A DNA stretch of 64,000 bases from an uncultured Candidatus Peribacteria bacterium (GTDB lineage Bacteria > Patescibacteriota > Gracilibacteria > Peribacterales > Peribacteraceae), in NCBI GenBank assembly GCA_964603635.1, contig CAZRVH010000001.1, positions 51,386-115,385 of the forward strand. Direction: 5' to 3'. Positions 1-64,000 of the stretch are shown here, one piece after another; position 1 is the first letter of the stretch, and every line of letters begins with the position of its first letter. Under the pieces are notes generated by a model. The model made no database searches. It was not told the DNA's origin and saw only the letters and a list, made by a program, of their open reading frames with translations. The position numbers and the translations under genes were made by a program.

Positions 1-255
1 TTGCGTACCAGGGTACATATTTCTACCAAACATTCGTGCTCTCCCCGTACTCCGTCGCGACCTGTGCGAGTTGTTTGGTTTCGAGCAGGCGTTTCGTGAA
101 TGTGTTCGGCATCCTGACGTTTCTCGCGGCGATCGTATCGTATCGGTTCTTCCAGGCGAACTTCGTGTCGGTGTGGTGTTTCTTTTCCGCCGTGCTGAGC
201 GTTTTGATGTATTGGCATTTCCGTTCGTCGAACTCCAAAAAGTCCTGATACGCTT

Positions 256-732
256 TTGCAAGGGTCCTTTGCGATGTACCATACGGCTCGTATGAACATG
301 TTCAAGCCGACCAAGGCGAAGACCGTGAAGGAATATCTTGCGGCAGTCCCGCCCGAACGAAAGGAGCTCATGGATTTCATGCACGCGTTCATCCAGAAGA
401 CCGCGCCCTCGCTGAAGCCGCATTTTGCCGCGAACATGCTGGGATACGGATCGTTTCCCTACAAGAGTTCCGGCATGAAGAAGGAGATGGAATGGCCCGT
501 CGTCTCGCTGGCCAACCAAAAACAATACGTCAGCCTGTACGTGTGTTCGGTCGTGGACGGAAAGTATGTCGCCGAAACGCATAAGAATGAACTTGGCAAC
601 GTCAGCGTCGGAAAGAGCTGCATCCGTTTCAAGAAGCTGGAAGACCTGGATCTCGACGGGCTGAAGAAGGTATTGAAAATCGCCGAGAAGCAACCCGGTC
701 TCGTCGGCGTGGGGGCAGGTAAGAAACGCTGA
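256..732 (+). CDS. DUF1801 (YdhG-like) domain protein
   Basis: 158-aa ORF. 'KTVKEYLAAVPPERKELMDFMHAFI' and C-terminal 'SCIRFKKLEDLDLDGLKKVL' fit the DUF1801/YdhG pattern. A paralog lies at 12958-13371. The true start may be the internal ATG at 292 or 298. Confidence 0.65.
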   Translation: MQGSFAMYHTARMNMFKPTKAKTVKEYLAAVPPERKELMDFMHAFIQKTAPSLKPHFAANMLGYGSFPYKSSGMKKEMEWPVVSLANQKQYVSLYVCSVVDGKYVAETHKNELGNVSVGKSCIRFKKLEDLDLDGLKKVLKIAEKQPGLVGVGAGKKR

Positions 733-783
733 CGCATGCACGGATATCCGGGCCTTTTTTCGCGGCCGTGCTATCATCGCGGC

Positions 784-2124
784 ATGCAATACGCATCCGT
801 CGCCATCGCTTCCCTCATCGCTCTTTTTCCCGTCGCGGCCGTCGCGGCATCCGAGCCGACCGATGCCATGAAGACATCCACCGTGTTCATCGCGAATTAC
901 GATGATGAAAACGCATTCGTCGGATGGGGTTCGGGATTCTTCGTTGACGAAGGGATCGTCGTGACGAACAAGCACGTGATTTTGGGCGGGGATTGGTACC
1001 GAGTGTATGCGACCGGCGCGGATCATAAGGTGAATATGGACTGTTTCAAAAAAATCACGCGCAGCGACGTGAAGATCAACCTGGAAGACGACGTGGCATA
1101 TATGCGCGTCTATCTGCCCTGCGAGCACGGCACGATGCTCTTCGCTCCGGACCCGCAGGAAGGCGATCCGGTTGCCGTCATCGGGTATCCCTACCGGGGA
1201 ACATTCGAAGCCTCCGTCGCATTGGGCGTTGCGACCGGCGCGGTGACGGGGCATACGTACGAAGGATGGCTTGGCACCGACGCCCATCTGGATTTCGGGA
1301 ATTCCGGAGGCCCGGTGGTGAACGAGTCGCAGGTGGTGGGAGTGGCGGTCGCGAAAGAGGTCGATGCCGAGGGGGGTTATGTCACGGGTTATTTCATCCC
1401 GTCGTCCGTCATCCTGGACGGGCTCCTGTATGCGAACGATCCGCGCTTCGGTTACACGCCCCAGAGCTCCTTCTCGTCCCGCGCAGGCATATCCCGTTCG
1501 TCGGCACGCACGAGTTCGGCCGTTTCCCTTGCATCCGCTTCGTCCTCTGTCAGTAGCAGCGGCATGCCTTCTTCCGAATCTTCACGCGCATCGTCCCGTT
1601 CGTCGGCATCGGCCGTTTTTCCCGACGTGCGTCCCTCCCGCGCCGGGTATGACGCGATCCTCTCCTTGTACGAAGAGGGAATCATCAACGGCTATCCCGA
1701 CGGCACGTTCCGTCCGAACGCGGGCATCAACCGCGCGGAGTTGGTCAAGATCCTCATGCTCGGTTTTCATGACCAGAAAATCTTGGGGGAGACGGATTGC
1801 TTCGCCGATGTCGGGGAAGAATGGTTCGCGCCGTACGTATGCGCCGCGAAAAGACTCGGATGGATCGGCGGCTATGACGACGGCACGTTTCGCCCTTCGC
1901 AGAACGTGAACCGTGCCGAAGCGATCAAGATCGTCACGGAAGCATTCGGGGCGCCGACTTCGCGCCTGACGGGCGTGCCTGCGGACGTGGAGCCGGGCAC
2001 CTGGTTTCATCCGTTCGTGGCCAAGGGCATCCTCATCGGCATCGTCGGACAGTCCGAACCTTTCCGGCCGTCGGACAACCTGACGCGCGAAGAAGCGGCG
2101 ATGTGGATCGAGGCGGCGGAGTAG
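784..2124 (+). CDS. secreted trypsin-like (S1) serine protease with C-terminal SLH domains
   Basis: Signal peptide 'MQYASVAIASLIALFPVAAVAA' from the ATG at 784. Catalytic triad context: 'VVTNKHV', 'DVAYMRV', 'GNSGGPVV'. A Ser-rich linker is followed by SLH repeats ('INGYPDGTFRPNAGINRAELVKIL', 'GGYDDGTFRPSQNVNRAEAIKIV'). Confidence 0.85.
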   Translation: MQYASVAIASLIALFPVAAVAASEPTDAMKTSTVFIANYDDENAFVGWGSGFFVDEGIVVTNKHVILGGDWYRVYATGADHKVNMDCFKKITRSDVKINLEDDVAYMRVYLPCEHGTMLFAPDPQEGDPVAVIGYPYRGTFEASVALGVATGAVTGHTYEGWLGTDAHLDFGNSGGPVVNESQVVGVAVAKEVDAEGGYVTGYFIPSSVILDGLLYANDPRFGYTPQSSFSSRAGISRSSARTSSAVSLASASSSVSSSGMPSSESSRASSRSSASAVFPDVRPSRAGYDAILSLYEEGIINGYPDGTFRPNAGINRAELVKILMLGFHDQKILGETDCFADVGEEWFAPYVCAAKRLGWIGGYDDGTFRPSQNVNRAEAIKIVTEAFGAPTSRLTGVPADVEPGTWFHPFVAKGILIGIVGQSEPFRPSDNLTREEAAMWIEAAE

Positions 2125-2182
2125 CGGCGCAACCCAGTGATTCTTTCTCGCTTGGCCCGAAGCGCGGTGTTATAGTTCGGAC

Positions 2183-3091
2183 ATGCAAAAAATCGTTCCC
2201 CATCTCTGGTTCGACAAAGAAGCGAAGGAAGCGGCCGAATTCTACGTGTCCGCTTTCGGAGGCGATTCGAAAATCACGAGTGCGACCGTCCTGAAGAACA
2301 CCCCGTCCGGCGACTGCGATGTCATGGGGTTCGACCTGCGCGGATTCTCCTTCATGTCCATCAGCGCGGGTCCGTACTTCAAACTGAACCCGTCCATTTC
2401 CTTCATGGTCAACTTCGATCCCTCGGCGGATCCCGAGGCGCGCGAGCATCTCGATGACTTATGGCAGAAGCTTTCGTCGGGTGGAAAGGAGCGTATGCCA
2501 TTGCAGGAGTATCCGTTCAGCAAGCGATACGGTTGGATCGAAGACAGGTACGGCGTGAATTGGCAGCTCATCCTGACGAACCCGGAAGGGGAACCGCGTC
2601 CCTTTATCGTCCCGTCGCTGATGTTTACGAAAGACGCGTACGGAAAGGTCGATGAGGCGATCGATTTCTACGTCTCCGTGTTCAATGATGCGAAACGCGG
2701 CCAGACAGCCAAGTATCCCGCCGGCATGGAGCCGGACGAAGAAGGAAAGATTATGTTCGCCGATTTCCAACTGGAAGGGCAGTGGTTCGCGGCCATGGAA
2801 AGCGCGCGCGAGCATGAATTCTTTTTCAACGAAGCGGTTTCCCTGCTCGTCCGTTGCGAGGACCAGGCGGAGATCGACGCATACTGGGAGAAGCTGTCCG
2901 CCGTGCCCGAAGCCGAGCAATGCGGATGGCTGAAGGACGCATACGGGGTGTCATGGCAAATCACTCCCAAGGATTTGGGCGCCATGATGGGTGGCGGAGA
3001 CCAGGCAAGGGCTGATCGCGTGACAAAGGCCTTCCTCGGCATGAAGAAGTTTGATATCGCCAAGTTGCAGGAGGCCGCGGAGGCAAAGTAG
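2183..3091 (+). CDS. tandem VOC / PhnB-like (3-demethylubiquinone-9 3-methyltransferase-domain) protein
   Basis: 302 aa. N-terminal 'KIVPHLWFDKEAKEAAEFYVSAFG' and a second half ('FIVPSLMFTKDAYGKVDEAIDFYVSVF ... GWLKDAYGVSWQI') repeat the PhnB/glyoxalase-like signature twice. Confidence 0.75.
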   Translation: MQKIVPHLWFDKEAKEAAEFYVSAFGGDSKITSATVLKNTPSGDCDVMGFDLRGFSFMSISAGPYFKLNPSISFMVNFDPSADPEAREHLDDLWQKLSSGGKERMPLQEYPFSKRYGWIEDRYGVNWQLILTNPEGEPRPFIVPSLMFTKDAYGKVDEAIDFYVSVFNDAKRGQTAKYPAGMEPDEEGKIMFADFQLEGQWFAAMESAREHEFFFNEAVSLLVRCEDQAEIDAYWEKLSAVPEAEQCGWLKDAYGVSWQITPKDLGAMMGGGDQARADRVTKAFLGMKKFDIAKLQEAAEAK

Positions 3092-3124
3092 GGGGTGTGC
3101 ATCCGACGCGCGTAGGGTACCATC

Positions 3125-3502
3125 GTGCATATGGCTCATTACGCATGCAAAGGCACCTGCGGGGATTCCCTGCCGCAGATGGGAATCTGCGAAACGCAGG
3201 GCTGTTCGGCCCGATGGGAAATGATGGAGGAATGCGCGTGCACGGACGGGAATCACGGGAAGTCCGCCGCGGACGAGGGGGTGATCGAGGCGATCCCGAA
3301 AGACAGCAATGGAATCGTATTGAACGACGGCGATACAGTGGTGCTGATCAAGGATTTAAAACTGAGGGGATCCTCATCCGTGCTAAAGGTCGGGACCAAG
3401 GCATCCAATATCAGAAGGACGGACAACGCCGACGAAATCGATTGCAAAATAGGAGGCACGGCGATCGTGCTGCGCTGCGAATTCGTGAAAAAACTGGGAT
3501 AG
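3125..3502 (+). CDS. PhnA-domain protein with Cys-rich N-terminus
   Basis: C-terminal 'DSNGIVLNDGDTVVLIKDLKLRGSSSVLKVGTKASNIRRTDNADEIDCKIGGTAIVLRCEFVKK' matches the PhnA C-terminal domain. The N-terminus is Cys-rich ('YACKGTCGD..CETQGC..ECAC'). Confidence 0.7.
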   Translation: MHMAHYACKGTCGDSLPQMGICETQGCSARWEMMEECACTDGNHGKSAADEGVIEAIPKDSNGIVLNDGDTVVLIKDLKLRGSSSVLKVGTKASNIRRTDNADEIDCKIGGTAIVLRCEFVKKLG

Positions 3503-4585
3503 GAACGCTGTGGTTTCTGTCTCCAAAGCGCAAGGTATCTTGCATGGCTTCGCGTAAGCCGATCGACCGCATGATGACGGCTTTCCCGGGATGAACATAT
3601 TGATATCGCGAAATTGCAGGAGGCTGCGAAAGGACTGCTTTAAGCCATTATTCGCCTATTCCATGGCATCCGATGCACAGGATCGGCGGCGTCAACCGAC
3701 GTTGCGTCGCACGCGACGCACATGACTCGGTGGATTGCGATGCCTCTCTTTTCTGCGTGATGAATTCATCCATATACTCCGCATTTTTTTTTGCACTGAC
3801 GATCCTTTTTTCGACGGTCCGAAGCACGTCCCGCCGTCCGCTTTCGTCCCGCTGGCGTGCGCGTGCCCCAACGTCATGTCGCGCCTGTGTTTCGAGAAGC
3901 ACATCGTGATTTTTTTACGATTGCCGGGCGCATTTTCATTCCGCCCCCCGTTTCTTCGCATCGCATTTTCCGATCTGCGCGGCATCCGTTTTTTTCCGCC
4001 CATCGCATCTGCACCCGTGTCGCGTCTTTTTTTCGTAGGGCTTTTTTTGGCTTCCCATAGATGTTTGCAGAGAATCAAGAACGGGCTCGCGCCGGATCAT
4101 CACGTTTCTCCGAGCGACGGCGGGACGATGCGAAAACATATCCGCCGTTTTCTCGCGCAGTGATGCGCACGGGGGTTTTTTCATATTTCATTCCCGCGCG
4201 AGGCGCCTGTTTTTTCGAAATTTTTTCAGGATGCCGACGCGTGCGATGCTTCGTCGTTCCGGAAATATTTTCTTCCGATGCAGCACCGGCCGGCATGCGA
4301 TTGTGCACGCGGTGCGCATGTGAATAGAGCGTGCGAATCATGTCCGCGCACGGCGGCGGTCGCCCCGCAAAAAACGGCGCGCATACGGTGGAAAAACGTG
4401 ATGTCGAACATGGTCCGGGAGCAAAACCTGCTTCCTGCCGGACCGTCCGGCACCGTTTGGCGGTTTCCCAATTTGGTTTTATACGACACTGTTCCGTCGA
4501 TGGATCGAAAGGGGTAAAAGCGTTGTTTTGCCCTTTCCCTCCGCATTTCTGGGCTTAATTGAGGGTGGTAATTTTACATAAAATT

Positions 4586-4594
4586 TGCTATAAT
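4586..4594 (+). promoter_or_regulatory. extended -10 promoter element (TGCTATAAT)
   Basis: TGnTATAAT lies 29 nt upstream of the ATG at 4623. The same TGCTATA(A/C)T element recurs at 7335 and 28096. Confidence 0.5.
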
Positions 4595-4622
4595 GATGTG
4601 ATTGTCAAATACACACACATTC

Positions 4623-5600
4623 ATGGGTCGTAGAATCGCCGCGTTTGCGCTTGCGGTTGGTCTTATGTGTCTGCCCGCCGCCGCCATCCACGCACAAGGG
4701 TACCAGCTTGATTTCGACAGCATGCAAACGGATGTGTCGGAGCTCTCCGGCGGCGATGTTATTTTGCAGGGGGGAACGTCGCCGCAACAGACGTTCGCAA
4801 CCGCCGACAAAGCTCAACTGCTGCCCCTGGCCGCGATCGCCGCATGCGGAAACGGTATGCGCGAAGAGGGCGAGGCGTGCGACGGCGAGGATCTCGGTTC
4901 GGCGACGTGCGCGTCCTTCGGCTTCCGTACGGGAACGGTGTCATGCAGCCTCGCATGCTCGGTTGTCACGTCCGAATGCAGTGATCCGATCGTCAGCAGT
5001 TCCTCCTCGTCATCGAGCGCGTGGCATCCGTCGCCTTCGTCTCCGGAAAGCCATTCTTCGGCACGTACGGGCGGCGGCGAAAGAGGCGTTCCGGCGATTC
5101 CCGGCACGCGCGACGAGGGTGCCGGCAACAGTTCGGGCAGGAGTGGCGGCGTGTCCTCCCGCATGTCTTCCGCGGAACGCGCGTCCCAGCCGTCTTCTTC
5201 GGCATTGTCCTCCGCAATGACTTCGGAAGAGGGCGCATCCGACGATGGTGCGGGACAGGATCCGGATGCATCTTCCTCCGACGATGCCTCGGCTTCCGGC
5301 GGAATCAACCCGGGAGTTCCTTCCGGGATGCACGGCGCGTCGCCGACGGATGGTCGCGATGCCGCGGGCCCGAACGTATTTTTCGCGGCGCTCCTCGCGC
5401 TTGCGGCGGCCGTCATGGCCCCTCTCGGATGGACGTATCGCGCCGTGATCATGAACATGCCCGTTCGCGCATACCGATCCTGGACGAAAACCGTCGGAGG
5501 CAAGACTTCTTCCGCGCGGTCCCGCTCGGCGCGGACGTCCCCGGTCACGTTGCGCAAGCGTCGCATGCCGAATAAACCTTCGTCCGCGTCACACTCGTGA
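4623..5600 (+). CDS. secreted Cys-rich / Ser-rich protein with C-terminal membrane anchor
   Basis: Signal peptide 'MGRRIAAFALAVGLMCLPAAAIHAQG'. Cys-rich module 'CGNGMREEGEACDGEDLGSATCASFGFRTGTVSCSLACSVVTSEC'. A long S/G/D-rich linker, a hydrophobic helix 'VFFAALLALAAAVMAPLGW' and a basic tail follow. The stop overlaps the GTG start of the next gene (GTGA). Confidence 0.7.
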   Translation: MGRRIAAFALAVGLMCLPAAAIHAQGYQLDFDSMQTDVSELSGGDVILQGGTSPQQTFATADKAQLLPLAAIAACGNGMREEGEACDGEDLGSATCASFGFRTGTVSCSLACSVVTSECSDPIVSSSSSSSSAWHPSPSSPESHSSARTGGGERGVPAIPGTRDEGAGNSSGRSGGVSSRMSSAERASQPSSSALSSAMTSEEGASDDGAGQDPDASSSDDASASGGINPGVPSGMHGASPTDGRDAAGPNVFFAALLALAAAVMAPLGWTYRAVIMNMPVRAYRSWTKTVGGKTSSARSRSARTSPVTLRKRRMPNKPSSASHS

Positions 5601-7309
5601 AGAACCGCATACTTTGCTCACTGGCCGCGATGATGATGATCCTGACGGCTCAGCCCGTACGGGCCCAGACCGTGCCGTCCTCGCTGCTGTACGAGGGCAG
5701 GATCCTGGACGCGACGCGTTCTCCCGTCACGAGCGCAGTCGTCATGCGCTTCTCGCTTTGGAAGAGCGCGGATTGGAGCGTATCCGATACGTCCGGCGGA
5801 GCGATCAACGTGTCGTCGGCGAATTACGCCGGTTGGTACGAATACCAGACGGTCACGCCCAGTGCGAACGGCATCTTCAGCATCCCGCTCGGAAACGCGG
5901 TGCCGCTTCCCGTCATCGATTATTCGATCCACAAATTCCTCCAGGTGGAAGTGAAGGCCGTCGGGGAAGGGGATGACGCGTACGTTCTTTTGGATCCCAC
6001 GGGAGATGCCGGAGCGGACGCGACGGATCGCAAGACGATCGCTTCCGTCGCCTATGCGAAAAACGCGGAAAGCGTCGGCAACAGGACCGTCGGAACCGGA
6101 TCGGGCAATATCCTGATCCTCGGTCCGGACGGAAAAATCGACGCGGCCCGCATGGGCAACGGAACCGATTCCCAGGATTTCACCATCAACGCGTCCGCCG
6201 CTTCCGGAGACGCCTCCCTCATTTTCGGCAACGAGTTGCAGGATGAAACGATCCGGTTCTCCGAAACCGAACAGCGTTTCGAGTTTTCCGACGATGTCTT
6301 CGTCGAGGGAAACCTGACCGCATCGGGAGCGTTGTCCACCGATGCCGGCATCACCATCAACGCCGACGATGCGGATGAGGATGCCATCCTCACCTTCGGA
6401 AATATCCTGGCGGAGCAGACACTGAGGTTTTCCGCGGAAAACCAGCGGTTCGAATTTTCCACGGACGTACACGTCGAGGGTGATCTTACGGTCTCGGGAA
6501 CGATCAACGGCGTGAACATCAGTTCCGTCGCGCTCAGTCCTTTGCAGGCATCCGCCGCCGGGGGATTGACCATAGACGTGGCCGCGGGCAACTACCGCCT
6601 GGGAAACAACGTCGTCGAATTCGCCGGCGCATCGGACTATCCCGTGCCCCCCGAAGCGGTCAGTTACGTCTTCTTCGGATCCGGCGGCCTGACGGTGCGT
6701 ACCATGCCGTTCCCGACGGACGAATCCTACATTCCGGTCGCCGTCGTCACGGCCTCTATAGAGGAAGTCACCGACGTCACCGACCGGCGCGTCGCGCAGT
6801 CGGATACGCGCGAACAGGAAACGAAGGCTTCGATCACGCCGGAATACGACAAAGCCACCTATCAGGGCGACGCGACCGACAACATCGGCATGCTGTCCGT
6901 TTCCCATGACAATATCAGCAAGCGGAATTACTACCTTTGGACGTCGGAAGAAGCGACGTTGCAGGATTACGATATCTTGGTGCGCGCCATGCTGCCCGCG
7001 GACTTCGCGGGATGGAAACAGGGGGTCGCGCCGGTGTCGATCGAATACAGGTCGACCTCCGCCTCCGCCGCCAACAGCGCCGTGGATATCGCTTTGTTCG
7101 ATACGAACGGCACCCCCGTATCGCTCCAGTCGCCGCTGACAGGCTTGGCCTCCACGTCCTGGACCACGGCGAACGCGCTCTTCGCAGGAAGCGGCACATG
7201 GACGCCCGGCAGCGAATTCCTGATCAAAATACACCTTTCGGCAAAGGAAGATTTCCAGATCCACGTCGGGTCCATCTTCCTTGAATACATCCGGCTGGGA
7301 GGTGGATAA
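5597..7309 (+). CDS. secreted repeat protein (paralog family, 2 copies of the FGN..QTL..NQRFEFS module)
   Basis: Signal peptide 'LAAMMMILTAQPVRAQ'. Two tandem ~53-aa modules ('ASLIFGNELQDETIRFSETEQRFEFSDDVFVEGNL', 'AILTFGNILAEQTLRFSAENQRFEFSTDVHVEGDL'). The C-terminal region is paralogous to that of 7369-8649. Confidence 0.8.
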   Translation: MKNRILCSLAAMMMILTAQPVRAQTVPSSLLYEGRILDATRSPVTSAVVMRFSLWKSADWSVSDTSGGAINVSSANYAGWYEYQTVTPSANGIFSIPLGNAVPLPVIDYSIHKFLQVEVKAVGEGDDAYVLLDPTGDAGADATDRKTIASVAYAKNAESVGNRTVGTGSGNILILGPDGKIDAARMGNGTDSQDFTINASAASGDASLIFGNELQDETIRFSETEQRFEFSDDVFVEGNLTASGALSTDAGITINADDADEDAILTFGNILAEQTLRFSAENQRFEFSTDVHVEGDLTVSGTINGVNISSVALSPLQASAAGGLTIDVAAGNYRLGNNVVEFAGASDYPVPPEAVSYVFFGSGGLTVRTMPFPTDESYIPVAVVTASIEEVTDVTDRRVAQSDTREQETKASITPEYDKATYQGDATDNIGMLSVSHDNISKRNYYLWTSEEATLQDYDILVRAMLPADFAGWKQGVAPVSIEYRSTSASAANSAVDIALFDTNGTPVSLQSPLTGLASTSWTTANALFAGSGTWTPGSEFLIKIHLSAKEDFQIHVGSIFLEYIRLGGG

Positions 7310-7314
7310 AAAAC

Positions 7315-7343
7315 TTGATTATAAATAGAAAAAATGCTATACT
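7315..7343 (+). promoter_or_regulatory. sigma-70-type promoter (TTGATT-17 nt-TATACT, with TGc extension)
   Basis: TTGATT at 7315-7320, a 17-nt spacer, then TATACT at 7338-7343 preceded by TGC. It lies 26 nt upstream of the ATG at 7369. Confidence 0.55.
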
Positions 7344-7368
7344 AATTCGATACCTACCACACACATAT

Positions 7369-8649
7369 ATGAACATGTTCTTCTATCCCAGGTCTGCTTC
7401 CCGCGTCACCGCCGCGGTGATCGCCGTCGCCGCTCTCGTCATGGGGAACGGTAGCGTCGCCTTCGCCGCCAACTCGTGGAACCCCACGCTGCTGGTGAAC
7501 ACGCAGGCGCATCAGACCATCGAGGAAGGCAACGGTTCGAGTAACATCGAGCTTCGCTTCGGGGGAGTCCTCAACGAGAAACTCTACTTCGATCGTGCCA
7601 ACAGCAGGTTTACGTTCAGCAATTCGTTGCGCGTGAACGGGAACATTTCCGCCACCGGAAGCATGTCCGGCGCCTCGCTCAACGTGAACGGCGCGGCGGT
7701 GGTGGGCGGCACGACGACGCTTAACGGGGCCGCGACGGTCAACGCGAACGTGAAGGTACGCGGCAACCTCTCCGGCTCCACGCTCCGCGTGGACGGTGCC
7801 GCGAGCGTCGGCGGCGGTTTGTCCGCGACGGGTGCATTGAGGTCGGGAAGCGATATCACCATCAACAGCGACAACGATACGAACGATGCCTCCCTGACGT
7901 TCGGTAACCAGACGGCGGCGCAGACGCTTAAGTATTCCAACGCCAACCAGCGCTTCGAATTCAGCAAGGATATCAAGGTGACGGGCGGCATCCGCGCCTC
8001 CGGCAACCTCTCCGGTTCCACGTTGACGGTAGACGGGGCGTTGAATCTCCGCGGTATCAACTACAACGCGCCTACCGCCCAGGGAGCCGCGAATACCTAC
8101 CTGAAAAACGACGGCGCGGGAAACCTGTCTTGGCAGACGACGGCCGCCGCGAACGGAAGCGGAGGTTCGCTGTCGCTCCATCCGCAGTATCCCAACGCCG
8201 TTTATACGCAGAGCGGATCCAATGCCGTCGGTACGCTGACGCAGGGGGCCGATACCACGAACAAGGAATTGTTCTACCGTTGGGCCACGGAAGAAACGGG
8301 GATCCAGGATTACTGGACGTGGGTACGCGTGAAGGTTCCGAAGAACTTCAACAACTGGACGCCCACTCCCATCCAGTTCCGTTACAGGACGGCCTCCACG
8401 TCGGCCGCGGTCAACTACCTGAACGTGCGCCTTCTGGATACCACCGGTGCCAACGTCGCGATCACCGGAGGTTCCAACCTCGTCAGCAGCGTGGCCGACA
8501 CCTGGGCCACCGCGACGCTCGGGAACGTGGCGAGCGGAACGTACACTCCGGACGGATTCATCACGATTCTCATCAAGGCGGCCACGACCAGCGCCGGATC
8601 CGCCGACGCGGGATACATCAACATTAACTGGTCCACGACGACTCCGTAA
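7369..8649 (+). CDS. secreted repeat protein (paralog family)
   Basis: Signal peptide 'AAVIAVAALVMGNGSVAFAANSW'. Shared N-terminal motif 'NSWNPTLLVNTQ'. Module 'ASLTFGNQTAAQTLKYSNANQRFEFSKDIKVTGG'. Beta-helix-like 'V.G.LSGS.L.VDGA' repeats. Confidence 0.8.
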   Translation: MNMFFYPRSASRVTAAVIAVAALVMGNGSVAFAANSWNPTLLVNTQAHQTIEEGNGSSNIELRFGGVLNEKLYFDRANSRFTFSNSLRVNGNISATGSMSGASLNVNGAAVVGGTTTLNGAATVNANVKVRGNLSGSTLRVDGAASVGGGLSATGALRSGSDITINSDNDTNDASLTFGNQTAAQTLKYSNANQRFEFSKDIKVTGGIRASGNLSGSTLTVDGALNLRGINYNAPTAQGAANTYLKNDGAGNLSWQTTAAANGSGGSLSLHPQYPNAVYTQSGSNAVGTLTQGADTTNKELFYRWATEETGIQDYWTWVRVKVPKNFNNWTPTPIQFRYRTASTSAAVNYLNVRLLDTTGANVAITGGSNLVSSVADTWATATLGNVASGTYTPDGFITILIKAATTSAGSADAGYININWSTTTP

Positions 8650-8691
8650 TGACGGGAAAGATCCTTCTCCTTTGATTCGCGAACACATCCC

Positions 8692-10908
8692 ATGCCTCAT
8701 CTGACTGCCCAACATCGGACGAGCCTGGAAACCGGCCGGCGCTCCCGCATCCTGCGGGGGTGCCGTGCCGTCGTGTTGGCGACATTCGTCACAATGGCAA
8801 CCGTTCCGCATGCCTTCGCCGTGAACACGTGGAATCCCACGCTGCTCGTGAATACCCAGCCGTACCAAGTCATCGATGATTCCAGCGCGCAGGATCTCAC
8901 GTTGAAATTCGGAAGCTCGCTCAACAAGAATATCACGTACCAGCGCACGCTCGGACGTTTCAAATTCGATGCCGGCGTCTACGTGCAGGGATCCCTGGGG
9001 GTGACCGGAACGATGTCGGGCAACGCGCTCTACGTGCAACGCGCGTTTTCCGGGGCGGGATTGACCTCGTGCAGCAACGGGAGCAATGACAAGCTGCTCT
9101 GGAACAGCGCCACGCAGCAGTTTTCCTGCGGATCGGACCAGGGAGGAGGCGGGGGAGGTATTTCCCAGGCGGACGGGGACGCGCGTTTCGTCAACCAGTC
9201 GGGTGATACGATGACAGGTACTTTGCGCATTTCGAATACGGGGGGCCTGAACGCATCCGGAGCCGTGCTGACCAACGGCAACATCACGATCAATTCCGAC
9301 AACGGCGCCGCCGATGCTTCGCTGACATTCGGCAACGCGACGCTGTCGCAGACGTTGCAGTACTCCCATGCGAACCAACGCTTCGAATTCAGCAAGGACG
9401 TGAGAGTCACGGGCGGCATCACCGTCACGGGCGCGCTGTCCGGCAATACCCTCACCGTGTCGGGTACGTCCGGCACGCCCTTCAAAATCGACGACTCCGT
9501 CATTTTTGACGCAAGCAATACGCGCTTCGGTATCGGTACCGTCACGCCCGAAACAACCTTGGAAGTCGCGGGCACCATGAGCGGCCGCCTCATCCGTGCG
9601 CAAGACCAATTGGAGTCATCCGGTTCGCTTGTCCTTGGCGGTGCCATGAAGCTCAAACCTTCGGCCAATCAGACCATCAGCGCCGCGGGTAACTCCGTGC
9701 TGGCGAATGCGTCGCTAGTCAGGCTGGATCCCAGCGGCAACTACACGCTTACGTCCACGCCGACCATCGCGGACGGCGTCGTCGGGCAGGTTGTCATTAT
9801 CACCGCCGATAACGCGGAAACCAACAAGGTTATCCTGCAGGACGAGGACACGCTGGCCAACACAAACCTGGAACTCGGTTCCACCGCGCGCGAAATCACC
9901 GCCAAGAAAGCCCTGACGCTTATCTTCGATGGAACGGACTGGGTGGAACAGGCATATACGACTGAGAGCGTTGACGTGCAAACCTTCACGATTGCCGGTG
10001 CCAATACCTGGACCAAACCGACGGGTGCAAAGGCAGTCTATGTCATCTGTGTCGGAGGTGGCGGAGGTGGCGGGGGAGGTACCGGGGGCGCGGCGGGTAC
10101 GGCGCGTATCGGAGGTGGAGGCGGCGGGGGAGGAGCCAGGGCCGAACGCTGGCTCAGTGCATCCGATCTCGGCGCCACGGAAACGGCCACGGTCGGAGCG
10201 GGTGGAAACGCCGGAAACGGAGGAGTCAGCGGAGGTGCGGCCGCCACCAACGGAACGGCGGGCGGTAACTCCACGTTCGGTGCCTATCTGACCTGTTACG
10301 GTGGAGGCTATGGCAAGGGTGCCGTTGCCGCGACGGCCAGCGCCGGAGGAGGAGGCGGCGGCAGCTCGGGCGCCGGGTCGAACGGGGCATCCGCAACGAA
10401 CATCGGCGGATCGCCGGCCGTCACTGCCGGCGCGAACGGCATTGCAGGGCAGGGGGGAGGTGGCAACATCGGCGCCGCGAACGGCCAAGCGGAATACGGT
10501 GGAGGAGGCGGAAACGGATCCAGCGCCGTTCCGGCAGCCGCAGGCGCCGGGGGAGGTTCGTTGTACGGGGCGGGTGGAGGGGGAGGGGGAGGCGGACTGA
10601 CTACGGCGAATGCCACGGCAACCTCGGGAGCGGGCGGCAGGGTCGGATTGTATTCGTCCGGCGGGGGTGGAGCGGGAGGACTTAGTTCCGCGACGTGTAC
10701 GGCCGGTACTGCCGGTACGGCCGGTAACTCGACGAGGAACGGTTCCGGAGGCGGAGGCGGGGGATCCGACACGGATAGCACGGGCTGCGCCGGAGGTGCA
10801 GGCGGCGCCCTGGGCGGCGGAGGCGGAGGCGGCGGCGGAGGAACGACGACCGGCGGCGCGGGGGGCGCGGGCGGACGCGGCGAAATACGCGTGTATACCT
10901 TCTACTAA
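8692..10908 (+). CDS. secreted repeat protein with C-terminal glycine-rich domain (paralog family)
   Basis: 'NTWNPTLLVNTQ' motif. Module 'ASLTFGNATLSQTLQYSHANQRFEFSKDVRVTGG'. From about residue 440: 'FTIAGANTWTKPTGAKAVYVICVGGGGGGGGG', followed by ~290 aa of G/A/S/T/N-rich sequence ending 'GRGEIRVYTFY'. Confidence 0.8.
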   Translation: MPHLTAQHRTSLETGRRSRILRGCRAVVLATFVTMATVPHAFAVNTWNPTLLVNTQPYQVIDDSSAQDLTLKFGSSLNKNITYQRTLGRFKFDAGVYVQGSLGVTGTMSGNALYVQRAFSGAGLTSCSNGSNDKLLWNSATQQFSCGSDQGGGGGGISQADGDARFVNQSGDTMTGTLRISNTGGLNASGAVLTNGNITINSDNGAADASLTFGNATLSQTLQYSHANQRFEFSKDVRVTGGITVTGALSGNTLTVSGTSGTPFKIDDSVIFDASNTRFGIGTVTPETTLEVAGTMSGRLIRAQDQLESSGSLVLGGAMKLKPSANQTISAAGNSVLANASLVRLDPSGNYTLTSTPTIADGVVGQVVIITADNAETNKVILQDEDTLANTNLELGSTAREITAKKALTLIFDGTDWVEQAYTTESVDVQTFTIAGANTWTKPTGAKAVYVICVGGGGGGGGGTGGAAGTARIGGGGGGGGARAERWLSASDLGATETATVGAGGNAGNGGVSGGAAATNGTAGGNSTFGAYLTCYGGGYGKGAVAATASAGGGGGGSSGAGSNGASATNIGGSPAVTAGANGIAGQGGGGNIGAANGQAEYGGGGGNGSSAVPAAAGAGGGSLYGAGGGGGGGGLTTANATATSGAGGRVGLYSSGGGGAGGLSSATCTAGTAGTAGNSTRNGSGGGGGGSDTDSTGCAGGAGGALGGGGGGGGGGTTTGGAGGAGGRGEIRVYTFY

Positions 10909-10921
10909 AATAAAAAGCGGG

Positions 10922-11854
10922 TTATCTGATGGCGGTGTCCGTGACGTACCGGTAGACGAGGCCGGAGACTTGTCGCGTGAAATCCGTGATGAGGAATTCT
11001 TTTCCTTTCTCCGCTTCGCCGAGCACGCAGAGAATGTAGGGGCGTTTCGGCGGGTACGCGATGCCGCAATCCAGACGGACGCGCTTACCCGACGTCGGGG
11101 AATCGTACATGCCGATCTTGTGTGCGAATGGAACGTCTTTGGGTACGCCCGCGGGCAGTCCGTCATTAAAAATGGTTTGTGTCAGTTGGCGCAAAATGTC
11201 CTGGGATCCTTGGTAATCCAGGAGGCAGGAAAGGTACAGGCAGCGGAAGATGGACGAATAGTTCTTCGGGCTCACCGCGGGTTGGTCGCCCGACCAGTCG
11301 ATGGGGATGTCCAGGGAATCGTAGACTTCCCGGATGGGATCGTTCACCGCGAAATGATCCAATGCGAGCGCGGCCGTATTGTCGGATTCCTGCAGCGTGA
11401 GGCGGATGGCTTCTTCCACCGTGAGCGTGTGTCCTTCCCCTTGTTTCCACAGCGTGCCGAAATGCGGATCGAGGTCTTCCTTTTTCAGCGTGATCATGGT
11501 GTCTTTCTTCAGCGTCCCTTTTTCCATGAGTTTGTAGATGCCCATGATGAAGGGCACCTTGATGAGGCTGGCCGAAATGAAGTTTTCCTTTTCGTTGACG
11601 CCGATGGATACGCCGGACGGCAGATACTCGAAATAAACACCCGCGCGGAAATCATCCTGCGCATCCACGAACGAGCGAAGCTGCGTGCGCAAATCCGTGA
11701 AATTGATGATGGTGTCGTTGGGGTTCTGTACGAAAATGCGCGGAGACAGGAGCGGAAAGGCTGTCCCTGCGTCCGAAACGGAGTACGCGCGCACCGCCAA
11801 GAATATATTGAGGGCGATACTGGTTCCGATGATCGCATGGGAAATGCGCTTCAT
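10922..11854 (-). CDS. class A beta-lactamase-like serine hydrolase
   Basis: N-terminal TM/signal segment. SxxK ('SASLIKV'), SDN ('QESDNTAA') and a K(T/S)G-like element ('HKIG'). Confidence 0.7.
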   Translation of the reverse strand: MKRISHAIIGTSIALNIFLAVRAYSVSDAGTAFPLLSPRIFVQNPNDTIINFTDLRTQLRSFVDAQDDFRAGVYFEYLPSGVSIGVNEKENFISASLIKVPFIMGIYKLMEKGTLKKDTMITLKKEDLDPHFGTLWKQGEGHTLTVEEAIRLTLQESDNTAALALDHFAVNDPIREVYDSLDIPIDWSGDQPAVSPKNYSSIFRCLYLSCLLDYQGSQDILRQLTQTIFNDGLPAGVPKDVPFAHKIGMYDSPTSGKRVRLDCGIAYPPKRPYILCVLGEAEKGKEFLITDFTRQVSGLVYRYVTDTAIR

Positions 11855-11925
11855 TGGGGTTCATACTACAGTATGCTAATCCCTTGTGAAGGGAAATCGA
11901 GTCGCGTACGATTGGGGCCACACCT

Positions 11926-12942
11926 ATGCGCACATTCTTCTCCGGATTTTCTTTTCTACTCGCGTTGCTCGTCGGCATTCCCGCGTACGCGCAATCGTCG
12001 TTTTCCGACGTACCGGCATCCCATCCCGCGCATGATGCCATCGTCTATCTCCGTGACAAGGGATTGTTGAAGGGGTACGCGGACGGAACGTTCAAGCCCA
12101 ACCAGGAAGTGGACCGCGCCGCCGCGCTCAAGATGATCCTGGCAGGCCGCGTGTCCGAGGCGGACGTGGTCGGACTGCAAAACCCGGGATTCGACGATAT
12201 CCCCGCGGACGCGTGGTATGCGGGATACGTGTCCAAAGCGCTTGCGCTCGGCATCATTGACGGTCCTTCGAAGGCGTCTTCCTTCAAGGGCGGCCGCGCC
12301 GTTATTCGCGCGGAATTCCTGAAGTTGTTGCTTTTGGCGCAGCAAATGAATCCCAATGCCTACAGTGAAATCCGTTCGGCCCTGTCCAACGACGTCAGTG
12401 ACGCGAATGCGTGGTTCTATCCGTATTTCCGCCTCGGATTGTCCGCCGCCATCGTGGAGATCAATCCGGACGGAACGCTGTTGCCGGAAAAGAAGATGAC
12501 CCGAGGTGACGTAGCCCAGGCCGTGTATCTGCTTCTTATGTACAAGGAGAACCGCCGCGCGCAGAGCTTGCTTTCCACCACGGAAACCGAACTCGCCGGA
12601 AACGTCATCCCCAACCTGAACGCGCAGGGCCTTCAAGCCGCAAAAATGGCCCATACCCGGGCGCTCGTTGCCGTCCGCGGCGCGCTCACCAGCCGCCCCG
12701 ATGCGTCCGTCGTGAAGGGTGCCGTGAAAGTCACCGAAGGATTCGGCGCCTTGGTGAATGCGTACGAAGCGGGAGTGGACGGCCGCCCCGACGATGTCAT
12801 CACCCTGTGCGGAAACGCCTACGCGTTGGCGGTGAAAGCCAAGGAATTCAGTCCGGCCTTGGACGCCATCTCCTCCAGCATGCAGACCATCGCGCACGAC
12901 ATGGCGGAGGAAGCAAGGGCGCTGAAAGCGAAGGCTCAGTAA
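11926..12942 (+). CDS. SLH-domain surface protein
   Basis: Signal peptide 'FSFLLALLVGIPAYAQS'. SLH repeat 'FSDVPASHPAHDAIVYLRDKGLLKGYADGTFKPNQEVDRAAALKMIL', plus further SLH-like repeats. Confidence 0.8.
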   Translation: MRTFFSGFSFLLALLVGIPAYAQSSFSDVPASHPAHDAIVYLRDKGLLKGYADGTFKPNQEVDRAAALKMILAGRVSEADVVGLQNPGFDDIPADAWYAGYVSKALALGIIDGPSKASSFKGGRAVIRAEFLKLLLLAQQMNPNAYSEIRSALSNDVSDANAWFYPYFRLGLSAAIVEINPDGTLLPEKKMTRGDVAQAVYLLLMYKENRRAQSLLSTTETELAGNVIPNLNAQGLQAAKMAHTRALVAVRGALTSRPDASVVKGAVKVTEGFGALVNAYEAGVDGRPDDVITLCGNAYALAVKAKEFSPALDAISSSMQTIAHDMAEEARALKAKAQ

Positions 12943-12957
12943 CGTCACTTCGGATCA

Positions 12958-13371
12958 TTACGCCAGCATCTTTTTATTATGTCGGAATGATTTCTGAATG
13001 AGCGTTTCCAGGATCCCCAGGTCCACGTCGGAGAGTTTGTTGATGTACAGGCACGCCTTGCTGGTCGTGTAGGTTCCCAGTTTGCCGAATAGAGGGTCTT
13101 CACTCTTGTTCGTATCGCTTAGGAGATAGAGCGTGAAATTCTGTTTGCGCGGGGAGAAGGCCACCAACGGCCATTCATTTTCTTTGTTGCCGGACTTCAC
13201 GCGGTATCTGCCGAATCCCACGATGCTCGTTCCCCACATCACCGCTTTTTCTCCGGTGGCTCGTTCGAACATGTCCAGGAGTACGTTGGCATCTTGTTTC
13301 TTTTTCGGCTCGATCGTATCCAAAAACTCCTTCGCGCTCCGGGCCGTCGGTTTGGTTTTGACGTCCGCCAT
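12958..13371 (-). CDS. DUF1801 (YdhG-like) domain protein
   Basis: 137 aa. 'SAKEFLDTIEPKKKQDANVLLDMFERATGEKAVMWG.SIVGFG' is typical DUF1801. Paralog of 256-732. Confidence 0.7.
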   Translation of the reverse strand: MADVKTKPTARSAKEFLDTIEPKKKQDANVLLDMFERATGEKAVMWGTSIVGFGRYRVKSGNKENEWPLVAFSPRKQNFTLYLLSDTNKSEDPLFGKLGTYTTSKACLYINKLSDVDLGILETLIQKSFRHNKKMLA

Positions 13372-13376
13372 GGTGG

Positions 13377-14030
13377 TTATTTTTTCACCCGGAATTTGAG
13401 ATGGGTCACGAGCGGGGATTCGATCACGCGGATTTTCTCCAGCGTCGCATGGCCCAGGTTGTCCAGCAATCGCACGCCGCCGTGGAGCAACACGGGCGAC
13501 ATATGGATCTGTAATTCATCCAGCAGTCCGGCCTTGATGAATTGCTGGATGACGTCCGCCCCTCCGGAGATCTGGATATCTTTTTCGCCCGCCGCTTTTT
13601 TGGCTTCCCTCAGGGCTCTTTCAATGCCGTCCGTGACGAAATGGAACGAGGTTCCGCCTTTCTTTTCCACGGTCTCCCTCGCATGGTGCGTCAGGATGAA
13701 TACGGGGCAGTGGAACGGGGGAGTGTCGCCCCACCATCCGTCCGCCTTGGGATCGTGTTCCCACGGGCCGCTTCCGTTGCTGAACATCTTCCTGCCCAGG
13801 ATCACGGCGCCGGTGTTCGCCGTCGTTTCCTTTACGATGTCGTTGTCCGCCCCCGTCTCTCCGCCGGCCATGCCATGCGGTTCGCGCCAGGCGGCCAGTT
13901 TGAACACCCACTCATGCAGTTGCTCGCCGCCTTTCCCGAGCGGTTCTTGGATCGTCGCGTCCGGACCTGCGATATAGCCGTCCAAGGACATGGAGATGTC
14001 GGCGAAAACTTTTCCCATATCCCGCATCAT
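13377..14030 (-). CDS. dihydrofolate reductase-like (RibD C-terminal domain) family protein
   Basis: 'ADISMSLDGYIAGPD', 'GAVILGRKMF' and 'IQISGGADVIQQFIKAGLLDELQIHMSPVLLGG-like' match the RibD_C/DHFR-like family. Confidence 0.8.
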   Translation of the reverse strand: MMRDMGKVFADISMSLDGYIAGPDATIQEPLGKGGEQLHEWVFKLAAWREPHGMAGGETGADNDIVKETTANTGAVILGRKMFSNGSGPWEHDPKADGWWGDTPPFHCPVFILTHHARETVEKKGGTSFHFVTDGIERALREAKKAAGEKDIQISGGADVIQQFIKAGLLDELQIHMSPVLLHGGVRLLDNLGHATLEKIRVIESPLVTHLKFRVKK

Positions 14031-14082
14031 ACGTCACGCACGGAAAACGGGATAGGATTCCTAGGCGACAGTACCGCGCCGT

Positions 14083-14784
14083 TTAAAGATTCTTCATTCG
14101 GCGAAACGCCCACGCATGTCCCGTTGCCATGATGATGACCAACGCCGCCATGACGGGAAACGACCAGTGCGTGAGGACCGTCATCGGCTCGGGAATCCAG
14201 CGGAGACCCGATGCGATGAAGAGCGGTAATCCGATGACGAACGAGATGACGGAGAATGCCTGGAACGCGTAGAAAAACTTTTTCGCGTTCTTCGTGAGCA
14301 GTCGGTCCGCATAGCCTGCGTCATCGATGAAGAACGAAAGAACGATGAGCGTCGAGGCGGTCGTGGAAGCAAGGCAGAACGGGCAGACGCCACCCAGCTC
14401 CAGCACGCTTGCGAGGTAGAGGCGGTAGCTGAACGCGATTCCCAAAAGCAGCACGAACCCGACGAAAGCCCGGGCCTTCTTTGAAAACTCCGCGCCGAGC
14501 AAACGCGTGCCCCCGTACGCCACGATGCCGCTGTACCAGAGCATGCCGAACATGGGGTTCGGAACACCGGGAAGGTAGTGGCCCCACGGTCCCTGAACGG
14601 TGAGCGTGCAGCTCACGAGGGTGTTGACTGTGCAGGGCGTTGGCTCCCCGGGGTGCAGCAGCACCTCCAGGTATTCCAAGAGCAGGTAGAAGGAATCGGC
14701 CATGCCGACGATGCCTGCGATCACGATGATGCCCGCGGGCAGGAGGGTTGCCTTTCGCTTGCGTTTGAAGAGGAAATCGAACAT
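14083..14784 (-). CDS. vitamin K epoxide reductase (VKOR) family membrane protein
   Basis: Polytopic membrane ORF. Loop cysteine pair 'CTVNTLVSC' and membrane CxxC 'CPFC'. Confidence 0.75.
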   Translation of the reverse strand: MFDFLFKRKRKATLLPAGIIVIAGIVGMADSFYLLLEYLEVLLHPGEPTPCTVNTLVSCTLTVQGPWGHYLPGVPNPMFGMLWYSGIVAYGGTRLLGAEFSKKARAFVGFVLLLGIAFSYRLYLASVLELGGVCPFCLASTTASTLIVLSFFIDDAGYADRLLTKNAKKFFYAFQAFSVISFVIGLPLFIASGLRWIPEPMTVLTHWSFPVMAALVIIMATGHAWAFRRMKNL

Positions 14785-14855
14785 GTCCCGAATGTATCAC
14801 CCGCACTATCGGATGGGAAGCGTGGCGTGCTTCCCGTCGCGCACTCGTCCGGTGT

Positions 14856-15866
14856 TTGCAAGGGTTTGATTCATTGACAGCGCACATACCTGCGTTCATT
14901 GTGAGGCACATGAGAGAGGCTATCACAGGGTCGGCTTCCCCCTTGGAGACACCCGATGCGTCTCCTCTTTCCGACCCGCTCCAACAATCCTTTCGACGGT
15001 TTCGCAATGCGTACGCTGCGGTGATCGCAGGGGTGGCTTTGGCATGCGCGTCCGCAGCCCATGGAGAGGAGAAGCCCGATGCCGAGGGGGCGCACCCGCC
15101 TGCGACATCGAACGGGGCATTGATCATCGCGGGGGGAGGGGATTTGCCGCAGTCGATTTACAAACGCTTTGTCGATCTCGCCGGTGGCAAGAATGCGGAC
15201 ATCGTGATTATCAACTCCGCAAGCGAAGATGCCGATCATCCTGAAAAGGGGGAAGACGTCCGCGAGTTCTGGAGGGGGGATACCCACACGGGGTCATTCA
15301 CGATCGTCCACGCATCCACGCGCGAAGAAGCCAATGCCCCGGAAGTCGTGCGTCCCCTTAGGACCGCGACGGGCGTATGGTTCTCCGGCGGCGCGCAAAG
15401 GCGTCTGGAGGAACGGTATAAGGATTCGGAAGCGGAACGACAGGTCATCGGAATCGTACGGCGCGGAGGAGTCGTCGGCGGCACGTCGGCGGGGGCGGCG
15501 TTCATGAGTTCGGTGATGATTCGCAGGGGCAATCCCGTACCCGAAATCGGCACTGGAATGGATTTTTTTCGCAATACGATCATTGATCAGCACTATCTCA
15601 AACGTAATCGCTTCAAGCGTCTAGTCGAGGCGCTTAGTCAGCACCCGCACTGCGTGGGGATCGGTGTCGACGAACACACCGCGCTGGTCGTCAAAGGCCG
15701 GATCGCGAGGGTATTGGGGGAGTCCGCCGTGCACATTGTTTCTCCCCCCGTCGATGGCAAGCAGGGGGCGGTAGTGGAACTGCAACCCGAGCAAGAGATC
15801 GATCTGCGCAGTCACGGGATCGCCGTGCCTGTCTTCGAGTCCGCCACATCGGTGGCGCGGCAATAG
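14856..15866 (+). CDS. cyanophycinase-like peptidase (S51 family)
   Basis: 'LIIAGGGD', 'GVWFSGGAQRRL', nucleophile context 'GGTSAGAA' and 'IDQHYLKRNRFKRL..GIGVDEHTALVV'. The start is uncertain; an internal ATG at 14910 is possible. Confidence 0.7.
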   Translation: MQGFDSLTAHIPAFIVRHMREAITGSASPLETPDASPLSDPLQQSFRRFRNAYAAVIAGVALACASAAHGEEKPDAEGAHPPATSNGALIIAGGGDLPQSIYKRFVDLAGGKNADIVIINSASEDADHPEKGEDVREFWRGDTHTGSFTIVHASTREEANAPEVVRPLRTATGVWFSGGAQRRLEERYKDSEAERQVIGIVRRGGVVGGTSAGAAFMSSVMIRRGNPVPEIGTGMDFFRNTIIDQHYLKRNRFKRLVEALSQHPHCVGIGVDEHTALVVKGRIARVLGESAVHIVSPPVDGKQGAVVELQPEQEIDLRSHGIAVPVFESATSVARQ

Positions 15867-16052
15867 GGGTGGTCTGCCCGTGACCGTTTCGCAACGCATT
15901 CACTGCGAGCTGAAAACGCGTGCGAAGGCATCGTTGAAAGTGGCGAAAAATAAGGCCCGAAGTGGTTCAGGCTGCTTCAACCGATCTCTTGGCTTTCTTA
16001 AGGAAGGAATCGAGTGCGGCTGCAAGTGAGAGTTATCGGCGGGAGAGAGTCG

Positions 16053-16089
16053 AAAAAACAGGGCTATGCAAAAATGCCAGCCCTGTTTT
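16053..16089 (-). terminator. rho-independent terminator downstream of the DUF305 gene
   Basis: Perfect 7-bp stem CAGGGCT/AGCCCTG (16059-16065 / 16079-16085). It is flanked by an A-run and a T-run, so on the minus strand the hairpin is followed by TTTTTT. Confidence 0.7.
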
Positions 16090-16093
16090 AGAT

Positions 16094-16756
16094 TTACCGG
16101 CTGTAACCCCAGTCTTTCTGCCATTGTTTCATCATATCGATCTCGCTTTGCTGCGCAGAGATGATATCGCGCGCCATACGCTTGATCTCATCGTGCTTGG
16201 CGGACTGAAGGGCCGCCCGTGCCATGTCGATGGCGCCCTGATGATGGGGGATCATCCCTTCGATGAATGCCTTGTCGAACGCATCGCCGGTCTTTCCCTC
16301 CAGCATGGAAGACATGTCGTCCATCGACATTTCCGTCATGTCGTCGTCCATATTCATCATTGTCCCGTTATGCATCATCGTGCCGTCGGGCATCCTGTGT
16401 TGTCCGCCGTTCATCATTCCGCCTACAGACATACTCCCGCCCATGTCCATCATGCATTTTCCGTCTTTCATGCATCCCTCCATACCCATCATGCATACGC
16501 CGTCTTTCATGCAGCTGTTATTTTCCGTCCATGGTGCGCCGCGCACGCTGATGGTTAGGAGACAAGCAACCGTTCCAAGAATAGCCAGTGCGATACCCCA
16601 TGTTTTCAGTTGCCCGTGGTTGAGCGTCCGTGCCGCCCAAAGGACAAGTAGGACGATTCCTACAAGGAAGAGAATGACGGAGAGAACGTGTACTCCCCAG
16701 AGAGCCGTAAGGCCGAATGTCGAGCTGGTGTTGTTCATAGTCATTGAATGCATCAT
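16094..16756 (-). CDS. DUF305 family protein with Met-rich (Cu-binding-like) insert
   Basis: C-terminal 'MIPHHQGAIDMARAALQSAKHDEIKRMARDIISAQQSEIDMMKQW' is the DUF305 signature. It is preceded by the Met/Cys-rich tract 'CMKDGVCMMGMEGCMKDGKCMMDMGGSM..MMNGGQHRMPDGTMMHNGTMMNMDDDM'. N-terminal TM helices. Confidence 0.8.
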   Translation of the reverse strand: MMHSMTMNNTSSTFGLTALWGVHVLSVILFLVGIVLLVLWAARTLNHGQLKTWGIALAILGTVACLLTISVRGAPWTENNSCMKDGVCMMGMEGCMKDGKCMMDMGGSMSVGGMMNGGQHRMPDGTMMHNGTMMNMDDDMTEMSMDDMSSMLEGKTGDAFDKAFIEGMIPHHQGAIDMARAALQSAKHDEIKRMARDIISAQQSEIDMMKQWQKDWGYSR

Positions 16757-16801
16757 AAAAAGAAGTGTAAAAAGAAATAAGATTTTTGTCGTATTTCCGA
16801 T

Positions 16802-17173
16802 TTACAGTCTTAGCACCGTTGATGCGATGGCTATCAGGAAGGGCTGTGACAATACCGGCGATTGCGCGAGTTGTTCAGATTTTGCCGTGTCGAACGCTTC
16901 CGTGTGGAATAGCAACGCGATACTTCCTTTTTGCGGAGGCAAAACCATCGCAGAGGAAGGTGACACTTGTTTGGCCTGCGATATGCAATGGCCTGCGCAA
17001 GCGGAAGGCTGCTCATCATTCTCGCAATCCGGACAATCCGATTGCGCATGATGATGGTGTGCAGTTGCTGCGGCGGGAACTGATTCCATCGCTTGCATCA
17101 TGGATGCCATGCACAATGGCCCGAATAGCGCATTGATGATGAATCCTATGCCGATAAGCAGCGGCTTATTCAT
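16802..17173 (-). CDS. small exported His/Cys-rich protein (putative metal-binding)
   Basis: Signal-like N-terminus 'LLIGIGFIINALFGPLCMA', then 'AHHHHAQSDCPDCENDEQPSACAGHC'. Adjacent to and co-oriented with the DUF305 gene. Confidence 0.5.
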   Translation of the reverse strand: MNKPLLIGIGFIINALFGPLCMASMMQAMESVPAAATAHHHHAQSDCPDCENDEQPSACAGHCISQAKQVSPSSAMVLPPQKGSIALLFHTEAFDTAKSEQLAQSPVLSQPFLIAIASTVLRL

Positions 17174-17386
17174 GCTCGCTTAGTATAAGCTCATTCATAG
17201 TCACTTCCAAAATAATGAACATATAAATAGCTGCAAATGTGTCGTATTGCATGCAGTCCGAACCGTGTTTGTGGCTTTGGTTAAATTAAAAGTTAATGGC
17301 TCCGCAGACTGGTTGTTTTCAGAACTACGGACGATATTCCAACTCCTGAAGCCTGTGCTACTCACGCTATCCGTCGTTTAATGCAA

Positions 17387-18697
17387 TCATTGACGACTTC
17401 TTTCGTACTGCAGTTCCTCCAAGAGAAGTGTGCGAGCATCATTATTCCATTTAAGCTGCAGAGGATCCTTTACCCCTTCGATCGAAAGAAAGATCGTAAA
17501 TCCATCCGGAGGAATCACCCCAGACTTCCCTATCATCGTTTCAAATGCCCTCTGAACCAAGCGCGGCGTGATTTTCACCTGACCTTGGACTGACTGCTTT
17601 GCAATGCCCGGACATTGGCTGTTGCTGAATCGAAGTGTCATACTCCTGGGGACAATCTTTCCTTGTGATTCCACATTATTGGTTTGGGGCTCCTTTCCAG
17701 CAGAGGGGTTCGTTACAAATGCACCTGCGAGCAATACGACGCCCCAGTCCTTTCTTTGCATGCAGGCAATAAATGATTCGGATGTCATATCGGTGAAGAG
17801 GGCACTCTGTCGCAACTGCTGAGCACTGCCAGGTACAACTGTCTCGCATGTTTCGAGCCATTCATCAAGCGTCGGAAGCAGCACCCCTAGCTCGGCATCT
17901 TTTGGTTGAAGACCTGCTTTTTTCTTTGATTCTTTGAGTATGCGGATAGCGTTCTCTTTTCCGCCGACACACGAGAGAAATTCCTGCAATTGAGCATTAA
18001 ACCATGTACGCCCGATGTTAGGTGCATCGACATTCGCATTGTCTCGATTCCCATATGCGGGGCTGCCTTTCAGATAGGTGATGCCATTACTGTCTTGGAC
18101 ATTCGGAATGCCGAGAGAACTTCCTTTTGCGTCAGCCTCAAGGAGGAGGGCGGCGATTTCCTGGATTCCTACGATGTTTGGCAGTGCGTCCATCGTCCAC
18201 GCGTGCCCGAGTTCATGACGAATTGTTTGCTCCTGTGGGGCTGTCATACCTTGGAACATCATTGAGGTGCACCCGTTATAATAGGAACGCTTTTGATCAC
18301 CGACGTTTCGTGTTTCAAGTTTCGAAAAAGCAAATCCACTTGATTGATTGGGGCTCTCTGCCGCATACCAAAATGTCGGAATGATCCGATTGCATGGTTG
18401 ACCAAGCATCGTGGTAAGTTCTGTCGAGTGTCGTTCGAGGATAGGGTGGAAGTCGCGTTCAAATCCGTCCCGACCAGTCGGGTATGCAGCAGATGTAAGC
18501 ACTTCTCCAAAACGGAAATCGACAGGTTCGATCGATCCTGATTGGCGCAGGAGTGGTTCTTCCTCCAAAGTTTTCAGCCAATTCTGCACATTCTGGATGA
18601 GTTCACGTTGAGAATACAGCAACTGATCCGAGTGCTTAATATTCGCTGAAGGATGCGGTAAATCTTCTTGGTTCCCGCGTATATTTTCTTCTCCCAT
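17387..18697 (-). CDS. hypothetical protein with HExxH zinc-metalloprotease motif
   Basis: 436-aa ORF in a lower-GC block (a sampled line is ~47% G+C). It has a single 'IRHELGHAW' motif, no signal peptide and no other family signature that I recognise. Confidence 0.55.
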   Translation of the reverse strand: MGEENIRGNQEDLPHPSANIKHSDQLLYSQRELIQNVQNWLKTLEEEPLLRQSGSIEPVDFRFGEVLTSAAYPTGRDGFERDFHPILERHSTELTTMLGQPCNRIIPTFWYAAESPNQSSGFAFSKLETRNVGDQKRSYYNGCTSMMFQGMTAPQEQTIRHELGHAWTMDALPNIVGIQEIAALLLEADAKGSSLGIPNVQDSNGITYLKGSPAYGNRDNANVDAPNIGRTWFNAQLQEFLSCVGGKENAIRILKESKKKAGLQPKDAELGVLLPTLDEWLETCETVVPGSAQQLRQSALFTDMTSESFIACMQRKDWGVVLLAGAFVTNPSAGKEPQTNNVESQGKIVPRSMTLRFSNSQCPGIAKQSVQGQVKITPRLVQRAFETMIGKSGVIPPDGFTIFLSIEGVKDPLQLKWNNDARTLLLEELQYERSRQ

Positions 18698-18732
18698 ATT
18701 AATATTATAACATAATTTAATTCATATGAAAA

Positions 18733-18807
18733 TGGCTCCCCGACTTGGATTCGAACCAAGAACCCTCTCGTTAACAGCGAGATGCTCTACCATTGAGCTA
18801 TCGGGGA
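18733..18807 (-). tRNA. tRNA-Asn (anticodon GTT), CCA encoded
   Basis: Minus strand: TCCCCGA-TA-GCTC-AATGGTA-GAGC-A-TCTCG-CTGTTAA-CGAGA-GGGTT-CTTGG-TTCGAAT-CCAAG-TCGGGGA-G-CCA. All four stems are perfect Watson-Crick. Confidence 0.92.
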
Positions 18808-18828
18808 ATAATTGATGATTGATGAAGG

Positions 18829-18860
18829 AGCGAGCCTATTGTTCCATTGAGCTACCCACC
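18829..18860 (-). other. degenerate partial copy of the tRNA-Asn 5' half
   Basis: Minus strand 'GGTGGGTAGCTCAATGGAACAATAGGCTCGCT' compared with the tRNA 'GATAGCTCAATGGTAGAGCATCTCGCT'. It shares TAGCTCAATGG and CTCGCT. No cloverleaf can be drawn. Confidence 0.35.
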
Positions 18861-18981
18861 TCCGCCTGCGGGCTACGGCGGGCAGGTCGGGGAACGGACT
18901 GGTGCTGACAAACGACCAGCTGTTGTCTAAAGCCGCGCTATCCTAAACGGCTGGCTGATTATACGCAAGAAAAGATCGCTC

Positions 18982-20259
18982 TCACAACTGACATTGTCCG
19001 TGCCGGCAAACCGCCCTTCGCGCCGAAATTTGCGCGTAAACGCGCGTTCCGATCCATGGCACCCCCGGTACGTACAGGAAAGGTACCAGGAGCCACAGGC
19101 CCGGGAGGTGCCGGGTGAGGGCGCGGAATGCGAAGAAACCGCGGTAGACGTCTGTGCCGACGAGGACATGGATTTCCCTCTTCAGGGCCGCGGGCTTCAG
19201 ATCGGCGGCTTCTTTCTTCTGCACGGCCTTGTCGTTCAGGTCCTTCCAGGAGATCCGCTTCAACCAGTCGAAGAGCGAAAGCGTGAACATGCTGCGCAGG
19301 CACAGGCCGCATTGCCCGTCATACAGAGTCACGACGCGCACCTTGCGCCGGTTGATGATGCGCTTCATCCAGGCGATGTCTTCCTTGCGCAGGAGGCCGC
19401 AGTACAGTGCCATCATCGCCAACGAGAAACTGCCGGCATCCATGAGGACAAGGATGGACAAATGGAAGAGCACGCCCGCCGCGAGCAGCGAGAGTTTCGC
19501 GGGAACCGGTCTCCACTGCCTGGGCAGCAGCATGATGATCCACAGGAATTCGAAGGCCAACGTCGCGTAGGTCACGAACGGAAGGATGGGCAGGAGGTTT
19601 TCCGAGAATTCCGGCCAGCGCGAAAAGAGCGGGTGGTGCAACGCGATCTCCGTCGCGGTGCCGGCATGCCATGTCGTTCCGAGCAGTTTCCACCACAGCG
19701 ACATGAGATACACGACCAATGCCTGCCACAGGACAAGGCGGTACGTCCACGCGTATGCCGTGACCGGTTTCAGGTACGTGCGCGTCGCTTTCCAGTGCTT
19801 CCACTGTTCCCATGCGCGGGAGAGCGACAGGGCGCGGATACCCGGACTGACGCAGAGGATGAAGCCGATCGCGCGTAACAGCGTATCGCCCCCTCCCAGC
19901 ACGTACATGTTCCGTTCATGGAAGGAGCACATGAGCAGGAAGCCGAGTATGGTCGTGAGACGCGGCCATACGCCCAGCATGCTCAGAAGCAAGCTCAGGA
20001 GTAAGAGAAGGTAGATGCCGAACACCGCCGACGGATCGCCGGTGAAGCCGAGGACGGTGAAGTACCACGCGTCCCGGACGACGAGGTTCAGGAACGCCCG
20101 CGGCATGATGCCTCCGTCGCCATAAAACACCGCGACGTCCCGGAATTGGAACAGGAAGAAGAGCAGCGCGACGCCCGCCCATGCGATGCGCATGGCGCCG
20201 AGTCCGGCCGCCGAGGACCGTGCGAAGAAGAAGCCGTTGATGCGTTGCGGGAAGGTCAT
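18982..20259 (-). CDS. HTTM (vitamin K-dependent gamma-carboxylase-like) domain fused to DCC-family thiol-disulfide oxidoreductase (DUF393)
   Basis: The N-terminal ~300 aa are polytopic HTTM-like ('GLGAMRIAWAGVALLFFLFQFRD'). C-terminal 'VVTLYDGQCGLCLRSMFTLSLFDWLKRISW ... VYRGFFAFRAL' carries the DCC CxxC signature. Confidence 0.8.
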   Translation of the reverse strand: MTFPQRINGFFFARSSAAGLGAMRIAWAGVALLFFLFQFRDVAVFYGDGGIMPRAFLNLVVRDAWYFTVLGFTGDPSAVFGIYLLLLLSLLLSMLGVWPRLTTILGFLLMCSFHERNMYVLGGGDTLLRAIGFILCVSPGIRALSLSRAWEQWKHWKATRTYLKPVTAYAWTYRLVLWQALVVYLMSLWWKLLGTTWHAGTATEIALHHPLFSRWPEFSENLLPILPFVTYATLAFEFLWIIMLLPRQWRPVPAKLSLLAAGVLFHLSILVLMDAGSFSLAMMALYCGLLRKEDIAWMKRIINRRKVRVVTLYDGQCGLCLRSMFTLSLFDWLKRISWKDLNDKAVQKKEAADLKPAALKREIHVLVGTDVYRGFFAFRALTRHLPGLWLLVPFLYVPGVPWIGTRVYAQISARRAVCRHGQCQL

Positions 20260-20858
20260 CGGAAGGAAGCGTTGCAGTCGGTGGTGTGGATCACGGTGCT
20301 ATCGAAATGACCGTCTTGCGCATCCCACCATGCGTCCGTCTGGTGCGTGTCGGTATACGGGATGATCTCCGTGTTTTCGCGCAGGCGCACCATCGTGTTC
20401 GGTGCGAGTCCGAGGTCATGGCAGAGGATCTGCAGGAATCGTTCGCGGAACACGTCGTAATCCAGGCGTTCCTTCGCAAGGGCCGCGGGCAGCAGCTTCG
20501 CATACGTGGCATGCCGCCACCACGGGAACGCGCCCGCTCCCAACGATGCCATGGTTTTCCACCGCACGCCGTCCTCCGCGTCGACCGAGAACGTGCGGAC
20601 CTGACGTTGCGGGTCGGGGGCGAAGAGGTTCCACTCCTGCCACTGGCTGGTCAGGAGGAGGTACGGAGCCAATCGCGGATTCACGGTGTCGCGCAGGTAT
20701 GTGACGAGAGGCCCCGTCGCCGCGGATGGGATCGAAAACGCGAGCACGGCGACCATATGCAGGACTACCGATACGGCCACGGCTGTTTTCCCGAAGAGCA
20801 AGAAATACTCCCTAAGGTCCTTGCGATGCCGGCGAAGAACGGTCCGTATGCTGTCCAT
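20256..20858 (-). CDS. HTTM-associated membrane-anchored protein (DUF5819-like)
   Basis: One N-terminal TM helix. 'WQEWNLFAPDP' motif. The stop overlaps the start of the HTTM gene, suggesting translational coupling. Confidence 0.55.
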   Translation of the reverse strand: MDSIRTVLRRHRKDLREYFLLFGKTAVAVSVVLHMVAVLAFSIPSAATGPLVTYLRDTVNPRLAPYLLLTSQWQEWNLFAPDPQRQVRTFSVDAEDGVRWKTMASLGAGAFPWWRHATYAKLLPAALAKERLDYDVFRERFLQILCHDLGLAPNTMVRLRENTEIIPYTDTHQTDAWWDAQDGHFDSTVIHTTDCNASFR

Positions 20859-20871
20859 GGAAAGGGGTTCC

Positions 20872-22125
20872 TTATTTCTTAATCGGTTTCAGCAGGACGA
20901 TCTCGCGCCCGACGCTCTGGTCCGGGCGATGATACAGCATGCTGAGGCGCTCGGGATGGTGCGGGTTCACGCCGGGAGGGAGGATGGGGCGGAAGCCGAT
21001 GTCATGGATTTTCTTCCAGGTCTTCTCGATGAACAGGGGTCCGGCCTTCGGGAACCACACGGGCAGCGTGCACACCACGGGGACCCCGGGAAGCGTCGCG
21101 GCGATGTTCTCCAGGAATCCCGTTTCGATCTCCTCCACTTCCGTGCGCGCCTTCATGGCGTCCTTGGCGGCGGGCCTGTCCGAGAACGGCGTGCCCAGCG
21201 TCGTTTCCGTCACGATGACGTCGGGTTTTTCCTTCAGCTCGAATGCCCGCGTCGCATCCTGCTTCCACACCGTGCTCGCCACGTCCTTCTTTAAAATGCC
21301 GTATTCCTTGCGCATCCAGTCCAGGTTTTTCTCGCATCCGTTCACGGCCTTCAACGACGCATCCGAAGCAAGCACGTCCCATCCGCGCAGCAGCGCTTCC
21401 ATGGGGATCACGCCCGTGCCGCAGAAGGGGTCGAGAATGGTCAGACGCGAGTTTCGAGACGCGAGTTTCGCGGACTTCTCGTGTCTCGTGTCTCGTGTCT
21501 TCATATCGTTTGCCATGTACGCGCCGAAGTTCAGCAGGATCTGCGCCAGCTTGGGCGGCAGGAGTCCCACGCGCGTATCGCGCACGGGCTTGGTCATGTC
21601 GCGCTTCGTGTAGGCATCCGGGTCCTGGGCGCCCACCGTGCGGCCGATCCACAGGAAGTCGTCGTCACCGAGGATCACGATCTCCGCGCCCTCCTTTCCG
21701 CTGATGATGTTCGTCTTGTGCAGGAGTACCGTCGCGGCCGGCTTCTTCTCCGTCCCGATGTAGCGGCAGGGGACTCCTTTCTTCTTCAGGGCGTTCTTCC
21801 CGTCGCGGTACAGATCGTGCACCTTCGAGGCGGGGATGTTGAACGTGCGCAATGAGAACGTCACCTTGCCCTTCACGTTCGCGGTTTGGTCGGCGATGAT
21901 CTGGGGAACGTCCTTGAGCGCGGATGCGTTGTCCGAAATTCCCTTGGCGATGATGAACGTGCCTCCCCACGTATCCAGGTGCTTCTGCGACAGTTCGGCT
22001 TCCGAATCGAAGAAGGCCATGGACGAACCGAGCATGCGCGTCACTTTCATGTCGGGGATGCAGGCGTGGAGTTCGGCGAGGCTGATGGACGGATGGTGAC
22101 CGAGGTAGGCGACGTAGGAATTCAT
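20872..22125 (-). CDS. THUMP-like / UPF0020-type RNA (guanine/adenine-N) methyltransferase
   Basis: SAM motif I 'ILDPFCGTGVIPMEALLRG', 'VLASDAS' and 'DVIVTETTLG'. The start is placed at ATG 22125 ('MNSYVAYLGHHP') because the duplicated fragment at 25531 starts at the equivalent Met. Confidence 0.75.
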   Translation of the reverse strand: MNSYVAYLGHHPSISLAELHACIPDMKVTRMLGSSMAFFDSEAELSQKHLDTWGGTFIIAKGISDNASALKDVPQIIADQTANVKGKVTFSLRTFNIPASKVHDLYRDGKNALKKKGVPCRYIGTEKKPAATVLLHKTNIISGKEGAEIVILGDDDFLWIGRTVGAQDPDAYTKRDMTKPVRDTRVGLLPPKLAQILLNFGAYMANDMKTRDTRHEKSAKLASRNSRLTILDPFCGTGVIPMEALLRGWDVLASDASLKAVNGCEKNLDWMRKEYGILKKDVASTVWKQDATRAFELKEKPDVIVTETTLGTPFSDRPAAKDAMKARTEVEEIETGFLENIAATLPGVPVVCTLPVWFPKAGPLFIEKTWKKIHDIGFRPILPPGVNPHHPERLSMLYHRPDQSVGREIVLLKPIKK

Positions 22126-22249
22126 GGGATGCAAAAAAGTATACGCGGAGTATAGCGTCAAACGCCGTATCGGTCAGCGTACGAGGATGGAAATATCCAT
22201 ACTGCGCAAGCACATCCCTCGACTATGCCGCGATGACAAGCGGAAAAAA

Positions 22250-23647
22250 TCAATGCATTCGCAAGCGGTCGTACGCGTCTTTGAGAAGCATCACCGTGAG
22301 GAACACCATGACCGGCAGCAGCTGGATGATGCCGCGTGCGTACCCCGTCTGCCTGATCGCCTCGATGGACACGCTGGTGAACATGTAGATGGCGAGCTGT
22401 CCCAGGTAGACGATGAGGAAGAGCGCGGTGATCGGGAGCAGTGTCACGAAGGCGCTGCGGCGTCTCCAGGCAAGCAGGGCGATGAGGACGGGGAAGAGCA
22501 GCAGCCAGTTTCCTTCGAAGAACGTGTTCACCCAAACGGCATACAGCACCCCCGGCTGCCATCCGAACGCCAGGTCACCCACCGCTTTGGCATTGCCGAA
22601 CGTGAGTCCGTTCGCGTATTTGTAGGCGAGCCACGGTACCGAGATGAGCAGTATGGGAATGGCGTACCACAGGGCTATCCTCGAAATCTCCTTCGCCGTC
22701 ATATTCTTCCGTTGCACGATCAGATACCCGGCGACGATGAGGAGGACCGGCGGAAGGTAGAGGAGAAGCCCCTCGTTCTTGGTGAAGGGCAAAAAGGCCG
22801 TGGCCGCCCCCGCCATCCTGAGGAACGAGTCGCGTGCCGCCGCGTCTGGCGAATGGATGGCATGGAAGAGCAGGATGATCGCCGCGAATACGTGCGTACC
22901 CATGAAAATGTCCGCATACGCGTTGGTGCCGTGCATCAGGTACAGAGGCATGCTGACGATGACATAGATGCCGAAGAGCGACCAAGCGCCGGAGAGATAC
23001 CTGCGCAGAGCGTAGTACAACAAGGACAGGGCGCAGAGGAACCACGCGGCATGGATCGCATTCACCGTTGCGTCGCCCCAGCCCGCCGTCATCGCCATCC
23101 ATGCCTTCGCCATCGGGACGGTCGGGGGATAGGAACTCACGTCGGCGGGAGTGTCGCCGCGGCCGGGCAGCAGAAGTTCGATCGACTGCGTATGGTAGAA
23201 CACCTTCGCGCGCAGGTTCCAGTTGTCCACGCTGTCATCGAAGTACGTGGGGGTGAGGAAAAGGAAGGTTATGCCCAGCGTCGCGATTTTCACGATCGTC
23301 CATGTCCCCAGGATGCCAATCGCCAGTTTTTGAAGCATCGACCACCGTTCCGCTGCAAGGGTCTCCCTTGCGGCAAGGAAGGGGATTTTTTTCCAACGCA
23401 TGGCTGCCGACAGCATGATTCCCATGAAAGCCTGTATGATGAACAAAGGCGTGAATGAGAGAGAAAGTCCGAACACAATATGTATACAGAATACCAGGAA
23501 CATCGTGAGGGTCACGCCGATGAGGAATCCCAGCGAAGCCCTTTCTCCACGAAAGAGGACGGGGGTGCGATTCTGCAAGAGCCCTAAAAGAAGCCATCCG
23601 TTGATCGTCGGGATCAGAAGGCCGATGAGGATCAAAAGGAGGATCAT
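22250..23647 (-). CDS. polytopic membrane protein, GT-C (ArnT/PMT, GT39-like) glycosyltransferase candidate
   Basis: ~466 aa with more than 10 hydrophobic helices; the overall layout resembles ArnT/PMT-family proteins. The start at 23647 overlaps the upstream stop (ATGA). The functional call is weaker than the CDS call. Confidence 0.6.
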   Translation of the reverse strand: MILLLILIGLLIPTINGWLLLGLLQNRTPVLFRGERASLGFLIGVTLTMFLVFCIHIVFGLSLSFTPLFIIQAFMGIMLSAAMRWKKIPFLAARETLAAERWSMLQKLAIGILGTWTIVKIATLGITFLFLTPTYFDDSVDNWNLRAKVFYHTQSIELLLPGRGDTPADVSSYPPTVPMAKAWMAMTAGWGDATVNAIHAAWFLCALSLLYYALRRYLSGAWSLFGIYVIVSMPLYLMHGTNAYADIFMGTHVFAAIILLFHAIHSPDAAARDSFLRMAGAATAFLPFTKNEGLLLYLPPVLLIVAGYLIVQRKNMTAKEISRIALWYAIPILLISVPWLAYKYANGLTFGNAKAVGDLAFGWQPGVLYAVWVNTFFEGNWLLLFPVLIALLAWRRRSAFVTLLPITALFLIVYLGQLAIYMFTSVSIEAIRQTGYARGIIQLLPVMVFLTVMLLKDAYDRLRMH

Positions 23648-24948
23648 TGTTCCAGGAAGAGGAAAGAGTCGTCCCCGAATTCTTCCAATATCTTGCCTGC
23701 GGAAGAGAGTGCGCGGCCCGTGTCCGTGCTCACCATGCCGTTTTCCGCCGTGATATCCGGCCGATGCAGCACGAGCCATGCTTTTTTACCCTGCCGCGGC
23801 GACGTGTCCGCATACGCGATGACCTCCAGCGGATACGCGCGCAAGCGGACGTTCGCGACGAATCGTTCCCCGGCAGGCTCCAAGAGCACCATGGAGTCGA
23901 TGTCCGCGTCTCCCAGGCTGTCCAAGGCACGGTCCGTCAACAGTGTCGCGTCATCGATCGTCCGCAGATCCGCGATGTCGGGCGTCGCCAGGACGTATGA
24001 GTGAATATCCGTCATCGCGTAGCCCAGCAGTTCGGCTCCCATGCGCACGTCCAGCAGCAGCCACAGTCCCGCAACCGCCGCCGCGATCGTCAGCACGGCG
24101 CGCCGCTTTCGTTCCATCAGGACAAAGGTCCCGGCAAGGACCAGTGCGCCGATGAGCACGCCATACGCGATGCGCAGGGCCGAGACACCCCGGGGAGGCT
24201 GGCCGTCGTACAGCCTGTCCAGGGTCGCCTGGTTCATGGTGAAGAGCGGCCCCCACAGGAAATTGATACTGCGCTGGGACATCATGTCGAAGGCGACCAT
24301 GCTGCGCAGGCCGGTCAGGGCTTTTTCCCCGGCGCCCCATGTTTTCCATTCGATTTTTTGGATCACCAAGTCGGTTCCCGCGGGGAATCCGAACGCGACA
24401 ACGGGTGTCTTTTCGGTCCATTGGTCATACTCCGAGGGAACGATGGTCACGCGCTCGAAGGCGTCGGTCTTGGGGGACGTGAAGAAGAGCTGCAGCAGGT
24501 CCCCGGGCGCGGCGTTCTTCGGCTGCCACATGAACGCGGCTTCCGCGGGCCGCGAGTTTTTCATGTACACGTACACCGCATCTGTTTTGGGGAGAGATGC
24601 ATTCCGCCAGCCGATCAATCCGTCCTGCAGCGTATGGATATGCAGTCCTTCCGTCGTCTTCTCCACGGACATTAGTCCGTCCACCTCCGGCATCACGGCC
24701 TCGGGCTTGCGAAAGTCCCATGTCATCGTCGTTTCCGCATGGGAAAGCGACGGAGTCATGGCCAGGAGAAAGCCGATCACGGACACGAGCCGTTTCACGC
24801 AATGAATTCTACTCCAGACGCTCGCTTTTCTGTTTGTGATTTTCAGGAATTGGTTTACATTCAATTTGAGTCCATTCGCTCCTTTCATTGACGGAGGTTC
24901 TCTTATGTGCGAAGCAGCTCTCTCGATACGCATACGGGGTCGATCCAT
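23644..24948 (-). CDS. hypothetical exported/membrane protein (partner of the GT-C-like gene)
   Basis: Long ORF with a signal-like 'LVSVIGFLLAMTPSLSHA' and two internal TM helices ('IAYGVLIGALVLAGTFVL', 'LTIAAAVAGLWLLLDV'). Start uncertain: ATG 24948, ATG 24888 or GTG 24798. Confidence 0.6.
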   Translation of the reverse strand: MDRPRMRIERAASHIREPPSMKGANGLKLNVNQFLKITNRKASVWSRIHCVKRLVSVIGFLLAMTPSLSHAETTMTWDFRKPEAVMPEVDGLMSVEKTTEGLHIHTLQDGLIGWRNASLPKTDAVYVYMKNSRPAEAAFMWQPKNAAPGDLLQLFFTSPKTDAFERVTIVPSEYDQWTEKTPVVAFGFPAGTDLVIQKIEWKTWGAGEKALTGLRSMVAFDMMSQRSINFLWGPLFTMNQATLDRLYDGQPPRGVSALRIAYGVLIGALVLAGTFVLMERKRRAVLTIAAAVAGLWLLLDVRMGAELLGYAMTDIHSYVLATPDIADLRTIDDATLLTDRALDSLGDADIDSMVLLEPAGERFVANVRLRAYPLEVIAYADTSPRQGKKAWLVLHRPDITAENGMVSTDTGRALSSAGKILEEFGDDSFLFLEQ

Positions 24949-25351
24949 CCATTGGAATCGCTATAGGGCGAAACAGCATCATGATGCCCCGGCGATGCGC
25001 CTGGTCATCAACCTCGTGATGGTCGCGTGGGCAATCACGATCGTGCTCATGCTGCTCATGCTGTGTTTGGCATGTTGCGAAATATATTACGTCCCCATCT
25101 ACGATGGGTTCGCATACTCCGGCATGGCGCTTCTTTCGTTGCATCTTGCGTGGGGCATAATCGCAAGCGTCCTGTCACGCAGGCGAGAACGACGTATCGA
25201 TCGCTTTCACGAACGACGCGAAAAAAGGCACGTAAAAAGGCAATAGGAGGCTATCGGCAGATGCGATATCAGTCTGCCGCGACAGGATAGAGCGGCTTCC
25301 GGCCCGTCCGAAAGCAACCCGCCGCCCCGTACCCCGGGGCGGTTTTTTCCA

Positions 25352-25531
25352 AGCGATGATGAACGTGTCTCCCCACGTCTCCAGGTTTTTCTGCGACAGT
25401 TCCGCTTCGGAATCGAAAAAAGCCATGGAGGTACCCAGCATGCGCGTGACTTTCATATCCGGAATGCACACGTGGAGTTCCGCGAGGCTGAGGGCGGGAT
25501 GGTGTCCGAGGTAGGCGACGTAGGAATGCAT
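25352..25531 (-). pseudogene. 5'-terminal fragment (about 60 codons) duplicating the methyltransferase gene 20872-22125
   Basis: 'MHSYVAYLGHHPALSLAELHVCIPDMKVTRMLGTSMAFFDSEAELSQKNLETWGDTFIIA' compared with 'MNSYVAYLGHHPSISLAELHACIPDMKVTRMLGSSMAFFDSEAELSQKHLDTWGGTFIIA'. The reading frame then degenerates. Confidence 0.75.
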
Positions 25532-25645
25532 GGCGACTATAGCGTGAAAGAACGGATTCGGCACCACGAGCATTTGCATCAATCGGCATTCATTCTATGA
25601 TGACATTAGGATTTTTGATCTTTTTTCGTTCTAAGGAGGATCGCC

Positions 25646-25855
25646 ATGATTGCGCCTTCCGTGTTCGCCGTCTTGTCCGTTCTGGCCGGCATCGTATCGG
25701 GTGTGATGCGAAAAACCGACATTCCCGTTTCGTGGCCTGCGTCTATGGCGACCGCTTCGTCGTTATGGCTGTATGCAGCCGTCTTCTTTGCGTTCCTCGC
25801 TGCCTGTCTGGCATTGGCGGAACACCGGCGATGGAAAGTCGTCCGTGCAAAGTAG
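25646..25855 (+). CDS. small two-TM membrane protein (hypothetical)
   Basis: 69 aa. Strong SD 'AAGGAGGA' 6 nt upstream of the ATG. Two hydrophobic helices. Confidence 0.45.
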   Translation: MIAPSVFAVLSVLAGIVSGVMRKTDIPVSWPASMATASSLWLYAAVFFAFLAACLALAEHRRWKVVRAK

Positions 25856-25975
25856 CGCCCCCTTCCGGCATCGTCCGCAAGAGGGCAACCGCTTCGTTCC
25901 ATCGAGGCGGTTTTTTTGATCACTTCTCTCCACCCGCTTCCGTCCTTCGACGTTGCTCGGGATGGCAATCTTTTG

Positions 25976-26068
25976 TTACCGCTCCGTCGCAGTTTGGATC
26001 TCCGCGGGGCCTCCGCTCACCACGGCTTTGATGCGTCGTACTCCTGCGGATGAGCTTTCTTCTTTCTG
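25976..26068 (-). pseudogene. 3'-terminal fragment (about 30 codons) duplicating alaS
   Basis: Encodes 'QKEESSSAGVRRIKAVVSGGPAEIQTATER*', compared with the alaS end 'QKEESSSAGVRRIKAVVSGGPAEIETATELS*'. It differs at many synonymous positions. Confidence 0.75.
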
Positions 26069-26096
26069 TCCCTCGGCAAGCTCGGGGTAACAATCG

Positions 26097-27983
26097 TTAG
26101 GAAAGCTCGGTAGCCGTTTCGATCTCGGCAGGTCCTCCGGATACCACTGCCTTGATGCGGCGCACGCCTGCTGAGCTGCTTTCTTCTTTCTGGATCTTGA
26201 AGCTGCCGAGCATCCCCGTGCGCGCCACATGCGGACCGCCGCAGATCTCCTTGCTGAACACGGGGCCGTCGCCGACCTTTCCCGTGCCCGCGACCTTCGC
26301 GGACGCATCGCCCATTACGTACACCTTCACGTCCGCTGAGCCTGTGCTGAGCGCAGCCGAAGCATAGCGCTCGTCGAACACGCCGATCGCCCCTTCTTCT
26401 TTCGCGCCTTCCACCGTCGACAAGTGATAGCTCACGGGGAGGTCCGCCTTGATCGCCTCGTTCACCAGGTCTTCCGTTTCCTTGATCTGCTCCGGCGTCA
26501 TCTTGTCCGTATGGTTGAAGTCGAAACGCAAACGCTCGGAGGTGATGTTACTTCCTTTTTGCCCGATGTGGTTTCCCAGCACACGGTGCAACGCGGCGTT
26601 GAGCAGGTGCGTGGCGGTGTGCAGCTTGGTCGTTTCCGCGGAGTTGTCCGCGAGTCCGCCTTTGAACTTCTGCTCGGCTCCCGCGCGGCTCTTCGCCTGG
26701 TGTTCCTCGAACGCTTTCTTGAATCCTTCTTCATCCACTTCATAATGTTGTTCCGCTGCCAATTCTTTTGTTAATTCAATCGGGAAACCATATGTGTCGT
26801 ACAGATGGAACGCATCTTGTCCGCTCATTCTTTTATTAGAGAAGCCTGTGGCTAGCATTTTTTCAAACTGCTTCATTCCCTCCTGAAGAGTTTGTACAAA
26901 CTGATTTTCTTCTTTTTTCAAAGTATTTTCGATGTCGGTTTTCCTGAAGGTAAGCTGCGGATAAGCTTCTGCATAACTGCTCATCACCAAGAAAGAAACG
27001 GTGTAAATGAAAGTATCGGAATTAATTCCTAGCGTTCTCATAGAGCGAATTGCACGCCTGATAAGTCTGCGCAAAACATATCCTTGATCAACGTTGGAGG
27101 GATGTACGCCGTCGGCAATCATGAATACCGCAGCTCTCAAGTGATCCGTAATAATTCGCGCATGACGCATTGTTTCAGCGTCTTTCTTTTGGGCATTTTG
27201 CATCACCATTTCAACGATTGATTTCAGAGGTTCCACATCGTACACATTGCTTGCCCCTTGCAGCACCGCGGCCACGCGTTCCAGTCCCATGCCGGTGTCG
27301 ACATTCTTCTGCGCGAGGGGCTCGAACGTACCGTCTTCCTTCTTGTTGTACTGCATGAACACGTCGTTCCAGATTTCCATCCAGTTCGGATCGTCGTTCG
27401 CGGGGTTGCTGCGCGGAGGCGGCAATTCCGACGGGCCGACCCAGTAGAACATTTCCGTATCCGGTCCGCAGGGCCCCGTCTGTCCGGCGGGTCCCCACCA
27501 GTTCTTCGCCTTGGGCAAAAACCCGATGCGTTCGCGCGGCACGCCCAGGCTCTCCCACACCGCGGCGGATTCCTCGTCCCTCGGCGCATCCGCGTCTCCT
27601 TCGAAACACGTCACCGCGAATTTCTCCAGCGGGATCTCCAATACCTTGATGAGGAACTCGAAGCTGAATTCGATCGCTTCCTTCTTGAAGTAATCGCCCA
27701 GCGACCAGTTGCCGAGCATCTCGAACATCGTGAGGTGCGTGGAGTCTCCCACTTCGTCGATGTCCCCCGTGCGCACGCAGCGCTGGACGTCCGCGAGGCG
27801 CGTGCCCTGCGGGTGCTTCTCGCCCATGAGATAGGGGACGAGCGGGTGCATCCCCGCCGTCGTGAAGAGCACGGTCGGGTCGTTCTCCGGCACCAGCGGC
27901 GCACCCGGGATGATCGCGTGGCCCTTCGACTGGAAGAAGTCGAGGTAGGATTGGCGGAGTTGGTCCGTGGTGAGGTTTTTCAT
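26097..27983 (-). CDS. alaS: alanine--tRNA ligase (short form, no C-Ala domain)
   Basis: 'LFTTAGMHPLVPY', 'FEMLGNWSLGDYFK', and editing-domain motifs 'HTATHLL' and 'CGGPHV'. The protein ends shortly after 'GVRRIKAVV' at 628 aa. Confidence 0.95.
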   Translation of the reverse strand: MKNLTTDQLRQSYLDFFQSKGHAIIPGAPLVPENDPTVLFTTAGMHPLVPYLMGEKHPQGTRLADVQRCVRTGDIDEVGDSTHLTMFEMLGNWSLGDYFKKEAIEFSFEFLIKVLEIPLEKFAVTCFEGDADAPRDEESAAVWESLGVPRERIGFLPKAKNWWGPAGQTGPCGPDTEMFYWVGPSELPPPRSNPANDDPNWMEIWNDVFMQYNKKEDGTFEPLAQKNVDTGMGLERVAAVLQGASNVYDVEPLKSIVEMVMQNAQKKDAETMRHARIITDHLRAAVFMIADGVHPSNVDQGYVLRRLIRRAIRSMRTLGINSDTFIYTVSFLVMSSYAEAYPQLTFRKTDIENTLKKEENQFVQTLQEGMKQFEKMLATGFSNKRMSGQDAFHLYDTYGFPIELTKELAAEQHYEVDEEGFKKAFEEHQAKSRAGAEQKFKGGLADNSAETTKLHTATHLLNAALHRVLGNHIGQKGSNITSERLRFDFNHTDKMTPEQIKETEDLVNEAIKADLPVSYHLSTVEGAKEEGAIGVFDERYASAALSTGSADVKVYVMGDASAKVAGTGKVGDGPVFSKEICGGPHVARTGMLGSFKIQKEESSSAGVRRIKAVVSGGPAEIETATELS

Positions 27984-28095
27984 GGGGAATGCAAGGAAGT
28001 AGCCCGCAGGATAGCAGGATCCAAACGGTGATGCGAGAATGGCTTTCCAGCCGTGAAAAAAGGCCTTTCCAAGGCGTGCAAGGAGCGCTCTTTTC

Positions 28096-28104
28096 TGCTA
28101 TAAT
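28096..28104 (+). promoter_or_regulatory. extended -10 promoter element (TGCTATAAT)
   Basis: TGCTATAAT lies 14 nt upstream of the ATG at 28119. Confidence 0.5.
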
Positions 28105-28118
28105 GAAAGGAAACAAAC

Positions 28119-29549
28119 ATGAACGCGAAAAACATGATCAGCGGCATCTGGAAGCGGATCCGATTCATCTTGGTTCCCATCGTCGTGCTCGCCGCCGCCG
28201 CCGCGCTCGGTTTGTATTTTTTCACGCGCGGCCAGGCGATCATGCGCCAGGAACTGAAGGGTCACTTGCGCACCACGGCGACCATCGCGACCCTGTCGAT
28301 CGATCCCGCGCTCGTCGCGGCCGTCCGTGACGAGCGGGACATGGGCGGGGACGCTTTCCGCAAGCTCTTGGCCCAGGTCCAGGCCGTGCGCCTCGGCGAC
28401 GACAAGATCCTCTACGCCTACGTGATGCGCAAAACGGACGATCCCGCCGCGCTCGCGTTCGTCGTGGATGCGGACAGCGCCCTCACGCGCGCGCAATTGG
28501 ATCGGGACGGCAACGGCATCGTCGACGAAGACGAAGAGCCCGCGGTTCCCGGCGAACGCTACAAAGTGGCAGGGGATGCATTCTCCGTGCTGCGCATCGA
28601 TGCGTTCCGCGAGCCGTCGGTGGATATCGAAATCACGCAGGACAAGTGGGGAAGGTACATCTCCGGGTACGCGCCCGTCCGCGACGCCCGGGGATCGGTC
28701 ATCGCCATCCTTGGCATCGACATGGATGCCGCGGAATTCATCGCCGCGTCGCAGGGTATTTTCTCGCCCATCGCGGTGCTGCTCGTGATGCTCTCGGCCA
28801 TCGTGCTCGCATCGTATATCTATTACATGTGGCATAGGCGCAATTACGAAACGCGCCTGCAGCTCGAAAGCGAACGCACGGCCCTGCTGGATCTCGCCAC
28901 GCACCAGCTCGGCATGCCGCTGGCGACGTTCAAATGGTGGCTGGAGATCCTGCGTGACAAGGACGGCGGGAAGTTCTGCGACAAGAACGGCGTGTGCGAC
29001 GAGATGCAGCACGGCATCGACCGCATGGACATGATCATCAAGTCCCTGCATGACGCGAACCACCTGTCGAAAGGCACCATGGATTACCGCTCCGAATCCG
29101 CCTCGCTGTCCCAAGTGATCCGCGAATCGGTCGAGGGCATGAAGCCGGATCTTGCCAAGCGGAACCAGGTGATTTCCTTCGAGGATGAAGGAGGCCTTCC
29201 TCAACTGCATATCGATCCCAAACTGATCGGCGGCGTCATCTCGGAACTCATCGAGAACGCGCGCATGTACTCGCCTGAGGGCGCGCGCATCGACATCCGC
29301 CTGTCCAGGAAAAGGAACGCGGCCGTCATCGACGTCATCGACACGGGTTACGGCATCGCCCCGGACGAGGTCGCTGCCGTCTTCGAGAAATTCAAGCGCG
29401 GCCGCGACGCCATGAAGCGCAAGCCCGTGGGCAACGGACTCGGCCTGTACATCGCGAAGGGCATCGTCGAGCATGCGGGCGGCACTATCATGCTGAAGAG
29501 CAAACTCGGACAAGGAACGCATATCCGCATCACGCTCCCGCTGCCATGA
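28119..29549 (+). CDS. sensor histidine kinase with extracytoplasmic Cache-like domain
   Basis: TM1, a periplasmic domain ('ILYAYVMRK..LAFVVDADS..WGRYISGYAPVRD..GSVIAILGIDMD') and TM2. H-box 'ATHQLGMPL', N-box 'ELIENARMYS', G-boxes 'DTGYGI' and 'GNGLGLYIAKGIVE'. Confidence 0.9.
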   Translation: MNAKNMISGIWKRIRFILVPIVVLAAAAALGLYFFTRGQAIMRQELKGHLRTTATIATLSIDPALVAAVRDERDMGGDAFRKLLAQVQAVRLGDDKILYAYVMRKTDDPAALAFVVDADSALTRAQLDRDGNGIVDEDEEPAVPGERYKVAGDAFSVLRIDAFREPSVDIEITQDKWGRYISGYAPVRDARGSVIAILGIDMDAAEFIAASQGIFSPIAVLLVMLSAIVLASYIYYMWHRRNYETRLQLESERTALLDLATHQLGMPLATFKWWLEILRDKDGGKFCDKNGVCDEMQHGIDRMDMIIKSLHDANHLSKGTMDYRSESASLSQVIRESVEGMKPDLAKRNQVISFEDEGGLPQLHIDPKLIGGVISELIENARMYSPEGARIDIRLSRKRNAAVIDVIDTGYGIAPDEVAAVFEKFKRGRDAMKRKPVGNGLGLYIAKGIVEHAGGTIMLKSKLGQGTHIRITLPLP

Positions 29550-31006
29550 TGATGAAAACCCGCGATACCTGGCTGGGATACTTCTTCTCGTCCGTCACGA
29601 GGGGCGAGCGCCTGCGCATTTTCCTGGCGCCGTTCGTCGTCGTGACGGGTGCGGTGCTGATGGGGTACCTCCTCTTCGCCCGCAGCGAGGAGCTCATGAA
29701 GAACCAGCTGCGCGAACACCTGCGCGTCACCGCCGCCGTCGGCGCGTTGCATATCGATCCCGCCCTCGTGGCGCAGGTCCGTGGCGCGGACGATACCGAT
29801 TCTCCCGCCTTCCGGCGCCTCCTGAAGCAGGTGCAGGCCGTCCGTGCGCAAGACCCGCTCATCCTCTACGCGTACGTCATGCGCAAGACGCAGGATCCGG
29901 ATACCCTCGCCTTCGTTGTAGACGCGGATAGCGCGCTTACCGCGGCGCAGTTGGATGAAAACGAAAGCGGTACGGTGGACGATGACGAGGCGCCCGGATT
30001 GCCCGGCGAGGAATATGACGTAAGCGACGATTCCTTCCTGCCTCTCCGCACGGATGGCTTCTCCAAGCCCGTGACGGACGAGGAAATCACCGAAGATCGT
30101 TGGGGAAGCTACATCTCGGGTTATGCCCCCGTCTTCGACGCCGACGGCAAGGCCGTGGCCATTTTGGGCATCGACATGGACGCCGGCAACTTCTTCCGCC
30201 TGTCGCGCAGCGTCATCTCGCCGTTCATCCTCCTGCTGGTCATCCTCTCCGGATTCATCGTCGCGGGATACTTGCTCTACATGTGGAACGCGCACAACGT
30301 CGAAGCCCTGAAGAAGATCGATAAGGAGCGCTCCGGTCTCCTGCAGCTGACGTTCCATCAGCTGGGCGAGCCGATCACCATCATGCAGTGGTCCTTGGAA
30401 ACTCTCAGCGATAACCTGACGTTGCAGCAATTGGAGCACGTCGTTCCCGAGCACATCGCCACCATGAACGAAGGGCTGCGCCGCCTGAACGGCATCATCG
30501 ACACGCTGCAGTTCGCGGAGAAGATCGATCTCCGCTCCATCGAATTCAACATCGCGCCTACGGACCTTCCGTCCGTGCTGAAGGACGTCTCTTTGAAATA
30601 CAAGACGATCCTGGAGGCATCGCAACAGCAGTTATCCATCCGTTGCGACGAAGGGGTCAAGGTGCTGGCCGACAGGGAATACCTGCGCGTGCTTCTGTCC
30701 GAGGTGATCGGCAACGCCATCGCGTACTCCACCAAGGCCTGCACGGTCGACGTGCGCGTGCATCCCGTCCACCGCATCATCCATATCGATATCCAGGACC
30801 ACGGTTGCGGCATCCCGACCGCCGACATGCCCCGCCTGTTCGAGAAATACATGCGCGGCAAGAACGCGCACCTCCGCAAGCCGGACGGCAACGGCCTCGG
30901 CCTCTACATTTGCAAAGGCATCGCGGACGGCATGAACGGCACCATCGCGGTGGAAAGCATCGAGGACGTGGGCACGAAGGTGAGCATCACGCTGCCGATG
31001 GCATAA
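29546..31006 (+). CDS. sensor histidine kinase (tandem paralog of 28119-29549)
   Basis: Same architecture: 'ILYAYVMRK..LAFVVDADS..WGSYISGYAPVFD..GKAVAILGIDMD', H-box 'TFHQLGEPI' and 'GNGLGLYICKGIAD'. The start overlaps the upstream stop. Confidence 0.9.
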   Translation: MMMKTRDTWLGYFFSSVTRGERLRIFLAPFVVVTGAVLMGYLLFARSEELMKNQLREHLRVTAAVGALHIDPALVAQVRGADDTDSPAFRRLLKQVQAVRAQDPLILYAYVMRKTQDPDTLAFVVDADSALTAAQLDENESGTVDDDEAPGLPGEEYDVSDDSFLPLRTDGFSKPVTDEEITEDRWGSYISGYAPVFDADGKAVAILGIDMDAGNFFRLSRSVISPFILLLVILSGFIVAGYLLYMWNAHNVEALKKIDKERSGLLQLTFHQLGEPITIMQWSLETLSDNLTLQQLEHVVPEHIATMNEGLRRLNGIIDTLQFAEKIDLRSIEFNIAPTDLPSVLKDVSLKYKTILEASQQQLSIRCDEGVKVLADREYLRVLLSEVIGNAIAYSTKACTVDVRVHPVHRIIHIDIQDHGCGIPTADMPRLFEKYMRGKNAHLRKPDGNGLGLYICKGIADGMNGTIAVESIEDVGTKVSITLPMA

Positions 31007-31249
31007 TTCGCTTGGAAAATCCGTGCAATGGGAGGGGATTGGCGCTATACTTTCCTTGTGTTCGTTTACACCAATGGCTCTCTCGAAGAGCAAAAAATGT
31101 ATTCAGATATTTAGCCTTCCATTAGGGATAAAAGACTATTGTTCGCCTTCGTCCGGCTGCACTGTGTTACGCCGGGAATACGGCGGGACAATGGATCTTC
31201 GGCTTCACCCGGCGTCCTTCGGACTTGGGTTCAGCTCGAATTCACCATT

Positions 31250-31658
31250 GGGGATGACAGGTTTCGACAGCGTGAATACGTTGGATGCTTTGCTTCGATC
31301 CGGGATGGCAACGGTTCCCGATACCCACTTGTTGCAACCATAGATGCAAAAACATCTGTACGCACGCTCGGCGCACGCTTCCAGTCTGCTCTCGCGAGCA
31401 TGACCCCGGCATACGCTTTCGCTGCTTAAGTTTCCCTTTACCGGAAACGCGTCTTACCCTCGATCCTCGCTGAAGGGATAAGGCGTCACTAGCGAGGTTG
31501 GCCTCCGACTGATGTGACGGTCCGCCCGAATTCAGCATCAATCCTCACTCCCTTTCTTTGTTCCTATCTTAGGGGATGCGTTGTAACGAAAGGTTCATGA
31601 TCGTACGGGCAGCATTCATCCACGTTGGACCCGGGTTCGACTCCCGGCATCTCCACCA
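31250..31658 (+). ncRNA. ssrA: tmRNA (transfer-messenger RNA)
   Basis: 5' 'GGGGATGACAGGTTTCGACAGCG'. 3' tRNA-like end 'GGACCCGGGTTCGACTCCCGGCATCTCCACCA'; acceptor GGGGATG pairs with CATCTCC. The internal tag ORF from GCA 31346 ends '...MTPAYAFAA' plus TAA (31427-31429). Confidence 0.92.
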
Positions 31659-31659
31659 C
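31645..31659 (+). repeat. att-like direct repeat, copy 1 (3' end of ssrA)
   Basis: CGGCATCTCCACCAC is identical to 33111-33125. Confidence 0.75.
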
Positions 31660-31867
31660 ACTTCGCTCCCTGATGGGAGCTTCGCGTGGTGAACCATATC
31701 GCCACAATCATGATGCACACTGCGAAGTGTGCCCCGCAGAGCTGCGAGAGCAGCGGCGTGGGGCAGGTTCTACCACTGTAAAGAACGCATTTTTATGTGC
31801 ACCGAAGCCAAAAATCGATTCCCTTTCATAGGGATGATATTTTTCGTCATGCAGATCGAAGAAAGAC

Positions 31868-32119
31868 ATGCATACTTTCAGAATGTTTTACGTTTATATT
31901 CTGTCGCTTGAAAATGGTCAGTTTTATATCGGCTTCACTCGGGATTTGAAAAGAAGATTAGGAAAACACAGTCACGGTGAGGTGCGTACTACCGCGAAAA
32001 TGCCGCCGAGAGAGCTGGTTTTTTATGCTGCGTTTACATCAGAAACAAAAGCCTTTGAATTTGAGCGTTATTTAAAAACATCATCAGGTTTCGCCTTTCG
32101 GAATAAGAGGCTTATTTGA
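31868..32119 (+). CDS. GIY-YIG nuclease family protein (UPF0213-like)
   Basis: 'FYVYILSLENGQFYIGFTRDLKRRLGKH' and 'FEFERYLKTSSG' fit the small GIY-YIG family. Confidence 0.8.
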   Translation: MHTFRMFYVYILSLENGQFYIGFTRDLKRRLGKHSHGEVRTTAKMPPRELVFYAAFTSETKAFEFERYLKTSSGFAFRNKRLI

Positions 32120-32202
32120 TATTCTACTCAAATCGGATCCTTTCCACCATTGATTCCATAACTGATGTGAATATTTGTGTCATAATATGATAACCTACCT
32201 TT

Positions 32203-33075
32203 ATGGATGCTAAAAATTCGAAGATAAAGGCGGTTGGATACACGCTCAGTTGCATCGTACTGTGGGCGTTTATTCCTGTTGTCTCAAAATTCGGACAAAG
32301 CACGTTGGATAACGTCCAATTTCTTTTTTGGTCGAGCGCACTGTCATTGGTGGTTGTATTTTTGGCGGCTGTTTTTGCAGGAAAAATTTCTACGATGAAA
32401 GAGTATTCACCGAAGCGAATACTCAATGCTCTTTTCCTGGGTTTCTTAGGGGCCTTCCTGTATTACCTTTTGCTGTATTACGGCTATGCCCACGCTCAGG
32501 GGCTAGAGGTTCTGGCTTTGCAATATACGTGGCCTATATTCATCGTACTTTTCTCGACCATATTCCTTAAAGAACGTCCGACCACGCGAACCATTATCGC
32601 ACTCGTCTTGGGATTCTTGGGGGTTGTCATCGTCCTTACCAAGGGGCGATTCCAAGCATTGGAGTTCGGCAGCCTTGGAGCCGATGTCATTGTCCTGATT
32701 GCAGCGAGTGTCTTCGGGCTCTTTTCTGTGTTAAGCAAAAAATCCAAGAACGAAGCATTCAGTGCCACGGTATACTTTTTCATCTCAGCCACCGCCTTCT
32801 CGGCGCTTACGATGTTTCTGACATCGCATTTTGCCATTCCCCAAGGCACGGCATGGTTGCCGATAGTTATTAACGGTGCACTTATCAACGGGCTTTCCTA
32901 TGTATTATGGCTTCAGGCATTGAAGTATGGAGATGCTTCTTTTGTCGCACCCTTTGTCTTCCTTACCCCTGTAGTTGCCGCACTCCTTATTGTCTTGTTC
33001 TTCCGCGAGCCTCTTTTACCTGCATACATATTCGGTTTGTTGGCTGTTGTCCTGGGTGGTGTCATAGCGAAATAA
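32203..33075 (+). CDS. EamA/DMT family transporter
   Basis: 290 aa with ~10 TM helices in two EamA-like halves ('LWAFIPVVSKF', 'NGLSYVLWLQALKYGDASFVAPFVFLTPVVAALL'). Confidence 0.85.
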   Translation: MDAKNSKIKAVGYTLSCIVLWAFIPVVSKFGQSTLDNVQFLFWSSALSLVVVFLAAVFAGKISTMKEYSPKRILNALFLGFLGAFLYYLLLYYGYAHAQGLEVLALQYTWPIFIVLFSTIFLKERPTTRTIIALVLGFLGVVIVLTKGRFQALEFGSLGADVIVLIAASVFGLFSVLSKKSKNEAFSATVYFFISATAFSALTMFLTSHFAIPQGTAWLPIVINGALINGLSYVLWLQALKYGDASFVAPFVFLTPVVAALLIVLFFREPLLPAYIFGLLAVVLGGVIAK

Positions 33076-33110
33076 AAACCATTCCAGGCTTGTAAGATAG
33101 TAGTCAGTTA

Positions 33111-33125
33111 CGGCATCTCCACCAC
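33111..33125 (+). repeat. att-like direct repeat, copy 2
   Basis: CGGCATCTCCACCAC is identical to the ssrA 3' end at 31645-31659. It lies in the intergenic spacer after the EamA gene. Confidence 0.75.
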
Positions 33126-33198
33126 TGATTTCATAACAGCTTACCAGGCCAGACACATGCGTTGTTCGTTATACGCGTTCCCGATACAATACTGAAGT

Positions 33199-33594
33199 AT
33201 GAAATTTATTCTTCTTAGCACATTCGCGTACTGTCTTGTGACGTTTCCCTATGCCGTCGTTTGGCATATGGTTATTTTTAAACCCCTCTATCAAAAGTGG
33301 GAGTATTTTGGTGGCAATCCCAAGCCGCAGCTGGGACTTCTGTCGATGGTGGTTCAGGGTGTTGTGCTTTCGACAGGATTGTCTTTGCTGCCCCAATATC
33401 AGTCGTCACTTTCGGCCATCATGGTCTACATGCTTCTCTGCGGAATATTTCTGTGGAGTTCCCACGTCATAGCGGCGATGGCGAAACACGCAGAGTCTCG
33501 AAGCGTCTCTTTTCTGGCTCTGGAGACGGTGTATCTGTTCTTGCAGTTCCTGCTCTTTGGTCTTTGTACCTACGGTATAGTTCGTTTTTTATAA
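33199..33594 (+). CDS. hypothetical 4-TM membrane protein
   Basis: 131-aa ORF with four hydrophobic segments. No recognisable family motif. Confidence 0.5.
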   Translation: MKFILLSTFAYCLVTFPYAVVWHMVIFKPLYQKWEYFGGNPKPQLGLLSMVVQGVVLSTGLSLLPQYQSSLSAIMVYMLLCGIFLWSSHVIAAMAKHAESRSVSFLALETVYLFLQFLLFGLCTYGIVRFL

Positions 33595-33612
33595 GATAAC
33601 CACCTAAAGCCT

Positions 33613-33798
33613 ATGAAAACCCTTACATGCGATCTCTGTGATGCAACGGCAGAAGGAGAAACGTTCGAAGCGTGGATGATGAATCTCATGCCCCACTACA
33701 TGCAGGCTCATCCCGAGGTCATGAACGATTCCGCCCATACCGAAGAGGATAAGCAGAAGTGGATGGCTGACAATAAGGCGAGGTTCGATGCTGCCTGA
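33613..33798 (+). CDS. small DUF1059-like protein
   Basis: 61 aa. 'MKTLTCDLCDATAEGETFEAWMMNLMPHYMQAHPEVM' resembles the DUF1059 pattern (MK..C.D.. ... H...H). Confidence 0.45.
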   Translation: MKTLTCDLCDATAEGETFEAWMMNLMPHYMQAHPEVMNDSAHTEEDKQKWMADNKARFDAA

Positions 33799-33907
33799 GC
33801 TTCATAAGTAGTAATCGAAGCGTTACAAGATATGTATGTAGTAGCCAATCGCCGCATTTTTTCCGCTTTCATTTCAAAAAATTCGGGAGGCCTCTACAAT
33901 CAAGCAT

Positions 33908-34324
33908 ATGACCACCCTCAACCCCTACATCAACTTCAACGGGAATGCCGAAGAGGCGTTTACCTTCTACCAGTCCGTCTTCGGCGGGGAGTTCGGCAAG
34001 GTCATCCGCTTCAAGGACCTGCCCGGTTTTCCGGCCGACAATGCGAATGCGGAGAAGATCATGCAGATCACGCTTCCCATCGGTCCCACGGTCCTCATGG
34101 CCAACGATGTCCCCGCGGAAATGGGGCCGGTGAACGAGAACGAGAACCGGTCGAAGATCACCGTGTACGCCGACAACAAGGAGGAAGCCGAAAGGATCTT
34201 CAATGGCCTGTCCGCCGGAGGCACGGTAGAAATGCCGATGGACGAAAGCCCCTGGGGTACCTACGCCGCGATGTTTCGCGATAAGTACGGCATCGAGTGG
34301 ATGATCGAAGCTCCTAAGATATAA
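33908..34324 (+). CDS. VOC / PhnB-like family protein
   Basis: 'LNPYINFNGNAEEAFTFYQSVFGGEF' and 'SPWGTYAAMFRDKYGIEWMI' match the single-domain glyoxalase-like/PhnB pattern. Confidence 0.8.
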   Translation: MTTLNPYINFNGNAEEAFTFYQSVFGGEFGKVIRFKDLPGFPADNANAEKIMQITLPIGPTVLMANDVPAEMGPVNENENRSKITVYADNKEEAERIFNGLSAGGTVEMPMDESPWGTYAAMFRDKYGIEWMIEAPKI

Positions 34325-34404
34325 GTAGCGTTCGCCTCTTGCTTCTTCGGTTTCAACCGTGACTGCGACAACCGTTCGGCCGCGCGCCTTTGTTTTTCCA
34401 CGCA

Positions 34405-34439
34405 AGAAAAACCCCTTACCGACCGATGTCGATAAGGGG
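34405..34439 (-). terminator. rho-independent terminator after 34450-35379
   Basis: Stem CCCCTTA/TAAGGGG (34412-18 / 34433-39) with inner CGAC/GTCG pairs. On the minus strand the hairpin is followed by TTTTT. Confidence 0.65.
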
Positions 34440-34449
34440 CGTGGGTCCG

Positions 34450-35379
34450 CTAGAGCGTAAGCACACCTTGTTTTTCCAGGTGGTTATACGCCGTTCTATA
34501 GTAGACTTGGGGATTGATTGCCGGTGGCAATCCCTCCCCCAATTCCGGAATCTCGGCACGGATCTCCGCGCCGAACGGTTCCGGTACAACCGGGCCCGCA
34601 TATTTGACGTGTGATAGGGCCTTGCCCATCAGGTACCAATTCACAACGTCTATCATGCCTCCCGTGTCATCAAGCTGGAAAGCCCCGGGCACTACACGCT
34701 GCGAGCCATGCGCGTGGAGGTATCCAAGCCTGCTGCCTGCGCGAAGGATGCTTTCATGCGGTACCTCGCCTCGTTCCAGCATGTGGAACGTGTCCCCGTG
34801 CAGCTTCACGTGCGGCAGCTTGATCCGATCGAGGAGAAGGCATGCCTCCTCGATGCCTCCGATGACCCCTTGGTCCTCGCCTGGACGCAGATACTCGATA
34901 TTCAATTGCAATTTTGCCCCGGAAATATCGTCGGCCATGATTGTCACGAACCGCAGGATGCGTGACCGGATTTCCTCCCGATCCAGATGATCGTACTTCT
35001 TTCCAAGGGCGAATACGCACGGCCCGGTGATGTGCCGGACAGTCAGGCCTGTGTCGCGCAACCCCTCGATGAAGCGGATATCATCTTTCAGCGTTTGGAT
35101 CGCCTGAACGAAAGATTCTCCCGTGCCCAACGGATCGCCGCACGACTCATCACCCGGGAAGAAGCGGCAATAGGATGTTTCTTTGATGCCGCCATCTATC
35201 AGCGCACGCCCGGTGGCGGCTGCCGGCATATTGTTGACGGGATCGCAGGCGAGTTCGAACAGTCCGCAGCCTACTACCATAGCCATCTCTTGCGCCACCT
35301 TTTGCAATTTCGCTTGGTCGCCTATTTTCAGGATTCCAAGGGATGCGAGCCAGTGCGCGCCAAACGTTCGTCGAATCAT
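34450..35379 (-). CDS. sugar phosphate isomerase/epimerase (xylose isomerase-like TIM barrel)
   Basis: 'LNIEYLRPGE', 'VKLHGDTFHMLERGE' and 'LGYLHAHGSQRVVPG' match AP-endonuclease-2/xylose-isomerase-like barrels. The start is set at ATG 35379. Confidence 0.7.
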   Translation of the reverse strand: MIRRTFGAHWLASLGILKIGDQAKLQKVAQEMAMVVGCGLFELACDPVNNMPAAATGRALIDGGIKETSYCRFFPGDESCGDPLGTGESFVQAIQTLKDDIRFIEGLRDTGLTVRHITGPCVFALGKKYDHLDREEIRSRILRFVTIMADDISGAKLQLNIEYLRPGEDQGVIGGIEEACLLLDRIKLPHVKLHGDTFHMLERGEVPHESILRAGSRLGYLHAHGSQRVVPGAFQLDDTGGMIDVVNWYLMGKALSHVKYAGPVVPEPFGAEIRAEIPELGEGLPPAINPQVYYRTAYNHLEKQGVLTL

Positions 35380-35572
35380 GGGGGACCTTCTTTCTTTTTT
35401 GCGAAAAACCGAAAATGAAAAAGAGCACACATCCGTTCTTCAGGCAGACAGCCTGCAGAGCGGCGCGCAGTATACGGAAACGTATTTTATTTGTACATCA
35501 TGAAATATATCGATATATATGGCAAATAGCCGGTTTTCCCCGCGCTCCGACTGCGTTAGAGTGAATCGGAAC

Positions 35573-35971
35573 ATGCATGCGCAAGATCCCGCCAATACGG
35601 CGATACTCATCCAAGCCCGAAAGGCGATTCCTTTCCTTGCCGACATTCCCGACGATGTGTATCTCGGTTTGGATCCCGGTGAATGGCACGTTCCGCACGG
35701 AGAAGTCGCCGAGGCCCGGGTCGCATTGGAAGCGGCGCTGAACGAACACGTCATGACCTACCGGCGCGGCGTCTTCCTGAAAAACGTTCCCTTGGAGCGA
35801 CATCTGTGCGCGCGTTTGGAGGGGGCCCGACTGGATGCTGCGAAGCAGGCGCTATTGGATGAATACGAAGATCGCTTCCGCGAGGCGGGCGTGTCGTTCG
35901 TCGTGTACAAGAAGCCGCTGACCATCATCCCCGTGGAAGATTCCTACATCTTCAGGCGCGTCCACGATTGA
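35573..35971 (+). CDS. hypothetical protein
   Basis: ORF with typical high-GC codon usage and no recognisable motif. The start is uncertain (35519 or 35573). Confidence 0.4.
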   Translation: MHAQDPANTAILIQARKAIPFLADIPDDVYLGLDPGEWHVPHGEVAEARVALEAALNEHVMTYRRGVFLKNVPLERHLCARLEGARLDAAKQALLDEYEDRFREAGVSFVVYKKPLTIIPVEDSYIFRRVHD

Positions 35972-35980
35972 GCGCCCGGG

Positions 35981-36289
35981 TCACTTCTTTTTCTTTGTAT
36001 CCAGGATCCACTTTTGGGTACTGCTCAGCTTCTTATCCGTGCGATGCATGCAGCCGACCCAGCAGCACGGGCGGCGGTCGCCGTCCTTCAATTGCTCGGG
36101 AACGCGTTTCACATGTTCCGCGCGTGTCTCGGGTTTCTTCACGTATTCCACCCAGCAGATCCACTCGTTGCGCGAGAGGGGAGTCAGGCTTTCCCACTGC
36201 GCCAGCGCTTCCTTGTCGGAAACCAGCGCTTTCTTCAAATCCGCGGGAACCTCGTGGACCACTCCGCCGGAGATGTTCTTTGCTGCCAT
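35981..36289 (-). CDS. YdeI/OmpD-associated family protein
   Basis: 'VPADLKKALVSDKEALAQWESLTPLSRNEWICWVEYVKKPETRAEHVKRV' is the YdeI_OmdA signature. Confidence 0.75.
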   Translation of the reverse strand: MAAKNISGGVVHEVPADLKKALVSDKEALAQWESLTPLSRNEWICWVEYVKKPETRAEHVKRVPEQLKDGDRRPCCWVGCMHRTDKKLSSTQKWILDTKKKK

Positions 36290-36333
36290 GGCCCCATTGT
36301 ACCAGTGCCTGGGCCTGGGTCATCCGGTTTGGC

Positions 36334-36891
36334 TCACTTTCCGTTCATCTCTTCCAGCAGCGCCAACAGCTTCGTCGCGGTGTTCCAGGTGCGGACCGTC
36401 ATCACCTTGTAGAGCGGGGACGACATGATTTTGTTGAGCCGGCTCTTGGTACGCAGCGCACTCAGGCGTTGGGAGTAGATGGCGCCCTTTCCGGGCCAGA
36501 CGGTATCCACCTCGGGATTCGGACTGAACGCGGCCATCGCTTTTGCTGCCGTGCCTTCCATCAGGAAGATGACGTCGCTGTGGTACGTGTCCGGCTTCTC
36601 GCCGAATCCCTTGGGTTTGTCCTTGATGATGGACTTGAGTTGCGCGTGGCTCAGCACCGTCACCGTGATGACCGGCGAGCCTTTCTGGAAGAGCGAGGGC
36701 AATTCCTTCTCGATCATCGCCTTGATCTGCGTGGGCGTTTTGTCGGACCGCACAAGTACGTTACCGCTCGCGATGTAGGTTTTCACGTCCTCGAATCCCA
36801 GCTTCTCCAGGTACGTTTTCAGCTTCGCCATGGGCAGGATGCTGTTGCCGCCGACGTTGATTCCGCGCAGGAGGATGACGTAGGGTTTCAT
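36334..36891 (-). CDS. DUF1697 domain protein
   Basis: 'MKPYVILLRGINVGGNSILPMAKLKTYLEKLGFEDVKTYIASGNV' is the canonical DUF1697 N-terminus. Confidence 0.8.
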   Translation of the reverse strand: MKPYVILLRGINVGGNSILPMAKLKTYLEKLGFEDVKTYIASGNVLVRSDKTPTQIKAMIEKELPSLFQKGSPVITVTVLSHAQLKSIIKDKPKGFGEKPDTYHSDVIFLMEGTAAKAMAAFSPNPEVDTVWPGKGAIYSQRLSALRTKSRLNKIMSSPLYKVMTVRTWNTATKLLALLEEMNGK

Positions 36892-37005
36892 TGATATGAT
36901 TATATCAGTAACTTTCTATATTCTTTTACTTATTCAAAAGAGGATTTAAAGCTATTTTAAACCAATAAAGACTTTTTATAAATATATGATATAATATATA
37001 TAGTT

Positions 37006-37767
37006 ATGAAGCAGCCTGATTATCATCACTCATCTGCGTATTATGCGGAATCCCTCGCGCAGTTTTATCAGGATGTGAAAAAGCCGAAAGACTATCTTGC
37101 ACATCGTTTAGCTGACGCACATCGCACATTTCATTCTGACCCGAGACACGATATCTCCCCGTCTGAATTTAATTCATGGCGCACTTCTCCTAAAGAGCTT
37201 GCTTCGTATTTGCAGCAAACGAATCTGCCACTTGATTTAATCGTCGTATTAGAGGCGAGGATTGATTCATGGAGAAGGATCGATGCCCTTTTGTGCGGAA
37301 AAGCGAAGAAGAATCACGACAGCATCATGGCAATCGAAATGAAACAATGGACTGCATCTGATTGGTTTGAGTTGAGGAAGGGTAGTCAGGAAAAATCAAT
37401 CAGTACGGTTACGAACGGTCGTGAAAAATTAGAAAAAAATCCATGCAGTGAACTTTCTGCAAGAATCTCCGGCATAAGAAAGGATTGTCGGGATATTCTC
37501 GGAGATGAAGCACTTGAGCTCCATCCTTACGTTTTGCTTCATAGTCACAACGGACGATTGTCAGATGAATGGCGCAAGGTTATTGACGATCCGCAATTTA
37601 ATAACGCACGCAAGTTTGTTCCAATCATTACTGACTGCGAGGATGGTAGGGATTATTTTAGACGGAGAGTGAGGTACGAAGTCGGCCAGGGAAGTGGGAT
37701 TTCTGCATATCAGAAATTTTTGGAATTAGGCCTTTGGCAAATCGACTACTCTCCTGAAAAGAAATAA
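37006..37767 (+). CDS. stand-alone DUF2075-N-terminal-like protein (PD-(D/E)xK-like D...ExK motif)
   Basis: 'FNSWRTSPKELASYL...LIVVLEARIDSWRRIDALLCGK...SIMAIEMKQW' and the later 'LHPYVLLHSHN' resemble the N-terminal region of DUF2075/COG3410 proteins. No P-loop ATPase domain follows. AT-rich context. Confidence 0.55.
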   Translation: MKQPDYHHSSAYYAESLAQFYQDVKKPKDYLAHRLADAHRTFHSDPRHDISPSEFNSWRTSPKELASYLQQTNLPLDLIVVLEARIDSWRRIDALLCGKAKKNHDSIMAIEMKQWTASDWFELRKGSQEKSISTVTNGREKLEKNPCSELSARISGIRKDCRDILGDEALELHPYVLLHSHNGRLSDEWRKVIDDPQFNNARKFVPIITDCEDGRDYFRRRVRYEVGQGSGISAYQKFLELGLWQIDYSPEKK

Positions 37768-37789
37768 TAAAAGTAAGAATCAAATTAGT

Positions 37790-37841
37790 GCTGCCAACCT
37801 CACCCCCTTTCCATACGCCTTCCGCAGCGATATGTAGGATG
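37790..37841 (-). repeat. 52-bp direct repeat copy A (orphan DoxX-like gene 3' end)
   Basis: 47/52 identical to 40765-40816. On the minus strand it encodes '...SYISLRKAYGKGVRLAALI*' with no upstream gene body. Confidence 0.7.
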
Positions 37842-37959
37842 TGATGGTGAAGAGTATGACTTTCGAAGCCGGAGAAAGCTTATTTTCAGGCTATTTTAAT
37901 AATCCATCTAAGATTTGCGTAAGTTTGACAAGAATTGAATAATGTATTAATTTAACCAT

Positions 37960-40740
37960 ATGAATCATATAGAGCATGCGGACGCTCCGGTCACCCCCGA
38001 AAAACCTGTGAATGCGGGGCTGAACCCGGAAGAAAGCAGGGCATATGCAGCCGCGCTTAATCAGATCCTGACGGCCACGAATCTGGAAATCATTCCATTC
38101 GGAGCACAGAACGAACCGTTGCGCCTTTCGCAATGCGAAGGGCTCGAGGCACTGCGAGATAGCGTCCGCCAAAACGAGAGTCTTTCCCACATCATTCAAC
38201 CGGGAGGCACGGGAAAAACGCGCGAAGGGATTGCGGCTGCGTACGCAATGCATCGTCTGGGAAACGACAGCCTTTATGTCGTTCCGTCGCAGCAGGCGGT
38301 GACGGATTTCGCTGGAAAAGCGAGAAGTCTGTGTCCCGATATGGATGTCGGCGTCGTGTACCAATCCGAGAAACGGATCGGCAGGCTGACATTCATTACC
38401 TATGCATCACTCTTGCGATGCATGCTGGGAAAAAGCGCGGAAGCGGAAGCGCAGGTATTCGAGGAAAAGGAAGAGCCGGATGTGGCGCATGCTGACAAGC
38501 AAAAAATCGTCATCGATCCTGGGCGGTACAGGCTTGTCATCTGGGACGAAGCGCACAAATACCTCACCGTGACAGCGCAGCGCTTGCTGGAACTTTTTAA
38601 CAGAAGCATCAACGTCGGTTTTACAGCGACGCCGCGATATTACGAAGGCAAAGAAGTCGCAATCGTATTCGGTAGGAAAATCCATGAGCTCAATTTGGAG
38701 ACCGCCATCGAAAGAAAGGAAATTTCGGATTTCCGAAACATCCTTATTACGACCGACGTCGTAACGGGTCTGGAGCTTGTCTCCCCGGAACAGGAAGAAA
38801 GCGCCCAAGTCGCGAAAGCGATCAATGTGGCGACTCGCAACAATATCTTCCCCGGTCTCTACAAAGATGCCAGGATCACGGTGAGTGGGAAGGAATACAC
38901 GTTGCTAGGAGAGCCGACGCTGGCCTTCTGCGCGAGCATCGAACACGTTCACGATCTCGCCAAAAGATTCAACGATACGCTTTTGCCCGCGCTGAAAGAG
39001 GACGAGGAATTCCGTTCCATCCTGCGCGCAAAGGGAATCGACCCCGATGCCGTGGAGCAAATCGCGGCGCCCATTCATACAGGCAGCAGTGGCGAACATG
39101 CGGGGATGAGTCTTCAGGAACGAAACGCATTGGTGGAACGCTATCATGCGAGAAAGATCCTTGTTCTCGTCTCTACGTCCGTCTTGCAACAGTCTTTCGA
39201 TAGCCAAATGACATCCGTTGTCATCGACACGGTGCCCAGGCAGACGTATGTCGGAGTGGGACAGGCGGGAATGCGGGCGCTTCGTTTTTTGCCCGGCAAG
39301 GAAATTGCGTTCCTCATCAATACCCAGGATGCCGACCATCGCTCCCTCACCTTCCTCGATTTCCAGGCAAGGCGCGGCGCCGAAGAAGGCATCGCCATCG
39401 AACTCGCCCATGCGGCTGGACAGGTAAGCCAAAGTGCGCCTTCGAGCGAGAAGGAAAAAGTGATAGGCAAGAAAAATCAGACGTCGGCGTATAAGCTGAC
39501 ATACGGAATGGAGTTGATGGATCTCTCCCAGAAGAGGTTTTCCGTCGAACACATGTACTACATGCCGGAAACGTCTTCCATGCATTTCCATTTCAACTCC
39601 GCGGGTTTCCAAAGGTTGAACAGGTTGATTCTCGATATCGCGGGCGGCGATAAGGAAGCGGTCTTCGCTTTCATTGATCTTTTGCAGATTTGGATCGGCC
39701 GCATTACCCGCCACGTCGGATTCCAGGAATTCGGCGATGAGAGCTTTGAAGAGGCGGTTGTCGAAAAGTTGGATGACATCGCGTTCGAGGCATTGATGGA
39801 TCTGGTGGAAAAAGTGCAATCGGGCGCGATTGAAACATGGTCCAGGTTCTCCGCCCGTTTTCAACAGGACTTCCGTCGTTTCTGCAGGGTCGCGAAGCGC
39901 GATGAGGTTCCGTCCATCGACATCCATCTTCACGAGCCCATTGAAAACGAGCATATGCAAGGCACCTTGGATGAGGATGACGCATTCAGTTCAACGGAAC
40001 CCCTTTTCATCGACCTGCATGAAACCATTCCGTCATCCGATAGTACCGGGGTTGAATTCGCGGAGAACGCAGAGCTGCGCGGTAAAATGTACAAAGTACT
40101 TCGATCACTCAGTTATCGCGAGAGGGAAATCTTAAAACTGCGATACGGATTGGAAGACGGATATTCCTATACCCTTGAAGAAGTAGCTCATATTTTCAAG
40201 GTAACGAGAGATAGGATCCGGCAAATAGAAGCGAAAGCGATCCGGAAATTACAAATGCCTTCGCGGACCAGCGAGCTCTCAGGTTTCTTTGCCGATAAGA
40301 CGAACAAAGGATACGCCCTGTTGCCGGAGCCCCAGTCATTGCCGAAAAGGGAAAAGGGAGTGCTCGATGAGGCGTACGTCGAGCAGGGTAAGAAGAACAG
40401 GGAAATCATCGTCGATCTTCTCTCGCCGCTCATCGCCGCAAAGAAAACCATATTCGATGTCTTGCGAGGAAATGATGAAGAAATCCCTTTGTGGATTCTC
40501 AATGAACTCGGAGCCATCTCTCCGGATTTGGAAGCTGTGTGCAGTGTCGAGCGCACGTATAGCGACGCGCTTATGGCAACGGTCTTTGATCAGCATGTGT
40601 TGGCCCGTTTCAAGCAGAAGTTGATAGGATTGAGGGTATCTGACCGCGATAGGGCTGCAGTCGATGAGGCAATCCATAGATTGCAAACGTGCATGCTGCG
40701 CTTCCAGGATATGGGAGGAAAGTCGCTCCGTGAGATGTAA
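37960..40740 (+). CDS. SF2 DEAH-box helicase fused to an RpoD-type sigma-70 region 4 domain
   Basis: Helicase motifs: I 'PGGTGKTR', II 'VIWDEAHKY', III 'GFTATPR', V/VI 'LVLVSTSVLQQSFD..QAGMRALR'. Residues ~700-765, 'LRSLSYREREILKLRYGLEDGYSYTLEEVAHIFKVTRDRIRQIEAKAIRKLQMP', are a near-canonical sigma-70 region 4.1/4.2. Confidence 0.85.
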   Translation: MNHIEHADAPVTPEKPVNAGLNPEESRAYAAALNQILTATNLEIIPFGAQNEPLRLSQCEGLEALRDSVRQNESLSHIIQPGGTGKTREGIAAAYAMHRLGNDSLYVVPSQQAVTDFAGKARSLCPDMDVGVVYQSEKRIGRLTFITYASLLRCMLGKSAEAEAQVFEEKEEPDVAHADKQKIVIDPGRYRLVIWDEAHKYLTVTAQRLLELFNRSINVGFTATPRYYEGKEVAIVFGRKIHELNLETAIERKEISDFRNILITTDVVTGLELVSPEQEESAQVAKAINVATRNNIFPGLYKDARITVSGKEYTLLGEPTLAFCASIEHVHDLAKRFNDTLLPALKEDEEFRSILRAKGIDPDAVEQIAAPIHTGSSGEHAGMSLQERNALVERYHARKILVLVSTSVLQQSFDSQMTSVVIDTVPRQTYVGVGQAGMRALRFLPGKEIAFLINTQDADHRSLTFLDFQARRGAEEGIAIELAHAAGQVSQSAPSSEKEKVIGKKNQTSAYKLTYGMELMDLSQKRFSVEHMYYMPETSSMHFHFNSAGFQRLNRLILDIAGGDKEAVFAFIDLLQIWIGRITRHVGFQEFGDESFEEAVVEKLDDIAFEALMDLVEKVQSGAIETWSRFSARFQQDFRRFCRVAKRDEVPSIDIHLHEPIENEHMQGTLDEDDAFSSTEPLFIDLHETIPSSDSTGVEFAENAELRGKMYKVLRSLSYREREILKLRYGLEDGYSYTLEEVAHIFKVTRDRIRQIEAKAIRKLQMPSRTSELSGFFADKTNKGYALLPEPQSLPKREKGVLDEAYVEQGKKNREIIVDLLSPLIAAKKTIFDVLRGNDEEIPLWILNELGAISPDLEAVCSVERTYSDALMATVFDQHVLARFKQKLIGLRVSDRDRAAVDEAIHRLQTCMLRFQDMGGKSLREM

Positions 40741-40754
40741 ATTAGTAATGTTCC

Positions 40755-41043
40755 TTATTGAATCGCTGCCAACCTCGTCTCCTTTCCATACGCCTTCCGC
40801 AGCAATACGTAGGATGCCAGCGTGAGCATGAGGCCGACGAACGACGGAGCCCAGATGTACGGTATGACGGCGGACGGGACGAACATGTGCGACACGAATG
40901 TGCCGAGGAGATCGAAGACGAGGCCGGCGTAGCGCACCTCCTCTTATTTGGTGTTTTTCTTTATTACATCACGCAAATGGTCTCGCGCGAAGGCGGGTGA
41001 AGAAGGAGAGAAGGCCGGTGATGATCCAGTAGGCGATTTTCAT
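40755..41043 (-). pseudogene. DoxX-like membrane protein gene, internally disrupted
   Basis: 'MKIAYWIITGLLSFF..' (ATG 41043) runs into a stop after 24 codons. The C-terminal part, 'YAGLVFDLLGTFVSHMF...LTLASYVLLRKAYGKETRLAAIQ*', resumes at 40937. The middle of the family is missing. Confidence 0.55.
40765..40816 (-). repeat. 52-bp direct repeat copy B (3' end of the DoxX-like pseudogene)
   Basis: 47/52 identical to 37790-37841. Confidence 0.7.
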
Positions 41044-41105
41044 GGGGGAGGGGGAGGGATGTATTGGAGTGTAGCAGTGATTAAAAATGTAAATCTAAAT
41101 AAAAA

Positions 41106-41621
41106 TCAATTTTCATGAGGGCGTCCGAAATACGTTGCAAGGGACCATGCGAGATGATGTCTGCCTAGATCGCTTAAAGTTATCTCTCTTTTAAGGAGGT
41201 ATATTTGAAGTACAGAACGGGGTACGTATGTCATTGTCTGAAAATCCGCTATAGACTCAGGAAAACTCTCAAATGCTGGTAGATAAAATAAATAATTATT
41301 TTTCCTCGCTCTGATTGATTCAACATTTTTAGTATTAATAGTTCTATCTGTAATAAACTCTGCAAGTGGATAGACAGGGCAAACAATAACATGAGTACGA
41401 CGTTGAACGTCACATGTTTGAGAAAGTATGATCATCTTTTGTTTTTTTGCTTCCAAAGCAAAAAGCGATCGATCTTGTGGTTCAGTATTGTCTTCTTCGT
41501 ATAGACCTTCATCATTTTTTTTAATAGCTTGGTTTTTTTCAAAAATGAAGAAAGGTAGGTCGGCTATTATGTCTCCTTGATACAAAGTCGCTGCATCAAC
41601 AGTGTCTGCAGTGACATACAT
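41106..41621 (-). CDS. hypothetical protein (third gene of AT-rich protease operon)
   Basis: 171 aa with no TM helix. Conserved-looking 'MIILSQTCDVQRR' and 'VIVCPVYPL'. It starts 4 nt after the upstream stop. No family recognised. Confidence 0.6.
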   Translation of the reverse strand: MYVTADTVDAATLYQGDIIADLPFFIFEKNQAIKKNDEGLYEEDNTEPQDRSLFALEAKKQKMIILSQTCDVQRRTHVIVCPVYPLAEFITDRTINTKNVESIRARKNNYLFYLPAFESFPESIADFQTMTYVPRSVLQIYLLKREITLSDLGRHHLAWSLATYFGRPHEN

Positions 41622-41625
41622 ATAT

Positions 41626-41868
41626 TTAGATTAAACTTGTCTTTAAAACTTTTCGATAAAAACGATTTTCTTCTTCAGGGCTTAGTTCTTCATTCATCCC
41701 ATCTCCATTTATTAAAACCCCAGCTTTTGTAGAAAAACTGTCTTTAGTCTCTTGAAAAACAATTTCTCCAGAGCCAACGATTGTAGAAAAATTACCACTA
41801 TTTGGTGGAGCGGTTAACTGGCGCGTTGTTTCATTGATGCCGGTGCCTGTTTGGGAGAAATACTGCAT
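41626..41868 (-). CDS. hypothetical small protein (second gene of AT-rich protease operon)
   Basis: 80 aa, soluble, T/S/G/N-rich. It starts 6 nt after the protease stop. No family recognised. Confidence 0.5.
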   Translation of the reverse strand: MQYFSQTGTGINETTRQLTAPPNSGNFSTIVGSGEIVFQETKDSFSTKAGVLINGDGMNEELSPEEENRFYRKVLKTSLI

Positions 41869-41874
41869 AGGAAT

Positions 41875-42867
41875 TTAAAGAATACTCCATTTATTGGAGG
41901 TTGCATTAACATTGAACTGATTTTTTCCGGAGGGGTCAGGTATTTTTGTAACTGTGCAATTGGTCTGAAAGCTAAATTTAATATCTGTTGAGTGAATTAC
42001 CGCTCTATTAACGATGATCTCTTTCTTAATCTCTCTGCCTAGAATTTTTTGTGCATCAAGCTCATCTTCTAATTCAAGGTGTGAAGAGTATGAGTCAAAG
42101 AGTTTTTCAATAATTTTCTCAGTTGCTTTATCCGGGAAGATGACAATCTCATCGAAGCCAATTTCTTTGGCCTCATTTCTATTGATTAAGTGTTTATGGG
42201 AAAATAATTTTTGGGTTAAGTGCTCGATAATTTCTTTTGTCTGTCCGTCGGAAACCTTAGTCTTATGTAGACGCAAAAGATTTTTTGCAAGCCTTCTAAC
42301 TAGAGCATGAGTTCTATTTGCTGAGCCTAGCAGTGTTGGTGTGATTTCTTTCGTTAAATCTTTCATAATTTCACAGAGCGCGTGTTGTTCAGTGACTCCG
42401 ATTTTGTCCTTTACAAAATCAATGTAGCCAATGATATCTTCAATTTCGAATTGCTTAGTCTGATTATTGGCATCTTTAATGTTTGCGGCAGGATCTATAG
42501 GGCTTAAGTGAGCGTAACGACTCATTATGATGCTATCAGCACCTAATGAGATCATAGTGCCTGCGCTTAAAGCTTTTTCTAAAACAACTACTTCAAATTC
42601 ATCACAATGCTCTCTAATTAAATTGACCAATGGCCAAGGAGTTTCTAAATGTCCGCCATTGGTATAAATCGCTAAAGTAATTTTTTCAGTATGATCTATC
42701 TTCTTAAGAATTTTTTTAAAATAAGGTAAAATATCTGATGCAATTTGCGTTCCAAAAACTTGCAACGGTTGTCTATCGCCCGTCATATAAACTATAACTT
42801 TACTGTTTCTTTTTCTTTCGAGAGAAACAATGGCCTGATTCAGAGCTTGTTTAGAAATTGCTGGCAC
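41875..42867 (-). CDS. SDH-family Clp-fold (SppA/ClpP-like) serine protease
   Basis: 'SKVIVYMTGDR', 'ITLAIYTNGGHLETPWPLVNLIR' and 'ALSAGTMISLGADSIIMSRYAHLSPIDP' match the SDH (serine dehydrogenase proteinase) Clp-fold signature. A ~180-aa helical C-terminal extension follows. GTG start with TACAAT 6 nt upstream. Confidence 0.75.
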   Translation of the reverse strand: MPAISKQALNQAIVSLERKRNSKVIVYMTGDRQPLQVFGTQIASDILPYFKKILKKIDHTEKITLAIYTNGGHLETPWPLVNLIREHCDEFEVVVLEKALSAGTMISLGADSIIMSRYAHLSPIDPAANIKDANNQTKQFEIEDIIGYIDFVKDKIGVTEQHALCEIMKDLTKEITPTLLGSANRTHALVRRLAKNLLRLHKTKVSDGQTKEIIEHLTQKLFSHKHLINRNEAKEIGFDEIVIFPDKATEKIIEKLFDSYSSHLELEDELDAQKILGREIKKEIIVNRAVIHSTDIKFSFQTNCTVTKIPDPSGKNQFNVNATSNKWSIL

Positions 42868-42999
42868 AACGAGATTGTATACTTTGGTTTTCTTAATTAC
42901 AACGACCTTATTAAATTTGATTTGGCTTATAAACCTGTTTTACTAAATTAAAACCTACTTCATTTCATATAGTTAGTAATTTTCTTTTGTTTCTTGCAC

Positions 43000-43018
43000 T
43001 ATATCCGTGACGGATATA
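43000..43018. promoter_or_regulatory. perfect palindrome, putative PadR operator
   Basis: TATATCCGT-G-ACGGATATA (9-bp arms) lies 11 nt upstream of the padR ATG at 43029. Confidence 0.5.
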
Positions 43019-43028
43019 TAGTCGGCGC

Positions 43029-43379
43029 ATGTCCAATCCCACCCCCCTTACTCCCGCGGTGCTCCATATCCTCCTCGCGCTCTCCGCTGCCGAACGCCAC
43101 GGCTACGGCATCATGAAGCAGGTGGAAGAGGAGTCGCACGGCAAGGTGAAGATGGGTCCCGGCACGCTCTACGGCTCCATCGGTCGCATGATCGACGCGG
43201 GCCTCATTCGCGAGAGCGACAAGAAGATCGACCCCGAGATGGATGACGAGCGCCGCGTGTACTACGCGCTCACGGCGGAGGGAAAGAAGGCGCTGTCCGC
43301 CGAGCTGCAGCGCTACAACGAGGTCGTGTCTTTGGCGAAACAGAAAGCGTTCCCGCTTACGTTCGGCTATGCCTTCTGA
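43029..43379 (+). CDS. PadR family transcriptional regulator
   Basis: 'LHILLALSAAERHGYGIMKQVEEESHGKVKMGPGTLYGSIGRMIDAGLI' and 'RRVYYALTAEGKKAL'. Confidence 0.9.
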   Translation: MSNPTPLTPAVLHILLALSAAERHGYGIMKQVEEESHGKVKMGPGTLYGSIGRMIDAGLIRESDKKIDPEMDDERRVYYALTAEGKKALSAELQRYNEVVSLAKQKAFPLTFGYAF

Positions 43380-44118
43380 GCCGTACCGCCGGCTGTACGC
43401 ATCGCTCGTGCGCTTGTATCCGAAGAAGTATCGGGAGAGATATGGTGAGGGGATGCTACAGACGTTCAATGATATGTGTAACGAGAGGATTAGGAGTAGG
43501 AGTAGGGAATCCGTTTTCCTCTTCATACTCTCCACCTTCGCCGAAACCTTCCTGCATCTTTTTCTCCAACATCTTTCCTCCCCCGTTATGTCCAAGACAT
43601 TCCTTCGCCCGTTGCTCATCACGCTTGGCATCCTCGTCCTTCCCGCCATCGGGGAACTCACCGTCGAAAGCTGGGATTGGGGACCGGCCGGTTTCCTCCT
43701 CATGGGAACGCTCCTCTTCGTCACCTTCCTGATGATCGAACTCCTCGCGAAGCAATCTTCGAATACACTCTACAAAATCGCCGTGGCGCTCACCACGCTC
43801 ACCACCTTCGGCATCATTTACGTGAACCTCGCAGTCGGCATCATCGGGGATGGCAACAATACGTCGGCGTGTTACTTCCTCGTCGTTCCCGTCGGATTCA
43901 TCGGGTTGGCAGTGTCCCGCCTGAAGCCGAAGGGACTCTCCATTACGGCGTTTTGCATGGCGGCTATAGTCCTGCTCGTTCCCACCATCGCCTTGCTCCT
44001 GAATGATCCGTACATCCTGGAAGCGCCGGGCCCGCTGAAGGTGTTCATCCTGAGCGCATGCATCGCCGCGTGCTATGTCGTGGCGGGAGTGCTGTTCAGG
44101 CAGGCTGCGCGGAAGTAA
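43369..44118 (+). CDS. PadR-associated membrane protein
   Basis: The start overlaps the padR end by 11 nt. N-terminal 'YRRLYASLVRLYPKKYRERYGEGMLQTFNDM' is typical of PadR-linked membrane partners. Several TM helices follow. Confidence 0.65.
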   Translation: MPSEPYRRLYASLVRLYPKKYRERYGEGMLQTFNDMCNERIRSRSRESVFLFILSTFAETFLHLFLQHLSSPVMSKTFLRPLLITLGILVLPAIGELTVESWDWGPAGFLLMGTLLFVTFLMIELLAKQSSNTLYKIAVALTTLTTFGIIYVNLAVGIIGDGNNTSACYFLVVPVGFIGLAVSRLKPKGLSITAFCMAAIVLLVPTIALLLNDPYILEAPGPLKVFILSACIAACYVVAGVLFRQAARK

Positions 44119-44121
44119 GGT

Positions 44122-44808
44122 ATGATCCTTCCTCCCATGATGATGCAATCCTCCGACGAAGGCTCGTTTGCCGCACGCGTCCGCTCCCTGGAGCAGGGAC
44201 TCTTTCCCGACGTTCTCGATCCGGAGGATAAAACGCGCATCACAAGCGAAACATATTCCTGGCTCTATCGGCCGAGCCACCATGTGAAAACGGGACTCGT
44301 GACGGAAGCCGACGTTGCATTGCTCTCGCAACCGGGAAAGCGCATCCTCAGCGTCGGCGCGCATCCCGCGTATTTGGAACGGGTGTTGGTGGAACTTGGC
44401 ATACCCGCGGACAACATCCTGATCGCGGACAAACATCCTGACATCACGGGTGCCGCCGATATTCCATCCGTGGAATTCGACATGTTGGAGGAATGGCCGG
44501 ACATCGGCATGTTCGATCTCATCGTGTTTCCGGAAAGCATCTGCATCGCGTTGACGGATAAGATCAGGCAGATGGGTCCCTTCGGCGGGGAAAAATACGA
44601 GACGGATACGGTGGAGGCGCAGCTGCTCGCGAATATTTTGTCCGAAGCGTTGCCGCACTTGCAGCCGGGCGGGGAGATCCGCGCGAACGGTCCGCAGAGC
44701 CATCCGAACGTCGTCAATACGGCGCGCAAGAATCTCCGGGAGGAGAAGGTGGCGCATGAATTGGACTACGAACGCTATTTCCTGAAGGTCCGCCACGCGG
44801 TACGCTGA
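44122..44808 (+). CDS. hypothetical protein (possible Rossmann-fold)
   Basis: 228-aa ORF. 'KRILSVGAHPAYLERVLVELG' and 'FDLIVFPES' loosely resemble a methyltransferase motif I and post-II, but this is not convincing. Confidence 0.5.
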   Translation: MILPPMMMQSSDEGSFAARVRSLEQGLFPDVLDPEDKTRITSETYSWLYRPSHHVKTGLVTEADVALLSQPGKRILSVGAHPAYLERVLVELGIPADNILIADKHPDITGAADIPSVEFDMLEEWPDIGMFDLIVFPESICIALTDKIRQMGPFGGEKYETDTVEAQLLANILSEALPHLQPGGEIRANGPQSHPNVVNTARKNLREEKVAHELDYERYFLKVRHAVR

Positions 44809-44814
44809 ACGTTC

Positions 44815-45642
44815 ATGCAGACATCCGTCTCCCGCTGGCTCGAAACATCCCTGAAGCCCGATCCGTCCTTCGGCCCCGCGCGCCGCTTCCTTCGGGAGCT
44901 GCTTGTGTTCGGCGCGAAAAACGCCCTCTCGTGCCTGTTCCCCGTCTACATCTTCGCGGTGCTGCTCTTCACGAAGCACGTCGGTATCGAGGGATTGCCC
45001 CGCTACGACTTCCTTCTTCTTCTCTGCCTGGGCATGCAGGCGTTCCTCTATTTCTCCGGCATGGAAACGAAAGACGAGCTGAAGGTGATCTGCCTGTTCC
45101 ATCTGCTGGGCGTCGTCATGGAAATCTACAAGGTGAACCACGGGCAGTGGAGTTACCCGACGTTCGCGTATTCCAAGGTGATGGGCGTGCCGCTGTTCAG
45201 CGGGTTCATGTACGCGTCGGTCGCGAGTTTCCTCACGCAGGGCTGGCGCTACTTCCGCATCGAGTTGCCGGGTTGGCCCTCGCGGACGCTCGCGGCGATC
45301 CTGGGCGCGGCGATTTATCTCAACTTTTTCACCAACGTGTACGTTCCGGATGTGCGATGGATCATCATCCCCGCGCTGTTCATCCTCTTTTGGAAGACAC
45401 GCGTGCGGTTCTTTACGACGACCTATCGGTCCATGCCCGTCACGCTCGCGTTCCTGCTGATCTGTTTCTTCGTGTGGATCGCCGAGAACATCGCCACGTG
45501 GCTGCGGGCATGGCAGTACGCGCACCAGGCCGATGCGTGGAAGACGGTGCACGTCGGCATCATCGGGTCGTGGTTTTTACTGGTGATCGTCAGCTTCATC
45601 CTCGTGGCGGAGCTCAAGCGGGTGAAGGAGCGGTCTGCCTGA
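44815..45642 (+). CDS. DUF817 family membrane protein
   Basis: 'FGAKNALSCLFPVYIF', 'LPRYDFLLLLCLGMQ' and 'EIYKVNHGQWSYP', with a polytopic layout. Confidence 0.65.
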   Translation: MQTSVSRWLETSLKPDPSFGPARRFLRELLVFGAKNALSCLFPVYIFAVLLFTKHVGIEGLPRYDFLLLLCLGMQAFLYFSGMETKDELKVICLFHLLGVVMEIYKVNHGQWSYPTFAYSKVMGVPLFSGFMYASVASFLTQGWRYFRIELPGWPSRTLAAILGAAIYLNFFTNVYVPDVRWIIIPALFILFWKTRVRFFTTTYRSMPVTLAFLLICFFVWIAENIATWLRAWQYAHQADAWKTVHVGIIGSWFLLVIVSFILVAELKRVKERSA

Positions 45643-45868
45643 GGGCGTTCGTTGCGGTTGATCGATTCACGGGAAAGAGGCGTCGAAACCACTTGCGTGC
45701 CGTGCTAGGCTGGATGCGGTTTTGCAGTTCGTTCCCTTGGCAAAAGGAGCCGACGATGCGCAGGGTCCGATTGTGGCTGAGCCGTCTTAAAGAACTGTTG
45801 GGGCGGAAATCCCGACCAGCCTTCTCCTGAAGGCTGCCAAGAAAACCCGTCGATCTTCGGATCGGCAG

Positions 45869-45902
45869 CCGGACCGGGTACGCCCTGGTCCGGCATTTTT
45901 TT
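45869..45902 (+). terminator. rho-independent terminator
   Basis: CCGGACC-11 nt-GGTCCGG followed by CATTTTTTTT. Confidence 0.6.
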
Positions 45903-45957
45903 CATAGGGCGCAGACGCTACAATCCCTTCATCCCTTCCCCCTACACCCCTATCCCT

Positions 45958-46773
45958 ATGATGAAGATGAAACACGCGTTGACGCTGGCCCCCCTGTGGC
46001 TCGTGTCCTTGTTCCTTCTATTCGCCTCTGGCTTGCCGAAGCTCGTGGTGCACAATGACATGATGGCCGGCTTGGCCGTCGCCATCTTCGGTTCCGTCAA
46101 CATCCTGTACGGCATCGGCGTCTTGGAAATCCTGATCGCCATCCTCCTTCTCATCCCGCGCACCCGCACGCTCGGATTCCTCATGTCCGTCGGCTTGCTC
46201 GGCGGAGCCGTGGCCACGGGCCTCACGACGAATGTCGAAGGGATGTTCTGGTGGTTCCCGCTCATCCTCCTCGCACTGCTCATGCTCACGGCGTACTTCG
46301 CGCTGCCGGAATTGCTGGATCGCGCGAAGGGCAACAAGGTACCGGACACCAAGTTGCTCGGCCTTCGCGTTTTCTCCTGGGTGCTGGTCGTCCTCTTGCT
46401 TGCCATGCACGCCATGGCGCTGATGGGAAAGATCAATCCGCCCGCCGAAGGCACGCCCGAACACGCGATGGCCGTCACGCTCGGCATCGCCGGCCTCGAG
46501 TTCCCCTTGCTGATCGTCGAAGCCCTCACGATCGTCCTGTTCCTCGTCCCGCGCACGTCCGCCATCGGGGCCGTGTTGATGATCGGATACATGGGCGGCG
46601 TCCTGGCGACGTTCCTCACGCATAATCTCAATCCTCCCGATGCAGCGGTGCAGACGGGACGCCTTGCCATCGCCATGCCGGGCTTCGTGATGCTCGCGGT
46701 CGTCGGCATCGTGACTTGGATCCGCAATCCGGAACTTGCGCGGCGCTTGATGAAGGGCAAATATCCGGCCTGA
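45958..46773 (+). CDS. tandem-duplicated DoxX-like membrane protein
   Basis: Two DoxX-like halves: 'GIGVLEILIAILLLIPRTRTLGFLMSVGLLGGAVATGL' and 'LIVEALTIVLFLVPRTSAIGAVLMIGYMGGVLATFL'. Confidence 0.7.
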   Translation: MMKMKHALTLAPLWLVSLFLLFASGLPKLVVHNDMMAGLAVAIFGSVNILYGIGVLEILIAILLLIPRTRTLGFLMSVGLLGGAVATGLTTNVEGMFWWFPLILLALLMLTAYFALPELLDRAKGNKVPDTKLLGLRVFSWVLVVLLLAMHAMALMGKINPPAEGTPEHAMAVTLGIAGLEFPLLIVEALTIVLFLVPRTSAIGAVLMIGYMGGVLATFLTHNLNPPDAAVQTGRLAIAMPGFVMLAVVGIVTWIRNPELARRLMKGKYPA

Positions 46774-46797
46774 GAACGATTCCTTTCGCATAAAAAA

Positions 46798-46828
46798 GGT
46801 CGCTGCCCGAAAGGGTGGCGATCTTTTG
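46798..46828 (+). terminator. rho-independent terminator after the DoxX-like gene
   Basis: GGTCGCTGCCC-GAAA-GGGTGGCGATC hairpin (GAAA tetraloop) followed by TTTT. Confidence 0.7.
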
Positions 46829-47069
46829 CAGATGGGGAAAAATCCGTACTAAAAATGTGTTCACTAAAGAATGTATGATGTACGTATGGATTATGTAGGG
46901 AAGTTTTTCCTCTGGCTTTGGAGTTTACTGGTGATTCTCTTCACGGGAGGAAAACATGGGCAATATCGTGAGGGCAAGCCTTGTCCTAAATGTCATGTGC
47001 GGAGAATCAAGCTGCACAAGAAATGCTGCGGACCGTGTTACGAAAAATATTTCTCATAAATCGCGTTGC

Positions 47070-47474
47070 TTAGAGGTTCATCCACGTAATGGTGATTTGC
47101 AGCGTCGTCGCGAAGCTGACCCACAGGAGGTAGGGGATCTGCGCGTAGGCGATCCATCGCGCGTGTTTCCAGATCGACTTCATGCCCCACACGATGGTCC
47201 CGAGCACGACGAGGATATCGAGGAGCGCGAGTGGATTGCTGCGGAGCCAGAATTGCAGCGGCGAGAAGGCCGCGTTGGCGACGAGGTTGATGATGAACGG
47301 AAGCGCGACGGCGAATCCGATCTTTTTCCGGAACGCCATGAGGAACACCGCTCCAAACGAAATGGCGATGATGACGTACAAGACGGACCACACCGGTCCG
47401 AAGAGCCAGGCGGGCGGCGCCCACTCGGGCTTCAGGAGTTGTCCGTACCAGTCGTAAGCTGCGTCTTCATTCAT
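47070..47474 (-). CDS. tspO: TspO/MBR (tryptophan-rich sensory protein) family
   Basis: 'LKPEWAPPAWLFGPVWSVLY', 'NAAFSPLQFWLR' and 'YLLWVSFATTL'. Confidence 0.85.
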   Translation of the reverse strand: MNEDAAYDWYGQLLKPEWAPPAWLFGPVWSVLYVIIAISFGAVFLMAFRKKIGFAVALPFIINLVANAAFSPLQFWLRSNPLALLDILVVLGTIVWGMKSIWKHARWIAYAQIPYLLWVSFATTLQITITWMNL

Positions 47475-47563
47475 GGGATGCAGTATACACTACTTCACTG
47501 ATCATATTTTGTGTTCATTTAAAACCGCTACGGTACCAAGAAAAATATGAACAGTATTTGTGT

Positions 47564-48328
47564 TCAGTTTAGAGGGAGCATAGGGATGAACACGCTCGTC
47601 TTTCTCTTATACTCCTCCCAGTCGGCCCGGCCCTCGTACTTCTTCTCCAGCATCGGCACGCCGGAAACGAACAGGATGAAGAGCGTGATCGTCACGGGTC
47701 CGATGATGGTCATCCATCCGCCGGGCAGCGTGACGGCCAGCAGGAAGATGCCCCACCACTGCGTCACTTCCCCGAAGTAGTTCGGGTGGCGCGTGTACTT
47801 CCACAGGCCCTCCTGCATGATCTTTCCCTTGTTCGCGGGATCTTTCAAAAAGGTTTTCAGCTGATGGTCGCCGACGGACTCGAAGACAAATCCGACCGTC
47901 CACACGAGCACGGCGATGATATCGACGAAGCCGAACCGATGCAGTCCGGACAGGCTGATGAACAGCGCCGGCAAGGCGATGACGAATAGCAGCACTCCCT
48001 GCAGCATGAAAACTTGGAAGTAGCTGCGCAGGGTAAAGTGCTTCCACGTCTTTCTCCACTCCGCGTATCTCCGGTCCTCCGGCTTGCCGATATTCCTGCG
48101 ACCGATGTGCCAGGCCAAGCGAATACCCCAAATCGTGATCAGCCCTGTGGCAAGCCGTGCGTTGAAGGAGTATCCGTACAGAAGCAGCGCCGTCCATGCC
48201 ATGAGCACGAAGCCGAGGCCCCACGCGATGTCCGCCACGTCGTTGCGCTTCAAGAGCACCGACACGACGAACCAGGCGTTCATGTAGACGAACAATACCG
48301 CGCCGAGAAACAGTAATTCCCGCGTCAT
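47564..48328 (-). CDS. DUF1295 (steroid 5-alpha-reductase-like) membrane protein
   Basis: '[10 protein letters not shown]', 'GDHQLKTF' and '[14 protein letters not shown]'. The start at 48328 overlaps the upstream stop (ATGA). Confidence 0.8.
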
Positions 48329-48720
48329 GCGATCTTCGCGGCGATGGCGTAGGTGATCACCGATACCGAGGCCGCGAGGAACGAACCCCACGCGAGGTCG
48401 ATCAGCGTGATGCCGAGAGGCCAGCCCTTGGCCACGGCGAGGTTCGTGAGGTCATACGTCGCATAGGTCACGAGGCCGAAGAACGCACCCGATGCCAGCG
48501 CCTGCAGCCAGGATTTCTTGTCCACGGCGGGCGCGATGACGAAGAAGACCAGGCCGGCGCAGAACAGCACGTAGAACACGAGCGCGGCGATCCAATTCAC
48601 GTCCGGCCTGAGGAGATGGCCGATCTGCTTGGCGTAGAGATCCTTGGCGATCAGTCCCAGCCACGTGAGATCGATGGCGAGGAAAACCGGAAGGGCGATG
48701 GCGAAGAGTTTGAAGAACAT
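48325..48720 (-). CDS. DUF2177 family membrane protein
   Basis: '[34 protein letters not shown]' and '[17 protein letters not shown]'. Confidence 0.65.
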
Positions 48721-48946
48721 GCGTTCAGTATACACGGTCTCGTCCGATCGTGGCATATGCACGGGTGCAATCGCAGTGGTCTTGGCCTATCCATGGTCTC
48801 CTGTCGCCCGACGGGAGAGGATTTTTGCACGCGTTCCACTCCGCCGCGGAACCTGTTTTTCATTTTACCTCAGGGCTGATTCGCAATGGGGCGACTTTGC
48901 CCCCGCGGTACCCCGATGCGCAACGCGAGGGGGTGCATGATCATGA

Positions 48947-49591
48947 ATGCCAATGCCATACCTCATCCTCGCACGGCACGGCGAAACGGAGATCAACATC
49001 CGCAACCGCGTCGAACGCGTCTACTACGGCCGACAGGAATCCCCGCTCACGCAACTGGGTCGGGAACAGGCGGGCATGCTAGGCAGGGAGCTGGCGGCGC
49101 GCACGGATATCCGCTTGCGATTCGTCGCATCCTCCAATATCGGACGGGCCTTGGAGACGGCTCGTCTTTCGTTGCGCGAACTGTTGGATCCGCCCGAGAT
49201 CGTCCCCTGCGCCGATCTTACGGCACGGTCGCTGGGCATTTTCGAGGGTATGACACGCGACGAGGTGGAGCGCTCGCACCCGGCGTACATCCATGACCCG
49301 CGTCTCAACGGATTCGACAGCGACTTCTATAAGCGCGCGCCGGGAGGGGAGAACCTGTCAGACGTGACCCGACGGGCGTGGTCCGCCGTGGAGTGGGTAC
49401 GGGAACGCACCAATGGGGACATCCTGCTCGTGACGCACGCGACCGTCGTGCGGTGTCTGCTTGGTGCCATCCTCGGAATGCCGGCGGCGGACATCCCGAC
49501 GCTCAAAATACCAAACGCATCGCCGGTGTATCTGCGTCTGACAGGTGATGGGTACGAATCGCAGGATCTGCTTTCCCGTTTACACGCATGA
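48947..49591 (+). CDS. histidine phosphatase (phosphoglycerate mutase-like) family protein
   Basis: 'LILARHGETEIN' (RHG motif), 'ASSNIGRALETA' and 'LLVTHATVVRCL'. Confidence 0.85.
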   Translation: MPMPYLILARHGETEINIRNRVERVYYGRQESPLTQLGREQAGMLGRELAARTDIRLRFVASSNIGRALETARLSLRELLDPPEIVPCADLTARSLGIFEGMTRDEVERSHPAYIHDPRLNGFDSDFYKRAPGGENLSDVTRRAWSAVEWVRERTNGDILLVTHATVVRCLLGAILGMPAADIPTLKIPNASPVYLRLTGDGYESQDLLSRLHA

Positions 49592-50238
49592 ATCGCGTCA
49601 TCCTCCTCCGACACGGCGAATCCGAGTGGAATCTGCCTTGTTCGCCCGCGGAACGGAAGTTTACCGGTCGGTTCGACATTCCCCTGACGCAAAACGGACG
49701 CCTCCAAGCAGGCCTGGCAGCGGAAGAAATGAAGAGGTTGGAATGTTCTATTGATCACATAATGTGTTCAATCTTGGATCGTGCCCGCGAGACGTGCTCC
49801 CTGGTTGTCGCACGCATGGATCTCAATCTTCCCGTTCTGCATACGGATGCCTTGAGCGAGCGGTCGCTGGGTGTATTCGAAGGCCGATTCGTCGAAGACG
49901 TTTTTCATAAGTACCCCGAGTATCGCCCCATATCGTTCGCAAACGATTTTCTGCTCAAGGCTCCCGGCGGCGAAAGCCTGTCCGACGTGACGGACCGTGC
50001 GTGGCCTTTGTGGGAGCGGCTTGAGGAGATGCCTGGCCGGGACGCTCTCATCGTGTCCCACGCCGTCACCATCCGGTGCCTGCTTGGGAAAGCGCTCGGA
50101 TTGTCCAAAGAAGACACCAAGGCGATCCACGTCCCCAATGCGACGCCGGTGATCGTATCGGCTCGTCCTCCGCGGTCACTCTTGTACCCCGCTTTCATTC
50201 CGCACGCTTCCTTACCTCCTTCCACTTCCGTTCTATGA
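49588..50238 (+). CDS. histidine phosphatase family protein (second copy)
   Basis: 'VILLRHGESEWN', 'CSILDRARETC' and 'LIVSHAVTIRCL'. The start overlaps the upstream stop. Confidence 0.85.
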   Translation: MNRVILLRHGESEWNLPCSPAERKFTGRFDIPLTQNGRLQAGLAAEEMKRLECSIDHIMCSILDRARETCSLVVARMDLNLPVLHTDALSERSLGVFEGRFVEDVFHKYPEYRPISFANDFLLKAPGGESLSDVTDRAWPLWERLEEMPGRDALIVSHAVTIRCLLGKALGLSKEDTKAIHVPNATPVIVSARPPRSLLYPAFIPHASLPPSTSVL

Positions 50239-51068
50239 TGCGCATGCATGATATGCCACCGGTTACCGCCGTCCTGTTCGCGGGCGGCAAGGGCACGCGC
50301 CTGCACAGCGTCACCCAGGGCCGAGTGCCCAAGAGTTTCGTGCCGATTGACGAGGATTCCGGTCTTCGCGCGATCGATTACGCCTTCGACGCCCTGCGCA
50401 GGGGCGGCATCGAAAGGATCGTCATTGCCACCACCGCGCAGATGCGCGCAATGTTCGAGCCTTTTGAGAAGGATGATGTCTTCATCCACTGCGATCGTCC
50501 CGACGGGGCCGGTACCTACGACGCCCTGTTGGACGTGCGCAAAAAAGAGGGCGATCTTTCGCAGTATTTGCTGCTCGCGCAGGATAATCTTTTCCATGCC
50601 GATGATATAGCGGCGCTGCGTCGCAGGCATCAGGGCGGTACCGCGACGTGGGCCGTGGGCGGATTTGTTCCCGGGATGGATTCCTATGCCGGCATCTACG
50701 TGGACTCATTGTCGTCCGAGATCATCGGGGATACGAAGTCGGAGGTACCGCCGCCGTTCTCCGCCCTATCCGTTCGCGAATACGTCCGAAGCAATATCCT
50801 CATGATTGATCCGTCGCTTCTGGATAAGCCACGCGAAAGTTTCCAAGGCCGGTCTCACAAGCAGGGCGAAGTGGATGTGTATTGGGATTTCCTGCCCGAA
50901 CTCCTGAGGGACAGCCTCAATGGCATGCGCGAAGGAAGAGCCGCGCTCCTCCGGGCGTCGGTATGTTCGTTTCCCATCGTGGACTTCGGCCGTCCGGAGC
51001 GACTTGCAACCGCACGGGAAATCTATAAAACGACATATATGCCTCCCCCTACCCCCTCTTCCCTATGA
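50235..51068 (+). CDS. sugar-phosphate nucleotidyltransferase family protein
   Basis: 'AVLFAGGKGTRLHSVTQGRVPKSFVPI' (GGxGTRL motif). ATGA overlap with the upstream gene. Confidence 0.8.
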   Translation: MMRMHDMPPVTAVLFAGGKGTRLHSVTQGRVPKSFVPIDEDSGLRAIDYAFDALRRGGIERIVIATTAQMRAMFEPFEKDDVFIHCDRPDGAGTYDALLDVRKKEGDLSQYLLLAQDNLFHADDIAALRRRHQGGTATWAVGGFVPGMDSYAGIYVDSLSSEIIGDTKSEVPPPFSALSVREYVRSNILMIDPSLLDKPRESFQGRSHKQGEVDVYWDFLPELLRDSLNGMREGRAALLRASVCSFPIVDFGRPERLATAREIYKTTYMPPPTPSSL

Positions 51069-51610
51069 TGGATATTCTCTCGACGCGCACGGTGTATGAA
51101 GATCCCTGGATGAAGTTGACGATGGAAGCCGTGCGTACGGATACGGGAAAGGAGTTCGATTACCTTATCTCCCATCCGCGCGCATTCGTCGTGGTGGTTC
51201 CGTTCCTCTCCGCCGAGGAACTCCTGATGATCCGCCATTACAAGCATGGCATCCGCCGCGAACTCATCATGTTCCCGGCGGGATACATCGAGGATGGCGA
51301 AGAGCCCGCGGTTGCCGCGGCCCGGGAGTTGCAGGAGGAAACCGGTCGGACGGCGGCAGAGCTGAAACACGTCGCGACCTTGTCCCAGAATCCCTCGCGC
51401 AGCCGTTCGATGTTTCACATCTTTACGGCCCACGGGCTTTCCGAATCCAGCGGGGAAGACAATGCCGATACCCAGGAGGGGAATGTGCGTACGGAACCCG
51501 TGGAAATCCTCCGCCTCCTCGATCCTTCTTTCTGCAACGAAATCGCCGACGGCAATATGCTGGCCGCAGTGCCATTCATCCTCGCGGAACGCGAAGGTAC
51601 CTATGCCTGA
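51065..51610 (+). CDS. NUDIX hydrolase (ADP-ribose/NDP-sugar pyrophosphatase-like)
   Basis: NUDIX box 'GYIEDGEEPAVAAARELQEETG'. The N-terminal 'VYEDPWMKL' is typical of the ADPRase-like subgroup. Confidence 0.85.
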   Translation: MMDILSTRTVYEDPWMKLTMEAVRTDTGKEFDYLISHPRAFVVVVPFLSAEELLMIRHYKHGIRRELIMFPAGYIEDGEEPAVAAARELQEETGRTAAELKHVATLSQNPSRSRSMFHIFTAHGLSESSGEDNADTQEGNVRTEPVEILRLLDPSFCNEIADGNMLAAVPFILAEREGTYA

Positions 51611-51751
51611 CGCCTTGTTCCGTCCCCCGATGGAACCGTTTTTACCCCTTATTCAAGCCATCCGTTTCGTATCGATGGAGAAAGGTTCCAATCCACTCTT
51701 GGCAGTGATCCGAAAGCGAGCACAATGGTCGCGTCTTTCCCCCATGCCACC

Positions 51752-52216
51752 ATGCCCATGCATCTCCGTCCTATCCTCGTTGCCTGTCTCTTCCTCTCCG
51801 CCTGCGTATCCATGCAGGAGTGGGAGATTTTCTCCGATCGTGCCGTGAACATCACCTTCGCCTATGATCCCGCCTACGTCCGCGACGGCGAGGTGACGCA
51901 AGAAAGCATCTCGTTCAACGAACGGGAGATTCCCGTTTCCGCCATCGCGTTACGCAAGGGTGACGGCGAAATGTCCTTTATCAACATCATGCAGACGAAG
52001 GATCCGACCATCCTGGCCTATCTCCTTTCCGGAACGATGATGTCGGAAAGGGTGACGCTTATCGATACGGATACCCAGGTATTCCGCCAAGAGGGAATGG
52101 GTGATCCTATCCATTACCTATTCCAAAAGAACGATCTGTATATCGTCCTGAGCTTTGTCTTCCCGCCATCCCAGGCAGACAGGGACAGGGTATTGAACTC
52201 CGTGGTGCTGCGCTAA
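51752..52216 (+). CDS. putative lipoprotein (hypothetical)
   Basis: Lipobox-like 'LVACLFLSAC'. No family recognised. Confidence 0.5.
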   Translation: MPMHLRPILVACLFLSACVSMQEWEIFSDRAVNITFAYDPAYVRDGEVTQESISFNEREIPVSAIALRKGDGEMSFINIMQTKDPTILAYLLSGTMMSERVTLIDTDTQVFRQEGMGDPIHYLFQKNDLYIVLSFVFPPSQADRDRVLNSVVLR

Positions 52217-52250
52217 AAAAAGGGGCTCCTACCGTGATGGTAGGAGCCTC
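52214..52250 (-). terminator. rho-independent terminator between convergent genes
   Basis: 12-bp stem GGGGCTCCTACC / GGTAGGAGCCTC (52222-33 / 52239-50). On the minus strand it is followed by TTTTTTT. Confidence 0.7.
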
Positions 52251-52283
52251 CGATCATTGTCTTCTTCGCGAAGGAGGAAGTTT

Positions 52284-52910
52284 TTAACGTGCATACCACT
52301 TCCCGACCACTCCTGCCGGGTCGACGTACCCGTATTCCTGGGCCGACTTTGGGGTGTATCCCCAGTAGGGTCCGCCCTTGGTCGGATTGTGCAGGATGCC
52401 CTCGGTCTTCACCTCGAAGTGCAGGTGCGGGGTTTTGCCCCAGTAATGGGCATCTCCATAACCCGAGGAGCCCATGGTCCCGATTACCTGACCCTGCTTC
52501 ACGACGATGCCGCTTGCCTTCAGCTCGTTTGCGACGGCGTCCAGGTGGGCGTAGAGCGTGTAGTACGTCGCCGTCGCCCCGTTGGAGGATACGACGACGT
52601 TATGACGCAGGATGACGCAGTTCCCCATTCCATGGTCCTTCTGTCCGTTGATCGTCACGGAGTGGAGCGTTCCCACGCTGGCAGCCAGGATGTAGGTCGA
52701 CTGGTTGTTCGGACCATGGATATCCTGTCCGGTGTGGTATTTTCCCGGTACGGCGGCCTTGGTTGAGTTAAAGGGATAGGCGAGGTTTCCCCCATAGGCA
52801 GGAAAGATAAAGTATTTCGCCTGCTGGGCCCGCGCATCCGATGCGCAGAGCAGGGCGAGCAAGAGGGGGGCGAGCATGAGCAATCGTTTCGAAACAGGGA
52901 GGCATCGCAC
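52284..52910 (-). CDS. M23 family metallopeptidase (secreted)
   Basis: Signal peptide 'LLMLAPLLLALLCASDARA'. 'HTGQDI' (HxxxD) and 'HLHFEV' (HxH). Confidence 0.85.
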   Translation of the reverse strand: MRCLPVSKRLLMLAPLLLALLCASDARAQQAKYFIFPAYGGNLAYPFNSTKAAVPGKYHTGQDIHGPNNQSTYILAASVGTLHSVTINGQKDHGMGNCVILRHNVVVSSNGATATYYTLYAHLDAVANELKASGIVVKQGQVIGTMGSSGYGDAHYWGKTPHLHFEVKTEGILHNPTKGGPYWGYTPKSAQEYGYVDPAGVVGKWYAR

Positions 52911-53170
52911 GGCATTCTTCCTTTCACGGTGGTGACAAAGATCCGGTCATCGGGCGACAACCCGACGAGGAGCGACGTCTGTCGCTGTCATCAGGGTAGG
53001 AAGAACCGAGGGGGATCAGGAGCGGGAGGAAAGCCTCCGAACAGATGTCCGTCAGGCCTTTGGCTATGGCTTCGAAAGAAAGAAGTTCCCACGGATCGGG
53101 GAACCTTTGTTTTCTTTATGATCAATAAATATGATCAATTATTTTGCTTATGATAAGGGCTGTATTCGAA

Positions 53171-53806
53171 TCAATGATCTATATGTTCGTGCAGAAGACG
53201 GGGCGTGATGTAATACATCGGGACGATCACCATGGCGATGGCGGAGGCCAGGGGGAGGAACGGGGCGATGACCGTCGCGAGCCCGTAGAGGACGACTCCT
53301 ATGAGGCTGTGACGGAAGCCTTCCTTCTTTTCCCAATCGGATACGTGCGCGTGTAGCATGCAGCCTGAAAAGAGCGCGTATCGGCTCATGAAGAGGAATG
53401 ACAACGCTGCCATGAACAGGACGAAGTTGTAGACCATCAGTACCCCCGGAACCATGGGGTTCTGGGCCAGGAAGGCGGTGGTGAAGGGGATGAGGGCGAG
53501 CCAGAACAGCAGGATGTTGTTGTACCAAAGAAGCCGTCCGTCCGTGCGGCTCAGCTCATGGAAGAAATGATGATGGTTCACCCAGAAGACCGAGAGCGTG
53601 AGGAAGCTGAACGCGAAGGCGATCAGGCTGGGTCCGATGCTTCCAATGGCCCGGAGCACTCCTTCCATGCTCGCATCATCGAGGTGGGGGACATGGAGCT
53701 CCAGGACGAGGAGGGTGATGATGATCGCAATCACGGCATCGCTGTAGATTTCCATGCGCGTCGTATCGCTGACGGTGGAGTCAGGGGATCGTTTGAAGAG
53801 TTTCAT
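53171..53806 (-). CDS. TMEM175-family (DUF1211) potassium channel
   Basis: 'RMEIYSDAVIAIIITLLVLEL' (RxxxFSD helix-1 motif). Six TM helices. Confidence 0.8.
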   Translation of the reverse strand: MKLFKRSPDSTVSDTTRMEIYSDAVIAIIITLLVLELHVPHLDDASMEGVLRAIGSIGPSLIAFAFSFLTLSVFWVNHHHFFHELSRTDGRLLWYNNILLFWLALIPFTTAFLAQNPMVPGVLMVYNFVLFMAALSFLFMSRYALFSGCMLHAHVSDWEKKEGFRHSLIGVVLYGLATVIAPFLPLASAIAMVIVPMYYITPRLLHEHIDH

Positions 53807-53917
53807 GGAAACAGTATAGCGATGGATTATTGAATATTTTACATTCTTAATGAATACTAAAATTGATCAGTTTTTTAATTTATAAATAGGGCTATGTACA
53901 AATTATAAATTATTACA

Positions 53918-53934
53918 TATACAAATTTTGTATA
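53918..53934. promoter_or_regulatory. 17-bp palindrome upstream of the TMEM175 gene
   Basis: TATACAAA-T-TTTGTATA (8-bp perfect arms) in the AT-rich spacer between arsR-like and TMEM175 genes. Confidence 0.35.
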
Positions 53935-53970
53935 CAAAAGTAGTTCAATAATTCGCTGGTCATGATCTCT

Positions 53971-54237
53971 CTATGCGATCGGCAGGAAGAACGACTGCAC
54001 CTGCCGCAGGACATCATCGAACAAGGGGGTGTTCAACCGATACCAGATGTACCTGCCCCTGCGTTCGCCTTGGATCAGGTTGGCGCGTTTCAGGATATCC
54101 AGGTGGTGACTCAAGGTCGCACCGGTCACGTTCATGGTGACACGGATTTCGCCGACGTTCATCTCTCGGGTACGTAGCAAGCTGAGAATGAACCGACGGT
54201 GTTTGTCGGCCAATGCGGTGAAAATGGAATCGGTCAT
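53971..54237 (-). CDS. ArsR/SmtB family transcriptional regulator
   Basis: 'IFTALADKHRRFILSLLRTREMNVGEI' and 'LSHHLDILKRANLIQGERRGRYIWYRL'. Confidence 0.85.
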   Translation of the reverse strand: MTDSIFTALADKHRRFILSLLRTREMNVGEIRVTMNVTGATLSHHLDILKRANLIQGERRGRYIWYRLNTPLFDDVLRQVQSFFLPIA

Positions 54238-54247
54238 ATTTCGATAA

Positions 54248-54263
54248 TTAGATATATATCTAA
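54248..54263. promoter_or_regulatory. perfect 16-bp palindrome, putative ArsR-type operator
   Basis: TTAGATATATATCTAA lies 11 nt upstream of the arsR-like start (54237), in a divergent promoter region. Confidence 0.45.
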
Positions 54264-54393
54264 ATATTAACACGGAGTGATACGGAGGGCAAGGGTAAGG
54301 CAATACGGTCGAGAGAAGTATTATTGTGACAATACGATACTACGGTTTATGCGTGCATTTTCCGTTCCTATAATTGCAAAAAATACTAAAATA

Positions 54394-54402
54394 TGTTATA
54401 AT
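54394..54402 (+). promoter_or_regulatory. extended -10 element (TGTTATAAT) placed for a leaderless transcript
   Basis: Only 6 nt separate the -10 box from the ATG at 54409. Confidence 0.45.
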
Positions 54403-54408
54403 AATTAT

Positions 54409-54711
54409 ATGAATACACACACCCAATCATTCTGGAAGCAGCAGGTGAGCCTGCCCGTCGCCGCCATGGTCATGGCCATCAGCGTCGTCACGACCCTTGC
54501 CGTTTTCGAGAGCCAAACAGGCCTTCCCGCTTCCATCCGGTCGAATCCCGTGTATGGTTCGTTGCCGCTGCATTCCGCAGCCACCACGCCGGTGATGCGC
54601 AGGGCGGCGTCCACCTCCTCGATTTCGAGCAAGTCACCCAGTGCCTTGAATCGTCTTCGTAAGCGCATGGTCAATCAGCGCCTGTCCCGCACGTCGTCGG
54701 AAGCGCGCTGA
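54409..54711 (+). CDS. hypothetical single-TM protein
   Basis: 100 aa. TM segment 'VSLPVAAMVMAISVVTTLAVF' and a basic, Ser-rich tail. Weak support. Confidence 0.4.
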   Translation: MNTHTQSFWKQQVSLPVAAMVMAISVVTTLAVFESQTGLPASIRSNPVYGSLPLHSAATTPVMRRAASTSSISSKSPSALNRLRKRMVNQRLSRTSSEAR

Positions 54712-54799
54712 TCGTACGGGTGAACAACGACGGCTGCATTTCAGATGCTTTTGAGGTCTTTCTTTTGACTTCGCCGGCTTCCAAGCCGATCATAGGCGC

Positions 54800-55255
54800 A
54801 TGACCCACTCCATCTTCGCCAAAGCACTGCTCCTCGGAACGACGATGTCCCTCGCGGCTTGCGCCCCCATGCCGGGCAACGGCGGCGCCTCTTCGTCTTC
54901 CTCCTCGGCCGCGTCCAGCCAGCCGTATGCGGACATGATCCAGGTTTCCTCCCCCGTGCCCAACGCACAGGTATCCACATCCCAGCCCCTCGTCGTGACG
55001 GGCCGCGCCACGGGTCCGTGGTACTTCGAGGCCGGCTTCCCCGTGAAATTGCTCGATAGCAGCGGCAACGTCCTCGCCGAAGCACCTGCGCAGGCCCAGG
55101 GCGATTGGATGACCGCCGACTTCGTACCTTTCTCCGTCACGTTGAACTTCACCACGACCGATACGAACGGCACGCTGGTACTGCGCAACGATAATCCTTC
55201 GGGAGAGCCTGCGAACGACAAGAGCATTTCGATTCCCGTGACATTCGTTCCGTAA
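54800..55255 (+). CDS. Gmad2 immunoglobulin-like domain lipoprotein
   Basis: Lipobox 'TTMSLAAC'. 'VVTGRATGPWYFEAGFPVKLLDSSGNVLAEAPAQAQGDWMTADFVPFSVTLNF' matches the Gmad2 pattern. Confidence 0.65.
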   Translation: MTHSIFAKALLLGTTMSLAACAPMPGNGGASSSSSSAASSQPYADMIQVSSPVPNAQVSTSQPLVVTGRATGPWYFEAGFPVKLLDSSGNVLAEAPAQAQGDWMTADFVPFSVTLNFTTTDTNGTLVLRNDNPSGEPANDKSISIPVTFVP

Positions 55256-55366
55256 AAGTGCTAGCATGAAGCAATCTACGGCGGCTAAAAGCCTCCGCTG
55301 TAGACCTAGTGGGTCCTCTAGTCGCACGACGCGGCTAGAGGACTCTTTTCACAGACGGAGTGCGGG

Positions 55367-56293
55367 TCAGTAGATCCAGGCGGGATACGAGCGGGCGGAC
55401 GAGGACTGCCGGGCCGGTGCGGAAGATGTCTGGGAAGCCGCGGAGGAGGGCTTGGGCGATGATCCCTGTGAGGTTGCACTGCTCGTTTGCGTCGTCGTAC
55501 GGACCGTCCTTGCGGCCGTGCGGCGCGGGGTTGCGTAGCGACGCGTCCAGTCGGCTTGGAGCACGGAGAGAGGGGTCTTGGCACGGTTCGTAATGCCGCC
55601 GTCCAGGCGGTCCAGGATCTCTGAGACGACTGTACGGGTCATGCGCTGGTCGAAGGTACGGACGGACTCAGGAATGGCACCCTGCGCGTCCAGCGTGCGA
55701 ACGTAGACATCGAACCAGGGGTTGGACGTCGCGGCCGCCACGTCGGGCCAGGGATGCAGGGCGTAGGCGCGGGAAATCATCTTGGACGCCTCGGCGAAGC
55801 TCACGGGAGCGTCGGGGCGGAAGGAACCATCCCCATACCCGCGGATGATGCCGTTTTGGAAGGCGACGCAGATTTCCTTGCCGTATTGATGGCTGGTCGC
55901 CACGTCCGTGAAGACGAGCGTGAATTCGGGCGGAAGTTCCGATGCCAAGGACCAATAGCAGGTGTCGATCGTCACGTCGTTGTAGAGCCTATGCACGATC
56001 ATGCTGACGAATCCCGCGCGGGTTTCCGGCAAAGCGGCTTCCAGCGCCGCCTTTTCCTGCGCAGTCGGTTCCGCTTTCGGAACGACCTTCACGCGGAACG
56101 AGGGGGTCTCGTATTTCGTAGATTCCACGGAGGAGGGCTGTTCAACGGTGACGGACGATGCCGAAGACGAGATGGCACTGGAACTGGATGCCCTGTTGGG
56201 GAAGGCAAAATCATCGAGGGAGCGTGCCGAGCCGGCCGGTACGAGGGCCACGAAGGCGGCAGATAATCCGAGGAGACGCAGCGGGAGGTTCAT
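55367..56293 (-). CDS. SLH-domain surface protein
   Basis: Signal peptide 'MNLPLRLLGLSAAFVALVPAGSARS'. SLH repeat 'FTDVATSHQYGKEICVAFQNGIIRGYGDGSFRPDAPVSFAEASKMISRAY'. Ser/Thr-rich C-terminus. Confidence 0.7.
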   Translation of the reverse strand: MNLPLRLLGLSAAFVALVPAGSARSLDDFAFPNRASSSSAISSSASSVTVEQPSSVESTKYETPSFRVKVVPKAEPTAQEKAALEAALPETRAGFVSMIVHRLYNDVTIDTCYWSLASELPPEFTLVFTDVATSHQYGKEICVAFQNGIIRGYGDGSFRPDAPVSFAEASKMISRAYALHPWPDVAAATSNPWFDVYVRTLDAQGAIPESVRTFDQRMTRTVVSEILDRLDGGITNRAKTPLSVLQADWTRRYATPRRTAARTVRTTTQTSSATSQGSSPKPSSAASQTSSAPARQSSSARSYPAWIY

Positions 56294-56560
56294 ACGAATG
56301 GAGGAATGAAAGTACGCAATGGTACTAAACAATGCCAAACCATGTAAAGAAGCGGTGAGCAAAGCCTGTGTTCTCCTAGCGGAAAACACGACGTCATGAT
56401 GTACGGTAAGCATGACATTCGCACTCATCCCGGCATAATATCCGTATCAAATAATTGTTCTTTTTATTTGTTTTATTACAGGGCTGAAGATGAAATAAGA
56501 ATGTATGGAAAAGAAGAAAAAATAGGCAGGGGATTCGCGTCTGGGTAGAATGTAACCACT

Positions 56561-56770
56561 ATGAATCCTCCACCCATGGACAACAACGATATCCAGATGA
56601 AATGCGAAGCGTTCCTCCGCGAACTCGGCGTGCCCGGCTTCATCATCTTCGGATGGCAAAAAGACGACCAGGCCTTCGGCGTCGTTTCCTCCTTCCACGA
56701 AATGCCGGTCAATGCGGCCGTGAAGGGGATGACCTGGGCGCTGAATGATTTTGCGGCGAAGAGTCTGTGA
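56561..56770 (+). CDS. hypothetical small protein
   Basis: 69-aa ORF with a TAGAAT -10-like box upstream. No family recognised. Confidence 0.4.
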   Translation: MNPPPMDNNDIQMKCEAFLRELGVPGFIIFGWQKDDQAFGVVSSFHEMPVNAAVKGMTWALNDFAAKSL

Positions 56771-56830
56771 GGTCTGTGGCTTGTAGGGTGTAGCTGGTAG
56801 GAAAGCTACAAGCTATCAGCTGCAACCTCA

Positions 56831-57235
56831 TCACAGCGTATGCTTGAAAAACAGGTTCGCGATGCCGAGGATGGCCGCGACGATCATCCAGCTCACGAAC
56901 CCGTCCGTGATCTGCAATTTTACGAGCGAGGGATCCATTTGTGAGGTGATGCGGACGACGAGCCACACGAAGGCCGCATTGGACAGTATCAACGCGAGCA
57001 AGGTGGCGAAGAGCTTGAGCGGGAATGTCAGTACATGCAGGATGGGACGCGCGATGAGGTTGAGCAGGGTCACGAGACAGCCGACGATGACGAACGCCGC
57101 CCATCCGCCGCTTATCGTAAAGTACTGCGGGATGAGCGTATTCATCGCCCACACGAGAAGAATCGTGAGGACCGCGCTAAAAAGAATGCGCAAGGGGAGT
57201 CCCAAGGAAGACGTTTCGTTGGCAGACATGGGCAA
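56831..57235 (-). CDS. DUF360 / phage-holin-4-like 4-TM membrane protein
   Basis: 'VGCLVTLLNLIARPILHVLTFPLKLFATLLALILSNAAFVWLV' fits the DUF360 pattern. It starts immediately after the ileS stop. Confidence 0.6.
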   Translation of the reverse strand: MPMSANETSSLGLPLRILFSAVLTILLVWAMNTLIPQYFTISGGWAAFVIVGCLVTLLNLIARPILHVLTFPLKLFATLLALILSNAAFVWLVVRITSQMDPSLVKLQITDGFVSWMIVAAILGIANLFFKHTL

Positions 57236-60200
57236 TCAGGGGAGGTACACGTCCATCATAACGTCCTCCCCGATCAGAATCGATTGCTTCGTTCCCGTGG
57301 GCGGGCCGAAACGCACGCTCGTCTGCTGGGTGATGGCATCCTCGAATCCTTCGATCAGCGCCTTCAGGTCGTCGCCGATACCGATCGTCACTTCGTCGCC
57401 CATCTTGTATCCGGCTTCCTTGCGGATCTTTTGGATTTGGCGGATGACGTCGCGTACGAGACCCTTCTTCTGCAGGTCTTCGGTGATTGCCGTATCCACC
57501 CTCACCACCACGCCGTGATCCGCCGCTACGCCCTGTCCCTCCTCGGCCTGGTAGGCGATCGACACTTCATCGGGTGACAGGCGCTCGCCGTCGATGACGA
57601 TCGTTCCGTCCGGTTCCTCGGTGAAATCGCCGGTCTTTCCTTTTTGGATCACCTGCTGCACGCGGCCGCCCAGGCGGGGGCCCACCTTGCGTGCGTCCAC
57701 CTTCGCGATCTTCTGCACCCCGCCGCTGTCGTTGCTGAACTCGATGCTCTCCACGTTCATTTCCTCGCGGAGCAGCGCGATGTCATCTTCTCCGAGCCCG
57801 ATCTTCTTCGCGTCCATGGTTCCCGGCAGCGTCACGGTCGCGACCGCCAGGGGCTGGCGCACCTTGATCTTCTGTTCCGAGCGGATCTTGTTGCCGAGCG
57901 ACACGATGAGGCGCAGCGCGCGGTTCTTCTCGATCGACACGCGGTCCGCCTTGGATAGTTCCGCGGTCGCGGGCCAGTCCGTCAGGTGGATGGAGCCGTT
58001 CTTCTCCGGCACGAGGTTCAGGTAGATGTTTTCCGTGATGTAGGGGCAGAACGGCGCCAGCAGCTTGCAGACGTCGATCAGGACGCCGTACAGGGTGGCG
58101 AGCGCTTCACGCTGCTCTTCGGTGCTGCCGCCTGCCTCCGTGTCTTCCATGCCCGACTTTCCGGCAAAGCGGCGCCGGGAAAGACGGATGTACCAGTTGG
58201 TCAGCGCGTCCAACGTATCGACGATCTCCGCGCAGGTTCCGGCGAGGTCGTATGCGTCCATCTTCTTCGTGACGCGGTTCACCAGGTCCTGCGTTTCGGC
58301 TTTGATCCACCGGTCCAACGGATGGTTGGACGCATGCGGGGCGGCGACGGGTTCGAAATTCGCCATGTTGGCGTACGTGACGAAGAACGAATACGAGTTC
58401 CACAGCGGCAGCAGGACGCTGCGCAGCGTCTCCTCCACCACCTTCTCCGAGAAGCGCATGTCTTCGGCACGGACCGCGGGGGAATTCATGAGTGTGAAAC
58501 GCAGGGCGTCGGCGCCGTACTTGTCGATGACGATGTTCAGTTCTGGGTAGTTCTTCAGGCGCTTGCTCATCTTGCGGCCGTCCTCGGCCAGGATCGTTCC
58601 GTTCACGACGACGTTCTTGAACGCGGGCTGCTTGAAGAGTGCCGCGCTGAGGACGGTGAGCGTGTAGAACCAGCCGCGCGTTTGGTCGATGCCTTCCGCG
58701 ATGAAGTCCGCGGGGAAGTTCGTAGGCTCCAGCTGTTTCTTGCTTCCGCGGGGCGCGAGCTTCAAGTGCTGCGCGTCGTATGGGAAATGCTGTTGGGCGT
58801 AGGGCATGGAGCCGCTTTCGAACCAGCAATCCAGTACGTCGGGGATGCGCTTGAGGACGGGCTTCAGCGAGATTTCCATCGAGTCCCCGTTATTCACGGG
58901 CACTGCCGCCACCGCCTTGAACGCAAGGTTCTCGGCGATACCCTTGAGGCCCAGCATCGTGCCGCGGTGGGAGACGACAAGCACTTTCTTTCCTTTGTAA
59001 TGCTCGCGAAGGATGGCGCATGCTTTTTCCAGTCGGGAATTGAAAGAGGACAAAGATTCCCCTCCTTCCGGCGTCGCATAATGAAAGGAAGGACACAGCC
59101 CCTTCGGTTCCTCCGGGAATTTTTCCCATAGGCTGTCGATCGTATTTCCGCTCCAGCTGCCCGCATCGCGCTCTTTCAATTCTTCCATCTCTATGACTTC
59201 CGTGACGCCGAGTTCTTTCGCGATGATCCGTGCGGTTTCCATGCTGCGCTTCAGGGGGGACGCGATGATGGCGTCGAACGTGCGGCCCTTCAGGGCTTTG
59301 GCTTGCTCAGATGCCTGCGATCTGCCGGTGTCGTTCAGTTCGGCATCGATATTTCCTCCTTGGAGCAATTTTTTCTTATTATTGTCCGTCTCCCCGTGGC
59401 GTACGAGCGTCAGATGTACGATGGGGTCTTCCTCGGTAGCGGGCCATTCCACGTCATCGATCACGTGCTTGTGCAGGTCGATCTCCCCTTCGCGGTTGTG
59501 GTCCCAGAAATACGCGACGGGGGTCGCATACGGCGGATTGGGCTGGTAGCAGAGCTTCGCTGGATCTTCTTTCGTGAAGAGATGGCGCACCACCATGGAA
59601 GGATCGCCGTGCGTCACGAGCACGATATGTTCGCTGCGGTGCCTGGGGAGGGTCTTCTTTAGGAAGGACGAGAGGCGTTCGTACATCTCGGGCCAGCGCT
59701 CCATGCCGTCGAAGCGTTCGTTGGTGTCCACTTCTTCCTTTCCGATGAAGTGGATGCGACGCGCCTCCGTCATGGCCCGGTCGGATCGGTCGAAGGTCTT
59801 TCCTTCGTGCGGTCCGAATTTCGTTTCCGCCAATTCCTCCGCGATGATGATCTCCGCGCCCGTTTCCTTCGCGATCTGTTCCGCGGTTTGGATGGCTCGG
59901 GCAAGCGGGGAGCAGTAGATGATCGACACCTCCTCCTGTTTCAGGATCGCGGCGGCTTCCTTCGCCTGTTTCACGCCGTTCTTCGTCAAGTCGGTCCCCG
60001 GAGCAGCCCCTTGGTGCAGGTGGCGGAGATTTCCTTCGCTCTCGCCGTGGCGCACGACGCTCACCTTCGTGAAACGCATGGGCTTTTTCTCCATCAGCGC
60101 GTCGCGTCCTCCGAGCACTTCAACATGCTTTCCGTCCTGGGTGCGCCAGATCGGAAGGGGCGTACCCCAGAAGCGGCTGCGGGAAATGGCCCAGTCGCGC

Positions 60201-61564
60201 GCGCCTTCCAGCCACTTGCCGAAGCGCCCGTCGCGCAAATGGGCGGGCAACCATTCGGTTTCCCCGTTCACTTTCAAAAGGTCGTCCTTGAAGTCCTCTA
60301 CCTTCACGAACCATGAAGAGGTGGCGTAATTGAGCAGCGGTGAGTCGCAGCGCCAGCAGTGCGGATAGCTGTGGCGGTAGGATTCCTTCTTGAAGAGGAG
60401 TCCTTTTCCTTCCAACCACGCGATCACCTTCTGGTCGGTCTTGGTGGGGTCGTCCTTCGGTTTCACCTCCATGCCCGCGAAGTCCGTCACGGCCGGGACG
60501 AAGTGTCCGTCCATGCCGACGTGCTGGAGCATCGGGACTTTTTCGCGCTTGCCCACCTTGAAGTCGTCGTCGCCGAATCCCGGCGCGATGTGCACGATGC
60601 CCGTACCGTCTTCCGTCGTCACGAAGTCGCCCGTCACCACGCGGTAGGCGGTTCCCTCGAAGCCTTCCTTGAAATAGGGGAACAACGGTTCGTAGCTCAT
60701 CGCGACGAGTTCTTTCTGGCTTACCACAGGGCCGATCTGGAATTCCTTCCCGTCGAATACCTTCTCCACGAGGGCTTTGGCCATGATGTATTCCGCACCC
60801 TCGCAGGATACCGTCACATAGTCGGTATCCGGGTGGATCGCCAGGAACAGGTTGCCGGGCAGGGTCCAGGGGGTCGTCGTCCAGGCGAGGATGAACGTGT
60901 CTTTCTTTCCCTTCACGGGGAACTTCACGAAGGCACTGATGTCGGTGATGTCTTTGTAGCCCTGCGTGACCTCGAAGTTGCTCAGCGGGGTGACGCAGCG
61001 GGGGCAGATCTGCATCGGTTTGTAGCCTTCGTAGATGAGGCCTTTCAGGAAGAGCGCGCGAAACACCCACCAGATGCTTTCCATATAGTCGCTGTCCATG
61101 GTGCGGTAGTCGTGCTTCATGTCGACCCAGCGGCCCATGCGCGTCACCGTTTTTTCCCATTCGCCGGTATAACGCTGGACGACGGCGCGGCAATGTTCGT
61201 TAAAGGTCGCGATGCCCATCGCTTCTATGTCCTTGCGGCTCTTCAGGTCGAATTCCTTCTCGATTTCATATTCCACGGGGAGGCCATGGCAATCCCATCC
61301 GAAACGGCGCTGTACCTGGTTCCCCTTCATCGTCTGATAGCGGGGGATCACGTCCTTGATCGTTCCTCCCACCATGTGCCCGTAGTGGGGGAGTCCCGTC
61401 GCGAACGGGGGTCCGTCGTAAAAACTGAACGTGTCGCATCCTTCGCGCAGCTGGATGCTGCGGCGGAACATGTCCTGCTCCTTCCAGTACTTCAGGATGC
61501 CCTCCTCCAGGGACGGAAAATGCTGTTTCGGATCGACGGGATCGAACATGGGGGGAGTGTACAC
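57236..61564 (-). CDS. ileS: isoleucine--tRNA ligase (type 2) with two inserted histidine-phosphatase domains
   Basis: HIGH 'PHYGHMVG'. 'DWAISRSRFWGTPLPIW', 'DVLDCWFESGSMPYAQ' and KMSKS 'RKMSKRL'. The 1442-aa length is explained by two RHGE-type domains at residues ~497-690 and ~714-903. Confidence 0.95.
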   Translation of the reverse strand: MYTPPMFDPVDPKQHFPSLEEGILKYWKEQDMFRRSIQLREGCDTFSFYDGPPFATGLPHYGHMVGGTIKDVIPRYQTMKGNQVQRRFGWDCHGLPVEYEIEKEFDLKSRKDIEAMGIATFNEHCRAVVQRYTGEWEKTVTRMGRWVDMKHDYRTMDSDYMESIWWVFRALFLKGLIYEGYKPMQICPRCVTPLSNFEVTQGYKDITDISAFVKFPVKGKKDTFILAWTTTPWTLPGNLFLAIHPDTDYVTVSCEGAEYIMAKALVEKVFDGKEFQIGPVVSQKELVAMSYEPLFPYFKEGFEGTAYRVVTGDFVTTEDGTGIVHIAPGFGDDDFKVGKREKVPMLQHVGMDGHFVPAVTDFAGMEVKPKDDPTKTDQKVIAWLEGKGLLFKKESYRHSYPHCWRCDSPLLNYATSSWFVKVEDFKDDLLKVNGETEWLPAHLRDGRFGKWLEGARDWAISRSRFWGTPLPIWRTQDGKHVEVLGGRDALMEKKPMRFTKVSVVRHGESEGNLRHLHQGAAPGTDLTKNGVKQAKEAAAILKQEEVSIIYCSPLARAIQTAEQIAKETGAEIIIAEELAETKFGPHEGKTFDRSDRAMTEARRIHFIGKEEVDTNERFDGMERWPEMYERLSSFLKKTLPRHRSEHIVLVTHGDPSMVVRHLFTKEDPAKLCYQPNPPYATPVAYFWDHNREGEIDLHKHVIDDVEWPATEEDPIVHLTLVRHGETDNNKKKLLQGGNIDAELNDTGRSQASEQAKALKGRTFDAIIASPLKRSMETARIIAKELGVTEVIEMEELKERDAGSWSGNTIDSLWEKFPEEPKGLCPSFHYATPEGGESLSSFNSRLEKACAILREHYKGKKVLVVSHRGTMLGLKGIAENLAFKAVAAVPVNNGDSMEISLKPVLKRIPDVLDCWFESGSMPYAQQHFPYDAQHLKLAPRGSKKQLEPTNFPADFIAEGIDQTRGWFYTLTVLSAALFKQPAFKNVVVNGTILAEDGRKMSKRLKNYPELNIVIDKYGADALRFTLMNSPAVRAEDMRFSEKVVEETLRSVLLPLWNSYSFFVTYANMANFEPVAAPHASNHPLDRWIKAETQDLVNRVTKKMDAYDLAGTCAEIVDTLDALTNWYIRLSRRRFAGKSGMEDTEAGGSTEEQREALATLYGVLIDVCKLLAPFCPYITENIYLNLVPEKNGSIHLTDWPATAELSKADRVSIEKNRALRLIVSLGNKIRSEQKIKVRQPLAVATVTLPGTMDAKKIGLGEDDIALLREEMNVESIEFSNDSGGVQKIAKVDARKVGPRLGGRVQQVIQKGKTGDFTEEPDGTIVIDGERLSPDEVSIAYQAEEGQGVAADHGVVVRVDTAITEDLQKKGLVRDVIRQIQKIRKEAGYKMGDEVTIGIGDDLKALIEGFEDAITQQTSVRFGPPTGTKQSILIGEDVMMDVYLP

Positions 61565-61602
61565 GATTTTTTTCCGCGTGGCAGGACCAAATGACCGTCG
61601 TA

Positions 61603-62625
61603 TCAGCTTTCACGGGACATCTCCCCCGCGGTGTTTTTGGCGAACATGTCGGCGATTTCTCCCGGATCGCGTGTTTGGCCGAGGATCCATTTGAGTTTCA
61701 CGTAGGCGGATTCCGGCGTCATGTCACCCGTCGGCAACACCCCAAGCTCCACCACCTTTCGTCCCACATCGTACAGGTACATGCGCGTGGTGCCGTAGAT
61801 GCACTGCGTGGAGATGACCACCGGGATGTTTTTTTTCTGCGCCTTGCGGATACTGGGGAGCAGGGAATTTTCCTCGGACGGCAGGTTGCCGGGTCCGAAT
61901 GATTCCAGGATGAGGCCGTCTATGCCTTGGGCGATGATGGCATCGATTGTTTTCGGCGAGAGCCCCGGCGTGCACTTCACGGCGACCACGTCCCCGTTGA
62001 ACGAATTCTGTACCGACAGTTCCCCGCTGTGGCGGTGGCGGACATTCGGATACGTCAGCTCGGGTTGCAGGCGGATGGATCCAAGATCCGGGAAGACGGG
62101 CGAGATGAACGCGTTACGCTCGCTTTCGCTTACTTTCATGCTTCGGTTTCCGCGCAGGATCTTGGTGCCGAAGACGATGCACACCTCCGCCAGATCCATC
62201 GTCGCCACCTGGCACGCATTCACGAGGTTGGTCAACGCGTCGCTTCCCAAAATCTCCGAAGGGACCTGCGACCCCGTCAGGACCACGGGCTTGCCGAGGT
62301 TCAGAAGCGCGAAGGAAAGAGCGGACGCGGTATACGCCATGGTGTCCGTGCCGTGCGTGACCACGAAGCCGTCGAAATTGTGATAATCCTTCCGGATTGC
62401 GTTCGCGATCTTCACCCAGTGGGATGGCTGCATATTCGTACTATCGATGTTCGTGATGGTCTTCGCGGTGATTTCAAACTCATCCCTCAGGCGCTTTTCC
62501 TGGTTCAAAAGGTCCGCCGCCGTGAGCTGCGGTTTCAGTGCCGAGGTGTGCACATCCTGTCTCATGCCGATGGTTCCGCCGCAATAAAGCAGGAGGAGGG
62601 ATGGTTTGCGTAGCTTGGACGTCAT
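61603..62625 (-). CDS. ansA: type I L-asparaginase
   Basis: 'LLLYCGGTIGM', 'VVTHGTDTMAYTASALSF' and 'PVVLTGSQ'. Confidence 0.85.
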   Translation of the reverse strand: MTSKLRKPSLLLLYCGGTIGMRQDVHTSALKPQLTAADLLNQEKRLRDEFEITAKTITNIDSTNMQPSHWVKIANAIRKDYHNFDGFVVTHGTDTMAYTASALSFALLNLGKPVVLTGSQVPSEILGSDALTNLVNACQVATMDLAEVCIVFGTKILRGNRSMKVSESERNAFISPVFPDLGSIRLQPELTYPNVRHRHSGELSVQNSFNGDVVAVKCTPGLSPKTIDAIIAQGIDGLILESFGPGNLPSEENSLLPSIRKAQKKNIPVVISTQCIYGTTRMYLYDVGRKVVELGVLPTGDMTPESAYVKLKWILGQTRDPGEIADMFAKNTAGEMSRES

Positions 62626-64000
62626 TGTGGGGTGATGCGGAAAATATGCGAAACGTAGGGGAGGCCGAAGAGGTACTCGTATGCGATCTGAAGCGGGCGC
62701 AACCGATCCGTGTTGAATCCCAATGTGATGGAAGACGGTTCGAATTTCAACAATTTCACGGGTGTCGTGAGAAGGCTTTGCAATTCGGAAATGGCCTCGA
62801 GGGGATTGGCGCCTTTCGCGTAGGAAAACCGGAAAGCGAAATGCATCGGGTAGCCGAGCAGTTCCTTCTGCACCAGGAGCGGCACGAATTCCTTCGAGAA
62901 GCGTTTTTCGTGCGCGGGTGCGTCCGCAGAAATGACTTCCATGATATCCGGTCCCGCCTGCAGTCCGATGATATTTCCCGATTGCAACTCGCCCATCTCG
63001 GTACGCAGCACGAAACGCATCGTCGAGGCACGCATCAACCCGGACATGCCGTGGAAAACGGCGGGATCAAGAAGGAGGAAGTCTTCCGGCATGCTGTGTT
63101 CCTCGATATGCTGGAAGGGATTGACGACGCCCGTCCCGATGTTCGCCAGCTCCGCTTGTTCGCCGTCTATCCTCTCTCGTACGGATTTTTGCCAGGTGAT
63201 GCTGAAGAAAGGATCCATCGCGATATCTACCGTGCGGTGGAGAAGGTCTTTTCCGCGGCGTATCTGTTCGCGCTTTGGCAGCGAGGCAAGACCGGAAAAG
63301 AGAAGGTTTTCAGCGAAGGATGTCCGCAGGAACCTGACGTCGGTCGCCGACCGCGCGAACTCCTTGCTTTGGTGGATCCGTACGATATCTCCTGCCTTCA
63401 CGGCATCCGTGAGCGCCACGGGCAAGCCGTTGACGGAAGCCGACACCGCGTGTTTTCCGGTCGATTCGCCGGCATAATAGGCAAGGTCCAAGACCGTCGC
63501 CTCCGAGGGAATGTCGATATCCCTCTTTTTTTCGTTGAGCACCACCGAAACACGGTTGCGATCCCCGAATATCTCGTTTTGGACGCTCGAGAAAAAGGCA
63601 TACAGATCATGTTCGTCGCGCTCCAGGGATACCAGGGTTTCCACCCATCCCGGCATCATCGTTGATTTCTTTGCCCCGTTTTTTTCCTGATACAGCATGG
63701 CCATGCCGTATTGCGCTCGCCTCGCCATGGAGGCGGTCTGGATGATGATGTCCACGGGATGGCCGGCTGACGTGAACACCGTCGTATGCAGCGCCTGGTA
63801 CCCGTTCATTTTCGGGGATGCGATATAGTCGTCTATCTGCTGCGGCAAGGGGGGCGAGAAATCATGGACGTCTCCCATGCATGAATAGCAGTCCCCGCCG
63901 TCCGGAATGCGTATGTGGACCCTGTGAAACGTCTCCACGTTGCGCAGTTGGGAGTCGCTGAGCTTGTGCTCCTTATAGATAGAATGGAAATGTCTTTTTG
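62622..64000 (-). CDS. RelA/SpoT-family (p)ppGpp synthetase, C-terminal part (5' end outside window)
   Basis: 'SPKMNGYQALHTTVFTSAGHPVDIIIQT' (synthetase domain). TGS-like 'IDIPSEATVLDLAYYAGESTGKHAVSASVNGLPVALTDAVKAGDIVRI'. The ORF stays open to the window edge. The stop overlaps the asparaginase start. Confidence 0.85.
   Translation of the reverse strand, partial: KRHFHSIYKEHKLSDSQLRNVETFHRVHIRIPDGGDCYSCMGDVHDFSPPLPQQIDDYIASPKMNGYQALHTTVFTSAGHPVDIIIQTASMARRAQYGMAMLYQEKNGAKKSTMMPGWVETLVSLERDEHDLYAFFSSVQNEIFGDRNRVSVVLNEKKRDIDIPSEATVLDLAYYAGESTGKHAVSASVNGLPVALTDAVKAGDIVRIHQSKEFARSATDVRFLRTSFAENLLFSGLASLPKREQIRRGKDLLHRTVDIAMDPFFSITWQKSVRERIDGEQAELANIGTGVVNPFQHIEEHSMPEDFLLLDPAVFHGMSGLMRASTMRFVLRTEMGELQSGNIIGLQAGPDIMEVISADAPAHEKRFSKEFVPLLVQKELLGYPMHFAFRFSYAKGANPLEAISELQSLLTTPVKLLKFEPSSITLGFNTDRLRPLQIAYEYLFGLPYVSHIFRITPQ

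Follow-up and report, generated by a model that had tools for sequence, protein, structure and literature searches.

We lean towards reading the ileS gene of the analyzed window (the whole 64,000-nucleotide stretch of DNA, from an uncultured Candidatus Peribacteria bacterium) as encoding a bifunctional protein: a working type-2 isoleucyl-tRNA synthetase (IleRS) whose CP3 subdomain would host two catalytically competent histidine phosphatases of branch 1, making the product a candidate phosphomonoesterase. Aminoacyl-tRNA synthetases are known to gain accessory domains, and the translation apparatus of CPR bacteria is already known as unusual. To our knowledge, few bacterial synthetases carry complete and apparently active enzymes nested within their catalytic body.

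The gene lies at positions 57236-61564 on the minus strand, as do all ileS features below, and is a single uninterrupted reading frame of 1442 aa, identified as ileS by its Pfam, NCBIfam, and PDB matches. The original prediction described it as about 400 aa longer than canonical type-2 enzymes, and alignment to human IleRS bears this out. Human residues 5-490 and 516-1013 aligned with aa 9-492 and 902-1395 of the product, which thus holds about 410 residues where the canonical enzyme has about 25. Judged by sequence, the additional ~385 residues are two complete His_Phos_1 domains. This interruption notwithstanding, the product scored above the cut-off of the ileS equivalog model TIGR00392 in NCBIfam (859.6 vs 621.4 bits), and Pfam assigned to it tRNA-synt_1 in two parts (E 2.6e-129), His_Phos_1, Anticodon_1, and DUF5915. 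The motif scan found both class signatures intact, as predicted: HIGH, which reads HYGH (aa 60-63; 61376-61387), and KMSKS, which reads KMSKR (aa 998-1002; 58559-58573). The CP1 editing domain carries the Thr-rich motif WTTTPWT (aa 228-234; 60863-60883) and the editing motif GTGIVHIAPGFGDDD at aa 320-334, and it matched the solved IleRS structures 1wk8, 1wny, and 1ue0 in the PDB search. Downstream of the second insert lies a synthetase segment (58316-58849) delimited by Pfam, PDB matches, and motifs, followed by two Pfam domains, the anticodon-binding domain Anticodon_1 (aa 1084-1242; 57839-58315) and the C-terminal DUF5915 domain typical for type-2 IleRS (aa 1264-1415; 57320-57775), where bacterial type-1 enzymes have a Zn domain. 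The PDB search also places the enzyme in type 2: eukaryotic, Thermus, and IleRS2 structures matched with E values of 1e-204 to 1e-235 (best 2.7e-235), compared with 1e-94 for the weaker match to the type-1 IleRS of S. aureus.

The inserted block had been predicted at 58856-60076 (aa ~497-903) as two complete RHG-type domains, and Pfam, alignments, and the fold model agree. Insert 1 spans aa 498-692 (59489-60073) and insert 2 spans aa 715-905 (58850-59422), each delimited by Pfam, our own HMM, alignment, and AF2/Foldseek; the HMM envelopes run from aa 498 to 686 and from aa 715 to 908. His_Phos_1 (PF00300) was detected in two stretches of the product, with 272.3 bits against a cut-off of 21.7 (E 2.7e-81). 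Both domains hold the Arg-His nucleophile pair, an Asn, a second Arg, the proton-donor Glu, and a second catalytic His. These are R505, H506, N512, R556, E580, and H652 in insert 1 and R722, H723, N729, R773, E798, and H866 in insert 2, with the RHG motifs at aa 505-507 and 722-724. Across their N-terminal halves, the two inserts are 42% identical. The sole segment parting them is, as originally noted, the canonical 22-aa CP3 linker GEIDLHKHVIDDVEWPATEEDP (aa 693-714; 59423-59488), recognized by alignment and motif scan.

CP3 is a recognized IleRS subdomain of variable structure, with or without zinc. Alignment to insert-free relatives placed both inserts in it, at the two former zinc-knuckle positions. 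Insert 1 (site A) follows the N-terminal CP3 segment WGTPLPIW...KKPMR (aa 466-497; 60074-60169), the former Zn knuckle 1 with its Cys ligands lost, and insert 2 (site B) occupies the former Zn knuckle 2. The insertion claimed by the original prediction therefore stands, but its assignment to the catalytic core does not: CP3 is a peripheral connective-peptide module that joins the two Rossmann-fold halves and forms a zinc ribbon in relatives.

Structure prediction had been proposed as a check, and the region comprising CP3 and the inserts is predicted to fold with high confidence. An AF2 model of aa 470-930, built on a 138-sequence alignment, reached a pLDDT of 91.8 and a pTM of 0.90, a value that free tandem proteins in the alignment could inflate. 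In this model, both inserts and the CP3 strands are predicted to form one compact folding unit. The best Foldseek matches for the inserts model were PspA (4ij5), Rv3214, HFP (9mmh), Rv2419c, and PhoE, with probability 1.00 and target TM scores of 0.73-0.81. A single-sequence AlphaFold run on aa 1-1200 was unusable (pLDDT 33).

The label "PGAM-like" originally given to the inserts holds for membership in histidine-phosphatase branch 1 but fails for cofactor-dependent phosphoglycerate mutase, since the inserts missed the cut-offs of the dPGM models (dPGM_arch, 90 and 68 vs 225; pgm_1, 41 and 44 vs 81.7). These models cover mutase-specific regions, and the ~190-aa inserts have the sequence length expected of the short phosphatase type. 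The cut-off of the CobC model TIGR03162 (162.9) was likewise missed by insert 1 (81.0) and insert 2 (115.2); the whole-protein CobC score of 185.7 adds up both domains and hence is no evidence for membership. The scores for PspA (NF045917; 79 and 97 vs 350) and SixA (TIGR00249; 38 vs 74.5) also fell short. By these profile scores, none of the curated subfamilies PGAM, CobC, PspA, and SixA claims the inserts, and neither insert attains the cut-off of any curated subfamily model.

Comparison with known systems separates what is canonical in this protein from what is not. The type-2 enzymes of Thermus thermophilus (1ILE), Candida albicans (6LDK), the human cytosol (9W01), and Priestia megaterium (IleRS2, 8C8U) share its domain order, HIGH and KMSKS signatures, CP1 editing domain, anticodon-binding domain, and DUF5915-type domain. 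Relative to Thermus IleRS and the insert-free CPR relatives, the window enzyme lacks the zinc ligands and has gained the ~385 residues in CP3. On the phosphatase side, PspA (4IJ5), PhoE (1H2E), CobC (6E4B/6NRU), Rv3214, Rv2419c GpgP, and HFP (9MMH) match the inserts in fold, size (~190 aa), and catalytic residues, but all are free-standing and only 24-30% identical to them, whereas the inserts are nested in IleRS. PspA is a phosphoserine phosphatase, CobC an alpha-ribazole phosphatase, Rv2419c the enzyme GpgP, and HFP a riboflavin-pathway enzyme.

Several known proteins come close to this architecture. The RNase H/CobC-like acid phosphatase (Rv2228c type, NF005567), which is among the best NCBIfam hits of both inserts, also joins a nucleic-acid enzyme to a His_Phos_1 domain of the same subgroup; it differs in being an end-to-end fusion with another partner enzyme and a single phosphatase, and the inserts score 83 and 114 against its 326. 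IleRS with a GNAT (N-acetyltransferase) domain embedded in it (NF040702, "ileS_w_GNAT") is a curated case of IleRS hosting an extra catalytic domain, but the guest is different and the window enzyme scores 286 against 1999. Two His_Phos units are also paired, as the inserts would be, in heterodimers of the PspA/PspB type and in free tandem di-His_Phos proteins of ~405-435 aa; unlike those of the tandem proteins, the IleRS units are split by a piece of the host and anchored in it. NCBIfam release 20 holds no curated model for a His_Phos-bearing IleRS, and our literature search found no description of a His_Phos domain embedded in IleRS.

The window gene proved to be one instance of a wider, multi-site pattern when IleRS architectures were surveyed in relatives, as had been suggested. 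Of the 150 best-matching cluster representatives (50%-identity clusters), 79 are IleRSs that host one to four His_Phos domains. At least four distinct, Pfam-confirmed host sites were mapped, namely A and B in CP3 and two others, C and D; the host loops are CP3, the loop after WFESG, and the junction of the catalytic and anticodon domains. The embedded domains frequently come as pairs, and the combinations AB, AD, CD, and BCD were all seen. In a neighbor-joining (NJ) tree, the multi-site IleRSs group with those of CPR/Patescibacteria; this affiliation is their clustering with named loci, on branches without support values. An NJ tree of the domains placed B inserts apart from A inserts, and this sequence tree suggests that IleRS captured His_Phos more than once. 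The closest relatives further include 45 clusters of free tandem di-His_Phos proteins. Among narrower searches for homologous proteins, a 123-aa junction query had no match, insert 1 alone retrieved two weak free-standing matches, and a C-terminal query returned only fragments shorter than 600 aa. Looking up the exact sequence of the window protein among recorded contigs gave no match.

Whether the inserts are catalytic or dead scaffolds had been left undecided by the original prediction, and the pattern of conservation disfavors the second option. The 14 catalytic positions are invariant over orthologs whose inserts are only 25-53% identical, with the sole exception of an Arg-to-Leu change in insert 2 of one locus (L012). 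The universal catalytic set is also kept in 46 site-A and 19 site-B inserts, and no residue beyond this set is conserved in these embedded domains only. The dN/dS ratios of insert 1 (0.058) and insert 2 (0.075) lie near that of the synthetase core (0.039-0.051); the inserts are under purifying selection at close to the core level. We regard this recurrence across sites, copy numbers, and clusters, with the catalytic set retained and core-like selection on the inserts, as the mark of a functional coupling maintained by selection in a very large, uncultured bacterial group.

Under the bifunctional reading that we favor, CP3, a variable hairpin, would serve as a platform for both phosphatases, which may pair as an intramolecular pseudo-dimer. 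His_Phos proteins are typically dimers (for example, PspA/PspB), and such pairing would reflect this usual quaternary state and mirror both the free tandem proteins and a pair of adjacent, overlapping genes within the window. The latter encode free-standing His_Phos_1 paralogs recognized by Pfam and alignment, paralog 1 (48947-49591, plus strand; 214 aa), in which Ala replaces the proton-donor Glu, and paralog 2 (49588-50238, plus strand; 216 aa); stop and start of the two genes share 4 nt. They lie 7-8 kb away, much as originally noted (~8 kb). Recent copying of the inserts from these neighbors was rejected, as the identity is only 27-30%. The embedded domains would hydrolyze a phosphomonoester, either on a nucleotide or on a small molecule. 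Since the loop that hosts them is not always the same, physical linkage to IleRS and 1:1 co-expression with it would be what is selected, rather than a precise channel to the aminoacylation site.

A more specific alternative, which we consider unlikely, is that the phosphatases directly target the synthetase reaction or the tRNA that is charged. They would then heal tRNA-Ile 3' ends that bear a 3'-phosphate or pyrophosphate (through damage or a toxin) before charging, or hydrolyze, at the synthetic site, a nucleotide product or inhibitor such as AMP or a phosphorylated analogue of the adenylate. Co-expression alone can hardly account for repeated insertion into IleRS specifically, which could instead reflect a direct part in IleRS chemistry or in the handling of tRNA-Ile. 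One domain family entered this enzyme repeatedly and kept all its catalytic residues, and IleRS was the only long host among the best 150 relatives, although IleRS flanks served as seeds for the search, which partly biases this exclusivity. The NF005567 fusion offers a precedent for such a role; the scatter of sites over three host regions, on the other hand, argues against one fixed acceptor-end geometry. The genomic context of the free tandem relatives is mixed and permits no clean functional transfer: two of them adjoin the tRNA-linked genes tRNA-synt_1b and fmt, as this alternative would have it, but the largest clade has a sugar-metabolism context, with four relatives located after an H+-PPase gene and before a GT4 glycosyltransferase gene. 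A Rosetta-stone test found a free His_Phos gene adjoining ileS in none of 60 insert-free loci, which also speaks against this alternative. As for RNA binding, the free domains are slightly less basic than the embedded ones, yet the latter are near neutral (median pI ~6.7), and charge and pI were uninformative as proxies. We put forward only tentatively, and as the less expected outcome, that CPR bacteria repeatedly built paired phosphatase activity into IleRS for the tRNA-Ile 3' end or for an adenylate or nucleotide species. If this holds, the domains would represent a new class of repair or detoxification activity integrated into an aminoacyl-tRNA synthetase, and not a passenger enzyme.

It is improbable, in our view, that the domains are chiefly regulatory or structural, with catalysis secondary, whether by replacing the CP3 zinc ribbon as a stabilizing element, by oligomerizing through the His_Phos dimer interface common in the family, or by sensing an alarmone or a phosphorylated metabolite and tuning IleRS allosterically. 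The position of insert 2 coincides exactly with that of the former Zn knuckle 2, and all four Cys ligands are absent in insert-bearing Peribacteria, as replacement would predict. However, loci L016-L018 have both a site-A insert and an unbroken CxxC...CxxC zinc site, so that simple substitution for the ribbon does not explain the insert, and the insert-free locus L080 also lacks the zinc ligands. Alarmone sensing would draw on the neighborhood of ileS, where the original prediction had correctly placed a relA/spoT gene: a RelA/SpoT-TGS gene (62622-63938, minus strand; Pfam and synteny), whose frame runs past the window end, lies upstream of ileS and is a conserved Peribacteria neighbor. But this gene stands next to ileS also in loci that lack insert 2, and a synteny independent of insert state is no evidence for a functional link; it is lineage synteny. 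Also conserved is the downstream neighbor, a gene for a 134-aa membrane protein directly after ileS (56831-57235, minus strand; ORF and synteny). The Arg-to-Leu change tolerated in L012 would be compatible with dispensable catalysis, but both Arg, the nucleophile His, and the proton-donor Glu stay invariant among deeply diverged inserts, as catalysis predicts and a scaffold role does not.

The double-insert architecture is real and old. At least 12 independent Peribacteria MAGs share it at 41-49% identity, and the entire junction region is present in L001-L009 and L012 and part of it in L013, from separate studies, at 41-92% identity. Identical junctions also recur in many metagenome assemblies. 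These independent junctions exclude the assembly chimera at 58.8-60.1 kb that the original prediction had named as a possible refutation. An intein was rejected as well, in agreement with the reported lack of intein junction motifs: Pfam found no Hint or intein family, and the junctions of the window protein (KKPMR|FTKV, WDHNRE|GEID, EEDP|IVHL, and KPVLK|RIPD) lack the Cys, Ser, or Thr splice nucleophiles. An artefact or degenerate gene, be it a chimera, two genes fused by gene calling, a mobile insertion akin to an intein, or a dead ileS paralog beside a canonical copy, is thus highly improbable, as the slightly lower G+C of insert 2 (0.54-0.58 vs 0.60-0.64 in the flanks) is outweighed by the conserved junctions, the single open frame, the core dN/dS of 0.04-0.05 with intact motifs and an equivalog-level score, and, as weak evidence, the fact that no MAG contributed both an insert-bearing locus and one of the 62 insert-free loci retained.

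These enzymes raise the question of which phosphoester IleRS must have removed. They also reveal natural insertion sites at which a class I synthetase tolerates whole domains, which is useful to engineering. Finally, fragments of His_Phos-bearing IleRS genes are currently annotated as "PhoE" or "DUF5915 protein", a warning for the annotation of such gene fragments.

The ileS gene of the window is a single uninterrupted open reading frame (57236..61564, minus strand) of 1442 aa, and its product is a type-2 isoleucyl-tRNA synthetase (IleRS). It scored 859.6 bits against the NCBIfam ileS equivalog (cut-off 621.4), its closest solved structures are eukaryote-like type-2 IleRSs, and the HYGH (aa 60-63), KMSKR (aa 998-1002) and editing-domain motifs are all present. 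Pfam recovered tRNA-synt_1 in two parts, two stretches of His_Phos_1 (E 2.7e-81), Anticodon_1 and DUF5915; the guests are thus His_Phos_1 members nested in the synthetase, as originally predicted. Human IleRS residues 5-490 and 516-1013 align with aa 9-492 and 902-1395, a gap that leaves ~410 residues where the canonical enzyme has ~25 and that corresponds to the predicted block at 58856-60076. Neither a Hint/intein domain nor splice-junction residues were found in the protein, in line with the prediction, and an intein was rejected.

Insert boundaries were taken from an alignment with IleRS ORFs of related loci, including insert-free ones. Insert 1 (aa ~498-692, at site A) is bounded by 'GxRDxLMxKxxxR' and 'DLHK', and insert 2 (aa ~715-905, at site B) by 'DLHKxxVDxVxW' and 'RIPDVLDCWFESG'. 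Both fall within the connective-peptide subdomain CP3. With junctions there, the inserts occupy a module that is peripheral, plastic in evolution and placed between the Rossmann-fold halves, outside the active-site core proper; the prediction of an insertion into the catalytic core needs refining in this respect. CP3 is a variable module, with a zinc motif in Thermus and none in Candida or S. aureus (Candida IleRS structure paper). The CP3 segments compared for zinc ligands lie at 60074-60169 and 59423-59488 in the window. The CxxC...CxxC ligands are retained in IleRSs of CPR bacteria with an insert at site A only and in most insert-free ones (L016-L018, L020, L056 and L080 compared), and the insert-bearing Peribacteria clade has no CP3 zinc cysteines. 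The position of insert 2 coincides exactly with that of the second zinc knuckle, and this knuckle is also lost in the insert-free Gracilibacteria locus L080. In the Peribacteria locus L014, an extra Pro/Ser/Gln-rich insertion of ~15 residues, SPQPLPQSSPLKGRG, immediately precedes site A in the knuckle-1 region, further evidence that this loop is permissive.

To survey this architecture, we exhaustively searched 1.84 billion cluster representatives with HMMER, using a query that contained IleRS flanks and was therefore biased towards IleRS hosts. This yielded 30,889 matches at E <= 1e-3 (4,560 at E <= 1e-10). Among the best 150, IleRS hosted one His_Phos domain in 66 clusters, two in 11, three in one and four in one; a further 45 clusters were free tandem di-His_Phos proteins and 26 were free single-domain proteins. 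In window numbering, His_Phos occupies at least four sites in IleRS: site A (~aa 497), used much more often than any other; site B (~aa 714); site C (~aa 943-949), in the loop after WFESG and preceding FPADFIxEGxDQ; and site D (~aa 1071-1085), where the catalytic domain gives way to the anticodon-binding domain. Site D is used in P0131, P0136, P0193, P0208 and P0237, and site C in P0134 and P0208; the combinations AB, AD, CD and BCD were observed, with three copies in P0134 and four in P0133. Pfam independently confirmed this mapping: P0131 reads tRNA-synt_1, His_Phos_1, tRNA-synt_1, His_Phos_1, Anticodon_1, DUF5915; P0237 has an unbroken catalytic domain followed by His_Phos_1 and Anticodon_1; and P0133 has four His_Phos_1 stretches. 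P0133 and locus L081:1932-6191 are also among the IleRSs with His_Phos at positions other than those of the window. These carriers belong to other, apparently CPR, lineages.

His_Phos thus recurs at several sites in CPR IleRSs. In a neighbor-joining tree of IleRS cores, built with inserts removed and without support values and hence indicative only, all insert-bearing enzymes grouped with CPR/Patescibacteria IleRSs, interspersed with insert-free ones, and Peribacteria with insert 1 only (L010, L011, L014, L015) nested among those with both. In a neighbor-joining tree of the domains, site-A inserts formed one broad group with site-C inserts nested inside, Peribacteria site-B inserts formed a separate clade amid free single-domain proteins, and site-D inserts grouped elsewhere. 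This separation of A/C, B and D points to more than one capture by IleRS. Because the host loops differ, the selected trait would be linkage to IleRS rather than a fixed geometry. The main rival, which we consider unlikely, is that the embedded phosphatases act directly on tRNA-Ile ends or on adenylate/nucleotide species. Its appeal is that the hosts are apparently IleRSs only: no other long host protein occurred among the best 150 matches, obtained with the IleRS-biased query.

Searched alone, each insert best matched small branch-1 phosphatases (PspA 4ij5, PhoE 1h2e and CobC). An AF2 model of aa 470-930 from a 138-row alignment (pLDDT 91.8, pTM 0.90) retrieved the same phosphatases in Foldseek (probability 1.00, target TM <=0.81), and no solved chain among the matches spanned both domains (query TM ~0.36). 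The high pTM suggests one compact unit, in which the inserts may form an intramolecular pseudo-dimer and would work as a pair. Membership of dPGM, CobC, PspA and SixA was tested, and neither insert reached the curated NCBIfam cut-offs of these models or of GpmB; the whole protein exceeded that of CobC only as the sum of two domains. As no specific enzyme model was reached, the inserts are generic, apparently active histidine phosphatases and not phosphoglycerate mutases; a dPGM reading of the predicted 'PGAM-like' character does not hold.

In a scan of species-representative genomes, the whole double-insert junction region recurred in Candidatus Peribacteria MAGs of several independent studies, at 92% identity to the window in L001 and 41-49% in L002-L009 and L012, which places the window in Peribacteria (CPR/Patescibacteria). 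Orthologs are 70-75% identical to the window in the catalytic core, 42-53% in insert 1 and 32-47% in insert 2, the insert values resembling those of the C-terminal domain. We scored the Arg, nucleophile His, Gly, Asn, second Arg, proton-donor Glu and second His of each domain; all 14 of 14 positions are invariant in orthologs, the lone exception being R->L in insert 2 of L012. Comparison of the window with L001 gave dN/dS values of 0.058 (insert 1) and 0.075 (insert 2), against 0.039-0.051 in the core. The nested-domain IleRS is therefore genuine, conserved and under selection, with two catalytically equipped phosphatases, and both domains would be active phosphomonoesterases. This catalytic invariance, and the fact that insert A can occur alongside an intact zinc site, make a structural or regulatory role less likely. 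An assembly chimera, one refutation envisaged originally, is ruled out by the recurrence of the junctions in independent MAGs, and an artefact is essentially excluded.

We rate the architecture as of a known kind, an aminoacyl-tRNA synthetase with an accreted domain. Its closest precedents are two: NF040702 ('IleRS with GNAT domain') is a curated case of an extra domain in IleRS, but its guest is GNAT; NF005567 (RNase H/acid phosphatase) is a phosphatase fusion, but end-to-end. NCBIfam release 20 holds no model for a His_Phos-bearing IleRS, we found no description of one in the literature searched, and fragments of these genes are publicly annotated as 'PhoE', 'DUF5915 domain-containing' or plain IleRS. 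Recurrence and constraint together imply an unrecognised, testable functional coupling of His_Phos with IleRS.

At 7-8 kb from ileS are, as predicted, two free-standing His_Phos_1 genes (48947-49591 and 49588-50238, both plus strand, overlapping by 4 nt), followed by NTP_transferase (50076-51068) and NUDIX (51065-51610) genes on the same strand. The pair resembles a split tandem di-His_Phos protein, and the Ala at the proton-donor Glu position of the first (LTARSLG versus LSERSLG) recalls an active/inactive heterodimer. The two inserts are 42% identical across their first 93 residues, the free paralogs are 40% identical to each other, and inserts and paralogs share only 27-30%, so the neighbors were rejected as recent donors. 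In a small NJ tree, bootstrap support was 97% for a clade of all insert-2 copies, 100% for a second clade of Peribacteria insert-1 copies, and 67% for all insert-1 copies together, including those of Gracilibacteria and other Patescibacteria. The embedded domains have a median pI of ~6.7, close to neutral, and free ones are only slightly less basic. I549 and F634 are conserved solely in site-A inserts; beyond them no conserved residue is specific to embedded domains, the remainder being the universal catalytic set.

The predicted relA/spoT neighbor was found upstream of ileS as a RelA_SpoT and TGS gene (62622-64000, minus strand) that passes the window edge. A predicted 134-aa membrane protein gene (56831-57235, minus strand), kept in at least 10 Peribacteria loci, starts right after the ileS stop. 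Since both adjoin ileS across Peribacteria irrespective of insert state, they represent lineage synteny. Unlike them, the type I asparaginase-like gene between RelA/SpoT and ileS (61603-62625, minus strand; 340 aa; Asparaginase and Asparaginase_C) was not found beside ileS in related loci. At related loci, the RelA/SpoT orthologs are complete long RSH proteins, the window copy being cut by the edge. Those in L008:216-2993, L009:552-3332 and L011:3-2957 (~930-985 aa) carry HD, synthetase-like and TGS domains, with an extended hydrophobic C-terminal region that resembles a multi-pass membrane domain and is unusual for long RSH; those in L005 and L015 (~650-675 aa) are without this tail and on the opposite strand.

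No free His_Phos gene adjoins ileS in 60 insert-free loci, and the contexts of free tandem relatives are mixed. Two anecdotal cases are tRNA-linked: a class Ib synthetase gene, tRNA-synt_1b, immediately preceded by a tandem gene and a His_Phos fragment of 109 aa (L082:2081-4890, L083:2009-4818), and a tandem gene on the P0146 contig overlapping the end of the methionyl-tRNA formyltransferase gene (fmt). In four members of the largest free tandem clade, the gene lies between H+-pyrophosphatase and a GT4 glycosyltransferase; the order at L084, L087, L089, L090 and L091 is H+-pyrophosphatase, tandem His_Phos, GT4 (almost abutting) and topoisomerase I. This conserved context suggests that the glycosyltransferase has a sugar-phosphate phosphatase as its partner, in sugar-phosphate metabolism.

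Elsewhere in the window, the only tRNA-like genes are tmRNA (31250-31658, plus strand; tag AKTSVRTLGARFQSALASMTPAYAFAA) and tRNA-Asn(GTT) (18733-18807, minus strand), and no tRNA-Ile lies near ileS. A 628-aa AlaRS (26097-27983, minus strand; tRNA-synt_2c and tRNA_SAD) apparently has no C-Ala, the domain that usually forms the C-terminus, and a 926-aa protein (37960-40740, plus strand) combines a ResIII/SWI2-SNF2 helicase N-terminus with Sigma-70 region 4 (aa 713-765).
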